Shown here one piece after another: positions 1 to 64,000 of a stretch of 64,000 bases of DNA (within the stretch, counting starts at the first letter, position 1; each line of letters begins with the position of its first letter). Source of the DNA: Mobula hypostoma. Its lineage: Eukaryota. The stretch covers positions 40,486,001-40,550,000 of the forward strand of contig NC_086104.1 in NCBI RefSeq assembly GCF_963921235.1, given 5' to 3'. A model generated the notes under the pieces. It was not told the origin of the DNA, ran no database searches, and saw only the letters and a program-made list of their open reading frames with translations. Made by a program: the position numbers and the translations under genes.

Positions 1-1309
1 ATGTGTCGTTGAAACTAAGATGAATAAATTAATTTGGGAAATTTTGCAAATAAAGCTCCTTAGAAAGAAACATTTCAAACCATTCAAATAAGAAGGAGAG
101 TCACATTTTAAAGATTCCATTTTAAGAATATTTGAAGCAAATGCTATTCAAATACATGATAATGTGATTTGCAGATCAGGTACTTCACTGCCAGTTTTAG
201 ATCCCCTGTTTTCAAAGAGCTTGTTTACTTGAAATAACTAAGTATATCATGTTAATATGATATTCTTTCTTAAGTATATTTCTGTATATTTAACAGTTGG
301 CACATGGACTTTATTTTCATAATATTTGAAAACATATATTATAATTTAAATGATCAAATGCCCTGCAATTAAATATTATAGAACCAATGTCAAGGAGTGA
401 AGAGAAAACGAGGCCAATCTGGCTTCTAACTTAATAACTGTCCCTTGGAAAAAAAACATCAAGCCATAGCAAATGACTTGAAAATTTACTTAGATAGGAA
501 AACAGATACAAACCACACTAGTTTGCCATCTTAACACCATTCTCTTCCCTAAAGTTGTTGGTTGACTCATGTTCACATTTCCATGGATACCAGCCAGTGT
601 TTGTTTAAATTGCCATTGCAAACACTTTACATTAAAGGAAGCCTAAACTAACTTTAATTCATTTTTTAAAATTCAATTTCATGGGTTATCAAAATTGGTC
701 TGATTTTTCTTTACTGCTAAAGTTATAACTCAGTAGAAAATAGCTTTACCTGAATAAAGTCTATGGAGATAAAAATGATCAAAAATATTGTGAGACAAAT
801 ACCCATTTGGAAGGTTTATCCATTATGAAGAGAGACGAAGATTTTCAACACCTAAAGCATTTATTTGAATCTTCAGCTTTTTACATATAGTACATAGTAC
901 CAATTATACATGAATTCAACATATATTAACAGCCCATTTATTACAAGAATTCTCCCAAATATCTAAAGTATTTGTTTTTATAAACATTTCTACAGTGAAT
1001 GTAAATGCATGCTAAATGTTTCCATGAGCAAAAATTGCACAATACATGAGAATGTGGTCAATTTAAGGTATTAACAGGACAAGTGAAAGGGAGAAATGGG
1101 TGTGCTTTCTGTTTCAGCAAATTATGTACATTACTTTAAAATTAAAACATTTAAATTTACTATATCAGGCTTTTGTTAGGCTTTTTGTCTACAGTATATC
1201 CACATCAGCATCAGCCAAGATTATGCAAACGAAAATGATCTCACTTTCACAGTAAACTGCATTTAAGTCAAATGAAAACAAATTTTTTGGAAGACCAGGT
1301 ACATCCTTT

Positions 1310-1909
1310 CAGGAGTGGTGAACCTTTTTGAGAACGTGTGCCCAAATTGGCGATAATCTTCTAAAAACTTCATGTGATATGGTAATTTGGAGCAGAGATT
1401 ATCATTGATTAATGAATTAGTAACAATAATTATGGACTTAAAGGAAAAAAACGATGATTCAGGTTACCTATTTACATGTATTCATTGTTCTACTGTTAAT
1501 AAAATTATAACAGAGACAGATTGAAATAAATGAAGCATTTTAGAAAACCTGTTAAAATGATTAATATTTTAAAAAGACAATTGAAAAATAACAATTTTAA
1601 ATAGTTGAAATCATTTACTATTCAAATACTGATGCATACTGAGTTCAAAACGTATCATCCAATGTCACGTGTCTTCACAACTGTCTAGCTGGCGCTCAGC
1701 TGGTGGGAGACATTTCCTGTGAAAACATCTCACTACTCTCAGACCGTAAAAAAACATTGTTGCTTCATACAGCAGTAAAGATAGTTATTATGTATCCTTT
1801 TATTATGGATGGGCTTTAAAGAATTAAGGGCTGGCACTGCATGCGGAGTGCCAAAAAAATTTTATTTGCGTGCTATCTCAGGCACACCTGTCATAGGTTC
1901 GTCACCCTG
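1310..1909. mobile_element. Old hAT (Charlie-like) non-autonomous DNA transposon
   Basis: Imperfect TIRs CAGGAGTGGTGAACCT ... AGGTTCGTCACCCTG; AT-rich non-coding interior; no TSD recognisable. Confidence 0.6.
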
Positions 1910-3082
1910 TATGTTATATTCAAATTGCAGCACCTGTGAAATTTCATGTTTATTCAGAAACTAAAATTTTTATTCTTTGATGCCATTCAAAATAGGAATA
2001 TGTCCATTTGCAAAAGATATAATATTGCAAGTTAGATTGCATCTACTGCTTCATACACAGAGTTTGTTTACTTCACATACTAGTGAAGTCACTGTTAAAT
2101 CTTTTTTCTGCACCCTGTAACTGACTACATGGAATCAAATATTTTTGCAGTCGGTATAGACTTAGCGAAGCTGGAATACTTAGCAGCATAAGATCAACTT
2201 CAACAAGAGAAAAAGCATTACTTGAAGGGCAATCAGCTCTGGATGAAGCAATGATGATACAGGAAGAAAAAAGGCAAAAATATCCTCAAAACTTAATACA
2301 GTAAATCTCAAAATGCACCAAATTAATGTGGCATTCCTTAGGTTTAAGGAGTTTAATATTTTAAATCACATTTTCATTTCAAGCACTGCAAAATATTCCA
2401 ACTTCATCAACGCAGCCATAAAAACCCTTGCCTGATAAATGCCTCCATTTTCCGGTAGGCACTAATCAAAACAATAAATGAAAAATGGTTCCTTCTTTAA
2501 AATTATATGGTAAGGCAAAAAAAAAATAATGGCAACAACACTTTAGAAATTGACCCTTCTTCAGGACTTAAAAGCAAGGGGGAAGACTGAAAATTAAAAG
2601 GAAGGAAGCACTCGTAGACTGATTTCTCAGCAATGACTGGAGATACTTGAGATCTTCAAGCTTGAATAAAATTGACAATGTATATTAGATGATTGGTATT
2701 AATAAATGAGAAAACCAAACTGCAAATCCAGAACTTTGGATTACATGATCAAACCAACAGGAAATACATCCGATGTCAGAGCAACAAGAAATTAAATGGA
2801 GTCTTAGTCAGGAAGAAAATGGAAAAAAAATCTTTAGAAGCAATTGCTGTTATTCTAACAGTATCTTTTGAGGTGCAGGAACTAAATGGGTTTTCTCATC
2901 CATTTCCATCTGCTGAAAGAATGATAGCCAGGATGGAAAGATCAAGGATAATGAAAGGTACACAATCAAGGCATCATGCCTGAAGTTTACTGCATTAAAT
3001 AAATAAGAACCTACTTGAGATATGATGGAAAACAAATTATCTTTCTGAAACAAATTTTCTGAATTTTGGCAAACCTTAGTTT

Positions 3083-3375
3083 GGGTGCCACGGTAGTGTA
3101 GTGGTTAGCCATTACAGCTTGGGGCGTTCCAGAGTTAGGAGTTTGATTTCACTGCCATTCTGTAAGGAGTCTCTGTATTTTCTCCCCATGGAATGCTTGG
3201 GCTTTCTCTGGGTCTCCCAGTTTCCTCCCACAGACCAAAGACGTATTGGGGAGGTCAAATTGCCATTGTAAATTATCCCATGATGAGGTTAGGGTTAATT
3301 GGGGATTGCTGGGACGATGTGGCCCAAAGGGCTAGGAGGACTTACTCTGCACTGCATCGCGAAATAAATCAAATA
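3083..3375 (+). mobile_element. tRNA-derived V-SINE (HE1-like)
   Basis: A-box-like head GGTAGTGTAGTGG; V-domain GGGCTTTCTCTGGGTCTCCCAGTTTCCTCCCACAGACCAAAGAC; LINE-like tail. Confidence 0.75.
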
Positions 3376-3640
3376 GATGAGATTCTATGTTTCTGTAACC
3401 TTTCTGAATCTCTATTCATTAAAACAAAATTACTTATTATTGCACTGTATTTCAGTCAAGAATGGATTTTTGTCTTCTTTATTTTAGGATGGTTCAAAGC
3501 AGTGTTGTTGAAGAGTAATCACATATTTTGTGCTGAAACATGATCATCAGGCATTACCTATTAAAAGACAATACTGATTTTTCCTCCTTCCCATTTTACT
3601 ACATCTCAGGAATTTCACTTAATTAAGCAAAACTATGAAA

Positions 3641-3739
3641 AAGTCCTGACGAAGGGTCTCGGCCTGAAACGTCGACTGCGCCTCTTCCTATAGATGCTGC
3701 TTGGCCTGCTGCGTTCACCAGCAACTTTGATGTATGTTG
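3641..3739 (+). mobile_element. Penelope pseudo-LTR fragment carrying a hammerhead ribozyme
   Basis: 7-bp TSD TATGAAA (3634-3640 / 3740-3746); related to the termini of the Penelope element at 38032-40030 and near-identical to 51291-51414. Confidence 0.85.
3642..3677 (+). ncRNA. Minimal type I hammerhead ribozyme (Penelope-type)
   Basis: AGTC-CTGACGA-AGG gtctcgg CCT-GAAA-CGTC^GACT: intact core, stem I AGTC/GACT, stem II AGG/CCT, palindromic ACGT in place of stem III. Confidence 0.8.
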
Positions 3740-5236
3740 TATGAAATATCACTCTGGGTGAGACAAATTTGTCAGGTTCCTCATCACCTTAAGTACTGAT
3801 AAACACTTAAGATGTGGTTATGAACATGAAGGTTTTCCTCTGTTTGATAATGGCTTATCTTTTAACCATTTAACTCTACAATTATGAAGTTAGATTAAAA
3901 TGTCACATGGCATATTTGCATGCTAAATCATTTATCCTAGTATACAAAGGCATAGAAGTGCAAATTAGAAGTTAAATTTTTTATCACATGCATGGTCTGC
4001 TGTAGTCTGCTTGAATGAGTATTTAAAAAAGGTATAACACAATCTATTTCCTCATTTTACTAAACCATCTTAACAGGTAATAAAATCTTGTACTCGTGAT
4101 ACCGATGGGATAAAATGCTTAAAGGTATGCTGAATGTTCTGCCACTTTCCAACCCCCCCCGCCCCGCCAGGAAAATACCATTTATATGACCCATTTTCAG
4201 TTTATTTCATTCTGATAGTTTTCTAGAAAGCAATACCTGAAATAATTCATTATCTACTCCAACAAAAGAACAAAGGAATTAGAGTCTTACATGGTAGTTG
4301 TTGCTAGTTGTCTCTAACTGGTAAACCAGACTTCATCCATTCCTCATAAGCAAATACTTATTAATGGAATGCTTTACATACACAAAGTTAAAAAGAATTA
4401 AAAATGGAACCATTTTCTCTTCACCTACCATCATTCCTAATAATTGTATCTTAAGATGATTAATTGTTAATTTTCTATCAACTACCCTGATTTCAGTGAC
4501 CTCTTCAATAATGAGGCTATTTTTAAAATAATTATAAAATGCAAGTTATAAAATAGCTCTATAGATCCTTCAAATGCATTTAGAACATTTTCCATAAACT
4601 ATTAAATAGTAAGATTCTTAAACTGAAGTGACAACTAACTTTTTTCCAATGGAGGGAACTTTTACATATACTCAGTTTTAGATAAGTTGACTGAAAGCAG
4701 ATGCACACCTTAAAATGCATATTCACAAATTGGTGCAAATTGATTTATCCTACTAAAGAAAACAGGATAAAGAGGGAAAGAAAGAACTAAAAATAAAGTT
4801 CCATTTGAAGTCCAGCAACCTATTTCTCACTTGACCCGACATTGTTCATTAAACATCACTGACTATATAGAGCACAGAAACACACTTTGGATGTCAATAT
4901 TGTATTAGTCCAAAACCTGATAAATAATTTGGATTCAAAAAAAATTCAGCTATTTTGAAAATGTGGGCTTTATTACCCAAAAATGCTTCACTGTCGAGGA
5001 GACTTTAAGTGCAAATAAAGCAAATGACATCTAAAATAATGCACTTCACATGCGATCCACATTTTCTTAATGACAGGTGAAAAATTATGCAACATTTGAA
5101 GTTACTGTAATTCAGGAACAAGTATTCCAAAAAAGGGTAGCCTGAGGTATTTCATCTAACCTGATCCTCCGACTTCCCTCGAAAGTTTTTTTTTGCTTCA
5201 GATGTGCCAAGTGTCTACAGTTCTATTGAAAACAAA

Positions 5237-5378
5237 TCACAAGTGCTGCCAGTCAATGCCAACTAGTGTTTGATTTGCTTCCTGTGCACGACCAATCTCT
5301 TCTGTAATGCTATGCTGTTGCCATAGTTTTTGTAGTTTTCTGTATCGTTCTTTGCACAGATGAAGGGGGTTTCCTCGT
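5237..5378 (-). CDS. UBR2: UBR2 last coding exon ([46 protein letters not shown])
   Basis: ttttacag acceptor; TGA at 5239-5237; 3' UTR continues leftward. Confidence 0.97.
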
Positions 5379-5815
5379 CTGTAAAATATAGTTCATATAA
5401 TTATTCACTTTCAACATCAACCTTTCCTACAACACTAGTCTACCAAGAATCTGTCTAAGGAACAAACAATTATGTTGTGTGGAACGTTCATTCACATTGA
5501 AGCTGGTGTGGAAAATATATATAAATTATTCTAAATAATGCTTTCTCATTCTGTATATGTTCACCATATTCAAAAATACTCAAATTTCATCAACCATTAC
5601 AAATACATCTTTGCACTAATTAGTAAGAACAAGCACCCCAAAAATTCAGATAGGTTTAGAATCTGATATTTTTCTGCCATTACAATAAAAGCAAACAACA
5701 TGGAATTAACATTTCTATATGTCACTGGATTGAATATAAAATCTCAACTAATTTGTACTCCTTCACTGAAATGCATTTCCTGTTTTTGGAAGAATAAATA
5801 TTTTATACTTTTTAC

Positions 5816-5917
5816 CTCAGTCCTTGATCTGTCTCTCCATAATCATCAAGGTAGGGTGGTGGATAAAAGCATCCTTTTGTTTTTCCAGCTAGAAAGAGGA
5901 CCTGACTTTCTCGAACT
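5816..5917 (-). CDS. UBR2: UBR2 penultimate coding exon (VRESQVLFLAGKTKGCFYPPPYLDDYGETDQGL)
   Basis: atttacag / gtaaaa, 102 nt, phase 2/2. Confidence 0.97.
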
Positions 5918-6230
5918 CTGTAAATGCACAAGAGTACATTTTGTCTTGACTCAGGGAAAAAGAAATCAGGTGACCATTTTAATCTAGTTTCTTGATCAAG
6001 AATCAAATGATCTTACTCAGGATAAGTGCTGAAAGTCAGCTAAGGATGAAAATCCAATGCAACAGGAAATATTTCCAGAACTCATTCTCTATCGTCACTC
6101 AGGCATGTTCAGTTCCGGGTTTACTGATGAACACATCAACTATGATTTATATAATGGTCACAAGTGCCATTTGTGGACCTAGCTTAGACTCTAGTTCTAA
6201 AGGTTTATGGCAATAAGATTTCAAACTCAC

Positions 6231-6401
6231 CGCAAAAAAATTCCAACTCCACAACCGCAAGTATAGGTATGAGCAGTGCAAGCACCAACATCTTCACCTT
6301 CTAGCTCCGTCTGACAGCAATAGCTCTGAGAACAAAGCATTCCTCCACACACCAAGCAAAGAGTTGGTGCACGACTTTTATCGCCACCAGATTTTGGACA
6401 T
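6231..6401 (-). CDS. UBR2: UBR2 coding exon, Cys-rich C-terminal domain (CPKSGGDKSRAPTLCLVCG...CCQTELEGEDVGACTAH...GVGIFL)
   Basis: ataaacag / gtgagt, 171 nt, phase 2/2. Confidence 0.97.
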
Positions 6402-6752
6402 CTGTTTATTATCGCAAAGAAAAAAGAAAACCTTGCATTGTAATCATGAGCAAAACAAAATTCTCACAATATAACAATTCTGATTAGGGTGAATAACTAT
6501 TTGTTTTTGGTGAAGGAAAATGTCAATATTTTAGTGTCATCTTACAATTCTTCATGACATCACCTCTGTTCACAGTTGATGAGTGCAACTAAATCTGCTC
6601 AAAGCTTTGAATGGTCTTTCAAAGAGAGGAAGGGAGAAAAAAGCTCACAAAATGCAAATCAGTACCAGAGCAATGAAATTTGATATTGCGTAACATTTTA
6701 ATGAAGACATTCAAAAAGGAAACTATTTTCAAACAACAAATTCACCCAAATA

Positions 6753-7067
6753 AAAAAAAGGCATCCGTTAGTCTTGCGAGACCATGGATCTGCACCTGGA
6801 AAGTCTTCACTCTCCAGGGCGCAGGCCTGGGCAAGATTGTATGGAAGACCGGCAGTTGCCCATGCTGCAAGTCTCCCCTCTCCACGACACCGATGTCGTC
6901 CAAGGGAAGGGCATTAGGACCCATACAGCTTGGCACCAGTGTCGTCGCAGAGCACTGTGTGATTAAGTGCCTTGCTCAAGGTCACAACACGCTGCCTCGG
7001 CTGGGGCTCCAACTCACGACCTTCAGATCGCTAGTCGAACGCCTTAACCACTTGGCCACGTGCCCAC
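6753..7067 (-). mobile_element. Young tRNA-derived CORE-like SINE
   Basis: 11-bp TSD TCACCCAAATA (6742-6752 / 7068-7078); A box TGGCCAAGTGG, B-box-like GTTGGAGCC, CORE-like TGTGACCTTGAGCAAGGCACTTAA, T-rich tail. Confidence 0.85.
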
Positions 7068-7829
7068 TCACCCAAATATTTAAAAGCAAATATATTAGTT
7101 AGGAAATATAGCACCCCTCCAAAATCAACAGGCTTGTAAATCCAGATACACTGGAAAGACAGGGTGTCGGGATCGGAGGTGAGAGCCGATTTTGCTCACT
7201 CTCCCACGAAGTTCATTCCTCTCTCCGTGGCGCTGGGGCAATGAAGACTGCCCCCAGTTACTGTGCTCCGCGTCCACTTTGATGGACTGATACCAAGGCT
7301 TTGTGCCTACTCCAGGGTTCGGAACTCAGGACTCTTTGAGGTTCAGAATGTTGTTGCTCGCTTTTACTGTTTGCACGATGTGTTTTTTTACCCCCTTCTC
7401 TCTGAGGATTGGGTGTTGGTTTTTTTTAAAATTATATTCTTTCGGGTTTCTTGCTTTGTGGCTGCCTGTAGCAAACAACTCTCAAGGTCGTACAATTTAA
7501 ACATTCTTTGATAGTAAATCTACTTTAAAATTTCAGTAAGATGGATAATTCAGCAGTAAAGCACAGCTGGGAAACAGCCTGCAGTCCTTGGTCAGAAAAT
7601 ATGGGAGCCTTGATATGTGTGGTTATCCTGAAAAATGTGTGGTTTTCTAAAAGGAGCTGGTGACATTCCCTGTGAAATCGGAGTTTCACTTTTCTTCATC
7701 ACTACCGCGCCCCCCCGCCCCGCTTCCTTTCTGTTCAACATTAGGAACTATTTTCAAGTTCACATATATTGGGAAGGTTCTTTCAAGTTGTCATAGTCAG
7801 GGAGAGAGAAGGGGCTTAGCTACTAAGTG

Positions 7830-8175
7830 TGGTAGAACCATTTCTACTGACAAAAGCAGCAAAGGTGGGTTACTAACACCTTAAAACCAGCCACTTTGGG
7901 CAGATGGAGCTCATTAGCTGTGGTTGACAGCTTATTTAGGGGAGGGAAAACTCTGATCTCAAACCATCACCGTTTTGTGGCTGTACCCACTCATGGGGAA
8001 GGCTTCAGGACTAACCCCTGCGATGTCACTGGTGTCAAATGGTATTGCTGTTACTTTGGATTCATCAGCTGCACAGAGAGATGGAATTTGCCACACGGGC
8101 GACAGCTTGCTCTCCAGATCGTACTGCCTGAGAGCTAGCACATAATATCCATGGTTGTCCCTAACTAACAGAGGG
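7830..8175 (+). mobile_element. Degenerate RTE-type non-autonomous element (approximate bounds)
   Basis: Resembles RTE 5'-UTR-derived repeats (GGGCAGATGGAGCTC...GGAAAACTCTGATCTCAAACC). Confidence 0.4.
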
Positions 8176-8274
8176 ACTCAACCCTCATATATTGGAAAAT
8201 TTCAAGCGTTGGCTAACTTTTCACATTGTTTACTTCTGGCATGTTATACAACTCCATGAATTCTCCCCACCACC

Positions 8275-8432
8275 CCACCACGTCTTTGGGATGCAGGAGG
8301 AAAACAGAGCACCCCAACAAAATCCTCGTGGTTACAGCAAGAATGTGCAAACTCCATACAGACAGGACCAGAAGCAATGATTCACCCTGGTCGCTGGTAC
8401 TGTAAGGCAGCAGTTCTATGAGCTATACCAGA
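8275..8432 (-). mobile_element. V-SINE fragment
   Basis: Reverse-complement V-domain (GTCTTTGGGATGCAGGAGGAAAACAGAGCACCC) plus tRNA-like head. Confidence 0.6.
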
Positions 8433-8878
8433 GTTATTGCAATCAGTGGATTTAGCACATGATACCTTTCTACCATTTTTATCACCTTTTCAGTGACAAC
8501 TGAAAATGAGGATGTGAATACCAGCACTTATTGGCGACCCTTAAATCATTGGTATTGTACATGCATTAGAACTACAAAAATAAGCAATGGATTAGCATTC
8601 TAAAGAAGAAAGACAAATCATGGCTGAAAATAGCTTTGAGAAACTACATGGAGTCAATAACATCCTTTTGCCATACATTCCCCTGATCACAAGTGTTCAC
8701 CCACTTGATTATAAGATTTAAAAATTGAAATATGTACACAATTCTTGTCCTTTAATCTTTGCAAGCATTAAATCAAAGATGGATGTTTTTACGTTGAATA
8801 AACTGCTATTCATTAATTAAAAATTAGATCAATGTTAAATGCAAATAATAGAATTTGGAAAATATTTTATTTACTCAC

Positions 8879-8956
8879 ATAAAACAAGAGGCCTGGTTTA
8901 TAAGGCAGCTGTAATCATCAGGAAGGTCTATCAATTTATTTGACTCTCTAGGATAA
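8879..8956 (-). CDS. UBR2: UBR2 coding exon ([25 protein letters not shown])
   Basis: atttctag / gtgagt, 78 nt, phase 2/2. Confidence 0.96.
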
Positions 8957-9093
8957 CTAGAAATAGGAGAGTGGAAGGGATGGCGTAGTGGAGAAGGGAA
9001 TTGAAACTGTTAATATTTTGCAAAGTAAATTTGAAGAATTAATAAGTCAATGTAGAAAATGAATTATCACAAAATCACAAAGTATGCACCTAC

Positions 9094-9150
9094 CTAACAG
9101 CTGTTCTCTCCCCTTTCACAAAGCTCTGCACTTCTGCAGCTCCACACCAC
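9094..9150 (-). CDS. UBR2: UBR2 coding exon (WCGAAEVQSFVKGERTAV)
   Basis: atttgtag / gtaggt, 57 nt, phase 2/2. Confidence 0.92.
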   Translation of the reverse strand: MVWSCRSAELCERGENSC

Positions 9151-9612
9151 CTACAAATTCAAAGTTATATTGCGATGTTAGCCTCCAACAAAATATTAAT
9201 GGAATCAATGGAACCCCACTAAATATTTGCAATTAGGCTAATGAATGAGCTAAACAGCCCCTAGGCCTGTTCCACTATTTAATAATAGCAAAGCGGACCT
9301 GATTGCAACGTCAGCTCCTTTCTCTTGTTTACCATGGTAACTATTCACTCTTTTGCATGAAGTTACTTATTTTATTAAATTTAATAACTGTTGATATCAA
9401 GAAACAGCTGATCAAATCATCCTTTGAAAAAATGAATTGATCAGTTCATTAAAAACAGCAGACTTTAGAAGTAATACACCGTATAGAGAATGTGTTTCCT
9501 TAATCAAAGCATTTGCAATGGCAACACCAGCACCATTTGATTTATGCAATGCAGAAGCAAATATTTCTTGCATATCCTCACGGTATGGAAAGTTCAGGTT
9601 TTTGAACCTTAC

Positions 9613-9721
9613 CTTTGCATCAATGGCTCAATAGTATCACTGTTTGTCTGGAAAAGACTCATTAGGTTTATTGGCAGAGAAAGATAACGACATAATAGTT
9701 CAAAGTGGTGTGGTCCATTCT
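9613..9721 (-). CDS. UBR2: UBR2 coding exon (NGPHHFELLCRYLSLPINLMSLFQTNSDTIEPLMQ)
   Basis: attaacag / gtaagg, 109 nt, phase 1/2. Confidence 0.94.
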
Positions 9722-12700
9722 CTGTTAATTAAGAGAGATTGTATTAATTTAGCTAGTAGACATTACAAAATTTCAATTATTTCAAAATATTTTTCCACTC
9801 AGATTCAAACGTCAAACATTTTTTTTGTTCTACGAAATGCTATACCTAACAGTATTGGTAAAGTAGTTGAAATAAAATAAATGCAATGAAAAAGAAAAAC
9901 TACCAAGAATTAAACAACATATACAAAGTAAGAGAAAATTTAAGTTAATCTGAATTTGGTATGGATGCAATTGTAGGATTTTTCGAAAAGAAGCTCATTC
10001 AAAATTTATTGCTGGAAAAGATTTTTCAAAATATCATGGATAAGCAAGGAGAACCAACCCACAAGCACTAAAATATGCAAATCTATATAGGTGCTTCAGA
10101 GATGTCTTCCTTGTTTCTTAGCCCTAGTTTCCTCTCCAACACAGTGGATAGAGGCCTTGACTGCAGCTCATTTATTTACTGCACCTCTGCTTTCAGCCTT
10201 TCCTGGATAGAAAAAGGAGAGAGTTCAATTATACTTACCTTCCGGACCACCAGTACCTGGATGCAATGGATCAATTATCCCTTGCAACTTCTGACAGCTC
10301 CAGGAAGAACCCACCACCAGACACATACTCCAGTGGCTTCACTGATTTTGTGGACATACAGATCTTCTGACTGTATAACAGGACTGAAGTTTCAGAATGT
10401 ATAATGCCTTGAAAATGTATTCATCGCCCACAAATATTTGCACATCTTACTGTCTTATTTTCTAATTTAAAATATATTTAAGTAGGATATTTGAGCTAAT
10501 CTACAAAACATTGTGCATTTAATGTCAAATCAAAAGAAAAATTTCAAAACCTGGCATCAATTTACAAAACATTAAAAATCAAAATTGTGAGGCTGAAAAA
10601 GTATTCATCCCCCTTTGCTTACCTTCCTCAGGTACAATACTGTACATTAACTTACCAACTCACCCAATTTGTTGATGTGGAGAATTGGAGATAGCCTGTT
10701 TTCAATGAATTCATAAGAATAAATACACCCTCTCTCTAAGGTCCAACAGTATGGCAGACTTTCAACAGACCAAACCAAGATGAAGACAAAAAAACATTCA
10801 AGACGTCAGGGAAATGATAATAGAGAAGCACAGATCTGGGGAAAGGTACAAGACTATCTCAAAGGCACTGAACATACTTCGGAGGTCAGTACAGTACTTC
10901 ATGTGGAAAAAAGTGGAAACAACAGCCACACTGCCTAGGTCAACCCACCCCTCTAAACTTAGTCACCGGAGAAGAATGGCACTTATAAGCGGCTACTGTG
11001 ATGCCAATAGTTACTCACAGTGAGCTGCAGAAGTCAGTGGCTGCAACTGGAGATGAAGTTCATAGCTTGACAATATTTAAGGCCTTGCACAAAAAGGGTA
11101 TTATGGAAGAGTGGCAAAGAAGCAGCCTGGCTTAAAAAAAAAGCATATCTTTGCCCGCAAAAACGTTGCAAAGTGACACGAAGAAGATATTGTAGATATG
11201 TGACAGCAAGTGAAAAGCTGTAGGTATATTTTTAACCCACAGTTTATTGTATTTTTCTTCTTTATATTTGCTCAGAACAGTAGGGAGGGCAGTCAGGATA
11301 GTTGAATGCTCCTCTTGCAGAACGTAGGAAGGCAGGGAGACCTCCAGTGTCCCTGACAACCTCACCTGCAAAAAGTGCATCCAGCTGCAGCTTCTGACAC
11401 TCCACTTTAAGGAGTTGGAGCTGGAGCTGGATGAACTCCCAATCATCTGAGAGGCGAAGAGATGATAAATAGGATGTATAGAGAGGTTGTTACATGCAAG
11501 GTGCAGGACACAGGAAACTGGGTGACAGTCAGGAAGAGGAAAGGGATTAAACAGCCATTGCAGAGTACTCTGTGGTCATTTTCCTCAACAATAAGTATAC
11601 TACTATTGGTGGATGACAGAGCAGAGGAAGGTCACAGCGGTTAGGTCACAGGCACTGGGTTTGGCTCTGTGACTCAGAAGGGTAGGGGGGAAGAGGCGAG
11701 CTGTGGTGGTAGGGGATTCATTAGTTAGGGGAACAGAAAAAAGGTTCTGTGTCCGAGAATGAGATTCCTGGATGGTATTTTGCCAGGGTCCAGACATCCT
11801 GGATTGAGTCCTCAGCATTCTTAAGAGGGAAGGTGAGCATTCTTAAGTGGGTCATGGTCCATGTAGGTACCAATGACATGGGAAAGAAGAGTGACGAGGT
11901 TCTACGAAGTGATTCAGGTAATTAGATGCTAAGTTAAAGGACAAGATGTCCAGGCTTGTGATCTCAGGATTGCTACTCATGCCATGTGAAAGTGAGGCCA
12001 GAACTAGGATGATTATACAGTTTAACACTTGGCTAAGGAGTTGGAGTAGGAGGGAGGGCATAATATTTTTGGATCATTAGGCTCTCTTCCAGGGAAGGTG
12101 GGATATGTACAGAAGGGACAGCTTGCACCTGAACTGGAAGGAAAGTAATATCCTAGCAAGAAGGTTTGCTAGTACTGCATGGGGAGCGGTTAAAATTAGA
12201 GTTGCAGGGGGATGGGAACCATGATGTCAGAACAGACAGTGGAGAGGTTGTGGAGACAGATGTTGTTAAGACCTCAGACAAAGTCAGGAGTCAAAAGGTT
12301 GAGCATGTTGCAACTAATGCCCTGAGCTGCATATATTTCAAAGCAAGTAGTACTGTAGGAAAGGCAGATGAGTTCATGGAACTACGATATTGTAGCCATT
12401 AGTGAAACTTGGTGGCTGGAGTGGCAGAACTGGCAGGCAGCTCAGTATTCTGGGGTTTTGTTGTTTTACACGTGACAGAGTGGGAGGGATTAAAGGAGGA
12501 GGGGTGGTGTTACGAATCAGGGAAAATGTCACATCAGTGCTGAGTCAGTACAGACAGGAGAATTTGTTTAGTAAAGTGTTATGGGTGGAACTGTGGAATA
12601 AGAAAGGCACATACACGCTAATGGGGCTATATTACGGACCACCCAACAATCTGAGGGATTGGGATGAACACATTTGTGCAGAGAAAGCAGACGGTTGCAA

Positions 12701-14761
12701 GAAACAAAGTTATTATAATAGGTGATTTTAACTTCCCACCTATTGACCGGGACTCCCATACTATAAAAGGACTAGATGCGGTACAGTTTGTCAAATGTGT
12801 TCAGGAGAGTTTACTTAATCAGTACATTGAAGTCCCAACAAGAAAATGTATGACACTTGATCTGCTATTAGGGAATGAGGCAGGGCAGGTGACAGATGTT
12901 TGTGTAGAACACTTTGCATCTAGTGATCATAATGCCATTAATTTCAAAGTAAATATGCAAAAAATAGGGAGAAAAGCCAATTTTGATAGTATCAGAAAGG
13001 ATTTGGCAAGTGTGGATTGGGACAGGCTGTTTTCTGGAAAAGGTGTACTTGAAAAGTGGGAGGCCTTCAAAAGTGAAATTTTGAGCGAACAAGGTTTGTA
13101 TGTGCCTGTCAGAGTAAAAGGTGAAGATAGCAGGTTTAGGGAACCTTGGTTTTCAAGTTTATTGAGGCCCAGGTTAAGAAAGAAAAAGGAGGTATATTGC
13201 AGGTACAGACAAGTAGGAATAAATAAGGTGCTAATGGAGTAAAAAAAATGTAAGAGAAAGAAATGAGGAAGGCTTAAAGAAGGCATGAGGTTGCCCCAGC
13301 AGACAAGGTGAAGGGGAATCCTAATGGATTCTACAGATATGTTAAGACCAAAAGGACTACAAGGATAAAATTGGTCCTCTGGAAGATCAGAATGGTAATC
13401 CACACATGGGAGATCTTCAGTGAAATTTTTGCATCTGTATTTACTCAGGAGAGGGACACAAAGTCTACAGAAGTGAGGTAAAGTGGCATCAATTTCATGG
13501 ACCCTGTACAGATTACACAGGAGGAGGTGTTTGCTGTCCTGAGGCAAAATAGGTGGATAAATCCCCAGGGCCTGACAAGGTGTTCTCTCAGACCCTGTGG
13601 TAGGCAAGTGCAGAAATTGCCTGGGCTCTGGCTGAGATTGTTAAATCATCCTCAGTGACAGGTGAGGTTCCGGAGGATTGGAGGATAGCCAATGTTGTCC
13701 TGTTGTTCATGAAAGGTTCTAAAAATAAACCAGGTAATCATAGGCCAGTGAGCGTGATATCAGTTGTGGGAAAATTATTGTGAGTTATTCAAAGGGACCA
13801 AATATATGAAATGCTGATTAAGGATAGTCAGCATGGCTTCGTGCGTGGTAGGTTGTGTCTAACCAATCTTATAGAGTTTTTCGAGGAAGTTACCAGGAAA
13901 GTTGATGGATGCAAGGTAGTGGATGTTGTCTACATGGACTTTAGAAAGGCAGTGACAAGGTCCCACATAGGAGATTGGTCAATGAGGCTCAGTTGCTCAG
14001 CACTCAAGATGAGGTAGTAAATTGGATTAGACATTGACTTTGTGGGAGAAGCCAGAGAGTGGCAGTAGATGGTTATCTCTCTGAGTAGTGGAATGCTGCA
14101 GAGATCGGTGCTGGATCTGTTGTATTTGTCCTCTATATTGACATCTTGATGATAATGTGGTTAACTAGATCAGCTAATTTGCAGACGACACCAAGACCGG
14201 GGGTGTAGCACACAATAAGGAAGACTACTCATATCATGGCTTGCAGCAGAATCTGGACTAGCTAGAAAAATGGGATTTAAAAAAAAGGGCAGATAGAATT
14301 TAATACAGACAAGTGCGAGGTATAAGAGTAAGTCTTACACAGTGAACGGCAGGACATTGAGGAATGCTGCAGAACAAAGTGATCTAAGAATAGAGGTCCA
14401 GAATTCACTGAAAGTGGAGTCACAAGAAGATTAGGTTGTAAAGAAAGCTTTTGGTAAGTTGGTCTTCATAAATTAAAGTATTGAGTACAGGATGTTATGT
14501 TGAAGTTGTACAAGACGTTGGTGAGGACTAATTTGGAGTATTGAATGCAGGTTTGGTCATCTACCTACAGAAAAGATGTAAATAAGGTTGAAAGGGTACA
14601 GAGAAAGTTTACAAGGATGTTGTCGGGACTGAAGGACCAGAGTTATCAGGAAAGACTGAATCGGTTTGGACTTTATCCTTGGAACGTAGAAGATTGAAGG
14701 GAGAATTGACTGAGGCGTACAAAATATTATGAGGGATATAGGTAGGGTAAATGAAAGCAAG

Positions 14762-15328
14762 GGGTATATGGGGTGTCAGGGAGGGGTAGCACCTCTGGTG
14801 GGGGAACATGTCGCGTCCTTTTTTGGACGGTTAGTCCACCTTTGGTCCCCACCTGGCACTCAGCTCTCACCTGTGGTTCCCAGTAGCTGTTTGCATGCAA
14901 CAGCGGCCACACCCCGGGCAATGGCTTTGACCAGCCGGCTAAACCAGGTGAGGGAAGCCGATGGGTCTCAAACCCTCAGTGAGATAGGGAGTTGTCTATC
15001 CCAGCATGTGAAGATAGACGCCGGCGGATTGAGCAGACAAAACCAATGGAAGGTCCAACGGTCAAGAAGGCGGTCTCTGCAAGCATCGTGGAACGTGTAG
15101 AGCAGGACAAGACACAGAAGACGTCCTGGTCATCCACTGCGCCTAGTCCCATCTCCAGCTGTCTAGACTCTGTCTTGCCACTGGACCCAGATGGGAATTG
15201 GGAAGAGAGAGTGAGGCTGACGCTGCGCAACTCTCCCTCACTTAAATCCAAATCACGCGCTAGTCTCGACACCATCATAATGGTGTCAAGGTCCTCATCG
15301 ACGTCAACGATGGACGAACAACAACAAC
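14762..15328 (+). mobile_element. Young RTE-type non-autonomous retroelement with 5' HDV-like ribozyme
   Basis: 13-bp TSD AAATGAAAGCAAG (14749-14761 / 15329-15341); (CAA)n tail; no coding homology; nested in CR1. Confidence 0.85.
14770..14954 (+). ncRNA. HDV-like (delta) self-cleaving ribozyme candidate
   Basis: P1 GGGGTGT 14770-76 / ACACCCC 14909-15; P2 CTCTCACCTGT 14864-74 / AC(C)AGGTGAGGG 14943-54; P3 GGT 14875-77 / GCC 14906-08; P1.1 CC 14879-80 / GG 14916-17; GGGCAA junction; P4 TGGCT 14922-26 / AGCCG 14933-37; J4/2 GCTAA with candidate catalytic C14939. Confidence 0.78.
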
Positions 15329-16469
15329 AAATGAAAGCAAGCTTTTCCCACTGAGGTTGGGTGGGACTACAAATAAACATCATGGGTTAAGAGTGAAAGG
15401 TGTAAAGTTTAAAGGGAACCTTCTTCACTCAGAGGGCCATGAGTGTGTGGAACGAGATGCCAGTGTAATTGGTGCATGCAAGCTCTATTTCAAAGTTTAA
15501 GAGGAGTTTACATAAGTACGTGGATAGCAGGGGTATGGAGGGCTATGATCCTGGTGCAGGTCGATGGGAGTAGGCAGTTTAATTGGTTTGGCATGGACTA
15601 GATGGGCCAAAGTGCCTGCTTCTGTGCTGTATTATTCTTAAACTCTATGCGGAAGAAGGTCTAGTGGTTGGACAACTAACGTATAACTTTTTGGCCTGAA
15701 TACTAGACAGTACATGTGGCGTAAAAATATAATACTGTGCATCCGCCAGGTAACACCATCCCTACTATAAAGTATGCTATGGGGATGCTTTTCAGCAGCA
15801 GGGACCGGAATTCTGGTCAGGATTGATGAGAGAAAGAATGCTGTCAAGTACAGAGAGATCCTGGATAAAAACCTGTTAAGACTGCCAGACAGCTTAAACT
15901 GGAGAGGAAGTTAGCCTTTACTCAGGACAACAACCCAAAGCACACTGCCAGAGCAACCTTGAAGTGGCTTCAAATGAAGAAAATTGATGGCATTGAGTAG
16001 CCCAGTCAGGGTCCTGTCCTTAACCCAATCGACCATCTCTGGCAAGTGCTCAAAGCTGCTGCCCACTGCCACTCCCCAAGTAATCTGGCACAGCTTGAGC
16101 AATTTTGCAAGGAGAAATGGGCAAATCCTGCTCCATCACATTGTGCAAAGCTAATAGAACCTCATCCAAAAAGACTACTGACTGTAATAGCTGTGAGAGG
16201 TAGTTTAACTAAGTACTGAGCAAAGGGGGAATGAATATATTTGAACTATTGACATTTCAGTTTCTAAATTTTTAATTTTTTATCCCTGTTCTTGGGCTCT
16301 ATTATGACAGAAGGAGTATGTGATTCACAAACAAAAGTTGTCAGTTAAATTGATCAAAAACCCTGGTTGTAATACTCATTTAAGGGAACAAAGGGGTGGG
16401 GACTGAATACATTTACAAGGCACTGTAACAAGTAATAGGTTGCACTCAAGACAGCTATCCCATTGGGCT

Positions 16470-18310
16470 AAAAAGATCAGAAGACGATAAAACAAAGGAG
16501 TAGAATTAGGCCATTTGGCCCACGAATTCTGCTCCGCCATTCCATCACGGCTGATTTATTATTCCTCTGAACCCCATTCTCTTGCTTTCTCCCCGCAACC
16601 TTGATGTGTCAACTAATCAAGAACATATCAACCTCTGCTTTAAATATACTCAGTGATTTGGCCTCTACAGCTATTCGTGACAATGAATTCCTCAGATTCA
16701 CCATCCTCTGGCTAAAGAAATTCCTCTCATCTCCGTTTAAATGGTTGTCCCTCTATTCTGAGGCTATGCCCTCTGGTCATTAGACTCACCCACTATAGGA
16801 AACAGCCTCTCCACAACCATTCTATCTAGACCTATCAATATTCAATAGGTTTCAATAAGATTCCCTCTCATTCTTCTAAACTCCATCGAGTCCAGGCCCA
16901 GAGCCATCAAATGATCATGGAATCATTTTCATGAACATCCTTTGGATCCTTTCAAATGCCAGCACAACTTTTCTTAGATAAGGGACCAAAAATAGTTCAT
17001 AATACTTGAAGTGCAGTCTGACCAATACCTTATATCCTTGCTCCTATATTCTAGTCCTCTTGAAATAAAATGCAAACATTGCATCTGCTTCCTTATCACC
17101 GACTGAACCTGCAATGTTAACCTTTATGGAATCCTGCACAAGAACTCCCAAGACCCTTTGTACCTCTAACTTTTGAATTTTCTCCCTGTTTAGAAAATAG
17201 TTTATGCCTTTATTCCTTCTACCAAAGTGCATGACCACACACTACCCTGAACCATATTCCGTCTATCACTTCTTTTCCCATTCTCTTAATGTGTCTAAGT
17301 CCTTCTGCACTTCCACATTTCTTCGTATCATCTGCAAACTTGGCCAAAAAGCCATCAATTCTGTCATCCAGATCACTTTGGCTTTCTTTATTCTCACATC
17401 TTTGCCTCCTGCCATTCCTGTAATACCATGGCACTTATCTTGTTAAGCAGCTTAATGTACAGCACCTTGTTAAGGGCCTTCTGAAAATCCAAACAACATC
17501 CACTGACTCTCCTTTGACCATTCTGCTTGTTCCAACAAAAGGTTCCAACAGATTTCTCAGGCAAGATTTCCACTTAAGGAAACTATGCTGACTTTGGTCT
17601 ATTTTATCATGTGTTTTCAAGTACCCTGAAACCTTATCCTAAATAATGGGCTCCAAAATCTTCCCAAACACTGAAGACAGGCTAACTGGCCTATAATTTC
17701 ATTTCTTATGCATACTTCTCGCCTTAAAGAGTGGAGTAACATTTGCAATTTTCCAGTCCTCCAGAACCATTCCAGAATCTAGTGATTTTTGAAAGATCAT
17801 TACTAATCTCCACAATCTCTTCAGCTAGCTCTTTCAGAAGCCTGATGTGTAGTCTATCTTGGTCAGGAGACATGTACCTTCAGGACTTTCAACTTCCCCC
17901 TATTAATTGCAACTACACTCACTTCTGCTCTCTGATACTCTCACATTTCTGGCATACTGCTAGTGTCTTCCACAATGAAGACTGATGCAAATTACTTAGT
18001 AAGATCGTCTGCCATTTCTTTGTCCTCCGTTACTACCTCTCCAGCATAATTTCCCAAAGGTCTGATATCCACTCTTGCCTCGTTTCATCTCCATATCAAA
18101 AAACTTTTGATATCCTCTTTTATATTACTGGCTAGCTTACCTTCATATTTCATCTCTCTCCTTATGGCTTTTTTAATTGCTTGTGCTGGTTTTAAAAAAA
18201 CTTCCCAATCCTCTAACTTCCCATTAATTTATGTTAAATTTTATGCCCCATCTTGCTTTTATGCTGTTTTTGACTTCCCCTGTCAGCCACGATTGCCTCA
18301 TCTTCTCTTT
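16470..18310 (-). mobile_element. CR1 LINE, 5'-truncated, decayed
   Basis: Minus-strand RT pieces (IDQSQHSFLKWKSCLRNLL, AKFADDTK, VMHFGRRN); CR1 3' tail near 16480-16530. Confidence 0.85.
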
Positions 18311-18515
18311 AAATATGAATACCAATAAATCCACATTTGTCTTTTTGGTTAAATCTACTTCATTCAGAGCACAAAACCGAAAGCTTGGAGAAAATGTTAA
18401 CAGTACATACTTCAGCTTAATATGCAAAATAATTTAGTACTGTTTATCCATAATAACCAAGTGAAAAACTTGGTTTTCAAACCTAACACCAACAAAATAA
18501 AACTCCAAAAATTAC

Positions 18516-18646
18516 CTTGCAATTCAACTGGTACTGGGACACCATTAAGATAGTGAAAGAACAAAGCAGAACATCGTAGATAGGGCATAATTCCAGTCTT
18601 GATATATTGCCAAAGGTGCCAACCCGAGGCCAAGAAATTCAAGGCA
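18516..18646 (-). CDS. UBR2: UBR2 coding exon ([43 protein letters not shown])
   Basis: tccaatag / gtaat, 131 nt, phase 2/1. Confidence 0.96.
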
Positions 18647-19359
18647 CTATTGGAAATAAAACGCAAAAGCAATGATTCTTTAAGATGATGATGCGCACTT
18701 AAAAAAACAATATAGTAATCTGTAGCATTTCATCATGTACCAACAGCGCAGAATTTGAAATCTTATTTTATATCAATGTTCTCACAGCCATTCTGCTGTT
18801 GTCTTAAACTAATTTCAAACTATCAGACAGCTTCTCCCAGGCTACCTTATACTGATTCTTTGTAAGAACATCTGTTCCCCAAGTGTTTAAAGATCCACTT
18901 AATTTCAAGCCACTGAAGGCAGATTTCTGTTTATCAACTTTATGATGCCAATTGTCATGACTTGGATGAAAGACTGGATTAATTTATTGCCAGGATCTCA
19001 CCATAAAGTCTTCTCCCATTTCATGTTATATTCCACAGAAAATATAATCCCTCAAGTAACTAGTCCAAATGATGAGTCTTCAAGAGTCTAGATGGCGAAT
19101 AATAGTACAATACTGGAATGGCCTTGAGGAGGATAAGGGGTCACCTAGTCACGAGAAGCTATGTTGGGTGGTTTCCTTCTTTTCACCCCAGAAAAAATCT
19201 GCAGGACAATTTTAGCCAATTAGGTTAACACAGTATTCGGAACACTGAGCTGTCAAGGATCTTCCCTGAAACTATAGTCTTAATTGTAATGAAATTAAAA
19301 ACCAATGAACAGCCAATAAATCACTTGCAATTGACTTTGTGATGACATTGAATAGATGT

Positions 19360-20780
19360 TGTACCTGGCTGAATACTAAAGATCTGTAAAAACCAACTGT
19401 CCGGAGTACTTATGGGCATATTTAAGCTCTTGTTTCTGCAGTTTGAGGTTCTGCTTGCTTCAAAAATGCACATAATGTTTTGGCACCGAAGAAGAGCTGG
19501 ATGATCTGGCTCAATGTCTACCGTTTGGTAGTATTTACATCAATTGTAATGAAGTGCTTCAAAAGGTAGGTTATGGGACGAATCAACTCTTGTCTCAGAA
19601 ATAGCCTGGATCTGCTCCAATTTGCCTACTGCCACAACAGGTGAACAGCAGATGTGATTTCTATGGCTCTTTACTCCGCTCTAGACCATCTGGAAACCAG
19701 GAACTTGTACATCAGGCTGCTGTTCATTGATGATGCTTGGTGTACAACACAATCAGCCCACCCAAATTCATCATCAAGCTTCAGGCTTCCATATTTCCTT
19801 CTGCAACTATACACTCAACTTTGTTACTGGCAAGTCTCAGTTACTGAGGATTTGTAACAACGACTCATCTTCACTGATCATCAACATAATTTATCCCCCT
19901 GTTCACATCTCTATACATGGATCTGTGTGGCTAAGCACAGCACTAATGCCACCTTCAAATCTGTCAACACACAGATGACAATGAATCACCTTACTGGAGC
20001 AAGATCCACTAATGGTGGAATGGTGGCACAACAACATCTTGCTCAACATCAGCAAAACTGAAGAGTTGATTGTTGACTTCAGGAAGGTGAAGAAGGGCCA
20101 ACATGCACCAGTCTACATTGGGGGATTTGCAGGGGAGAGTCGGCAGCTTTACATTTCTGGGCATTAACCAATTGGATGACCTGTCCTGGGTCCAGCATAT
20201 AGATACAATGATAAGGAAAGTGTGCCAGCATCTTTACTTTCTCACGAGGATAAGGAGGTTTGGCTTGTCACTGAACCCTAACAAACTTCTACAGATGTAC
20301 TGTTGGAAGTAACCTGACTGTTACATCATGGTCTGATATAGTAATTTGAATGGTCAGGAATGTAATAAGTTACATGACTTAACAATGCATCATGAGCACA
20401 TCCCATTCTACAATCAATATTATCTACAGAAGGCACTGCTTCAAGGCAGCATCATCCAAAAGTCCCTACCATCTGGGCCATGTCATCTTTTTGAAGCTAC
20501 CAATGAGAAAGAGTGACAGAAGCTCCATGCCATCAGGTTCAAGAACAGTTATTTCCCTTCAATCATTTGGTCTTCAAACCAACCAGAAAAACCATAATCA
20601 CCATTGCAGTCTAGCAACACTAAGACAACACTTATCGCTTTGTATGACAATGGACTTTGATTTTTGTTTTTTTTTCTTGTGAAGTTGTGAAAACTTAAGT
20701 TCATTTTTTTCTTGTGAATGCTGCTTATATAGTGCTATGTTCCTGTGATGCTGCTGCAAGTTTTTCACTGCACTGGTACA
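19360..20780 (+). mobile_element. Rex-Babar LINE (decayed RT); 3' end resumes after the Tc1 at about 22941-22980
   Basis: DLLQFAY...ALYSALDHLETRNLYIRLLFID; FTFLGI...DLSW...QHLYFL motifs. Confidence 0.75.
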
Positions 20781-20782
20781 TA

Positions 20783-22940
20783 CAGTGCCTTGTGAAAGTA
20801 TTCAGCCTCAACCCTTTTTTCACATAAATAAGTATTACAACCAGGGATTTTGATTATTTTAACTGACAATTTTTATTTCTGACTCACATTATCCTTTTTT
20901 CACAGTAGAGCCCAAAAAACAGGGTAAATTGCAAAACATGAAAAACTAAGAACTCAAAACCTGAAGTGCCAGCAATTCAGAAGTATTTATTCCCGCTATG
21001 CTCAGTAATTCAGAAGTATTTATTCCCGCTATGCTCAGTACTTAGTCGAACCATCTCTCACAGCTATTACAGACGGTGGTCTTTATCAATGTTTCTATTA
21101 ACTTTGCACAATGTGATGGAGCGAGATTTGCCAATTTCTCCTTGCAAAATTGCCCAAGCTGTGCCAGGTTATTTGGGGAGCGGCGGTGGACAGCAATTTT
21201 GAGGTCTGCCCAGGGATGTTTGATCAGGTTAAGGTCAGGACTCCGACTTGCCAATAAAGGACATCAATTTTCTTCATTTGAAGGCACTCCAAGGTTGCTA
21301 CGGCAGTGTGCTTTGGGTCGATGTCCTACTGAAAGACAAATTTCCTCCCCAGTTTAAGCTTTCTGGCAGAGGCTAGCAGGTTTTTATCCCTGTATTTAGC
21401 AGTATTCATGATCCTATCAACCCTGACCAGATTTCCAGTCCCTATTGCTGAAAAGCATTACTGTAGCATGATGCTACCTCCACATACTTTAATAGTAGGG
21501 ATGGTATTACCTGGCTGATGTGCAGTATTACATTTATGCCACATGTGCCGTTTAGTGTTGAGACCAAAAAGTTCCACTTATAACACCTTCTTCCACATCT
21601 TTACAGTATCTTTGCTTTGCAAAGTCTTTACAAGCAAGGATATGCTATTCATTAGCCAGGGCTTCTTCCTTGACACTTTTTCATAAATAACCTTTTTTGT
21701 GCAAGGCCTTTGAGATTGTGGAGCCATGAACTTCATTTCCAGTTGCAGCCACTGACTTCTGCAGCTCACTCTGAGTAAGTGTTGGCATCACAGTAGCCTC
21801 TCTTACAAGTGCCGTTCTTCTCTAGTGACTAAGTTTAGACGGGTGGCCTGATCAAAGCAGTGTGGCTGTTGTTTCATATTTCTCCATTTTGACACAATGG
21901 ACTTCACCGAGCTCTGAGGTATGTTCAGTGCCTTTGAGATGGTCTTGTACCGTTCCCAGATTTGTGCTTCTCTATTATCATTTCCCTAACTTGTCTTGAA
22001 TGCTCTTCTGTCTTCAATTTGGTTTGGTCTGTTGAAAATCTATCATACTAAAGGACCTTACAGAGAAAGGATGTATTTATTCTTATGAGTTCATTGAAAG
22101 CAGTTTATCCTCCAATTTTCTACATGAACAATTTGGGTGAGATGGTAGGGTGATATGCAGTATTGCACCTGAGGATAGTTAGCATAGTAATTACAAAGGA
22201 ATGAATACTTTATCCAGAATCAGATTTAATATCACCTGTATATGTCGGGAAATTTGTTATCTTTATGGTAGCAGTACAATGAAATACATGACAAGTAAAT
22301 ATAGAGAAAAAAACTCAGTTACATTAAGTATATGTATGTCTATTAAATACTTAATTTAAAATAAATAGTGCAAAATAACAGAAATAAAAACATAACGAGG
22401 TAGTGTTCACGGGTTCAATGCGCATTTCAAAAAACGGATGGCAGAGGTGAAGAAGCTGTTCCTGAGTCGCTGAGTGTGTGCCTTCAGGCTTCTGTACCTC
22501 CTTCCCAACAGTAAAAGTTTGAAGAGGGCATGTCCTGGGTGGTGGGGATCTTTAATGATGGATAAGGCACCGCTCCTTAAAGATGTTTTAGCTACTACGC
22601 CGCCTTCCTAAGGCACCGCTCTTTAAAGATGTCTTGGCTACTACAGAGGCTGGACCCATGATAGAGCTGACTAATTTTACAATTTTCTGCAACTTATTTC
22701 AATCTTGTGCAGTAGCCCCCATGTACCAAATGGTGATGCAGCCAGTCAAAATGCTCTGGTCATAATTTTGGTTTTTAATTTTTAGTAAATCGATGGCAAG
22801 TTTTTCTTTTGATTTGACACGATGCACAATGTTTAGTAGATTAGCTCAAAAAATCTTATTTTAATATATTTTAAAATTAGAAAAATGAAACAGTAAAAAG
22901 TGAAAATAGTTATGGGAGCTGAATACTTTTTCAAAGCAAT
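20783..22940 (-). mobile_element. Tc1/mariner transposon, same family as 10402-16425, opposite orientation
   Basis: TA|CAGTGCCTTGTGAAAGTATTCAG terminus; SPDLNLIKHPW in ORF 21042..21254; inserted in the Rex-Babar 3' UTR; contains a LINE 3' fragment. Confidence 0.85.
22214..22757 (-). mobile_element. Rex-Babar/L2-type LINE 3' fragment nested in Tc1
   Basis: GATTCTG-type tail on the minus strand plus C-terminal ORF2 remnant; interrupts Tc1 sequence. Confidence 0.65.
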
Positions 22941-23359
22941 ACACATGCACTTGTGCATAGGACAATAAAAGACTTGAATGCACAACATTGTATTCAAACA
23001 AAAGACTTTAATTTAAACCTTATAATCGCTTATTTTTGTATTTCAAATTTGCTGACCTAAATTAACATACATATTTTCACGTCTGCCTCCAATCACTAAT
23101 TGTATTATGCTTCCACATGAAATATATGTTACGTTATCTTAACCTTCAGACCTCTCAGCAAGCAAGCAACATTACTTCTTACTTCAATATTATTATAGTA
23201 GGGAGCGGAAGTTAATTGAATGAAACAGCAAGTGCAAGTGGGAAATACAATTAGGATGTCACAAAGTTTTAAAACCTACATTTTCAGCATGATGAACCCT
23301 GGTTTTACAGAAAGCATTGCATTTGGTTTGGAGATGCAAACTTTAGAGTTCTGTTAATA

Positions 23360-24396
23360 AGTATGGGATCCAAGGGGAAATTGCTTTGTGGATCCAGAAC
23401 TAGCTTGCTCACAGAAGGCAAAGAGTGGTTGTAGACGGGTCATATTCTGCATGGACGTCAGTGACCAGTGGTGTGCCTCAGGGATCTGTTCTGGGACCCT
23501 TACTCTTCGTGCTTTTTATAAGTGACCTGGTTGAAGAAGTGGAGGGATGGGTTAGTAAATTTGTTGATGACACAAAGGTTGGAGGTGTGGTGGATAGTGT
23601 AGAGGGCTGTTAAAGGTTACAGTGGGATATTGATAGGATGCAAAATTGGGCCGAGAAGTGGCAGATGGAGTTCGACAGATAAGTGTGAGGTGGTTCATTT
23701 TGGTAGGTCAAATATGATGACAGAATATAGTATTAATGGTAAGACTCTTGGCAGAGTGGAGGATCAGAAGGATCTTGAAGTCCGAGTCCATAGGACACTC
23801 AAGGCTGCTGCGCAGGTTGACTCTGTGGTTAAGAAAGCATACTGTGCATTATCCTTCATTAATTGTGGGATTGAGTTTAGGAGCCAAGAGGTAATGTTGC
23901 AGCTATACAGGACCCTGGTCAGACCCCACTTGAAGTACTGTGCTCAGTTCTAGTTGCCTCACTACAGGAAGGATGTGGAAACCATAGAAAGGGTGCAGAG
24001 GAGATTTACAAGGATGTTGGCTGGACTGGGGAGCATGCTTTATGAGAATAGTTGAGTGAACTCGGCCTTTTTTCCTTGGAGCGACGGAAGATGAGAGGTG
24101 ACCTGATAGAGGTGTATAAGATGATAAGAGGCACTGATCGTGTGGATAGTCAGAGGCTTTTTCCCAGGGTGGAAATGGCTAGCACAAGAGGGCACAGTTA
24201 AGGTGCTCTGAAGTAGGTAAAGAGGAGATATCAGGGGTAATTTTTTATACGCAGAGAGTGGAGAGTGTGTGGAATGGGCTGCTGGCGACGGTGGTGGAGG
24301 CGGATACGATGGGGTCTTTTAAGAGGCTCCTGGACAGGTACATGGAGCTTAGAAAAATAGAGGGCTATGGGTAACCCTTGGTAATTTCTCAGGCAG
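23360..24396 (+). mobile_element. CR1 LINE 3' RT fragment, lacking its extreme 3' tail
   Basis: VTSGVPQGSVLGPLLF...SKFVDDTK; LYRTLVRPHLKYC. Confidence 0.9.
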
Positions 24397-24789
24397 GTGA
24401 TGCTTTACCAGAGACCATACCCTGAGCATGTGTATACATGTTCAAAGACAAGTCTAACACCACCCAAACGGCAGAGCCTGATCTCTTTATCCCCCGTTGT
24501 CACTGGATCAAGATTTTCCATTCCACAATATGAAGTTCTGGACTTGAAATACCAAGATCCTCATGGACTATTCCAAAAGTGCTAGACCACAATGCTGCAC
24601 TGCCTTGAATATGTTGAGAGGATGGCCGATTAAAATAACAATGTGGTGGATACACCTTCCTCTGAAGGAGCGTACAGGAAGGGAAACACTCACTTTATTG
24701 AGTGGGCTTCTCCATCCAGAATGATCTAGTCCGGCATCTTAGAGTCGCCCTTCCAACACCACCCCACACCCCCCGCCCCGGTAGGGGGA

Positions 24790-27700
24790 CTCCAATGCAA
24801 TATGCTAGTGGACACAGGGGCCTTGCTATCAATAACAGACCTACCGCTGCCAACAAACGGACAGGCTATTTATATTCGGGGTGTAGGAGGGAAAATAGTG
24901 AAGGCAGAAAGAAATGAGTCGCCAATACTCAAAGTCCAGGGACTGCAGCTTTCAGTGTATTTCTGGGTATGTCCAAATAATGAGGGCACTATCCTTGGAA
25001 TAGACATCCTAAGGGAAGCAGGGGCCGTTATAGATTCGGGAAAGGGAGAAATAATATGGACAAGCCAGGGGTAGTGAACATGTATAACCAGTAGAATACA
25101 CAACCTGGCTAGCATTGTCGCAGCTGCCCTAATCATTAAAGACTGGAGCCAGCAGTTCCCAGCAGTGTGGGGTAGACACAAGCAAGATTGTGGTCAAGTA
25201 AAGATAAAACCCAGTTAAAATAGAGGAGGGTCTGTATAAACCCCATAAGCAGTACCCTATTAAAACTGACGCACTGACCGCTGTTCAGGGTAAAGTTGAA
25301 GAACTAAAACACCTGGGGATACCCAGGGAGAGTCTGTGGCAACTACTAACTTGGCTATAAAGAAGCCCAGTGGATCATATAGTCATAGTCATACTTTATT
25401 GATCCCAGGGGGAAATTGGTTTTTGTTACAGTTGCACCATAATAATAAATAGTAATAGAACCATAAATAGTTAAATAGTAATATGTAAATTATGAAATAA
25501 GTCCAAGACCAGCCTATCGGCTCAGGGTGTCTGACCCTCCAAGGGAGGAGTTGTAAAGTTTGATGGCCACAGGCAGGAATGACTTCCTATGACGCTCTGT
25601 GCTGCATCTCGGAGGAATGAGTCTTAGGCTATACCGCCCTTAAGACCATGCCGAGATTGCATTTCATAGTGGTGGGGCCCTGCAACAATCATGAGTGGCC
25701 TGTCCCTAGAACATAAAGTTTTTCCAGTCCCTCCGAGGGTAGACATTACTGCGAATAAGGTAGCAGAGGAATAAGAGACAATTGAAATTGCAAGTGTGCA
25801 GGAAAAATGACGGAAGCTAGTTTAGTAAAATTATATGAAGAGGTGGAGACAGAAGAGAAGGAGAAATGGCGAAGAAAAGAGGGACCAGATGGGAGCTAGA
25901 CACTTGGGGCGGAAGGAATTGTGGCACCACCTTGTATTAGGCTGATACTGCTGAAGTTATATCATGGGTGATGTATCAGGAAGGGCAGAATATATTCATG
26001 ATCCTCCAGCAGGACTGGTGGTGGCCAGGGATGGGTGGGTAAGTTGAGAAATTCTGCTGCTGTTGTATCATTTGTGCCCAGCATAACCCTGGTAAGGGCA
26101 GAAAGTTACAGCTGACAGATCAACCACAGTCAAGGGGACCCTGGGAAGATATCCAGATGGATTTCACAGGGCCCCTACCTAAAATTGGGGGGGGGGGAGC
26201 TATCGTCAAGTAATTATGGATCACTTCACTGGGTGGGTAGAGGCTTTCTCAGCAAGGGACTGCACCGACAGCCCTGCTGAATGGATTCTAGTTCAGGAAT
26301 TCCTCCCAAGGTGGGGAACCATGGTTCAGGTGGACTCAGATCAGGAAGCATGTTTCACAGGGGAAGTAATGAAGGAAATGTGCCGATTGTTAGGGATCCA
26401 ACAACTGTTTCAAGTATCCTACCACCCTCAGAGTTCAGGAATGGTAGAAAGGATCAACCGAACAAAAAAGAACACCTTAGGCAAAACTATAGCTGAGACG
26501 GGAAAGACATGGGTTGATGTATTACCAGGAATCCTGATGAGATTATGAGCAACCCCAAACTGCATACTGGGTTTCAGCCCCTACGAATTATTGATGGGAT
26601 GAGCAATGCGACTCCCTTATGGGGTAATTATGGGTTGTGGTGAGTCCGGGGCTTACAGGGATAGAATGACACAGTATGTGAAAGACCTTTGTAACCAACT
26701 TAAAGTATTGAAGGACCGAGCAAAACAACAGCAGCGAATCGCTGATCAGAGAGAGCCAGAGGCCAAGTCATGATAAGGGTGCTGCCGGAAAGGCCAGGGT
26801 TTGCTCCCAGGTGGATAGGACCACAGATGGTACTCTTAACCAGTGAGACTTGTGTCTGTGTGCAGACTTGGCGAGGCAGCCAGTAGAAACACTGGACTCA
26901 GATTAAAACATAGGACTCACCCTCTTGTTGCTCACACAGACAGAGCAGGGAATCAAGTGTACCCAGTAACCATGTAATTACAGAGAACCTACGAGAGGAA
27001 CACCAGCCGGCCAAGCCAGACTTGACCACAGCTGATGAAAACATACCCGGAGGAAACGCAAAGGCAGAAAACCCCGAGAGTGTGGCAGAAGACACAGAGA
27101 GCGTGACAGAAAACCGTGGATAGCATGCTAAATTGTGATGATGATGGTACTCTGTAATGAAGGCTGGTTGCTGAAGGTAGATGATGAATTTAATAGCATA
27201 GAATAAAAAAGATATTAGAAAATAGATGGGGAGGGATTTTAAATTAAAGCAGAGACAGCAAGTTCCACAACTTCGATGGCATCTCAGACAGCACATGGCA
27301 TCTGAAGGCAGTCAGCCGCAGTCTGAATGAGGAGCTGGGCCCTTTCAGCTGTCGGGCTAGTGTTCAACTGGACAATTCAGGAGGGGGTGCCACTGGGGAG
27401 AGGTCTTTGCAGACATTGACATAGAGATCACCACAACCCCTTCCTGTACATTGATGAGAGGGCCTGTGGGTGCTCCTGGAAAGAAAGAGTTTCAGCAATC
27501 AGAGAATGAAGGGGTAAAGGCAAGGAATGTGATAAAGCTGCAATCGGTCTGCAGGGAAAGAGCCAACAGCCACACAAAAGAAGCCGCATTTCTAAGACTT
27601 GTTCAAACTTCTGGAACAACCTCTCTGCTTAACATTTGGTAGGCAGTGATTAGGGAATGCTAGGGTAGATACTGGCACACAAAATTGGGGGGGGGGAATT

Positions 27701-28200
27701 TCGAGGCAGGTGTTTTTGCTGCCATATTTGAGTAGATCCTCTTAGGCTGGCCTTTCCTGGTACAAATTTATTTTTGTCCAAGAGGACCAAGAGGAGGAAC
27801 TGTTAAGAGTGATTTTTGGGTTTAGGTCATTTACATTTAGCAAATGACTTTGGCTACCAGTCTTCTGTTTCTTGATAATGTACCATGGGTTCAGTTTGGG
27901 ACAATGCATTCCTGAAAGCTGTGGATCCCAGTCCAGACGTTGCTGGCGTCTGTGGGATGGATGCGAATCAGAAGGTGTGAAGTTTGCATGTAGTTTCAAA
28001 AGGAAGCATTTTCTATACTTTGTAAATATGGAATTGTCCTTTGTGTTTAGCAAATAAATATCAAGCCTCACGTTGGGCCAGCAGATCTTTCCACCGAAAG
28101 AGTCTCCACATGACGCCTGCTGTACCTTGTTTTGTCGAATAAAGAAGCTGCTTTGTACCTACCAGTAATTCTCTTCGGCAATTTCATTCACGCAATAACA
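24790..28200 (+). mobile_element. Endogenous retrovirus-like provirus remnant (PR, RT N-terminus, IN, PPT, 3' LTR)
   Basis: LVDTGA...ILGIDIL protease; KQYPI and GSYRL RT start; integrase WWWPG..CIICAQHN, QMDFTGPLP, VDSDQ, YHPQSSGMVER, PRWIGP..VLLT..HWTQIK*; G-rich PPT at about 27682-27698; LTR with AATAAA at 28138-28143, ending ...ATAACA at 28200. Confidence 0.85.
25383..25624 (-). mobile_element. Short LINE 3' end (L2/Rex-like) inserted in the ERV RT
   Basis: Splits GGA TCA TAT AG|G CTA (GSYRL); minus-strand AATAAA followed by (GACTAT)n tail. Confidence 0.7.
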
Positions 28201-28204
28201 CTCC

Positions 28205-29030
28205 CCACCACTTCCAAGAATTAGCAAAACCCTTATGCTAATGCTTCATGTTGAAGTGACTCATTTCAACATGGAACCAAAATGCTATGATCATCAGTGC
28301 ATATGCCCCAACACCAAAAGTTTTGGTGAACCCGAAGAGGATTTCTACTCCAACCTTGAAAAACATTGCTTTGCATCCCAAAATGAGACAAACTATTCTC
28401 CTGGGCAATTTCAATGCCAAGGCGAGAAGAGACCCAATTCTCTGACACAATTGGTAGGGGAAGAATATGGAAGACCAATTATACTAAGGATCCTTTCACA
28501 AGATGAACATGGTCATTCTGATGAAACAGTGCTCATCATGAAATGACAAGCACAAGATGTCATGGCATCACTCCAGCCCGAACACAGACATCTGTTAGAT
28601 TATAGCAAAGACAGACAATGTGTACATCACCTACACAGACAGGTAACAATGACCATTTCCAAGCATCCAATCCATTCTAAAACACCACCAAGCTGGCCCT
28701 AAAACATCAATATCAACAGGAGTGCTGCTGTAAAATTTAACATCAAAGTTTTTAAGGACCTGTAGACCCCACAAGAACAAGTCCTCTTAGACAGAGCCTG
28801 CCTCACCATTTAAAAGTTATCGGCTACCCTGACAAGTGGTTTGTGGGAATGATAGGGAGATCATCTATAGGGATAAGGCATTCTAGATTGGAAGCCCGAC
28901 TTTTACTCAAGTGAAAAGAAGCAGACCTACAAACACCTAAACACTGACATCCAGCTAAAAGATCTGTGACCTCATGATGGGAAAGTAAGAGCATGCAGCA
29001 GGCTCAGCAACTTGCTGACAATCATAACTG
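28205..29030 (+). mobile_element. Old RTE LINE fragment (APE domain)
   Basis: IISAYAPT...EEDFYSNLE...ILLGNFNA recognisable across frameshifts. Confidence 0.6.
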
Positions 29031-29945
29031 AAGGTTGAATCTGACCAGCGTTATTAAATAGGCATTGCTTGCAGCAAAAACATCATCTGCAACACTCAAT
29101 CACTTTTAACAATGGAAAAACTCTTTTCATACAAATGCTTAACTTCCATCAACCTTGCATTGCTCGATGTAGAATGACTTCAGAACTTTAATATGATATG
29201 CTAGGTTGGAAGATTGCTGAGATATACAAGATGCTATTTTTGACAATTAGTATGAAGATACCTTAGCCAGCATGAACAAGTTGAGCTGAAGGACCTGCTT
29301 CCATGCTGTACAACTCTATGTCTAGTTGACCTCAAATGTTTTCATGTTACTGTTCTTGACATGCTCTTCAACATTCTTTATTGAGGAGAAGTGAGGGCAT
29401 TCCTAGTCCATGAGGTTTACAAATTATACTGGCAAACTATTCTTCTGTGGTATTTGATACAATTGCTAGTCACTTAAAAGAGAACTATATTGACTGTGAT
29501 TGATATTAGTTGTAGACCAGATAGATGACTGCCTTCCACATTGGATATTAATAAGCCAGCTGGATGTTTACAACAGCTGCCATGACCTCATGATAAACTT
29601 TCAATGATAAGATTTTGTTTTAGAAATTATTTTTAAAATTGATTGCAAATCTTTGAACTACCATGATGGAATTTTAAGTAGTTCTCTGGATCATCAACAG
29701 TCCAAGAAAATATTAGCAGGTACGAAGTTCAAGAAAAATAAATACAGAAAATTAACATAAAACATGAATTAACATTTAAAATTAAAATTAACATAAATAT
29801 AAATATTAACACGTTGAACAAAGCAAATAACACCGAAAGTCCCTTTATTTACCAAAATCCAATACCTCCTCATGCATTTCAAATTTCAGTTTTTCCAGAT
29901 GATTTTAACCCCAAGAGAATACTTATTGTATCAATTGCATCTTAC

Positions 29946-30036
29946 CTTCCTGAGTATTGCCTGAGTTTGTCATACAAAGTAACGGCAGCAGCTTCTTCTT
30001 CCCCATCAGTACTTTCTTGGTCCATATTATTTTCCT
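29946..30036 (-). CDS. UBR2: UBR2 coding exon (ENNMDQESTDGEEAAAVTLYDKLRQYSG)
   Basis: gcattag / gtaag, 91 nt, phase 1/2. Confidence 0.93.
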
Positions 30037-30260
30037 CTAATGCAGTGAATAATGAAGTTAATACTTTTATTTCAGCATACCAAAGGGAAGCTTTTCAAGT
30101 ACAGTCAATGTAACTCATTTATTAAACTAGACATAAGTTGCTCCCAAAGATATATAATACTAAAATGTGATACCCCCATGTTAGATATAACCATCATGCA
30201 TACAGCATTTTCCCAGTGTTATTCATTCTTTTAAAAAAATTGGAATATTTCATAAAGTAC

Positions 30261-30396
30261 CTGTTGAAGATGTAAGCAGAATCTGTACAATATGTGCCAT
30301 GGTAACTAAATGAAAAAGATGAAGAACACCAACAGCTAAGCTGACTCCTGTGAAATCATGACAGTGCACAGTTGGGAATGAAAGCACCAAGCTCAC
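30261..30396 (-). CDS. UBR2: UBR2 coding exon (VSLVLSFPTVHCHDFTG...HLVTMAHIVQILLTSST)
   Basis: gcctgcag / gtactt, 136 nt, phase 0/1. Confidence 0.95.
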
Positions 30397-31208
30397 CTGC
30401 AGGCAGAATGAAAGAACTGTCACTCAGATAAGGCCATTTAGAAAAGCAGTGGAAATACTCTATTTAATATGCAAACTTGAAAAATTGCAGACAGAAATTT
30501 AACCGATCAAGTAATATGGTGTATTGGATAAATATTAGGATGTTATCAATCAATACTTGAACTTGCCACACTAGTAAAAAAATTAAACGCTTGAGTAAAC
30601 AATCAAAATAAAGCTAATTTATTAATTCAATGCAGATTGGAAGTCCTTTATATTTATTGCCAATAGTCTGTCATTTTAAACATAAAGTGGATAACAAAGC
30701 CAATGTTCATGACAAGGGTTAACTAGATTTGCAGTAGAATAACATTGCAAAGGGGATACATTCAACAACTGCAAACCCTGGCAATGGTTAATTTTGTTAC
30801 ATTATTCTACTTTCTGGGTATATAAAAGGTCTGCCATTTATAATTTAGGATATGATTTTACTTGAACATATATTAACATTACAGTGATATTCCACAAGCT
30901 TTAATATTTTTCTGAATTCACAATATCAAAGCATTTTCTTCTGTCAAAGGTAAAAATTTAAATGAGCTGTATTTTTAAGTTGAAATGATCCCTGAAATGT
31001 AATGCAATCACTCAAATTACAGCTTATTATCTTTAATTAAAGACTCTCTTGGAGACATGGAAGCAAATTAAAGTGGCAGCTCAACATTCATTTTTACTAA
31101 CTTCAAATCCAACATTCTTCACTTATCTAGACTTATCTCAGTGAACAAATAGAAACTATCTGAAAAATAAGAGAATGTTAAAAGAATAAAAATAGATTGG
31201 TCACGTAC

Positions 31209-31282
31209 CAACAAATGGAACATATCAACATCAAGAATAGAAGGAGGAACCTGCGTCTTATCATCGTCGTCAGGTATTAGAA
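31209..31282 (-). CDS. UBR2: UBR2 coding exon (LIPDDDDKTQVPPSILDVDMFHLL)
   Basis: cttctcag / gtacgt, 74 nt, phase 1/0. Confidence 0.93.
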
Positions 31283-32879
31283 CTGAGAAGAGTAAAGGAG
31301 AAAAATGATAGGTTTCATTACATATCTAAATGAAAGTGGGACAGGAGAGTGAGACCTTCTAACAAAAATCTGAGTTTTGATTTTACAACCTTTTATTGAT
31401 GTCATTATTTTAGTCATTCGGAAATAGGCAATATCTTAAAATAATGATGCTTTTACTATGCACAAGTTGATGTTTACTTTATCTGAAATGTCATTATCTA
31501 TTGTACTATCTGGAACTGAAAATGTCATAGAAAAGTACAATTGTTGCAGTAGAAGGTTACTTGGCTCTCCATCAGAACTATTCTTTAGTACTACACACAG
31601 TACCTTGCTCTCAACCCTTCCATTATATTTCCCTCTTCAAGGTTACAATGAAATCTGCCTCCACCATATCCTCAGGCAATGCATTCCAAATTCCATACAC
31701 ATGCTGTGTATAAATGTTTTTAAATCATATCACTTTTAATTCCTTGTGCCTTTATTCTATACCTGTCGCCTTATCCACCAACGGGAATAGCCTCCCACTG
31801 TACTATGTCTAGATATTATGCTGTATTGAATCTTCCCTTCTAATCTATCCTTGTAACTCTAATCTCTCAAGAGCTGTTCTTGGAAATTTTTTCTGGACCC
31901 TCTGTAACACCTTTTCATCCTTCCTGTAATGTGGCAACCACAAGTGAACACACTATACCAGCTGAGGCCAGACCAGTATGTTACACAGTTCCTACATTAA
32001 CTCCTTGCTTTTATATTCTATGCCTTCTACTGAATTATTTAAGTTTTTGCACTCTTTTTAATCTATTCAATATACATATATATACTTACTGATTTACTTT
32101 TTTTTTCTTTCTATATTATCACATATTTCATGGAACTGCTGCTGCTAAGTTAACAAATTGCATGACACATGCAGGCGATAATAAATCTGATTCTGATAAA
32201 ATCCAAACATGTGCATTCCGTATTAACAACTTTTTTAGTCTGCCTTGTCACTTTCGATAATTTGTGCACACATGCCTCTAAGGTCCTGTTCTTGCATCCT
32301 TTTAAAAATATATCTTTTAAAGCAAGGAAATTTCAAAGTGGACTACCTAATTGCATTGAAATGCATCTGCCAATCTCCTGCCCATACCACCAGCCTTATT
32401 ATATTTACCTCCAATCTAATAGCATCTTTGTAGTTTACAAAAGTGCCAAGTTTTGTGTCATCTGCAATTTTAGAAATTGTGACTAGTATGTTACGGTTAT
32501 TAGATTAACTTATTGTCACTGAAAGCAGCCAGAAGGCAGGAGGGACTCCAAAAAAAATTAACTACCTTTCATTCATTTGTTCTCTAAGGTAAATATGACA
32601 GAACAAATTATCCATATTACAATTTTGGTCTACAGTAGTGTATCTAATATAAAACCTGAATTAAAAATGTAAAATAAAATTTACAACAAAGAAGTCTCAA
32701 ATAATTATAAACAGTCTCTTGGTGAGACTGCACCAGAAAAGTAGCATACAGCTGATCATAGTGGGATTGAGAATGTAAATGAAGCTCAGAAACACATTAG
32801 CAAATGAAACAGAGGTGTGATGCAAATATTGGATGACTGTTTTGTATACCACTCTCATCATTCTGACTTTGGCCTCCAG

Positions 32880-33510
32880 CACTGTTCCAGTGAAGCCCAA
32901 CATGAGCTCACACAACAGCATCTCATCTTCTGGCTATGCATGTTGCATCTCTTATTGAATTTAACAACTTCAGATAATCAGCCTTTCTGATTTATGTCAG
33001 AACGATCAGTTCTGCAGCAAGTCATCCAGCTGTAACATTAATTCAGTTTTTCTCTCTCCACAAATGCCACCTGATCTGCTAAGTATTTCCAGTATCTGTT
33101 TTGCATTTTAGTACCCAACTTTTTGTGTAAGCGCCTTTAGTTATTTCTTTCTGTTTGCACTCCTGAAGACTAATCAACTTTAACAAACAAGCATTCATCT
33201 TTGGAGAGTCGGTCCAGAAATATTAGCTGTTCATCTTTCCTTACTCACTTCTGCACCTGCTGAGTGTATCCAGCATTTTCTGGTTTTATTTCAAATTGCC
33301 AACTTGGATTTCTACCCGATCACAGACATTCCCTTTGTTCTTTCACCTATCTTTTCCATGTTCCAATTCTGATGTAAGGTCATCAATCCAAAACATTAAT
33401 CAGTCATCAACTTGAAATATTTGTTTCCCTCTCTACAGTTGGTGCTTGGCCTGCTGAATATCTCCAGCATTTTTTGTTTATTTTTCGGCAGCATCTGAAA
33501 AATTTTTGCT
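32880..33510 (+). repeat. Old tandem array of Penelope pseudo-LTR units preceded by a GIY-YIG-like C-terminal remnant
   Basis: Three decayed copies of the tctctccacagatgctgcctgacctgctgagt...ccagcattt motif at about 33040, 33230 and 33420. Confidence 0.55.
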
Positions 33511-33568
33511 TCTTCAACAAGAGTTTCTCCAGTTAAAATTAAGTACTCAACAACTATAATATACAAAC

Positions 33569-33665
33569 CTGCTAACAGTCGGGCATAGTGTTGCTGAACC
33601 ACAGACAGAAAACTCACAGTCCAGTGTGATGCAGCAAATCGGGTTAATGCCTTCAGACAGTCATC
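33569..33665 (-). CDS. UBR2: UBR2 coding exon (DDCLKALTRFAASHWTVSFLSVVQQHYARLLA)
   Basis: tattgtag / gtttgt, 97 nt, phase 0/1. Confidence 0.95.
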
Positions 33666-35322
33666 CTACAATAAAGTATAGCTAGTTAAAACAAGTGAAA
33701 ATAAATGCGAACAAGAGTGAAATAACTTGTATCTGATTAGAGCCTTTCAAAGACATAGAATTTTATGACACTAGAGGCCATATGGCCTGCTGTGCTCATG
33801 TCAGCCAACCAACTTGATCCCACTTTGTTGCTGAGTCAACAGCCTTGCAGGTTGGAGCATATAAATAGCTTATTCAAGAAATTAAACACATTTTTCTCAA
33901 TTCTAGCACCTTTCAGAATCACTTGTTTGACACCCAGTATTTTGTGGCTGAAAGATCATTTACTCACCCTCTTATGTGCCTTTTATTTTTCTTTTAAACA
34001 TAACTCAATTCATAATCCCCTGTTCTACAACAAACCCAGCATGGTCTTTCCAACATTCTCTGCTCCATTATTTCTCAAGTACTAACACTTTGCTGAAATA
34101 ATATATCCACTATGGGATAGCTACTGTTTTTATAACATTCGAGCTTGGCCTCTCTGCTTTTACATCCTCTACTTTGGTGAATAAAGTGCCCAGCTAACTT
34201 GCTTAATCACTTAGTCCAATAGTCCTATTACTTCAGGCATCCACAGACCTGTGTCAAATTCCCTTTCATTGAAGTACATCAGTCACATAAAACTGCTTTT
34301 CCTCAGTTGAGAACCCCTCCCATTGCTTTTAAAGAATTCTATTTAAATAAAACCTTTTAGTCCAGTTGAAATATGCAACTGCAATCTGAACATGCCATTT
34401 CTAGAAATGCAGGCAAACCCAGCATTATTGGCGTGGCGGGCTGCATTCCTAGGAAATGAGCAAAAGTCATAAAGAGTTTTACAGTACAGATGAAACAATA
34501 TTAGCCACTCTCCAGATTTCTGGAACTTCACTAGTGGCTAACAACAAAGCAAATATCTCTACATTGCCTCTGCGTTTTCTTCCCTAACCTCCAATCTGGT
34601 TCGGTCTGCACGTGGTCATGCTCTGGGGATCTGCCCCATTAATGAGCTTCAAGACTCCAAATACATCCTTCCTTGTAATACATATAGAATCCAAGACCTC
34701 ACCACTTATCACTCTCATGTCTCCTTAGTAAACACTAAGGAGAAATAGACATTAAGAATCTCAGCCATTTCCTGTAGCTCCACACATAGGCAGCCCTGAT
34801 GGTCTCTCCCTAGTCACCCTTTTAAAGAGCTCTTTGGGTTATCTTAAAACAGGCTTGCCAAATCAATCCTGTACCATTTTTCTGTATTGCAATTACCATA
34901 ATACAAAGGCACATCACCTACAGCAAGTTGAAAGACAACTTGCATTGATTTATTTTTAATCCCCCACAGAAACAACAAGAGTACAAATTTTATTTCATAT
35001 CTCAAATTTTTATCAACTTCTGAATTCTGTAAAGGAAAATGTCAATATCCCAAATGGTCACAATGTGAAGGTGACCAACAGTAAGAAAAAAAATGCCATA
35101 AATACTCAGCAGGTCAGCCAGAGAGGAAGAATTTTAGAATTTTAGATCAATGACCATTCAACCCATTAACTGTTTTTCTCTCCACAGAAATTGCCTGAAT
35201 TGCTCAACATCGAGTATTTTCTACTACTAGCATCTAGCTTTTGACTTTTCAAATACCATTTTCAGATTCATATTTTTACTTTGTAATTGTGCATAGAGTC
35301 TGTACATTTTTACAATACCTAC

Positions 35323-35378
35323 CTGCCTACATGGCAGATGACCAAACAGTGGCTTTTCTTCATCTGCCAGGAAACGCT
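35323..35378 (-). CDS. UBR2: UBR2 coding exon (RFLADEEKPLFGHLPCRQ)
   Basis: atttccag / gtaggt, 56 nt, phase 1/0. Confidence 0.94.
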
Positions 35379-35768
35379 CTGGAAATAAATGGAAGAGTTT
35401 ACACGTTACTATGGTCTTAAAGTGAATTTCAGTTATCTAAGTAATACTAACATTATCAAATAAATTTAACCATGTTTTAAGACTACTACCCAGACAATGA
35501 TTTATTCAGCAAATACAATTTCACAGACTGTGCTCCTAGTTCTTTCAATTACCTTTTGTCTTTTTAGGTAACATAACCTTTTTCCTATCTAACTCTTCCC
35601 GATTCTAATGAAATGTACCTTGTTCCTCTCTCAAAAGAAGTTGCCTGGAATGCTGTCTATTTTCAACACTTTCTGCTCTGAACACATGTTCAAAAATATT
35701 TTATTTCACTTCCTGCAAAATCTGCATATAAGTAATAACTCTCCCTGCTGGCATTCACCATGACTAAC

Positions 35769-35917
35769 CTGTTGCTTGAATCGTGTATGCACAGCTTCCC
35801 CAGCACATTATAGGGACGCGTGGGTCCTGATCATTAGGATGAACCTTCAGTCCCACTTTGTATGCTGCTGTAGCCAAGGTTGTCAGCATCTCCTTGATGC
35901 TATCTGAATAAGGATTC
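35769..35917 (-). CDS. UBR2: UBR2 coding exon (NPYSDSIKEMLTT...YKVGLKVHPNDQDPRVPIMCWGSCAYTIQAT)
   Basis: tttgttag / gttagt, 149 nt, phase 2/1. Confidence 0.97.
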
Positions 35918-36289
35918 CTAACAAAAATAAGGCACCATTGCAAGAAATATCTAAACAATAAATACGTATCAACCAGCTACCACAGGTTACAGGTAATATA
36001 AAGAAACAACAAACGAGGATATAAATCTGGCTAAGTGAGTTTTAACCTAGCACTAATCTTAATAAACATTGCAGTAAGTGGTGAAATTAAAGGGAGGATT
36101 GCATGCAATACTTTATTTATACATTTCTTCAGTATTCAAGTTCTTCTTGTCTTCAGCACCTTACTAGGAGATGTTGCATTGTGTGTAATTAGGCACTTGA
36201 CATGGGCCAATAAAAAGAATTCAATTTAAGTGGAATGTCCATTGTGTGAGTAGGCCAGTGTTTTAGAGTGGGGTGTTGATCTTTGGCTC

Positions 36290-39200
36290 ATATGAGGCAT
36301 TGGTGAGGAGAGCAAAGGCAGTAGAGAGACTTTTTGTTTAATATGCTTTCTTTCTTGTTGCACAGTTGAAGCTGTGGGGACCAGACAGGATACTGAAATG
36401 CTCCTCTTGTGGGATGTGGGAAAGCAAGGAGGAGCTTCAGTGTTCCTGATGATCACATCTGCAAAAAGTGCAACCAGCTTCAGCATCTTATAGACCGTGT
36501 TAAGGAATTGGAGCTGGAGCAACTCTGGATCATTTAGGAGGCTGAGGTGATAGATAGGTGATACAGAGAGGTAGTTATACCCAAGGTGCAGGACACAGCT
36601 AACTGGACGACGTCAGGAGGAGGAAAGGAGATGGGCAGGCAGTGCAGAATACCCCCGTGGCTACTTGTATCACATGATAGTATGGCTGGGAATAGGAAGA
36701 TAATATAGTGTAACACATGGCAAGGGAGGTGGTGCAGGAGGGACCTGTAGAGGCAGATGGTTTGCACCTGAACTGGAGGGGGACTAATACTCTTGCAGGA
36801 AGGTTTGCTAGGGTTGCATAAAATTGAATTGCAGAGGATGTAAACAAGAGCGCCAGAGCAGATACTAGTGATTCTGGGAAAAGTTGATGTTAAGCATACA
36901 TACAAAGTCAGGAACTGGAAGGCTGAGCATGGTGGGATGAATGTTCTGCATTGTGTATATTTCAATGCGAGGAATATTGTAGGAAAGGTAGATCAGCTTA
37001 GGCCATGGATCAGCACATGGTGTTATGACATTGTAGTCATGGGTGATAGATGTGATAGAGCAGGAGGGGTTAAAGGGGGAGGGGTGGCATTGAGGAATGA
37101 GAAACGTATGGCTATGTCCTTGGGTTGAGATTCTAAATTGGAGAAAGGCTAATTTTGATAGTAATCCAAAGATTTGGCAAGTGTGGTTGGAACACATTAT
37201 TTTCTGGCAAATGTATGCTTGGTAAGTGGGAAGCCTACAAAAGTGAAATTTTGAGAGTACAGTTAGTAGTATGTTGCTGTCATAAAAAGACAAGGATAAA
37301 AGGCTTAGGGAACTTTGGTTTTTGAGAGATGTTGAGGCACTGATTAAGGAGGTGATGCATAGTAGGTGTAAGGCAGGTAAAACAAATGAGGTACTTGAGT
37401 AAAAGAAATGCAAGAGACCACTTAACAAGGAATCAGATGGGATAAAATAGGGCATGAGGTAAGTTGAAGGAGAATTCCAAGGGCATTTACAGATATATTA
37501 AGGCAAAAGTATAGGAAGGGACAAAATTGGTTCTCTTGAAGATCAGAGTGGTTATCTATGCATAGAGCCAAAAGCAATGGGGGAGATCTTAAATGGATTT
37601 TTTACATCTGTATTTACCCTGGAGCTAGACAAAGTCTATAGAAATGAGGCAAAACAGCCGTTAGGTCATGGACCATATAAAGATTAGAGGAGGATGTTTT
37701 GCTCTGTTGAGGCAAATTAGAGTAGATAAATACACAAGGCCCGACAAGGTGTTCACTTTGACCCTATGGGAGGCTAGTGCAGAGATATTTAAATCATCCT
37801 TAGCAACAGGTGAGGTGCCAAAGGATTGAAGGATAGCTAATGTTGTTCCGTTGTTTAAGAAAGGCTCTAAAAATAAGCAGGGAAATTATAGCCAGGTGAG
37901 GATGATATCAGTAGCGGTAAAGTAATTGGAAGATATTCTAAGGGGCTGAATGTATAAGTACTTGGATAGACAAGAATTGATTAGGGATAGCCAAGATGAT
38001 TTTCTGTGTGGTAGGTCATGTCTAACCAATCATAAACAAGAGAAAAATCTGCAGATGCTGGAAATCCAAGCAACATACACAAAATGCTGGAGGGACTCAG
38101 CAGCCCAGGCAGCATCTAAGGAGAAAACAGTCGACATTTCAAACCGGGACCCCTCGTCAGGAAGTCAGTGTAAGAAGGTGGGGGAAGAGGTAGAAGAAAT
38201 ACAAGGTAGCAGGTGATAGGTGAAACCAGCAGGAGGGAGGGGTGAAGTCGATTGCTGAAAGAGATAAAGGGCTGGAGAAGGAGGCATCTGTTAGGAGAGG
38301 ACAGAAGGCCATGGAAGAAAGGGAAGGGGGAGGAGCACCAGAGGGAGGTGATGGGCAGGTAAGGAGATAAGGCGCGAGAGACAAATGGGAATAGGAAATG
38401 GGGAAGGGCAGGGGGTAGCTTTTACAGTAAGTTTGAGAAATCTATGTTCTTGCCATTAGGTTGGAGGCTACCCAGGCGGAATATAAAGTGTTGCTCCTCC
38501 ACCCATAGTGTGGCTTCATCATGGCAGTACAGGAGGCTATGGACTGACACGTAGGAATTGAAATGGGTGGCCACTGGGAGATCCCCTTTCTCTGGTGGAC
38601 AAGAGTATAGGTGCGCAGCAAAGCTGTCTCCCAATCTAGGTCGAGTCTCACCAATATACAGGAGGCCACATCAGAAGCACCAAATACTCTGTTGGGGGGT
38701 CATCTACCCCCAACAGATTCACTGTTTTGGGTCCTGAATGGTAATGAGGGAGGAGGTGTAGGGGCAGGTGTAGCACTTGTTCCACCTGCAAGGGTAAGTA
38801 CCAGGAGGGAGATCAATGGGGAGAGACGAATGGGCAAGGGAATCGGATAGGGAGCGATCCTTGCAGAAAGTAGAAAGCGTAAGGGGCAGGGAAAGATGTG
38901 CTTGGTAGTGGGATACATTGGAGATAGAGGAAATTGCAGAGAATTATCTGCTGGACTCGGAGGACAGTGGGGTGGTAGGTGAGGACAAGAGGAACCCTAT
39001 CCCTGGTGGGGTGGCAGGAGGACACGGTGGCTGCAGATGTGTGTGACATGGAAGAGATGGGGGTGAGGTCAGCATTGATGGTGAAGAAAGGGAAGTCCCT
39101 TTCTTTGAATGATTAGGACGTCTCATTAGTTCTGGAATAAAAAGCTTCATTCTGAGAGCAAATGTGGCAGATACGGAGGAATTGAGAAAAGGAGATGGCA

Positions 39201-40480
39201 TTTTTACAAGTGACGAGTGAGGTGAGGTATCGTCCATGTAGCTGTGAGAATCAGTAGGCTTATATGATATATCAGTAGATAAACTGTCTCTATCCAGAGA
39301 TAGAGACCGAGAGATTTACAAAAGGCGGGGGAAGGTGTCAGAAATGGACCAGATAAATTTGACGGCAGGGTGATTCCTGTGCTCCTGGTTTGGCCTCCTG
39401 TATATCACTGAGACCCGATGTAGATTGGGAGACCGCTTCGCCAAGCAACTATGCTCCGTCTGCCAGAAAAAGTGGGAAACCCACTGGCCGCCCATTTTAA
39501 TTCTACTTCCCATTCCCACATGTGAGTCCACGCCTCCTCTACTGCCACGATGAGGCCACTCCCATGTTAGAGGAGCAACACCTTATATTCCATCTGGGTT
39601 GCTTCCAACCTGGTGATATGCACATCAATTTCTCCAACTTCCAGTGACGGACCCATCCTCTCACCATTCCCCATTCCGGTTTCCCTCTCTCACATTTTTC
39701 CTTAGCTGCCTGTCACCTCCTTTTGGTGCTCCTCCTCCGTCCCTTTCTTCCATGTCCTTCTGTCTTCTCCTATCAGATTCACCCTTCTCCAGTCCTTTAT
39801 CCCTTTCACCAATCGACTTCCCAGCTCTTTACTTCACCCCCCCCCTCTCCTGGTCTTACCTATCACTCACTACCTTGTATTTCTTCCTCTCCCCTCCCCC
39901 CCGCACTACCTTCTTACACTGACTTCTCAAATTTTTTCTCCAGTCTTGATGAGAAGTCTCAGCCCAAAATGCCAACTGTTTATTCTTTTCCATAGATGCT
40001 ACCTGGCCTGCTGAATCCCTCCAGTACTTTGTCATGTCTTACCAATCTTACAGTTTTTCTTGCCAGGAAAGTTAATGAAGGCAAGGCTGTGTATGTTGTC
40101 TACATGGACTTTAGCAAGGTCTTTAACAAGGTCCTGCATGGGAGGTTGGTTAAGACGATTTAGTAGCTTGGCATTCAGGTTGAGGTAGTTAATTGGATTA
40201 CGCATTGGCTTCATGGGAGAAGCTAGAGAGTGAAGTAGATGGTTGACTGGAGGCCTCTGACAATTAGTGTGCCACAGGATCCGCTGTTCTTTGTCATTTA
40301 TATCAATGATCTGGATAATAATGCAAACTGGATCAGCAAATTTACTGATGACACCAACTTTGGGGGGGGGGGCGGGGGCAGGTGCTGTGGTGGACAGTGA
40401 AGAAGTTCTCACAGGATCTGGACCAGCTGGAAAAACGGGCTGAAAAATGTCAGACGGAATTTAATGCAGACAAGTGTAAC
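36290..40480 (+). mobile_element. Decayed CR1 LINE (family of 11200-15648) with internal deletions, split by a Penelope element
   Basis: ORF1 zipper remnant, CVYFNARNIVGKVDQL APE start, RT pieces; continuity restored across the 17-bp TSD. Confidence 0.85.
38032..40030. mobile_element. Penelope-like element (RT/GIY-YIG) with inverted arms and a pseudo-LTR at each outer end
   Basis: TSD GTCATGTCT(A/T)ACCAATC 38015-31 / 40031-47. Minus arm: HPAVKFIWSISD, DRVPLVLTYHP, PVATHFN...EQHFIFRLGSLQPNG. Plus arm from about 39372: GLLYITETRCRLGDRF. Confidence 0.88.
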
Positions 40481-40624
40481 TGCCATTCCCAATAAATGCT
40501 GTCAATTAATTTCAATTTACATTTTCATTTATCTAAACTGTTTATTGTGGAATAAATCTTCTACAAGAGCACCGAAGAAAAATAATGATATTTTTGAGAA
40601 AACCATAATTCTCGAAATACATAC

Positions 40625-40697
40625 TTCGGCTTTATGTCAGGTCTAAATCCCTCAGGGGCTTCAATTCCTTCCAGACTGGCACTGGAGGGGTTATCTG
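40625..40697 (-). CDS. UBR2: UBR2 coding exon (DNPSSASLEGIEAPEGFRPDIKP)
   Basis: tttag|cag tandem acceptor, gtatgt donor, 73 nt (70 with the distal AG), phase 1/2; PEGFRPD motif. Confidence 0.9.
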
Positions 40698-42334
40698 CTA
40701 AATCAGGAAATGATACATGGTTGTCATACTTTTAACTTAATTTCATACATCTATTTTTTTAAACTTTAAACAAAGGCATCCATGAATGTGCAGAGAGCTG
40801 CCAGCAATATACATTCAAAATCCCACTTACCTAGAAAGATGGAGCAGACTTTTTAGTCATATTTATGGCAATCACCTTGACTATATCCCTTGATTTGGTT
40901 TTAATATATTTACTCCTTAAAAGCAGTATTCAAAGTTATTTATCATGTAACAATTGCTAACTGTTCAGATTTGAGAATTAAGGTGAACATGTATGAATCA
41001 GCCCAGATTTTTCTCATTCAGGGAACAAATTTTTATTGCATATATTTTGTCCCACTCATGATAATCAAGAAAAACTAATTTAACCGGGATGTAGATATAA
41101 TATGGTACAAGTTTTAACAACTAGTAAAAAAGCAACATCAGTATAGAAACCAATGAATCAATGATTGTTTGAAAAAGAGACTTAACATGTATCTCACCCA
41201 ATTAGTGTTTCTAACCTGCCCTGTTATTAGTTTTTGGAGAGATTTATATAATGTAACTGGACAGATATTACATCTTGCAAATGCTATGGGTTGAAGTCAA
41301 CCGAAATAAAATTGGAATAATGCATTATAAATAAAAAATAACAATAAGGGTCCCCACTTTGATTTTTATTTTATTCAATCACAAGTTGTGGTTATTGTGT
41401 ACCAGCATTTATTTCCCATTCCTGTTTGCTCTCCAGAGGTAAGTTATGAGCTTCCTCACATTGCTGCTGGCTTTCAGTTGAAGGTGCAATCAAAATATTA
41501 TTAGGTTGCAAATTTCAAGATTCAGTCTCAAAGACAATGGAACATGAGGATATTTTGGGAGTTGCTATCAGAGTAAAACAGGCAAGTAAATACACTGAAC
41601 TTTGCAGATGGATCATGCTGTAGTGTCAGAGAGCAAATGCTTGGGAAAACAGAGAACCAATCAAATGGGCTGTTTTCTCCTGCCTGGTTTTGCACTGCAA
41701 GTGCTCCTTGACATCACGACTTATATAAAATTACTTTGGAGCATAATATTTTAAAATACACCATTCAACTTAAAGTTGTTTGCATTTATGGGACAAAACT
41801 AAACAATGTGCTCATGCATCATACAAACTCGCTTAATATACTTTATCTGAATATTAAACACATAGCTTACCTGAAAATTATTGGGTTAAAGAGAGATTGG
41901 ATAAACATCCTATAATTCTAACTGTAACTCAGCAGTAAAAAGATAAATAATGGTTCCTTTCAGAAGCAGTGCAAGATTGCATTTGCAAGCTGCCTCTTAT
42001 GCTGAATATGGGGTAGTTAAGAAGAGCTTTTTAAGTTTGCTTCCGTTAAATATATTCGATAACAATGCCATTATATGGCCATTAATAGTTAGTCTAACTA
42101 AATAGAACAGAACAATAATAATTAGTCTGTATGGATTGAATACTTTTTACTCTCAGTAAATTTCAGTAACTTTTGCCTGTAACCTTGGCCTGTATTGTAT
42201 CATAGACATACAAATTATCTTGATTATGAAAGATTTGAAAAAATAAATCACAGGTAGGCAATTTTCATTTCCATTATCATAATTCTGTTTATCCAGAAAA
42301 TACATGCATTAATTAAAATTCTTTAAGAGCTTAC

Positions 42335-42444
42335 CAGATACTGGCTGCTTATCCTGGATTTTTCTCAGTACATTCAAATGTTGCAAAGTACACTTCAGCC
42401 ATTGAGATAAAACAGGAATGCCCGAAAAGCTTTTTGAATTGTTA
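42335..42444 (-). CDS. UBR2: UBR2 coding exon (NNSKSFSGIPVLSQWLKCTLQHLNVLRKIQDKQPVS)
   Basis: ttttcag / gtaag, 110 nt, phase 2/1 fits both neighbours; divergent region, aligns with FSDQPNLTQW. Confidence 0.85.
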
Positions 42445-42744
42445 CTGAAAACACAAAAATACAGGTCTGTTTGCTTCAGTAATGCTATTCCAATGGATTC
42501 ATTATGTAGAATTCCATAATGCTTTCAGTGAAACTAACATTTTTATCACTTTTCCTGGTCCTTAATAGATTTAGTATAGAATACTAAATCAAACAAATTT
42601 TAACAGGATGGCATAATTCTAAACTTTTCTTCTTGACTAAGAACCTTGGGATTTCCCACCTGAAAAACTCAACAGCTGCTTTAAAACAAATTTGTAGTAC
42701 TATGTCTTCATTAATATAATTGTGCTGAAAGAGACGACAATTAT

Positions 42745-43165
42745 ATCCAGGAGGACCACAACCTTATTGTGGTTTGGAGGTTTGCAGGCTTCAGTGACCC
42801 GGGGAGCTGTGCTTGCTGGAGTCAGGGCCTTGTGCTTTGGCACCTAGTGTGGTAACCCCATGCCAAACAGGTTAAAGGATAGCGGCCAGACTGAGAGTGG
42901 TCCAGTAGCTCTCCAGATTCGGATTCAGAATAGGGGTAACAACTCTGACTGGTCAAACAAAACTGTTACAGAAACACGATGAAGAATCCTTCTACATCTG
43001 TGTGTGATGGCACTCCTGAATCTTCAAATAGGCTCTGCATAGCTGAGAGTAGTGAAAATCAAGAGGGCGCTACTGGCATGATTAAGCAAGTTCTGAACAC
43101 CATCACAACCAAATAGCCAAGGACAGACAGAGATGAAGGAACTTCACTGCTGCCCTAAACGCCTT
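42745..43165 (+). mobile_element. RTE 5'-UTR-derived non-autonomous element (approximate bounds)
   Basis: Resembles Expander/Rex3-type leader (ACCTTATTGTGGTTTGGAGG...GCCAAACAGG...GGCCAGACTGAGAG...GGGGTAACAACTCTG). Confidence 0.5.
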
Positions 43166-43177
43166 TCATTTAGAAAG

Positions 43178-43925
43178 GTTCAAAGTTCAAAGTAAATTTA
43201 TTATCAATGTATGTATATAATACCATATACATCCTTGAGATTCATTTTCTTGCAGGCATTCACAGTAGGATAAAGAAATAAAATAGAATCAATGAGGAAT
43301 TATACACAAACAAAAATTGACAAATAACCAATGTGTAAAAGGAGACAAACCAAATACAAAAAAGACAAATAAATAAGACAGACAAATAAGTAAATAAATA
43401 AATATTGAGAACATGAATTGTAGAGTCATTGAAACAGTCCATAATTTGTGGAATCAGTTCAAATTAAAGTGAATGAAGTTAGACACTCTGGTTCAGGAGT
43501 CTGATGGTTGAAAAGTTAATACTATTCCTGAACTTTGTCAAATTTATTGTCATTTACATGCATATCGTCAAACAAGACAACATTTCTCCAGACCAGGGTA
43601 TAAAGCACAGTCGTACACAACACATATACAGCACACAATAACTTGGGAAAGTAAGAATTAAATCTACAAATGAATTACACATAAACAAAGTAAAGTGCAT
43701 AAATTAAATATTGCAGGGTACAAAATAAATTAACCAAAGACACTTAGCGGTGTGCAACTTATAGCTCCTGCATCTTCTTCCAAACAGCAGCAGCAAGAAG
43801 AGAGCACGGCCTGAATGGTGCGGGTCCTTGATGATGGATGCTGCTTTCATGTGCCAGCACTCCTTGCTCTCGATGGTGGTGAGGGCTTTGCCTGTGATGG
43901 ATTGGGCTGTATCCACCACTTTTCA
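43178..43925 (-). mobile_element. Two adjacent Rex-Babar/L2-type 3' fragments
   Basis: (TTCAAAG)n tail at 43179; KAASIIKDPHHSGRALFLLL in ORF 43704..43919. Confidence 0.65.
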
Positions 43926-44033
43926 AAGGAAAAACTGAGGGGAGTTCCAAACAATTGGAAGAATATATTGTATTAGGTAGGGCAAAGAAAGTGACCACAA
44001 AAAGCCAGTGTCAGAAGATTCATGTATTGAATA

Positions 44034-46935
44034 CAGTGGCAAGAGAAAGTTTCAACTCTCTGCAATTACCTAGTTATCTGCATTAATTACTCGTAAAATG
44101 TGATCTGATCTTCATTCAAGTCACAATAATATACAAACACAATCTTCCTAAAATGACACACAAACAGTTGTACTTTTCATGTGTTTATTGAACACAGTTT
44201 AATCTTTCACACCCCAGGCTGGAAAAAGTATGTGAGCTATTGTATGGAATAACTGGTAAAACCTCCTTTAGCAACAATAACCTCCACCAAACATTTCCTG
44301 TAGTTGCTGATCAGACTTGCACAATGGCAAAGAGGAATTTTAGACCATTCCTCCATACAAAACTGTTTTAGTTCATCAATATTTCTGGGATACCTTGCAT
44401 GAGCAGTCCTCTTCAGGTCATGCCACAGCACCTCAATTGAGTTAAGGTCAGGACTCTGACTTGGCCATTCCAAAACATGAATGTTCTTTTTAAACCATTC
44501 TGTTGATTTACTCTTGGGTTTCGGATCACTGTCTTGTTGCATTATCCAACTCCTATTAAGCTTCAGGTGATGGACAACTACCCTAATATTCTCCTGTAAA
44601 ATATCTTGGTACAATCTTCAATTCATGGTTCCCTCAAAAATTGCAAGCTGTCCAAACCCTGATGTGGCAAAGCAGCTCCAAACCATGATGCTCCTTCCAC
44701 CATGCTTCACAGTTGGGATGAGGTTTTGGTGTTGGTGTGTAGTGCCCTTTTTCCTCCAGAAATAGTGATATGCATTTCTGCCAAAAAGTTCAACTTTTGT
44801 CTCATCTGTCCATAGAACTTTGTTCCAGAAGCATTGTGGAACATCCAGGTGGTCTTTTGCAAACTTGAGATGTGCAGCAATGCTATTTCTGGAGATAAAT
44901 GGTTTCCTCCATGATGCCCATCCATGAACACCATTCTTGTTCAGTACTTACCTTATAGTGGACACATGAACAGAGACCTTAGCAAGTCCTAGAGATTTCG
45001 GCAGGTCTTTTGCATTTACCTTTGAGTTCTTTTTCACTTTCAGCATTGATGAAAGTGAAAAAGAACTTGGTGTGATCTTTGCAGGACATCTACGAGAGTA
45101 GCAAAAGTATCGAATATCTTCTATTTGAAGACAATTTCTCTTACTGTGGACTGAGAACACTGGTGTTTAAAAGTGCTTTTGTAGCCTTTTCCAGCTTCAT
45201 GCATCTCTACAATTCTTCCTCTAAGGTCCTCTGAAAGATGTTTTGATTGAAGCATGTTGCACATAAACAGATATCTCTTGAGAAGAACAGGATCTGATTT
45301 TGTGTGTCTTTTTTTATAGGGCAGGGCACCTCTACAACCTGCACCTCCATTTTCATCTCACTGATTGGAACACCTGACTCCAAATAGCTTTTGCAGAAGG
45401 CATCGCATTGAAGGTCCTATATGAATTACATAGGACCATAAGTTTAGTGAGTCATATCACCAAGCTACTTCTAACAATTTTGATGACAAGAGCTAAAAGT
45501 AAGATACGTTGAAATAGGTAAAGAACAATGTGGTTTTGTGAAAGACAAAGGTAAAAGAAACACGATATTGGTGCTAAGGATACTATCAGAACGAGCTATT
45601 CAGGTGCAAAAAGATTTGTTTGTTCGTTTTATCCACTACACAAAAGCATTTGATAAAGTGAAGCACAATAAGTTATTTGAAATATTACAGGAAACTCTAG
45701 ATCTAGTTTTGAAGGACCTCCGCCTAATCAGAAATCTATACTGGGAACAAACTGCCGCTGTAAGAATGGATGGAGAAGTGAGTCAGTTTACGAAAATCAA
45801 GAGAAGTGTTAGACAAGGGTGTGTTTTCTCTTCTGATTTGTTTAATGTGTACAGTGAAACAATATTACAAAAAATAAGAGACATCTTGGAATCAAAGTTG
45901 GCGGTGAAAACATCAATAATTTCAGATGTGCGGATGACACCATGTTAATTTGCAAGTACGGAGGAAGAACTACAAAACTTAATTGATATAGTTGTCGAAG
46001 AAAGTGCAAAAATGGGTCTATCAATTAATTGCAAAAAGACAGAATGTATGGTGATATCCAAAAGAAAGAGAATCCTATCTGCAGGCTGAGAATAAATAGG
46101 GAAGACATAAAACAAGTACAGAACTTTTGTTACTTAGGAAGCTGGGTGCCATCAGATGGCAGCTGCGACTTGGACATCAAAAGAAGAATAGGGATGGCAA
46201 AAGACACCTTTACGAGAATGAAGAGTATACTGACCGACACTAAACTAGGCATGACAACCCACCTCAGAGTACTGAAATGTTACGTTTATCCAGTTATGTT
46301 ATATGGCTCAGAATGTTGGACAATATCTGGTAATATGAGGAAACGAATTGAAGCAGCAGAGATGTGGTTTTTGAGGAGGATGCAAAGAATATCATGGATG
46401 AAATGAATATCTAACGAGGATGTCATGAACAGAACAAATACAAAAAGACAATTAATGTATGAGATCATGAAAAGGCAACATAACTTCATTGGACATGTGA
46501 TTAGGAAAGAGGAGTTAGAATGCATGGTAATTATGGGAAAGATTGAAGGGAAGAAAGCAAGAGGAAGACAAAGACAAATGATGATGGAGACAGCAGCCAG
46601 AGAACTGGAAATGAATACCAATGAATTGATCCACTTGACCCGAAACAGGAGTGTTTGGGCCATGGCGGTCAAAGCTCATACGGGGCACAGCACCTGATGA
46701 TGATGATGAGAAGGCATCACCCCAGAGGTTCACATACTTTTTTTGAACTTAGACTGTGATTGTTTAAATAGCCTACTCAGAATTGACGAGAAGTACAATT
46801 GTTAGTGTTCTTAGTTTAGGCAGATTGTGTTTGTCTATTATTGTGACTTAGATGAAGATTCCATCACATTTTATGAGTAATTAATGCAGAAAACCAAGTA
46901 ATTGCGAAGGTTTCACGAACTTTTTCTTGCAACTG
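44034..46935 (-). mobile_element. Tc1 transposon with long (about 200 bp) inverted repeats, interrupted by RTE
   Basis: TA|CAGTGGCAAGAGAAAG ... CTTTTTCTTGCAACTG|TA; DDE region WIMQQDSDPK...EWPSQSPDLNSIEVLW (ORF 44237..44614). Confidence 0.9.
45405..46708 (+). mobile_element. RTE-clade LINE, 5'-truncated, relatively young
   Basis: 10-bp TSD AGAAGGCATC (45395-404 / 46709-718); KAFDKV, VRQGC, YLGS, LYGSECW; (TGA)n tail. Confidence 0.92.
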
Positions 46936-48115
46936 TATATATGGCAAAGTTGGTGATTATTTCACAAAATCATCTACAGCTTTGAGAGTTTGTGGAGGAA
47001 TCTGCAAAAGTAGCATATTTTCGTGCTGCATTACAGGAGTCAACTTTTATTTGCGAGGAAATGTAGTGAATGAGATAAAAGTACATGACAAACAGATTTT
47101 AGAAACAAAATAGGTGCTGTATAGGCAAGGAGGGGACTGGTACGTAATTGCCAGGCTGAATGGGCACCTTCTGTTGTCAATGCTACATGTGTGGAATAAA
47201 ATAGGCCAGCTGTTGCTTATAGATAAGTGACTATCAGCCAGAAGTGACTGTTCAAAATAACAGGAAAGATCAATGCTGGAGATATATTAACAATATTCAC
47301 CCAGTAGGTATGGAACCACAAATAGGTCAATTTCAAACAACAGAGAGGCAGTAGCACAGATCAGTGTAGTTGACTGAATTTATTAGCATACATCAATGGC
47401 CCAATGTGCTACTGTTAAAAGACAGGATGTCATTCATATTATTGTTACAGTTAAAATTATCAAACCTCAAACACACTTGAAAGTTTCTATTCCACTTATT
47501 TAAAATAATCTGGAAATAAGAGGCAGAATTGTTACTAGATGCTGCTTGTTTGCAGGAATTTTAAGTTCAACAACTCACGATAAGTAAATGGCAGAGGCAC
47601 AAGAGACTGCAGATGCTGGAACTCGAGCAAAAGATAAACTGCTTGAAGAACTAGTGGGTCAAGCTACATTTTCGAAGGCAAAGGGATGGTCATAGTTTTG
47701 GGTCAAGACCTATAACCATGGTAGAAAATCGCTGCACTTGGCCCAACGTACCAATATTCTGAAATTACTGTGGAGCATATCACTTTAAGATTCACATCAT
47801 CAGTTGCACTGTACTACTTGTTTGAAAACATTTGGTCAAGGAATAAGATAAAAGATAGTGGTGTGCCAAGTGCAATAATACCAGAGTGGACCCTTCAAAT
47901 TTGCCCATCAACAATAAGGCTCTTGGAATCTAAGATTTTGCACAAGACATCAAAGTTTTCAAAAGGCATATGAATTTATTTGCTCATATTCAGACTTCAA
48001 AGTATACTTGCAACTGCTGTTCATTGTCTGTGCTTGCTAATTAGTGGTATAATTGCTGTATGGGGAATAGAGTTACTCAACACGCATAATACTGGACACA
48101 ATAATACAATCTAAC

Positions 48116-48277
48116 CTGTTCTGTGGGCTCCAAGATGAAGGAAGCAAAGGAATTACTGTATTGCTCAAACATTCACAGAGAGGACAAAGAAACTCTCCAT
48201 TCTCCACATCATAGCTAGTGTGCACCCTTAATCTCTGTTGTCTACGCTGTTCTTTTGCTTGAACTGCATCAAAGTAG
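48116..48277 (-). CDS. UBR2: UBR2 coding exon, RING-H2 end (YFDAVQAKEQRRQQRLRVHTSYDVENGEFLCPLCECLSNTVIPLL)
   Basis: tttttgcag / gttaga, 162 nt, phase 2/2. Confidence 0.97.
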
Positions 48278-49077
48278 CTGCAAAAAGAATAATTAGATTT
48301 TTTAAACTTACATAAAAATAATTGTTAGCTCAAGAGAAATAATAATTGTATTTTTTAGCTCAATGCGTGCATCTGTGTATATAAAAATACTACTTTAAGA
48401 ATTAAAAATTCAATTTGGTCTATCATTTGAAGAGCTGAGTAGAATATAGGATAGAATTGTAAAGGCACTTAATCTTTGACCCGAGATCCTGCTGGGCACA
48501 AAAACCCCTCAGTTAATGGTAAGAATCTATGGCATGGAAAAGGTTGAACACCACTGAGTTAAAGGGACAGTAGATATAACTAAATAGAATGCTGTTAGTC
48601 CTGAGTATTTAAATATCTTGACAAAATAGGAGGAATATTTGTTTCTAATTGGTAGTAACATGGCTTAAAATTACAGTAAACTAAGCTACAGGACAGAAAA
48701 TTAAATAGCCTACAGTGAAATGTTACATAATCACATGGCTTTAGCGATTATGTGAAATATGTCATAACTAATCATTAACTAATTAATTTATACAGCTAAA
48801 GTATTTTTCTGGGCAACAATAATAGATAGTGACCAGTGATAACAAGAGGACCTGCTCGAAATACTCAGTAGGCCATATTGCATTTGTGAAAAGAGAAGCA
48901 GATCCAATTTTTCAGGATGATAACTCATCAGATTTTAGCCGTGGGGGAAAAGAACTTTTCAGAATTGAAAAATTCACTGATCACCATTTGCGAAGATTAG
49001 TGGAATGTATCAGACACCAGCCTAAACTCTTTGAATGGTGAAGGGAACTACATTTGTTATGAAGATTTTGTACTAAC

Positions 49078-49171
49078 CTCTGCCAGCAGTGGGCATGCAT
49101 GATGTGTCCACAGCTACCTATATGGGTGCCACAGGTCAAATCTGGCTGCATGATCAATGGGTCATAGTTTT
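49078..49171 (-). CDS. UBR2: UBR2 coding exon, RING-H2 middle ([30 protein letters not shown])
   Basis: ttcattag / gttagt, 94 nt, phase 1/2. Confidence 0.97.
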
Positions 49172-49481
49172 CTAATGAAGAGAAATAAAAGCACATTGAA
49201 AATGAACCTAACACTTAATAAATGGTGAATTTGAAAAAGCATGTTTCCTGATAAACATGATTTTAAAATGATGCTGACTTCAAGAAAACAAAATACACCC
49301 ATATTAAATATTTTAGGCCAACAAGGTATATTTTGCAATCAAATTTGAAGACTCTCCTAATACAGCTAAAATCTGCCATTTTTCTGACTACACATTGGAG
49401 TGAAAACAAATAAACCTGTTGAAATCCCAGTAAAGAATTTTTTCCTTTGATGATAACTCAGTTTCAAAAATGTGAAATCAC

Positions 49482-49681
49482 CTGGATCCTGAATGGTTCT
49501 TGTCCTGTTCTTTGATAAGACAGTTGACCTTTGAACAAATGATGCCAAAACCATTGCTTTGTTATTAACTTTGATCTCTTGTTCCTCCTGACACAAGATG
49601 CATGTCACAACTTGCTTCTTTTCAAAAACCTTTGTTTGTCTGGGACCCAAAGCAATCAATGCAGCATCAGGAACTATTGGG
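49482..49681 (-). CDS. UBR2: UBR2 coding exon, start of RING-H2 (ALGPRQT...VTCILCQEEQE...SKNRTRTIQDP)
   Basis: cccctgtag / gtgatt, 200 nt, phase 2/1; overlaps ORF 49366..49659. Confidence 0.96.
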
Positions 49682-50197
49682 CTACAGGGGAAAACAAAAT
49701 GACAGTATTAGTTTACTTGGGTGTAAAGAAAATTCATTCAATTAGGTGCCACATGAGAGATTATTGCACAAGTTTAGAGTCATATGATTGTGGTTAAGGT
49801 GTCAGCAGAAATTAATTAAAAGAAATAAAATGGAATAAGCAAAACATTTTTATTTTGGTGTCACTGGTAGGAGCATTTATAAACCATACTGAAATGTCCT
49901 AAGGATCTGATAATGAACCAACCTCTTGAACTGCTGCAATCATCCAGAAGGTGAAGACACTTCTACAGAAATGTTGTGTTGTGAAGTTGGAAAGTAGATA
50001 GTAATTTTTGTGCTGCTGAAGGATCAGTGCTTGGTCATCAACTAGTAGGAATCCATATCAATTTATGGGAGGAGGCTGAGAGCAACAAGTTCACTGACAG
50101 GATAGGGAAATAGGATCATAAACTGAGAAGAAGGCACAAAGAGACTGCAAGTGGAGAAAGAAGTCAAATAAATGGACAAGATGGTGGCAGATTAAAA

Positions 50198-51690
50198 TCA
50201 TCTTCTTCACGTGCCTTGAACGTTACACGCTTGGGCGATCATGGCTCTCCACATTGAATGATCCCTCACAGCGTCATTGATATCTCACACACTTCGATTT
50301 GTTAGTTCTTTCACAGTGTCCATATATTTTGTTCTTTGCCTTCCTCTTCCGCGTTTCCCAGGCATACGGCCTTGTAATGTAAGGCATTCTATTTCTCTCT
50401 TTCTGATGACATGGCCCAGGAATTTAAGTTTCCTCTCATTTAATGTTCTCATTAAAGATCTTTTTGTATGGGCATGTTGGAGTACTGTCTCATTAGATAC
50501 CCTATCTCAATATGACATTTTCAGCATTCTTCTGAGAAACCACATTTCTGTTGCTTCTAAGTTTCTTTGGAGTTCTGGTGTTATAGTCCACGTTTCAGAA
50601 GCATACAGCAGGATTGACCAGATATAACATTTTAGTAGCCTAAGCCTTGTTGTCATAGAAATGTGTCTGTTGGTAAAAATGGGTTTCATTTTTTGCAAGT
50701 TGGTTTCGGCAATGGCAATTCTTCTTTTTATTTCTAGTTTACTTCTAGCATCTTGTGATATAAAGCTACCAAAGTAATTAAAGCTGGTCTTTTGTTCAAT
50801 CTCTTTGGTTACCAATGTACAATTGGCAGTTGGGAGTATCCTGTTGTTTTGATATTACCATACATTTGCTTTTTTTACAGTTGATGGTTAGACCAAAATC
50901 TGCACTCGTTTGTAGTACTTTGTCTAGGAGGATTTGTAGGTCTTCTGCAGCACTTGCTATTAGGGTGGTATCCACTGCATATCTTATATTGTTGATGTTA
51001 ACACCTCCAATTTTTATCCCATCTAGGTCTTCTATTTCTCTGAGAATCATTTTACTACAGATATTAAATAATTCCGGTGAGGCAACACATCCCTGTCTAA
51101 CTCCTCTTAGAATTTTAGTCCAACTGCTTATATTATCATCAATTTTTACCGCCGCCGTTTGATTCCAATATAAATTTTGAAGCAGTTGTTGGTCCCTTCC
51201 GTCAATGTTTAGTTTAGCGAGAATTTGAAATAATTTTTCATGTTGCGCTTTGTCGAATGCTTTAGTGAAATCAATAAAACATAAAAAGACGCAAAAAACA
51301 GGAATTCTGCAGGTGCTGGAAATTCAAGCAACACACATCAAAGTTGCTGGTGAACGCAGCAGGCCAGGCAGCATCTCTGGGAAGAGGTACAGTCGACGTT
51401 TCAGGCCGAGACCCTAAAAAGACATCATTTTGATATTCAATTGCCCTTTCTGAAAGCATTCATAGCATGAAAATTGTGTTCCTAGTTTCTCTATCCTCAA
51501 TAAACCCATATTGCAGTTGAGAAGTTTCTGGTCTTAACTTGTTTTTAATTTGACTCAGAACAATTCTCAACAAAATCTTTATTATGTGACTCATAAGACT
51601 GATTGTTCTATAATTTTTGCAGTCAATAGTTCCAGGAATTTTTGGCAGAGTTATAAACACTGATTTCAAGAGATTGACAGGCAATAATGA
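50198..51690 (-). mobile_element. RTE-clade LINE, second subfamily, 5'-truncated, inside an old CR1
   Basis: CKNYRTISLMSH, INNIRYAVDT, LLYASETWT; (GAA)n-type tail. Confidence 0.88.
51291..51414 (-). mobile_element. Penelope pseudo-LTR fragment (3' half of hammerhead only)
   Basis: 9-bp TSD TAAAAAGAC (51282-90 / 51415-23); near-identical to 3641-3739 but begins within stem II. Confidence 0.85.
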
Positions 51691-52299
51691 AAATAATGTA
51701 GGGAAATATAAAATTGGCCATATTAGGAAAAATGGCAAGCCAAATTTTATTTTTAAAAGGAGAGATGCAAGTAAATGTAGAGTTTAATGTCTTTACACAG
51801 AAGTCACAGTAACAATAATGTAGAAGCAAATGGTACATTAACCTTTATTACACAAGGATTAGAGTGCAAGAGTAAATAATTCTTGCACAACCACATAAAC
51901 CACTGATAATTGATATTTAGAGCTTTGATTTTGTCATCTATTAAGGGATACATTTAACTGAGCAAGGGTTAAGTAAAATGTAGTGGATTTCTTTTCTGGG
52001 AAGAGAGACAAGTCCCTATAAGTTATGTTCCCTAAACTGAGAGGTGTAAGAATGATCAAATCTTTGAAGGATTTGACAAGACAGATATTGAGAAACTTTT
52101 TTCTTTAATCTCTATTTCTAATATCTGCAAAATTACACAACATTGGGCTGGTTATTTACTACTGAAATGGGCTGTCAAGCCACTTTTATTGTACAGTCTT
52201 AACAGTAGAGACTTTACAGTCACTTACTATTTCTATTCCTCAAGCTCTTAAAACATAACATAATGAAAGGCAGGAGGAGGCAATTTGTTCCCTTGCTTT

Positions 52300-54380
52300 C
52301 ACTTCACCATTAAGGTCATTGTCAGTTGAGGATGACACTCCACCACCAGCATATTTGCAAAGAACCTTCCTGAGACACAGAGTGGGATTTGTCAAGTTAC
52401 ACTACCATCAATATGATCTTCTGAGTTCGTCAGATTCAGAAAAGTGTATTGCTCATAACCTACACCTGAACACTGCCTTCGTAGGTCTAAGTAAGGCACT
52501 TGATACTGTGAACAGAAGGGTGCTCTGGACAATCCTGTCAAAATTGGCTGTCCAAGCAAATTTGTCAATCTCATCCACCTTTTTCAGAACAACGTGTAAT
52601 GCCTTGATTCATATTTTCTCTATTATGCTGTATGTATTTCACTTAGCAGTTCTGTAAGAGCAATCTGTTCTGCTGTCAGCTGTTTGGGTTATTGTTGAAG
52701 ATAAGGGACGATGAGGAATTAGGATGGTAGAATTAGAGGGAGGCTTTCTTGGTGAGGGACACTAAAGTTGGACTTGGGGTTTATTTTGGTTCAGCAGGAG
52801 ATGAAGAGAAGATGCTGGGGAGAACCAGTCATAGCATACAATTCGGCGGGAGACCCGTTTGATTGCGAGTGACGTTCAGAAGGTGGGGTGTGCTTTCCGC
52901 CAACCGAGGGTCCAGCGCGTTGAGTGACAGAAGTTCAAGATGAGCTCCAACTTGTGCACATCTGACTGTTTAATTAAAATAGGCCCTCTTCTTTTTGTTT
53001 GCTAATCCTTTAGTTAAGATTCCTTTAAACATATGCAGTGTACTGTCTGTTATTTCATGGCACTAATTAGTAACAGCGTAGCAAATTACACAGAATCCAC
53101 ACAAACCAAGGTTTGGGGCGGGAAAGCCTTCTCAGTCTCAGGAGTTTGGCAGGACCAGAGAGTGTTTTCCCTAGACTTACACAGCCAAGGAAACCAGGGG
53201 GTTTCAAATGTGACTGGCAAAGTCCTCTCAAACAGAGATACCTCAGAATTATTCAGTATTTAAAATGGAGAGTGGCAAGGGTTTGTGCTGGCTTCTGTGC
53301 AGTTTAACCTGTTCTTCAAATATGTGCTGAACCATGCAGTCAGAGATTTTCAATGTGGTGTCTATCTGAAATTCAGGCTTGATGGATCACTCTTTGACCT
53401 GAGTTGTCTGAATGCCAGAACAAAGATAGTTAAGAAACTCATTGATGGCTCACATTGAGTTTGAACTTCAGCTAACTGTCGACAACATTGCCAAAGCTTC
53501 GCGCTTCTTTAGTCTTACCATCAGCCTTGGCAAGACAACCTGCTCCTGAATATACTGCTGTTGCCTCCTCTAACACTATTCAAAGGGACAAGCTCGAAGA
53601 TGGTGGAAGAATGCAAGTACCTCAGTAGCGTCATTTATAGGGATAGCTTATTAGACAGAGATATCAGTGCCAGGATTTAAGACCAGCCACAACTTTGGTC
53701 AATACAACATCAACATGTCTACAAAACTAAAGGCATACAAAGCTTTTGTCCTCAGCAATCTCCTGTGTGGATGTGAAACTTGAACCGCTTACAGAAGACA
53801 CCTCAAAATGCCGGAGGGCTTTCACATGCATAGTCTGAGGTCAATTCTTGGCATCCTATAGCAGGACCGAGTTACAAACATGGAGGTCCTCAACAGGGCA
53901 GGGATCACAAGATTCGAGGCCAGGATTGCAAAGCACAACTTTGGTAGATAGGGAATGTCACATGTATGAAGAATTCCCAAATCCCCAAACAGCTACAGTA
54001 TGGTGAGTGTTCACTGAGCAAGAGAAATTGAGGTAGGTCTTGTAAAAGGTTCAAAGACTGCGTGTAGAGTAATACTGCACATGTTAAACTTGCTCCCAGA
54101 CAGCTGGAGCAGAGACCAGGGTGGTTGGTAAGCCTTGGCTGGAATTGCTCACAACCACCTAGAGAGGCACCAAGCAGAACAAGTCACTGCACGACAAAGG
54201 AGCAAAGCAAATGTAGTTGCTCCACTACCAGAACTAGTAGTTTCCACGTCCTTATTGTGGACATACATGTCACTTACAACTTGGATTCAACAGCCACCTT
54301 TGAATGCACAACAGAAGAACTGCACAAATCAGTCATCGTCGAATCAATCAAGATCATAGCTTCTCTTTTACAAGCAAAAT
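52300..54380 (+). mobile_element. Old RTE (BovB-like) LINE split by a solo LTR
   Basis: AFVGLSKALDTVNR..LWTIL; FVNLIHLF|NVTGKVLSN continuity across the LTR; LLCGCET. Confidence 0.7.
52595..53206. mobile_element. Solo LTR (Gypsy/ERV-type)
   Basis: TG...CA termini, 612 bp, 4-bp TSD AACG/AATG (one CpG-type change); precisely interrupts the RTE reading frame. Confidence 0.7.
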
Positions 54381-54437
54381 TGTTCAGCACGAATCCATAT
54401 TCTTGATGTTTTTAATATACAAGTACCTATCCATAAA

Positions 54438-55935
54438 TCATAGGAGCAGATTTAGGCCATTCGGCCCATTGCTCGCTCCACCATTCAAGTGTAATTGATT
54501 TCCCTCCAGATCACATTCACCTGCCTTCTCCCCATAACCTTCTACACCCTTACTAATCAATAATCTATCAACCTCCAATCTAAAAACCTCCAACCCAATG
54601 ACTTGACCTTCACAGCTGGCAGTGTGAATTCTAGAGATTCACCACCCTCTGGCTAAAGAAATTCCTCCCCATCTTTGTTCTAAGGGATGCCCTTCTATTC
54701 AGAGGATATGCCCTCTGGTCCCAGACTCCCAAACTAGAGGAAACATCCTCTCACACTTTTCAATATTCAGTAGAGTTTAATGAGATTCTCCCCTCATTCT
54801 TCTAAACTCCAGTGAGTCTAGGCTCTAAACTTATTCTAGAGCTTCTCCGCTCTAAATATACCCAGCAAATCCTTTCTAACATAATGGGATCCAAATATTC
54901 TAAATGTTGTCTGACCAGTGCCTTATAAGGCCTTAGCATTACATCCTTGCTTTTATATTCTAGCCCTCTTGAAATGAATACTAACATTATACTTGCCTTC
55001 CTTTCTACCAACTCAACCTGCAGGCTAACCTTCAGGGATTTCTGCACAAGGACTTACAAATCCCTTTACACCTCTGATTCTGAATTTGCTCCCTGCTTAA
55101 AAAGTAGTTGAGACCTTTATTCCTTCTACCAAAGTGCTTGGCAATACACTTCTCTACACTGCATTCTATCTGCCACTTTTTTGCCCATTCTCCAAATCTG
55201 TTTAAGATTTTGCAAACACCCTGCTCCTACACCTACCTTTTCATCATCTGCAAACCTGGCCACAAAGGCATTGATTCTGTCATCCACATTATTAACATAT
55301 GAAAAATAGTAGACCCAACACTGACCCCTCTGGAACACCATTAGCCACCGGCAGCAAACAAGAAAAGCCCTCCCTTTATTCCCACTTTTTGCCTTCTGTC
55401 AGTCAGCCAATCTTCTGTCCACGTTAGTATATTTCCTGTAATACAACAGGGTTTTATTTTGTTTAGCAGCCCTCATCAAAGGGTTTCTGAAAATTCCAAG
55501 TAAAAGGCAAGATAGCACAGCAGCTAGCATAATGCGATGGGTTCAGTTCCACTGCTGTCTGCAAGGTGTTTGTACATTCCCCCTATGACTGTGTGGGTTT
55601 CTCCTGAGTGCTCTGGTTTCCTTCCTCATGCCAAAGACGTACCATAATTGGTCACATTGGTTGGCACAGGCGCTTTGAGCCAGAAGGGCCTGTTACTGTG
55701 CTGAATTGCTCAATAAAAACATCTACTGACTCTCTTTCGTCTATCCCACCTGTTGTTACCTCAAGAAGTGCAATAGACTGTCAGGGTAGATTTCCGCTTA
55801 AGGAAGCGACAATCATTTCTGCCTATTTTATCGTGCGCCTCCACATACTTCAAAATCTCATCCTTAGGAGTAGACTTCTGCCAACCATTGAAGTCAGGCA
55901 AACCGCCCTGTAATTTTCTGTTTTGCCTCTCCCTC
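54438..55935 (-). mobile_element. CR1 LINE 3' part (family of 16470-18310), interrupted by a V-SINE
   Basis: ISRGLEYKSKDVMLRPYKALVRQHLEY; ARFADD; CR1 tail. Confidence 0.85.
55506..55718 (+). mobile_element. V-SINE
   Basis: GTGGGTTTCTCCTGAGTGCTCTGGTTTCCTTCCTCATGCCAAAGAC V-domain and LINE-like tail. Confidence 0.7.
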
Positions 55936-55936
55936 T

Positions 55937-56390
55937 TGAATTGAATTGACTTTATTACTTACATCTTTCAAATACAGGAGTAAAAATCTTTACGCTACGT
56001 CTCCATTCAAATGTGCCATGTGAAATTATTGTAATTTTATAATAAATGTTATGTACAACAGGATAGTCAATATAACATGAAATACAGTAGCGTCAGCATG
56101 AATTAAGCAGTCTGATGGACTGGTGGAAGACGCTGTCCCAGAGCCTGTTGGTCCTGGCTTTTATGCTGTGGTACCATTTCCCGGATGGTAGCAGCTGGAA
56201 CAGTTTGTGGTTGGGGTGACTTGCTTCTTCAGGCCCTTTTTACACAGCTGTCTTTGTAAATAGCCTGAATAGTGGGAAGTTCACATCTACAGATGTGCTG
56301 GTCTGTCTGCACCACCTTCTGCAGAGTCCTGCAATTGAGGGATGTACAGTTCCCATACCAGGCAGTGATGCAGTCAGTCAGGACACTGTT
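55937..56390 (-). mobile_element. Rex-Babar/L2-type LINE 3' fragment
   Basis: (TTGAA)n tail with minus-strand AATAAA; ORF2 C-terminal remnant. Confidence 0.65.
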
Positions 56391-56751
56391 AAACCCATAT
56401 GGATTTCAGCAGAGTGAAGTTTATACAAGTTGATCAGCAATGATGAACGGAAGTCAATTGTTTAAATCCATGTGAGCTTTGAGAATTAAATCAGGCTTAA
56501 CAAAAATCCAAAGTAACACTGAACCTTTTTGCAATCATTTTTTAAAAGAAATTACAGAAGTGCTCAGAGCTCTTCATTTACTTTGGATGAAGAAGTTAAT
56601 TCAATTCTGTTCATCTTCCAATTTTTACCTAGAATGAACTCATATCACTTGAAAAAAGTTGTCCAATTTTCTTTTAGTTCTATATTTATCATCATTTAGT
56701 TATCTGCTCATTCCAAATAGGGTTGGGGGCTGGCCTTGCCCATCGGTGCTG

Positions 56752-58434
56752 CCATCCAGTGTTTGCACAGTGGAAGATAAGCTGTATAGTGCTCATCTGC
56801 CTTCCGGTGTCTGCACTGTGGACGATAAGCTGCACAGTGCTCATCTGCCTTCCAGTGTTCGCACAGTCGAAGAAGATAAGCTGTATAGTACTCATCTGCC
56901 TTCCGGTGTCCGCACAGTGGACGATAAGCTGCATTGTGTTCATCTGCCTTCCGGTGATCACACAGTGGACAATAAGCTGTATAGTGTTCATCTGCCTTCC
57001 GGTGTCCGCACAGTGGAAGATAAGCTGTACACTATTCATCCGCCTTCCGGTGTCCGCACTGTGGACGATAAGCTGTATAGTGCTCATCTGCCTTCCAGTG
57101 TTCGCACTGTGGACGATAAGGTGTATAGTATTCATCCGCCTTCCGGTGTTCGCACAGTGGACGATAAGTTGTATAGTATTCATCTGCCTTCTGGTGTTCG
57201 CACTATGGACGGTAAGTTGTATAGTATTCATCTGCCTTCCAGTGTTCGCACAGTGGAAGATAAGCTGTATAGTATTCATCCGCCTTCCGGTGTCCGCACT
57301 GTGGAAGATAAGCTGTATAGTATTCATCCGCCTTCCGGTGTTCGCACAGTGGAAGATAAGCTGTATAGTATTCATCTGCCTTCCGGTGTTCGCACAGTGG
57401 ACGATAAGCTGTATAGTATTCATCTGCCTTCCGGTGTTCGCACCGTGGACGATAAGCTGTATAGTGTTCATCTGCCTTCCTGTATCCGCACTGTGGACGA
57501 TAAGCTGTATAGTGTTCATCTGCCTTCCTGTATCCGCACTGTGGACGATTAGCTGTATAGTGTTCATCTGCCTTCCGGTGTCCGCACTGTGGACGATAAG
57601 CTGTATAGTGTTCATCTGCCTTCCGGTGTTCGCACCGTGGACGATAAGCTGTATAGTGTTCATCTGCCTTCCGGTGTCCGCACTGTGGACGATAAGCTGT
57701 ATAGTGTTCATCTGCCTTCTGGTGTTCGCACTGTGGACGATAAGCTGTACAGTGTTCATCTGCCTTCCGGTGTCCGCACTGTGGACGATAAGCTGTATAG
57801 TGTTCATCTGCCTTCTGGTGTTCGCACAGTGGACGATAAGCTGCATAGCGTTCATCTGCCTTCCGGTGTTCGTAATGTGGACGATAAGCTGTATAGTGTT
57901 CATCTGCCTTCCGGTGTTCGCACCGTGGACGATAAGCTGTATAGTATTCATCTGCCTTCCGGTGTTCGCACTGTGGACGATAAGCTGTATGGTGTTCACC
58001 TGCCTTCTGGTGTTCGCACAGTGGACGATAAGCTGCATAGTGTTCATCTGCCTTCTGGTGTTCGCACAGTGGACGATAAGCTGCATAGTATTCATCTGCC
58101 TTCCGGTGTCCGCACTGTGGACGATAAGCTGCATAGTGTTCATCTGCCTTCCGGTGTTCGTAATGTGGACGATAAACTGCATTATGTTCATCTGCCTTCC
58201 GGTGTTCGTAATGTGGACGATAAGCTGTATAGTGTTCATCTGCCTTCCGGTGTCCGCACTGTGGACGATAAGCTGTATAGTGTTCATCTGCCTTCCGGTG
58301 TTCGTAATGTGGACGATAAGCTGTACAGTGTTCATCTGCCTTCCGGTGTCCGCACTGTGGACGATAAACTGTATAGTGTTCATCTGCCTTCTGGTGTTCG
58401 TAATGTGGACGATAAACTGCATTATGTTCATCTG
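56752..58434 (+). repeat. 48-bp minisatellite, 35 units (consensus CCTTCCGGTGTYCGCACWGTGGACGATAAGCTGTATAGTRTTCATCTG)
   Basis: 1683 bp = 35 x 48 + one 3-bp insertion; embedded in the start of a Rex/L2-type APE domain. Confidence 0.95.
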
Positions 58435-58652
58435 CCGCTGCACCTGCACGAGATGAATACTGCTACAGGCAGGCTTGTTCTTGCAGAAACATGGCTCCAG
58501 GACAACATCCATGCACACCATTAATAAAGAGGCCATGATACTCAAGGATTTGGCCTATGTTAATATTTTTTAAATATTATTTTTCAAAGTTCAAGGTCAA
58601 TTTATTATCGAAGTATGTATACTACAGACAACCATGAGATGTGACTCCTTAT

Positions 58653-59954
58653 CATCATCATCATCATCAGGTACCATGCCCGGTTTGAGCCATGGCCCAC
58701 ACACTCCTGTTTCGGGTCAAGTGGATCAATTCATTGGTATTCATTTCCAGTTCTCTGGCTGCTGTCTCCATCATCATTTCTCTTTGTCTTCCTCTTGCTT
58801 TCTTCCCTTCAATCTTTCCCATAATTACCGTGCATTCTAACTCCTCTTTTCTAATCACATGTCCAATGAATTTACGTTGCCTTTTCATGATCTCATACAT
58901 TATTTCTCTTTTTGTGTTTGCTCTGTTCATGACATTAGACTATGAGTACACGCAATCCTCTTTTACTGTCATTTAGAAATGCATGCATTAAGAAATGACA
59001 CAATATTCCTCCGGTGTGATATCACAAAAACACAGGACAGACCAAAACTGAAAAACTAACAAAAACCACATAATTATAACATATAGTTACAACAGTGCAA
59101 CAATACCACAACTTGATGAAAAACAGGCCACGGCACAGTAAAAAAGTTCAAAGTCTCTCGAATGTCCCACATCTCACGCAGACGGGAGAAGGAAGCAAAC
59201 TCTCCCTGCCATGCCCGACCACAGTCCGACTCTGAGTCGTCCGAAAACTTTGAGCCTCCGATCAGCCCTCCGACACCGAGTACCGAGCACCATCTCTATC
59301 CTAACGATTCGACCTCAGCCTCGGTCACCAGCAACAGGCAAAGCCGGGGATTTTGAGGCCTTCCCTCTGGAAGATTCTCGTTCGCCCAGTAACAGCGGCA
59401 ACGAACCGACGTTTCAGAAATTTCTCCAGATGTTCCTCTGTGCTTTCACGTCTGTCTCCATCAAATCAGAATTGTCCACAGCCCCTATTTAACAGAGACG
59501 ATATAATTTCACCGGACAGCTGCGCGTGCTGCATCGCGCCACCATCTTCTCCTCCCACCTAGACATCCTCGTTAGATATTCGTTTCGTCCATGATATTCT
59601 TTGCATCCTCCTCAAAAACCACATCTCTGCTGCTTCAATTCATTTCCTCATGTTACTAGATATTGTCCAACATTCTGAGCCATATAACATAACTGAATAA
59701 ACGTAACATTTCAGTACTCTGTGGCGGGTTGTCATGCCTAGTTTAGTATTTGTCAGTATACTCTTCACTCTCGTAAAGGTGTCTTTTGCCATCCCTATTC
59801 TTCTTTTGATGTCCATGTCACACCTGCCACCTGATGTCACCCAGCTTCGTAAGTAGCAAAAGTTCTGTACTTGTTCTATGTCTTCCCTATTTATTCTCAG
59901 CCTACAGATAGGATTCTCCTTCTTTCTGGATATCACCATACATTCTGTCTTTAT
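58653..59954 (-). mobile_element. RTE LINE 3' part (family of 45405-46708)
   Basis: 9-bp TSD ACTCCTTAT (58644-52 / 59955-63); (TGA)n tail; ORFs 58667..58930 and 59640..59939. Confidence 0.9.
58936..59561 (-). mobile_element. Non-autonomous retroelement nested in RTE
   Basis: 5-bp TSD GACAT (58931-35 / 59562-66); CpG-rich 5' part beginning GGAGGAGAAGATGGTGGCG. Confidence 0.7.
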
Positions 59955-61435
59955 ACTCCTTATACCAGTACAAGAAAAAGAAATCCAATAGAACCAATTA
60001 AAAAAGACACCTAAAATGACAAAAAGTTATGCAAACAATAGAAATAAGCAAATACAATCAGAACTAAAGTTCACAAATGTGAGTCCACAGCCACAAAGTC
60101 AGTCACAGTCAGTCCAGGAGCCCTTTAGATGCCTCATGTCAGTGCACAGATGAGTAAACCTCACGAGAAGCGAGCCGAACACTAGTCATCCCTCTCTTCT
60201 GGCCCCGACACCCTTACCTTTTCAATCTGGCCTGGTGCTTAAATCAGCCAAACAGCAGGTCATTCCTCACTCTTGGACCCACCCAGGCCCTGCCGCTTTA
60301 ATACACCCTTGGGTCCAGGACCCGTCATCTCGATTCAGCCCATACCTGACTTTTCCAATTCAGCCTGGCACTTAAATCAATCAAACCTTGGCTTATTCCT
60401 TGCTTTGGGCTCGGGCCCCACTGCCTCGATTTGGCCCATGCATATTACGCTGCAACTCCCCTGCATCTTTGAGACTTCAATTCATACCATAAAAATGCCA
60501 GGTTGCACAGGCAGTTCAAAAGCTTGACTCTGACAAGGAAGTTAACCCTTTTTAAGAAAAAGTATGATTAATAAAGTAGTTCACAGTTATTTTTGCGAAC
60601 AAGGTTGTCGCTCTGCTTCATCAATGCCATCTTAGTCCTTTGTAAGTGTTTTTCTATCATAATTATATGCGCTATATGTGCTGTGTGTGAGGCTGTTGGT
60701 ACTGGCTTTGCACCTTGGCCCCAAAGGAAGGCTGTTTCATTTGGCTGTATTCATGTACATGGCTGAATGACAATTAAATCTGAACTTGAATTCACGGCCC
60801 CTCAAGATTTCCTTTGGCTTGAGCACTTCACAAATCAATTGTAAAGTATGGGAGATTTCCCACTTACTTGGAGAAATAAATTTTGCCTCAAATTGTTAAT
60901 TCAAGGATACTGCTACATCAGAAAACAATTCTTTTGAACATGCACAATAACCTTTCAAAACAGACCCTCTTAAAACAGTATCAGCAATAAATGAAGACAA
61001 AATAAATCCAAAAAGTCAATAACCAAAGTAATGCTGGTCTCTTACCTCCTAATTTAGAACAGCAATATTTAAAGATTGGGACAGAGGTTTAACATTGATA
61101 GTATTGAAAATCTGAAAAATTCCCTGAGATGCCTTTGTGATGCAAACTTAAAACTTTTGCAAAAAAATCAAAACATAATCCATTTGTACAATCAACTTCA
61201 TAGGAGCATACTTAAGCAAGACTCGACACCAAGACCTTTGAAAACTTTTAAGATATGAAAGCATTGGCATGCTATTCCAGAAACAAAACTGAGTGAAAGG
61301 AAGAGCAATGACTACAGTTTAATGTACAAAGAAGGAACCATATAAGGGGAATCCTTTCAGCTTTGGATGAGGATAATATAGTCATCTGAAGTTGGTCATG
61401 TCAAAAAAACAAATGGGTAGAACAGCATATCGGGT

Positions 61436-61601
61436 AAACATAGAAACATAGAAAATAGGTGCAGGAGTAGGCCATTCGGCCCTTCGAACCTGCACCGCCA
61501 TTCAGTATGATCATGGCGGATCATCCAACTCAGAACCCTGTACCAGCCTTCCCTCCACACCCCCGATCCCTTTAGCCACAAGGGCCATATCTAACTCCCT
61601 C
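61436..61601 (-). mobile_element. Young CR1 3' end
   Basis: (CATAGAAA)n tail and GGCCATTCGGCCC hairpin. Confidence 0.8.
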
Positions 61602-62170
61602 ACAGTTTACACTGATCACAGATGCAGAGTTTTCAGTGTTTCTTCATGGCCCAAACCACAATGGAAGGCATTAAATAAAGAGTTGCTTTAAAGATGTAAA
61701 CTGATTTGGAAATTTGCAAGAAATTCAAGATGCATGGAGTTCTATGTTTAAATGTTCAAATCCACGGTCCAGCAATGTGATGAATGATTTGAAGTACCCT
61801 TCACAAACATTTATTTTTTATATCTTGGACATGAGACTGGCCTGGGAACTACTTGAGTGATTTGAAGTGAACATAGGTAAAATACAAGGGAATAATCAAG
61901 TTGATAGTGACTACTGTATCAAAAGGGGTGATGAAAGCATTACGATGTTGCAGTAATGACATTGTGAAATGGAAAATGTTGAAAATTGTTCATGATGCAT
62001 CAGTAGAAGCAACTATATCAAACTAGCAAATTGTTTACAGCTGAGCAAGGTTAATGTGGTTTACTTCAGATCATTCCAAAATAATTCTAATGCATTAACT
62101 GATAAACAGGACGTTTTGCTTCAAATACAAAATATACCCAGCCAAACATGATAAAAATCTGTCTTTTTAC

Positions 62171-62352
62171 CTATTGTCGGGTGTAGTAGAAGATGAAGCT
62201 TCTAGTTCTTCTAGAGTCTGTTGAAATAATTCCCTATTTTCATTTATAAAATGCCTCTGCATTTCTGACATCTGGGCCATTATCTTCTCTCTACGCAGAC
62301 GAGCAATTTCAGCTTTCCGCTTTCGATCTGCTTTGTCTTTATCTCGTAAACA
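62171..62352 (-). CDS. UBR2: UBR2 coding exon, basic-rich region (CLRDKDKADRKRKAEIARLRREKIMAQMSEMQRHFINENRELFQQTLEE...)
   Basis: tttcatag / gtaaaa, 182 nt, phase 0/2; strong UBR2 match. Confidence 0.96.
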
Positions 62353-63150
62353 CTATGAAAAGGACAGTTGAATTATTAACTCTTTCACTTAATTCGTTAT
62401 CTTACACAGCAACAACCTTATTTCCAATCTTTTTAAAAATATTAATGCAAGTTGAAAATTTATAATTTTAACCTGTAAACTACATGAAAAATATTTATCA
62501 ATAATTTTTATATTATTATATAATAATAACTTATTCAACTATTCTAAAAAAAAGGTCAACAATGTTAGTCCACTAACACTAGTCAAGTCTGTCATTTTCA
62601 GGGCTTTTACTCAATTAGCTACAATCAATGATGAAATATTATTTTCATAATCTTGGATTCCAGAGGAAGGAAGTCCAGAGGGCTGTCCTTGAAAGCTGCC
62701 TGTGAATGGAGCTCAAGGACATTATATAAATGCCACAAATTCAATTCAGTTGACACTGCTCACAAGGTTTTCCATAAAATTTAATGAATATTAAGATTTT
62801 GAGGAGGTGGAAAGGGAAAAGGTGGCTAGAGGAAGTGAAGAAACTACTGAAATAGATTCAACTGAGTAGGTGAAAATGAAGAGAACAAAAAGTGAAGTCA
62901 TTTTAAACAAATAAAGATATATATTTACTGTTTGGACAAATGGACAACTTGAACAAGAATGACTAAAACATTACTGTGAAACATCTAAAATCTCAATTAT
63001 TTAAATAAAGTTGAAAAGCGAGAATATTTTGATAAAATGCACTTATTTTAGAAACGTTATCCATGTTCCTAAAAGTTAACTATATTATATTGTGCAATCA
63101 CATTTTGTATCAGGAAGCTAGATCTTAAAATGACTGGCATTCATTCTTAC

Positions 63151-63231
63151 CTCCTCCACACTGTGCCCTTCCATCTCTACGACAGGGTTTGAATTGCTCC
63201 GTTCTCTCATCTTTTGAATAACTCCAAAAAG
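63151..63231 (-). CDS. UBR2: UBR2 coding exon (LFGVIQKMRERSNSNPVVEMEGHSVEE)
   Basis: ttctgaag acceptor, gtaag donor, 81 nt, phase 0/0; resembles UBR2 KKMRE...EGTIMEE. Confidence 0.85.
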
Positions 63232-64000
63232 CTTCAGAACAAAATTCATTAGAAGTTAAATTTTAATCACTAATGAATTATGTTATTACACTAATAAATT
63301 TACTTATGGATTTCATAAAGATGTGCAAGAAAACATGACCATCAGATTCAGCTTTGGAAGCTCAATAAACAGGCATGATTTATAAAATTTAAAAAGGATT
63401 TAGTTTTCCAGAGTATATAATACCATTCATGAATTAAATTAATCTTTTCATGCCAGTGTCACCAGCAATTTAACAGAAGTGATTTATGATGCTCAAGTCT
63501 GAAAGATGGTAAAATGAGCAGCTTCAAAGTCTTTGTAATATAATACTTCAGACACATGGTTTACAGCATCACTTGTTGGTGCGCAATTGGCAACATCATT
63601 AAAATCACTTATACAGCTCCAGTAAATATTCAGGGAAGATCTTCCAGTCACACTACGCCAATTTGATTACCTGGCAAAACTGATAAATACTGATAACAAA
63701 GTTACTGCAGTATGTAATTGTGAGACAGCAGAACAATGATCACCGGCTTCTTTCACAATTGCTGCTGTCAGCAGTATCAGGACAGAGCAAACAAGTTAAT
63801 ATGGGGCTATAAATCCACAGACACAGAGAAAACTTTCATCCTACCATCCTAGGTTAGATCTGAATCAAAACTTCCAAGGGTGAATGACCACTATCTAACC
63901 CATTGGCAGCAATATTTGAAATACCACTTTACTACTTCATAATGAATTGATTTTACATTATAAACAGCAGGGCAGAAACCGCATTTCAGGCAATAGTACA

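What the first reader, a model, noticed from the sequence alone, without database searches (positions are those of the whole stretch)
14770..14954. HDV-like ribozyme at the 5' end of a young non-autonomous RTE-type retroelement
Seen: every element of the delta double pseudoknot can be placed in the correct order. These are a perfect 7-bp P1 starting with G (14770-76/14909-15), an 11-bp P2 with one bulged C, a 3-bp P3 (one U-G pair), L3 starting UCC with G at the G25 position (14883), P1.1 CC/GG, the GGGCAA junction as in genomic HDV, a 5-bp P4, and J4/2 GCUAA as in antigenomic HDV (candidate catalytic C14939). The predicted cut, 5' of G14770, is only 8 nt from the TSD-defined start of the element. 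Established: R2, L1Tc and some RTE elements use 5' HDV-like ribozymes to release themselves from host read-through transcripts. Inference: this is a non-coding, ribozyme-processed element with no tRNA-type head, which borrows RTE enzymes through its (CAA)n tail. I do not recall one described in cartilaginous fish, but cannot check.
Basis: partly seen in the sequence, partly recalled or inferred. Interest (0 to 1): 0.9.

Follow-up and report, generated by a model that had tools for sequence, protein, structure and literature searches.

The report
Delta-type ribozyme heading a deleted LINE

Summary
A descriptor loose enough to accept it hits nothing else in the window and 0 of 24 Mb of composition-matched random sequence.

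The element (14761-15330, 12-13-bp TSD) is an internally deleted LINE. About 520 nt match the 5' UTR of a 4.2-kb endonuclease/RT LINE, followed by that LINE's conserved 3' stem-loop and a (CAA)n tail.

Ten related heads keep the double pseudoknot: 95.8% of cells paired, and compensatory changes in P1, P2 and the L3 hairpin. The L3 U/CC/G, the P1.1 GG and candidate catalytic C14939 are invariant.

Correction: seven full-length loci and at least 98 junction contigs begin at G14761, not G14770. The terminal heptamer (site A, 14761-67) pairs with P1' in all of them.

No Rfam delta family hits the window. L3 carries an unusual 20-nt hairpin. Cleavage is untested.

The scan had already noted this family on other DNA of this genome (s1-141860 and six others). 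Verdict: new variant of a known kind.

The parts
14749..14760 (+). Left target-site duplication. G14761 could be either the last TSD base or the element's first base.
   Evidence: Direct reading. Host-repeat copies without the insertion join 14759 to 15343 (joints).
14761..15330 (+). Whole non-autonomous element: LINE 5' UTR part, then 3' stem-loop, then (CAA)n.
   Evidence: Alignment A1 to L001. 3' comparison. Very high word depth, 2-9e5. Single copy in the window.
14761..14767 (+). Site A, the proposed true P1 5' strand (GGGGUAU). The predicted scissile bond is 5' of G14761.
   Evidence: 98 junction contigs start aligning at 14761 behind unrelated flanks. Seven full-length loci start here. 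It pairs with P1' in 97.6% of cells, with one compensatory change. In this family A14766 faces C14910.
14770..14776 (+). It is a tandem duplicate of site A.
   Evidence: 7/7 with P1' in this copy but only 71.4% of cells paired across relatives. It pairs with 14852-61 in the MFE fold.
14768..14863 (+). J1/2, a structured peripheral domain. Its interior differs between subfamilies.
   Evidence: RNAalifold consensus with compensatory pairs. The closing stem CAGG/CCUG covaries. Depth is lowest at 14807-33, and there is an alternative head upstream of 14837.
14864..14874 (+). P2 5' strand.
   Evidence: Pairs with 14943-54. U14872-A14946 becomes A-U in L004, L013, L014 and L019. A14869-U14949 becomes G-C in L002.
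14875..14877 (+). P3 5' strand. It reads GGU here and GGC in the family majority.
   Evidence: T14877>C in 91-99% of laid depth. 100% of cells paired.
14878..14905 (+). L3. The core UCCNNG is followed by an inserted hairpin (stems 14886-91 and 14899-904).
   Evidence: U14878, C14879, C14880 and G14883 are invariant in 10/10 sequences, while 14881-82 vary. The outer hairpin pair runs G-C, G.U, A-U across relatives.
14906..14908 (+). P3 3' strand.
14909..14915 (+). P1' (ACACCCC).
   Evidence: It reads ACACCAC in L001, matched by GUGGUGU at site A. It reads ACACCCU in L002 and L019, giving G.U at the cleavage pair.
14916..14917 (+). The GG of P1.1, pairing with C14879-80.
   Evidence: Invariant in 10/10.
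14922..14937 (+). P4 hairpin.
   Evidence: 97.7% of cells paired, with one-sided changes. A sister subfamily in the same genomes has the second pair flipped from G-C to C-G (loose ends at 14914-17). T14922>C in the majority makes a C-G pair.
14938..14942 (+). J4/2 (GCUAA), holding candidate catalytic C14939.
   Evidence: C is invariant in 10/10. The next base varies: U, U, A.
14943..14954 (+). P2 3' strand, with C14944 bulged.
14955..15283 (+). Remainder of the LINE 5' UTR-derived body. Non-coding.
   Evidence: About 83% identity to L001 5' UTR. Its open frames run mechanically through the flanks or the ribozyme. I did not search them against any protein family library.
15285..15319 (+). LINE-type 3' stem-loop ending in GGACGAAC.
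   Evidence: Conserved at the 3' end of 8 LINE loci. One pair is seen as U-A, A-U and G-C.
15317..15330 (+). (CAA)n/(AAC)n tail.
   Evidence: Related LINEs end in (CAT)n, (ATT)n or (ATGT)n.
15329..15341 (+). Right target-site duplication. It overlaps the A-rich end of the tail.

Best explanation
Window 14761-14954 is an HDV-like (delta-fold) self-cleaving ribozyme. It forms the 5' end of an internally deleted LINE.

Shown:
- The element consists of the parent LINE's 5' UTR, its 3' recognition stem-loop and a microsatellite tail.
- The double pseudoknot and the delta-type invariant bases are conserved, with compensatory changes, across about 20-25% sequence divergence.
- Genomic copies of both the LINE and the deletion derivative begin exactly at the first G of the terminal heptamer.

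Inferred mechanism:
1. The element has no recognisable promoter and is transcribed as part of longer host or read-through RNA.
2. The structured J1/2 hairpin forms first and ties up the duplicate heptamer (site B, 14770-76).
3. The terminal heptamer (site A, 14761-67) pairs with P1' (14909-15).
4. C14939 in J4/2 catalyses scission 5' of G14761. This releases an RNA whose first base is the element's first base.
5. The LINE's endonuclease/RT recognises the 3' stem-loop and tail, and copies the RNA into a new site by target-primed reverse transcription. Each full-length copy therefore regenerates the whole ribozyme.

Cleavage itself has not been observed.
For: - Pairs verified.
- The motif is unique in the window and absent from 24 Mb of matched random sequence.
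- The parent LINE L001 has a homologous 5' UTR, a 1070-aa ORF with Exo_endo_phos and RVT_1 domains, and a homologous 3' end.
- The 3' stem-loop covaries.
- In 10 related heads, 95.8% of cells pair against 29-49% for slid controls. Four pairs have changes on both sides, against 0-1 in slid controls. Only 2 of 500 shuffles reach the observed covariation score.
- L3 U/CC/G, P1.1 GG and the J4/2 C are invariant. L3 positions 4-5 and the base after C vary, as in HDV.
- RNAalifold independently recovers P2, P3, the L3 hairpin, P4 and a structured J1/2.
- The family majority repairs the two wobble pairs of this copy: 14877 T>C and 14922 T>C.
- A sister subfamily flips a P4 pair from G-C to C-G.
- 5' ends: 98 junction contigs start at 14761, and no other start class exceeds 41. 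Seven loci with unrelated flanks start with G(G/U)GGUGU.
- P1 with site A pairs in 97.6% of cells, including a G-C to U-A change in L001. With site B it pairs in 71.4%.
- A LINE whose protein is 79% identical (L003) carries a canonical short-L3 delta core. It gives a sub-threshold Rfam drz-agam-1 match of 26.7 bits, E 0.13.
- Large J1/2 and mismatches at the top of P1 are documented in active R2 ribozymes (PMC3774820).
Against: - No cleavage data exist.
- No Rfam delta family matches the window or L013, even at E<=10.
- L3 is 26-28 nt with an inserted hairpin. I know of no active HDV-like ribozyme built this way, so it may not be catalytically competent.
- In this family site A has an A.C mismatch at pair 6, while site B is perfect.
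- The cleavage-site pair is G-C in most copies rather than the usual G.U.
- The unconstrained MFE fold is no more stable than shuffles, z = -0.76.
- The comparative set is small: 9 distinct sequences, some of them closely related. The structure was derived from one member.
- A 5' end that coincides with P1 would also be seen if transcription simply started there.
Confidence: 0.68

Rival explanations
1. P1 is site B (14770-76) and the ribozyme cuts 5' of G14770. The eight or nine bases upstream are a leader that cleavage removes.
For: Site B pairs 7/7 with P1' in this copy and in the family majority, whereas site A has one A.C mismatch. In L002, L013 and L014 both heptamers pair equally well. 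A minority class of copies starting at 14770 cannot be excluded: up to 41 contigs against 98.
Against: RNA cut at G14770 would give copies lacking 14761-69. Yet the family and all seven full-length relatives keep those bases and start at 14761. Site B does not pair with P1' in L001 and is imperfect in L004 and L017. The P1' change in L001 is compensated at site A only. Site B is sequestered in a 10-bp helix with 14852-61 that is transcribed before P1'.
Confidence: 0.1
2. A conserved but non-catalytic 5' UTR fold. It would be a former ribozyme, or a protein-binding, stabilising or translation element of the LINE. The deletion derivative keeps it because the LINE machinery needs it. The 5' end would be set by transcription initiation at G14761.
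For: The long hairpin inside L3 and the G-C cleavage pair depart from active delta ribozymes. No Rfam model recognises the fold. Conservation and covariation show a structure, not chemistry. R2 protein is known to bind its 5' RNA (general knowledge). A terminal helix would also put P1 at the first base.
Against: The bases that never change are the ones delta catalysis needs: the C in J4/2, GG/CC of P1.1, and U and G of L3. Neighbouring unpaired bases vary. The peripheral parts (J1/2 interior, P4) are the ones that diverge between subfamilies. A close LINE relative has a canonical delta core. No promoter-like head was recognised.
Confidence: 0.18
3. Chance resemblance of a GC-rich repeat to the delta fold.
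For: The fold was found by eye with free choice of long spacers. The MFE z-score is unremarkable. There is no Rfam hit.
Against: 0 hits in 24 Mb of matched random sequence. Pairing is kept with compensatory changes in relatives about 20% diverged. The motif sits at the exact 5' terminus of a retroelement family whose relatives have canonical delta cores.
Confidence: 0.03

Closest known systems
HDV-like ribozymes at the 5' termini of RTE, Baggins, R2 and other non-LTR retrotransposons (Ruminski et al. 2011, J Biol Chem 286:41286, not readable here; summarised in PMC6765202 and PMC8256844)
   Same: Delta double pseudoknot at the 5' end of a promoter-less LINE. The cleavage site equals the element's first base. 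Upstream flanks are unrelated and downstream sequence is conserved. The whole ribozyme is regenerated in each copy.
   Different: L3 carries a ~20-nt hairpin insertion. J1/2 is a ~95-nt structured domain. The P1 5' strand is duplicated in tandem. No Rfam delta family recognises it. The host range here is aquatic chordates, with a very high copy number.
R2 ribozymes and the model for shifting cleavage sites (Eickbush, Burke & Eickbush 2013, PMC3774820)
   Same: P1 to P1' distances of 23 to more than 700 nt. Mismatches at the top of P1 are tolerated. P4 is variable. A duplicated P1 sequence at the 5' junction is proposed to move the cleavage site and extend the 5' end, which resembles the site A/site B arrangement seen here.
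   Different: R2 is site-specific, and its P1 often uses 28S rRNA sequence. This element is dispersed, and both heptamers are its own.
SIDEs (R2 and R2/R1 internal-deletion derivatives, PMC3414825) and NARTc/L1Tc with Pr77/L1TcRz (PMC3185411, PMC3383444)
   Same: Non-autonomous elements formed by internal deletion of a LINE. They keep the 5' delta-type ribozyme and the 3' end recognised by the LINE's RT.
   Different: Those are insect rDNA-specific or trypanosomatid elements of low to moderate copy number. This one is dispersed in a vertebrate genome at SINE-like abundance. In L1Tc the same 77 nt also act as a promoter, which was not examined here.
drz-agam-1 (Rfam RF01787)
   Same: The head of the related LINE L003 aligns to its P2-P3-L3-P1'-J4/2 core (26.7 bits, E 0.13).
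   Different: The match is below the gathering score of 37. The window's own ribozyme does not match at all.
Twister-variant ribozymes of Perere-3, an RTE-clade LINE of Schistosoma (PMC8501958)
   Same: A 5' ribozyme releases an RTE-type element, and TSDs abut the cleavage site.
   Different: The ribozyme class is different, and there the TSD itself contributes to P1.

Membership tests
HDV-like (delta-fold) self-cleaving ribozyme | Nested double pseudoknot with P1, P2, P3, P1.1 and P4 in the canonical order | tested here: met
   All helices can be placed. 95.8% of cells pair in 10 relatives, against 29-49% for slid controls.
HDV-like (delta-fold) self-cleaving ribozyme | Pairing kept through compensatory changes | tested here: met
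   Four pairs have changes on both sides, in P1, P2 (two) and the L3 hairpin. Only 2 of 500 shuffles reach the observed score. A P4 flip is seen in a sister subfamily. The sample is small.
HDV-like (delta-fold) self-cleaving ribozyme | Catalytic C in J4/2 followed by purines | tested here: met
   C14939 is invariant in 10/10. J4/2 reads GCUAA, GCUGA or GCAAA. This is a sequence-level test only.
HDV-like (delta-fold) self-cleaving ribozyme | L3 begins U-C-C with G at the sixth position, and the CC pairs with the GG after P1' | tested here: met
   U14878, C14879-80, G14883 and G14916-17 are invariant. Positions 4-5 vary.
HDV-like (delta-fold) self-cleaving ribozyme | Short L3 of about 7-8 nt | tested here: not met
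   L3 is 26-28 nt in all ten sequences, with a conserved inserted hairpin. The related L003 has a 7-nt L3.
HDV-like (delta-fold) self-cleaving ribozyme | G at +1, usually in a G.U wobble | tested here: inconclusive
   G is at +1 in all. The pair is G-C in most and G.U in L002 and L019.
HDV-like (delta-fold) self-cleaving ribozyme | Match to a curated covariance model | tested here: not met
   No delta family at E<=10 in the window or in L013.
HDV-like (delta-fold) self-cleaving ribozyme | Mg2+-dependent self-scission 5' of P1 | not testable with these tools
   Needs in vitro transcription or mapping of 5'-OH ends.
Ribozyme-terminated non-LTR retrotransposon | The 5' ends of genomic copies coincide with the predicted cleavage site | tested here: met
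Met for site A: 98 junction contigs at 14761 and seven loci.
Non-autonomous deletion derivative of a LINE (SIDE/NARTc type) | 5' and 3' ends homologous to an autonomous LINE, with the coding region missing | tested here: met
   About 83% identity to the L001 5' UTR. Shared 3' stem-loop. The open frames in the element were not tested as protein.
RTE clade of LINEs | RT/EN phylogenetic placement within RTE | not tested
   Only the architecture was checked: a single ~1070-aa ORF with an APE-type endonuclease and RVT_1, a ~40-nt 3' UTR and a microsatellite tail. No reference RTs were available.
Classical SINE (Pol III head) | tRNA-, 5S- or 7SL-derived head with internal promoter boxes | tested here: not met
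   No such Rfam match at E<=10. The head is LINE 5' UTR.

The most novel reading that the evidence does not exclude
This would be an active delta-fold ribozyme with an architecture not described before: a hairpin inserted in L3, a ~95-nt structured J1/2, and a tandemly duplicated P1 strand offering two cleavage registers. It would head an RTE-like LINE lineage spread through aquatic chordates. Through its deletion derivative it would be present at SINE-like abundance in shark-type genomes, making it one of the most numerous ribozyme families in any vertebrate, and current covariance models would miss it.
Probability: 0.45. Interest if true: 0.75.

Novelty: new variant of a known kind. Interest (0 to 1): 0.6.

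Why it matters
Delta-type ribozymes at LINE 5' ends have been known since 2010-2011, so the principle is not new. If this one cleaves, three things follow.

1. The delta active site tolerates a helix inserted in L3. That widens the descriptors used to search genomes, since Rfam and standard descriptors miss this family.
2. A promoter-less, ribozyme-processed deletion derivative can reach SINE-like copy numbers in a vertebrate without a Pol III head.
3. The tandem P1 strands give a natural system for testing how cleavage-site choice sets, and over time shifts, the 5' end of a retroelement.

The corrected cleavage site also matters in practice. Assays designed around G14770 alone would misread the result.

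Tried and rejected
- **Rfam.** The gathering scan of the whole window and the E<=10 scans of 14600-15450 and of the L013 head found no delta, tRNA, 5S, 7SL or snRNA family.
- **Other copies in the window.** blastn found none.
- **An alternative P1' for the 8-nt 'leader'.** No partner in a delta-compatible position. The leader was later explained as site A pairing with the same P1'.
- **The leader copied from elsewhere in the element.** GGGTATAT occurs only once.
- **Pol III head.** The A/B-box-like strings are not conserved in the sister head and have no Rfam support. The T6 run at 14820-25 is specific to this copy, since the family has C and A at 14823-24.
- **Coding capacity.** The open frames cross the flanks or the ribozyme and were not tested as protein.
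- **Thermodynamics.** The MFE z-score is -0.76. The P1-forced fold plus P2 is about as stable as the MFE, so this is not decisive.
- **RNA runs.** They hold the family, but contigs carry no ends or direction, so they give no evidence on cleavage.
- **LINE loci L005-L012** (same protein family, marine metagenomes). No detectable delta-type head by blastn, by descriptor or by Rfam. Either their contigs lack the true 5' end or they use another head.
- **Literature.** No paper in the held library links HDV-like ribozymes with cartilaginous fish. Ruminski 2011 and Webb 2009/2011 are not held.
- **The search of earlier findings by sequence and by words.** Blank.

Full report
**1. The observation**

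I read 14500-16000 and checked each pair by script.

| Helix | Coordinates | Result |
|---|---|---|
| P1 | 14770-76 / 14909-15 | 7/7 Watson-Crick |
| P2 | 14864-74 / 14943-54 | 11 bp, C14944 bulged, one U.G |
| P3 | 14875-77 / 14906-08 | 3 bp |
| P1.1 | CC 14879-80 / GG 14916-17 | 2 bp |
| P4 | 14922-26 / 14933-37 | 5 bp |
| J4/2 | 14938-42 | GCUAA, with C14939 |

- The TSD AAATGAAAGCAAG lies at 14749-61 and 15329-41, and the tail is (CAA)n.
- Two features depart from textbook delta ribozymes. L3 is 28 nt with its own 6-bp hairpin, and J1/2 is 87 nt.
- Rfam finds nothing in the window at gathering thresholds, and nothing delta-like at E<=10 around the element.
- I wrote a descriptor loose enough to accept the candidate. 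It hits only this site on both strands of the window, and nothing in 12 Mb of random sequence with the window's dinucleotide make-up or 12 Mb with the element's. The descriptor was written after the fact, but the candidate is far above its thresholds, so chance is a poor explanation.

**2. What the element is**

- Only one copy lies in the window. Laying contigs of public runs shows a very abundant family in at least five coded organisms, with word depth of 2-9x10^5 and thousands of contigs.
- A scan of metagenome contigs with a 21-base core pattern returned one locus, L001. L001 is a complete 4.2-kb LINE.
  - Its first ~845 nt align with window 14761 to about 15290 at ~83% identity.
  - It has one ORF of 1070 aa with an APE-type endonuclease and a reverse transcriptase.
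  - Its 3' end matches the last ~45 nt of the window element.
- Eight LINE loci of this protein family share that 3' stem-loop, which ends in GGACGAAC and is followed by different microsatellites. One pair of the stem is seen as U-A, A-U and G-C.
- The window element is therefore an internal-deletion derivative: LINE 5' UTR, then the 3' recognition hairpin, then the tail. It is not a SINE with a borrowed tail only.
- The LINE's protein family has more than 1,700 relatives at E<=1e-20 (the best 120 are 63-82% identical to L001's), mostly on ~4-kb contigs of marine and freshwater metagenome assemblies. Where taxa are recorded they are chordates.

**3. Is the fold conserved?**

- I recovered further heads by searching for spurious ORFs that gene callers had placed over the 5' UTR.
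- Ten sequences, nine of them distinct, were aligned from the element's first base (A5).
- For the delta structure with pseudoknots, 95.8% of cells pair, against 29-49% when the 3' partners are slid by 1-3 columns.
- Four pairs change on both sides, against 0-1 in the slid controls. Only 2 of 500 shuffles reach the observed covariation score. The changes are:
  - P1 pair 2: G-C to U-A in L001.
  - P2: A-U to G-C in L002.
  - P2: U-A to A-U in L004, L013, L014 and L019.
  - L3 hairpin outer pair: G-C to A-U in L004, with G.U in L002.
- P3 and P4 change on one side only, through wobbles.
- RNAalifold knows nothing of the delta model, yet it recovers P2, P3, the L3 hairpin, P4 and a structured J1/2.
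- Within the host genomes, the family majority has C at 14877 and at 14922, which turns this copy's two U.G pairs into C-G. A sister subfamily has a different P4 in which the second pair is flipped from G-C to C-G.
- The bases that never change in the ten sequences are U14878, C14879, C14880 and G14883 of L3, G14916-17, C14939 and A14942. L3 positions 4-5 and the base after C14939 vary. This is the pattern expected of a delta active site. The review PMC8256844 notes that only six nucleotides are invariant in the class.
- The parts that diverge between subfamilies are the interior of J1/2 and P4. These are the peripheral elements known to be variable in R2 ribozymes (PMC3774820).

**4. Where it cuts**

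The copies say otherwise.

- In the best-covered run, 98 contigs begin to align at 14761 behind unrelated, AT-rich flanks. No other start class has more than 41.
- Seven full-length loci (the window, L001, L002, L004, L013, L014, L017) all begin with G(G/U)GGUGU directly after unrelated flanks.
- This terminal heptamer (site A, 14761-67) is followed two bases later by a second copy (site B, 14770-76). In L013 and L014 the nine bases GGGGUGUCA are repeated perfectly.
- Site A pairs with P1' in 97.6% of cells. In L001, P1' reads ACACCAC and site A reads GUGGUGU, while site B does not pair.
- With site B as P1, only 71.4% of cells pair.
- In the window and its family, site A has A14766 opposite C14910 and site B is perfect.
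- Mismatches near the top of P1 occur in about a quarter of R2 ribozymes.
- Site B is also the 5' half of a 10-bp helix with 14852-61. That helix closes the J1/2 hairpin and is transcribed before P1'.

My reading is that P1 is site A and the scissile bond is 5' of G14761, the first base of the element. Occasional use of site B cannot be excluded.

**5. How it most likely works**

- Shown: the anatomy, the conservation and the position of the 5' ends.
- Inferred:
  1. The promoter-less element is transcribed inside longer RNAs.
  2. The ribozyme releases an RNA that begins at G14761.
  3. The LINE's protein binds the 3' hairpin and tail and copies the RNA by target-primed reverse transcription.
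  4. Because delta ribozymes lie wholly downstream of their cleavage site, each full-length copy is again self-processing.
- Not shown: cleavage itself, and whether the L3 insertion is compatible with catalysis.
- Support from a relative: L003, whose protein is 79% identical to L001's, has a canonical core with a 7-nt L3, no P4 and G.U at the cleavage pair. It gives a sub-threshold match to Rfam drz-agam-1. Delta-type heads therefore seem to be a property of this LINE group.

**6. Comparison with what is known**

- HDV-like ribozymes at the 5' ends of RTE, Baggins, R2 and L1Tc elements are established. So are deletion derivatives that keep them, namely SIDEs and NARTc (PMC6765202, PMC3414825, PMC3185411).
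- In function and architecture this is a member of that kind.
- It fails two membership tests for the ribozyme class as currently modelled: a short L3, and a covariance-model match.
- It adds a duplicated P1 strand, which recalls the model of Eickbush et al. for shifting cleavage sites.
- I found no report of such elements in cartilaginous fish in the held library. I could not verify the host's identity, because organism names are coded.
- Other first-stage notes on other pieces of this genome describe the same family. They were leads, not evidence.

**7. Verdict**

The ribozyme-headed, LINE-dependent element holds up. The cleavage site and the P1 assignment are corrected by 9 nt. 'RTE' is not tested.
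- It is a new variant of a known kind.
- Confidence that it is a functional self-cleaving ribozyme cutting at G14761 is about 0.68.

Noticed in passing
window 14500-14760 and 15342-15650: The element is inserted in another high-copy repeat. Contigs of that repeat without the insertion join 14759 to 15343, which independently confirms the insertion boundaries.
   Followed up: partly
window 14820-14825: This copy has a T6 run. The family majority has C and A at 14823-24. The run would act as a Pol III terminator and is specific to this copy.
   Followed up: partly
window 3641-3739: Another first-stage note (s1-144476) calls this an intact minimal hammerhead. The Rfam gathering scan of the whole window reported no family at all, hammerheads included.
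   Followed up: no
window 56659-58545: Overlapping long open frames on both strands (297, 311, 577 and 617 aa). Not examined.
   Followed up: no
L003:69-214: A LINE whose protein is 79% identical to L001's has a different, canonical delta-type core. L3 is 7 nt (UCCACGU), there is no P4, P1 is GGGGGGU/ACCCCCU, and J1/2 is about 100 nt. It gives a sub-threshold Rfam drz-agam-1 match (26.7 bits, E 0.13). This agrees with note s1-141875 on a P4-less ribozyme heading an RTE LINE elsewhere in this genome.
   Followed up: partly
L005-L010: The identical 1070-aa LINE protein (P0010) is assembled in at least eight contigs from different marine metagenome samples, including Tara Oceans. Its 3' tails differ between contigs: (ATGT)n in one and (ATT)n in another. 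No delta-type head was detected upstream of its ORF.
   Followed up: partly
L004:1-482: The sequence directly upstream of this LINE's first base is a 96% identical inverted copy of its own bases 1186-1667. This is either a 5' inversion of the twin-priming kind or an assembly artefact.
   Followed up: partly
window 14837 and 14914-14917 (family level): Hundreds of contigs in four species switch at these points to alternative sequence. Upstream of 14837 there is a different J1/2 interior, and after P1' a different P4. The catalytic core is therefore shared by several subfamilies with swapped peripheral parts.
   Followed up: partly
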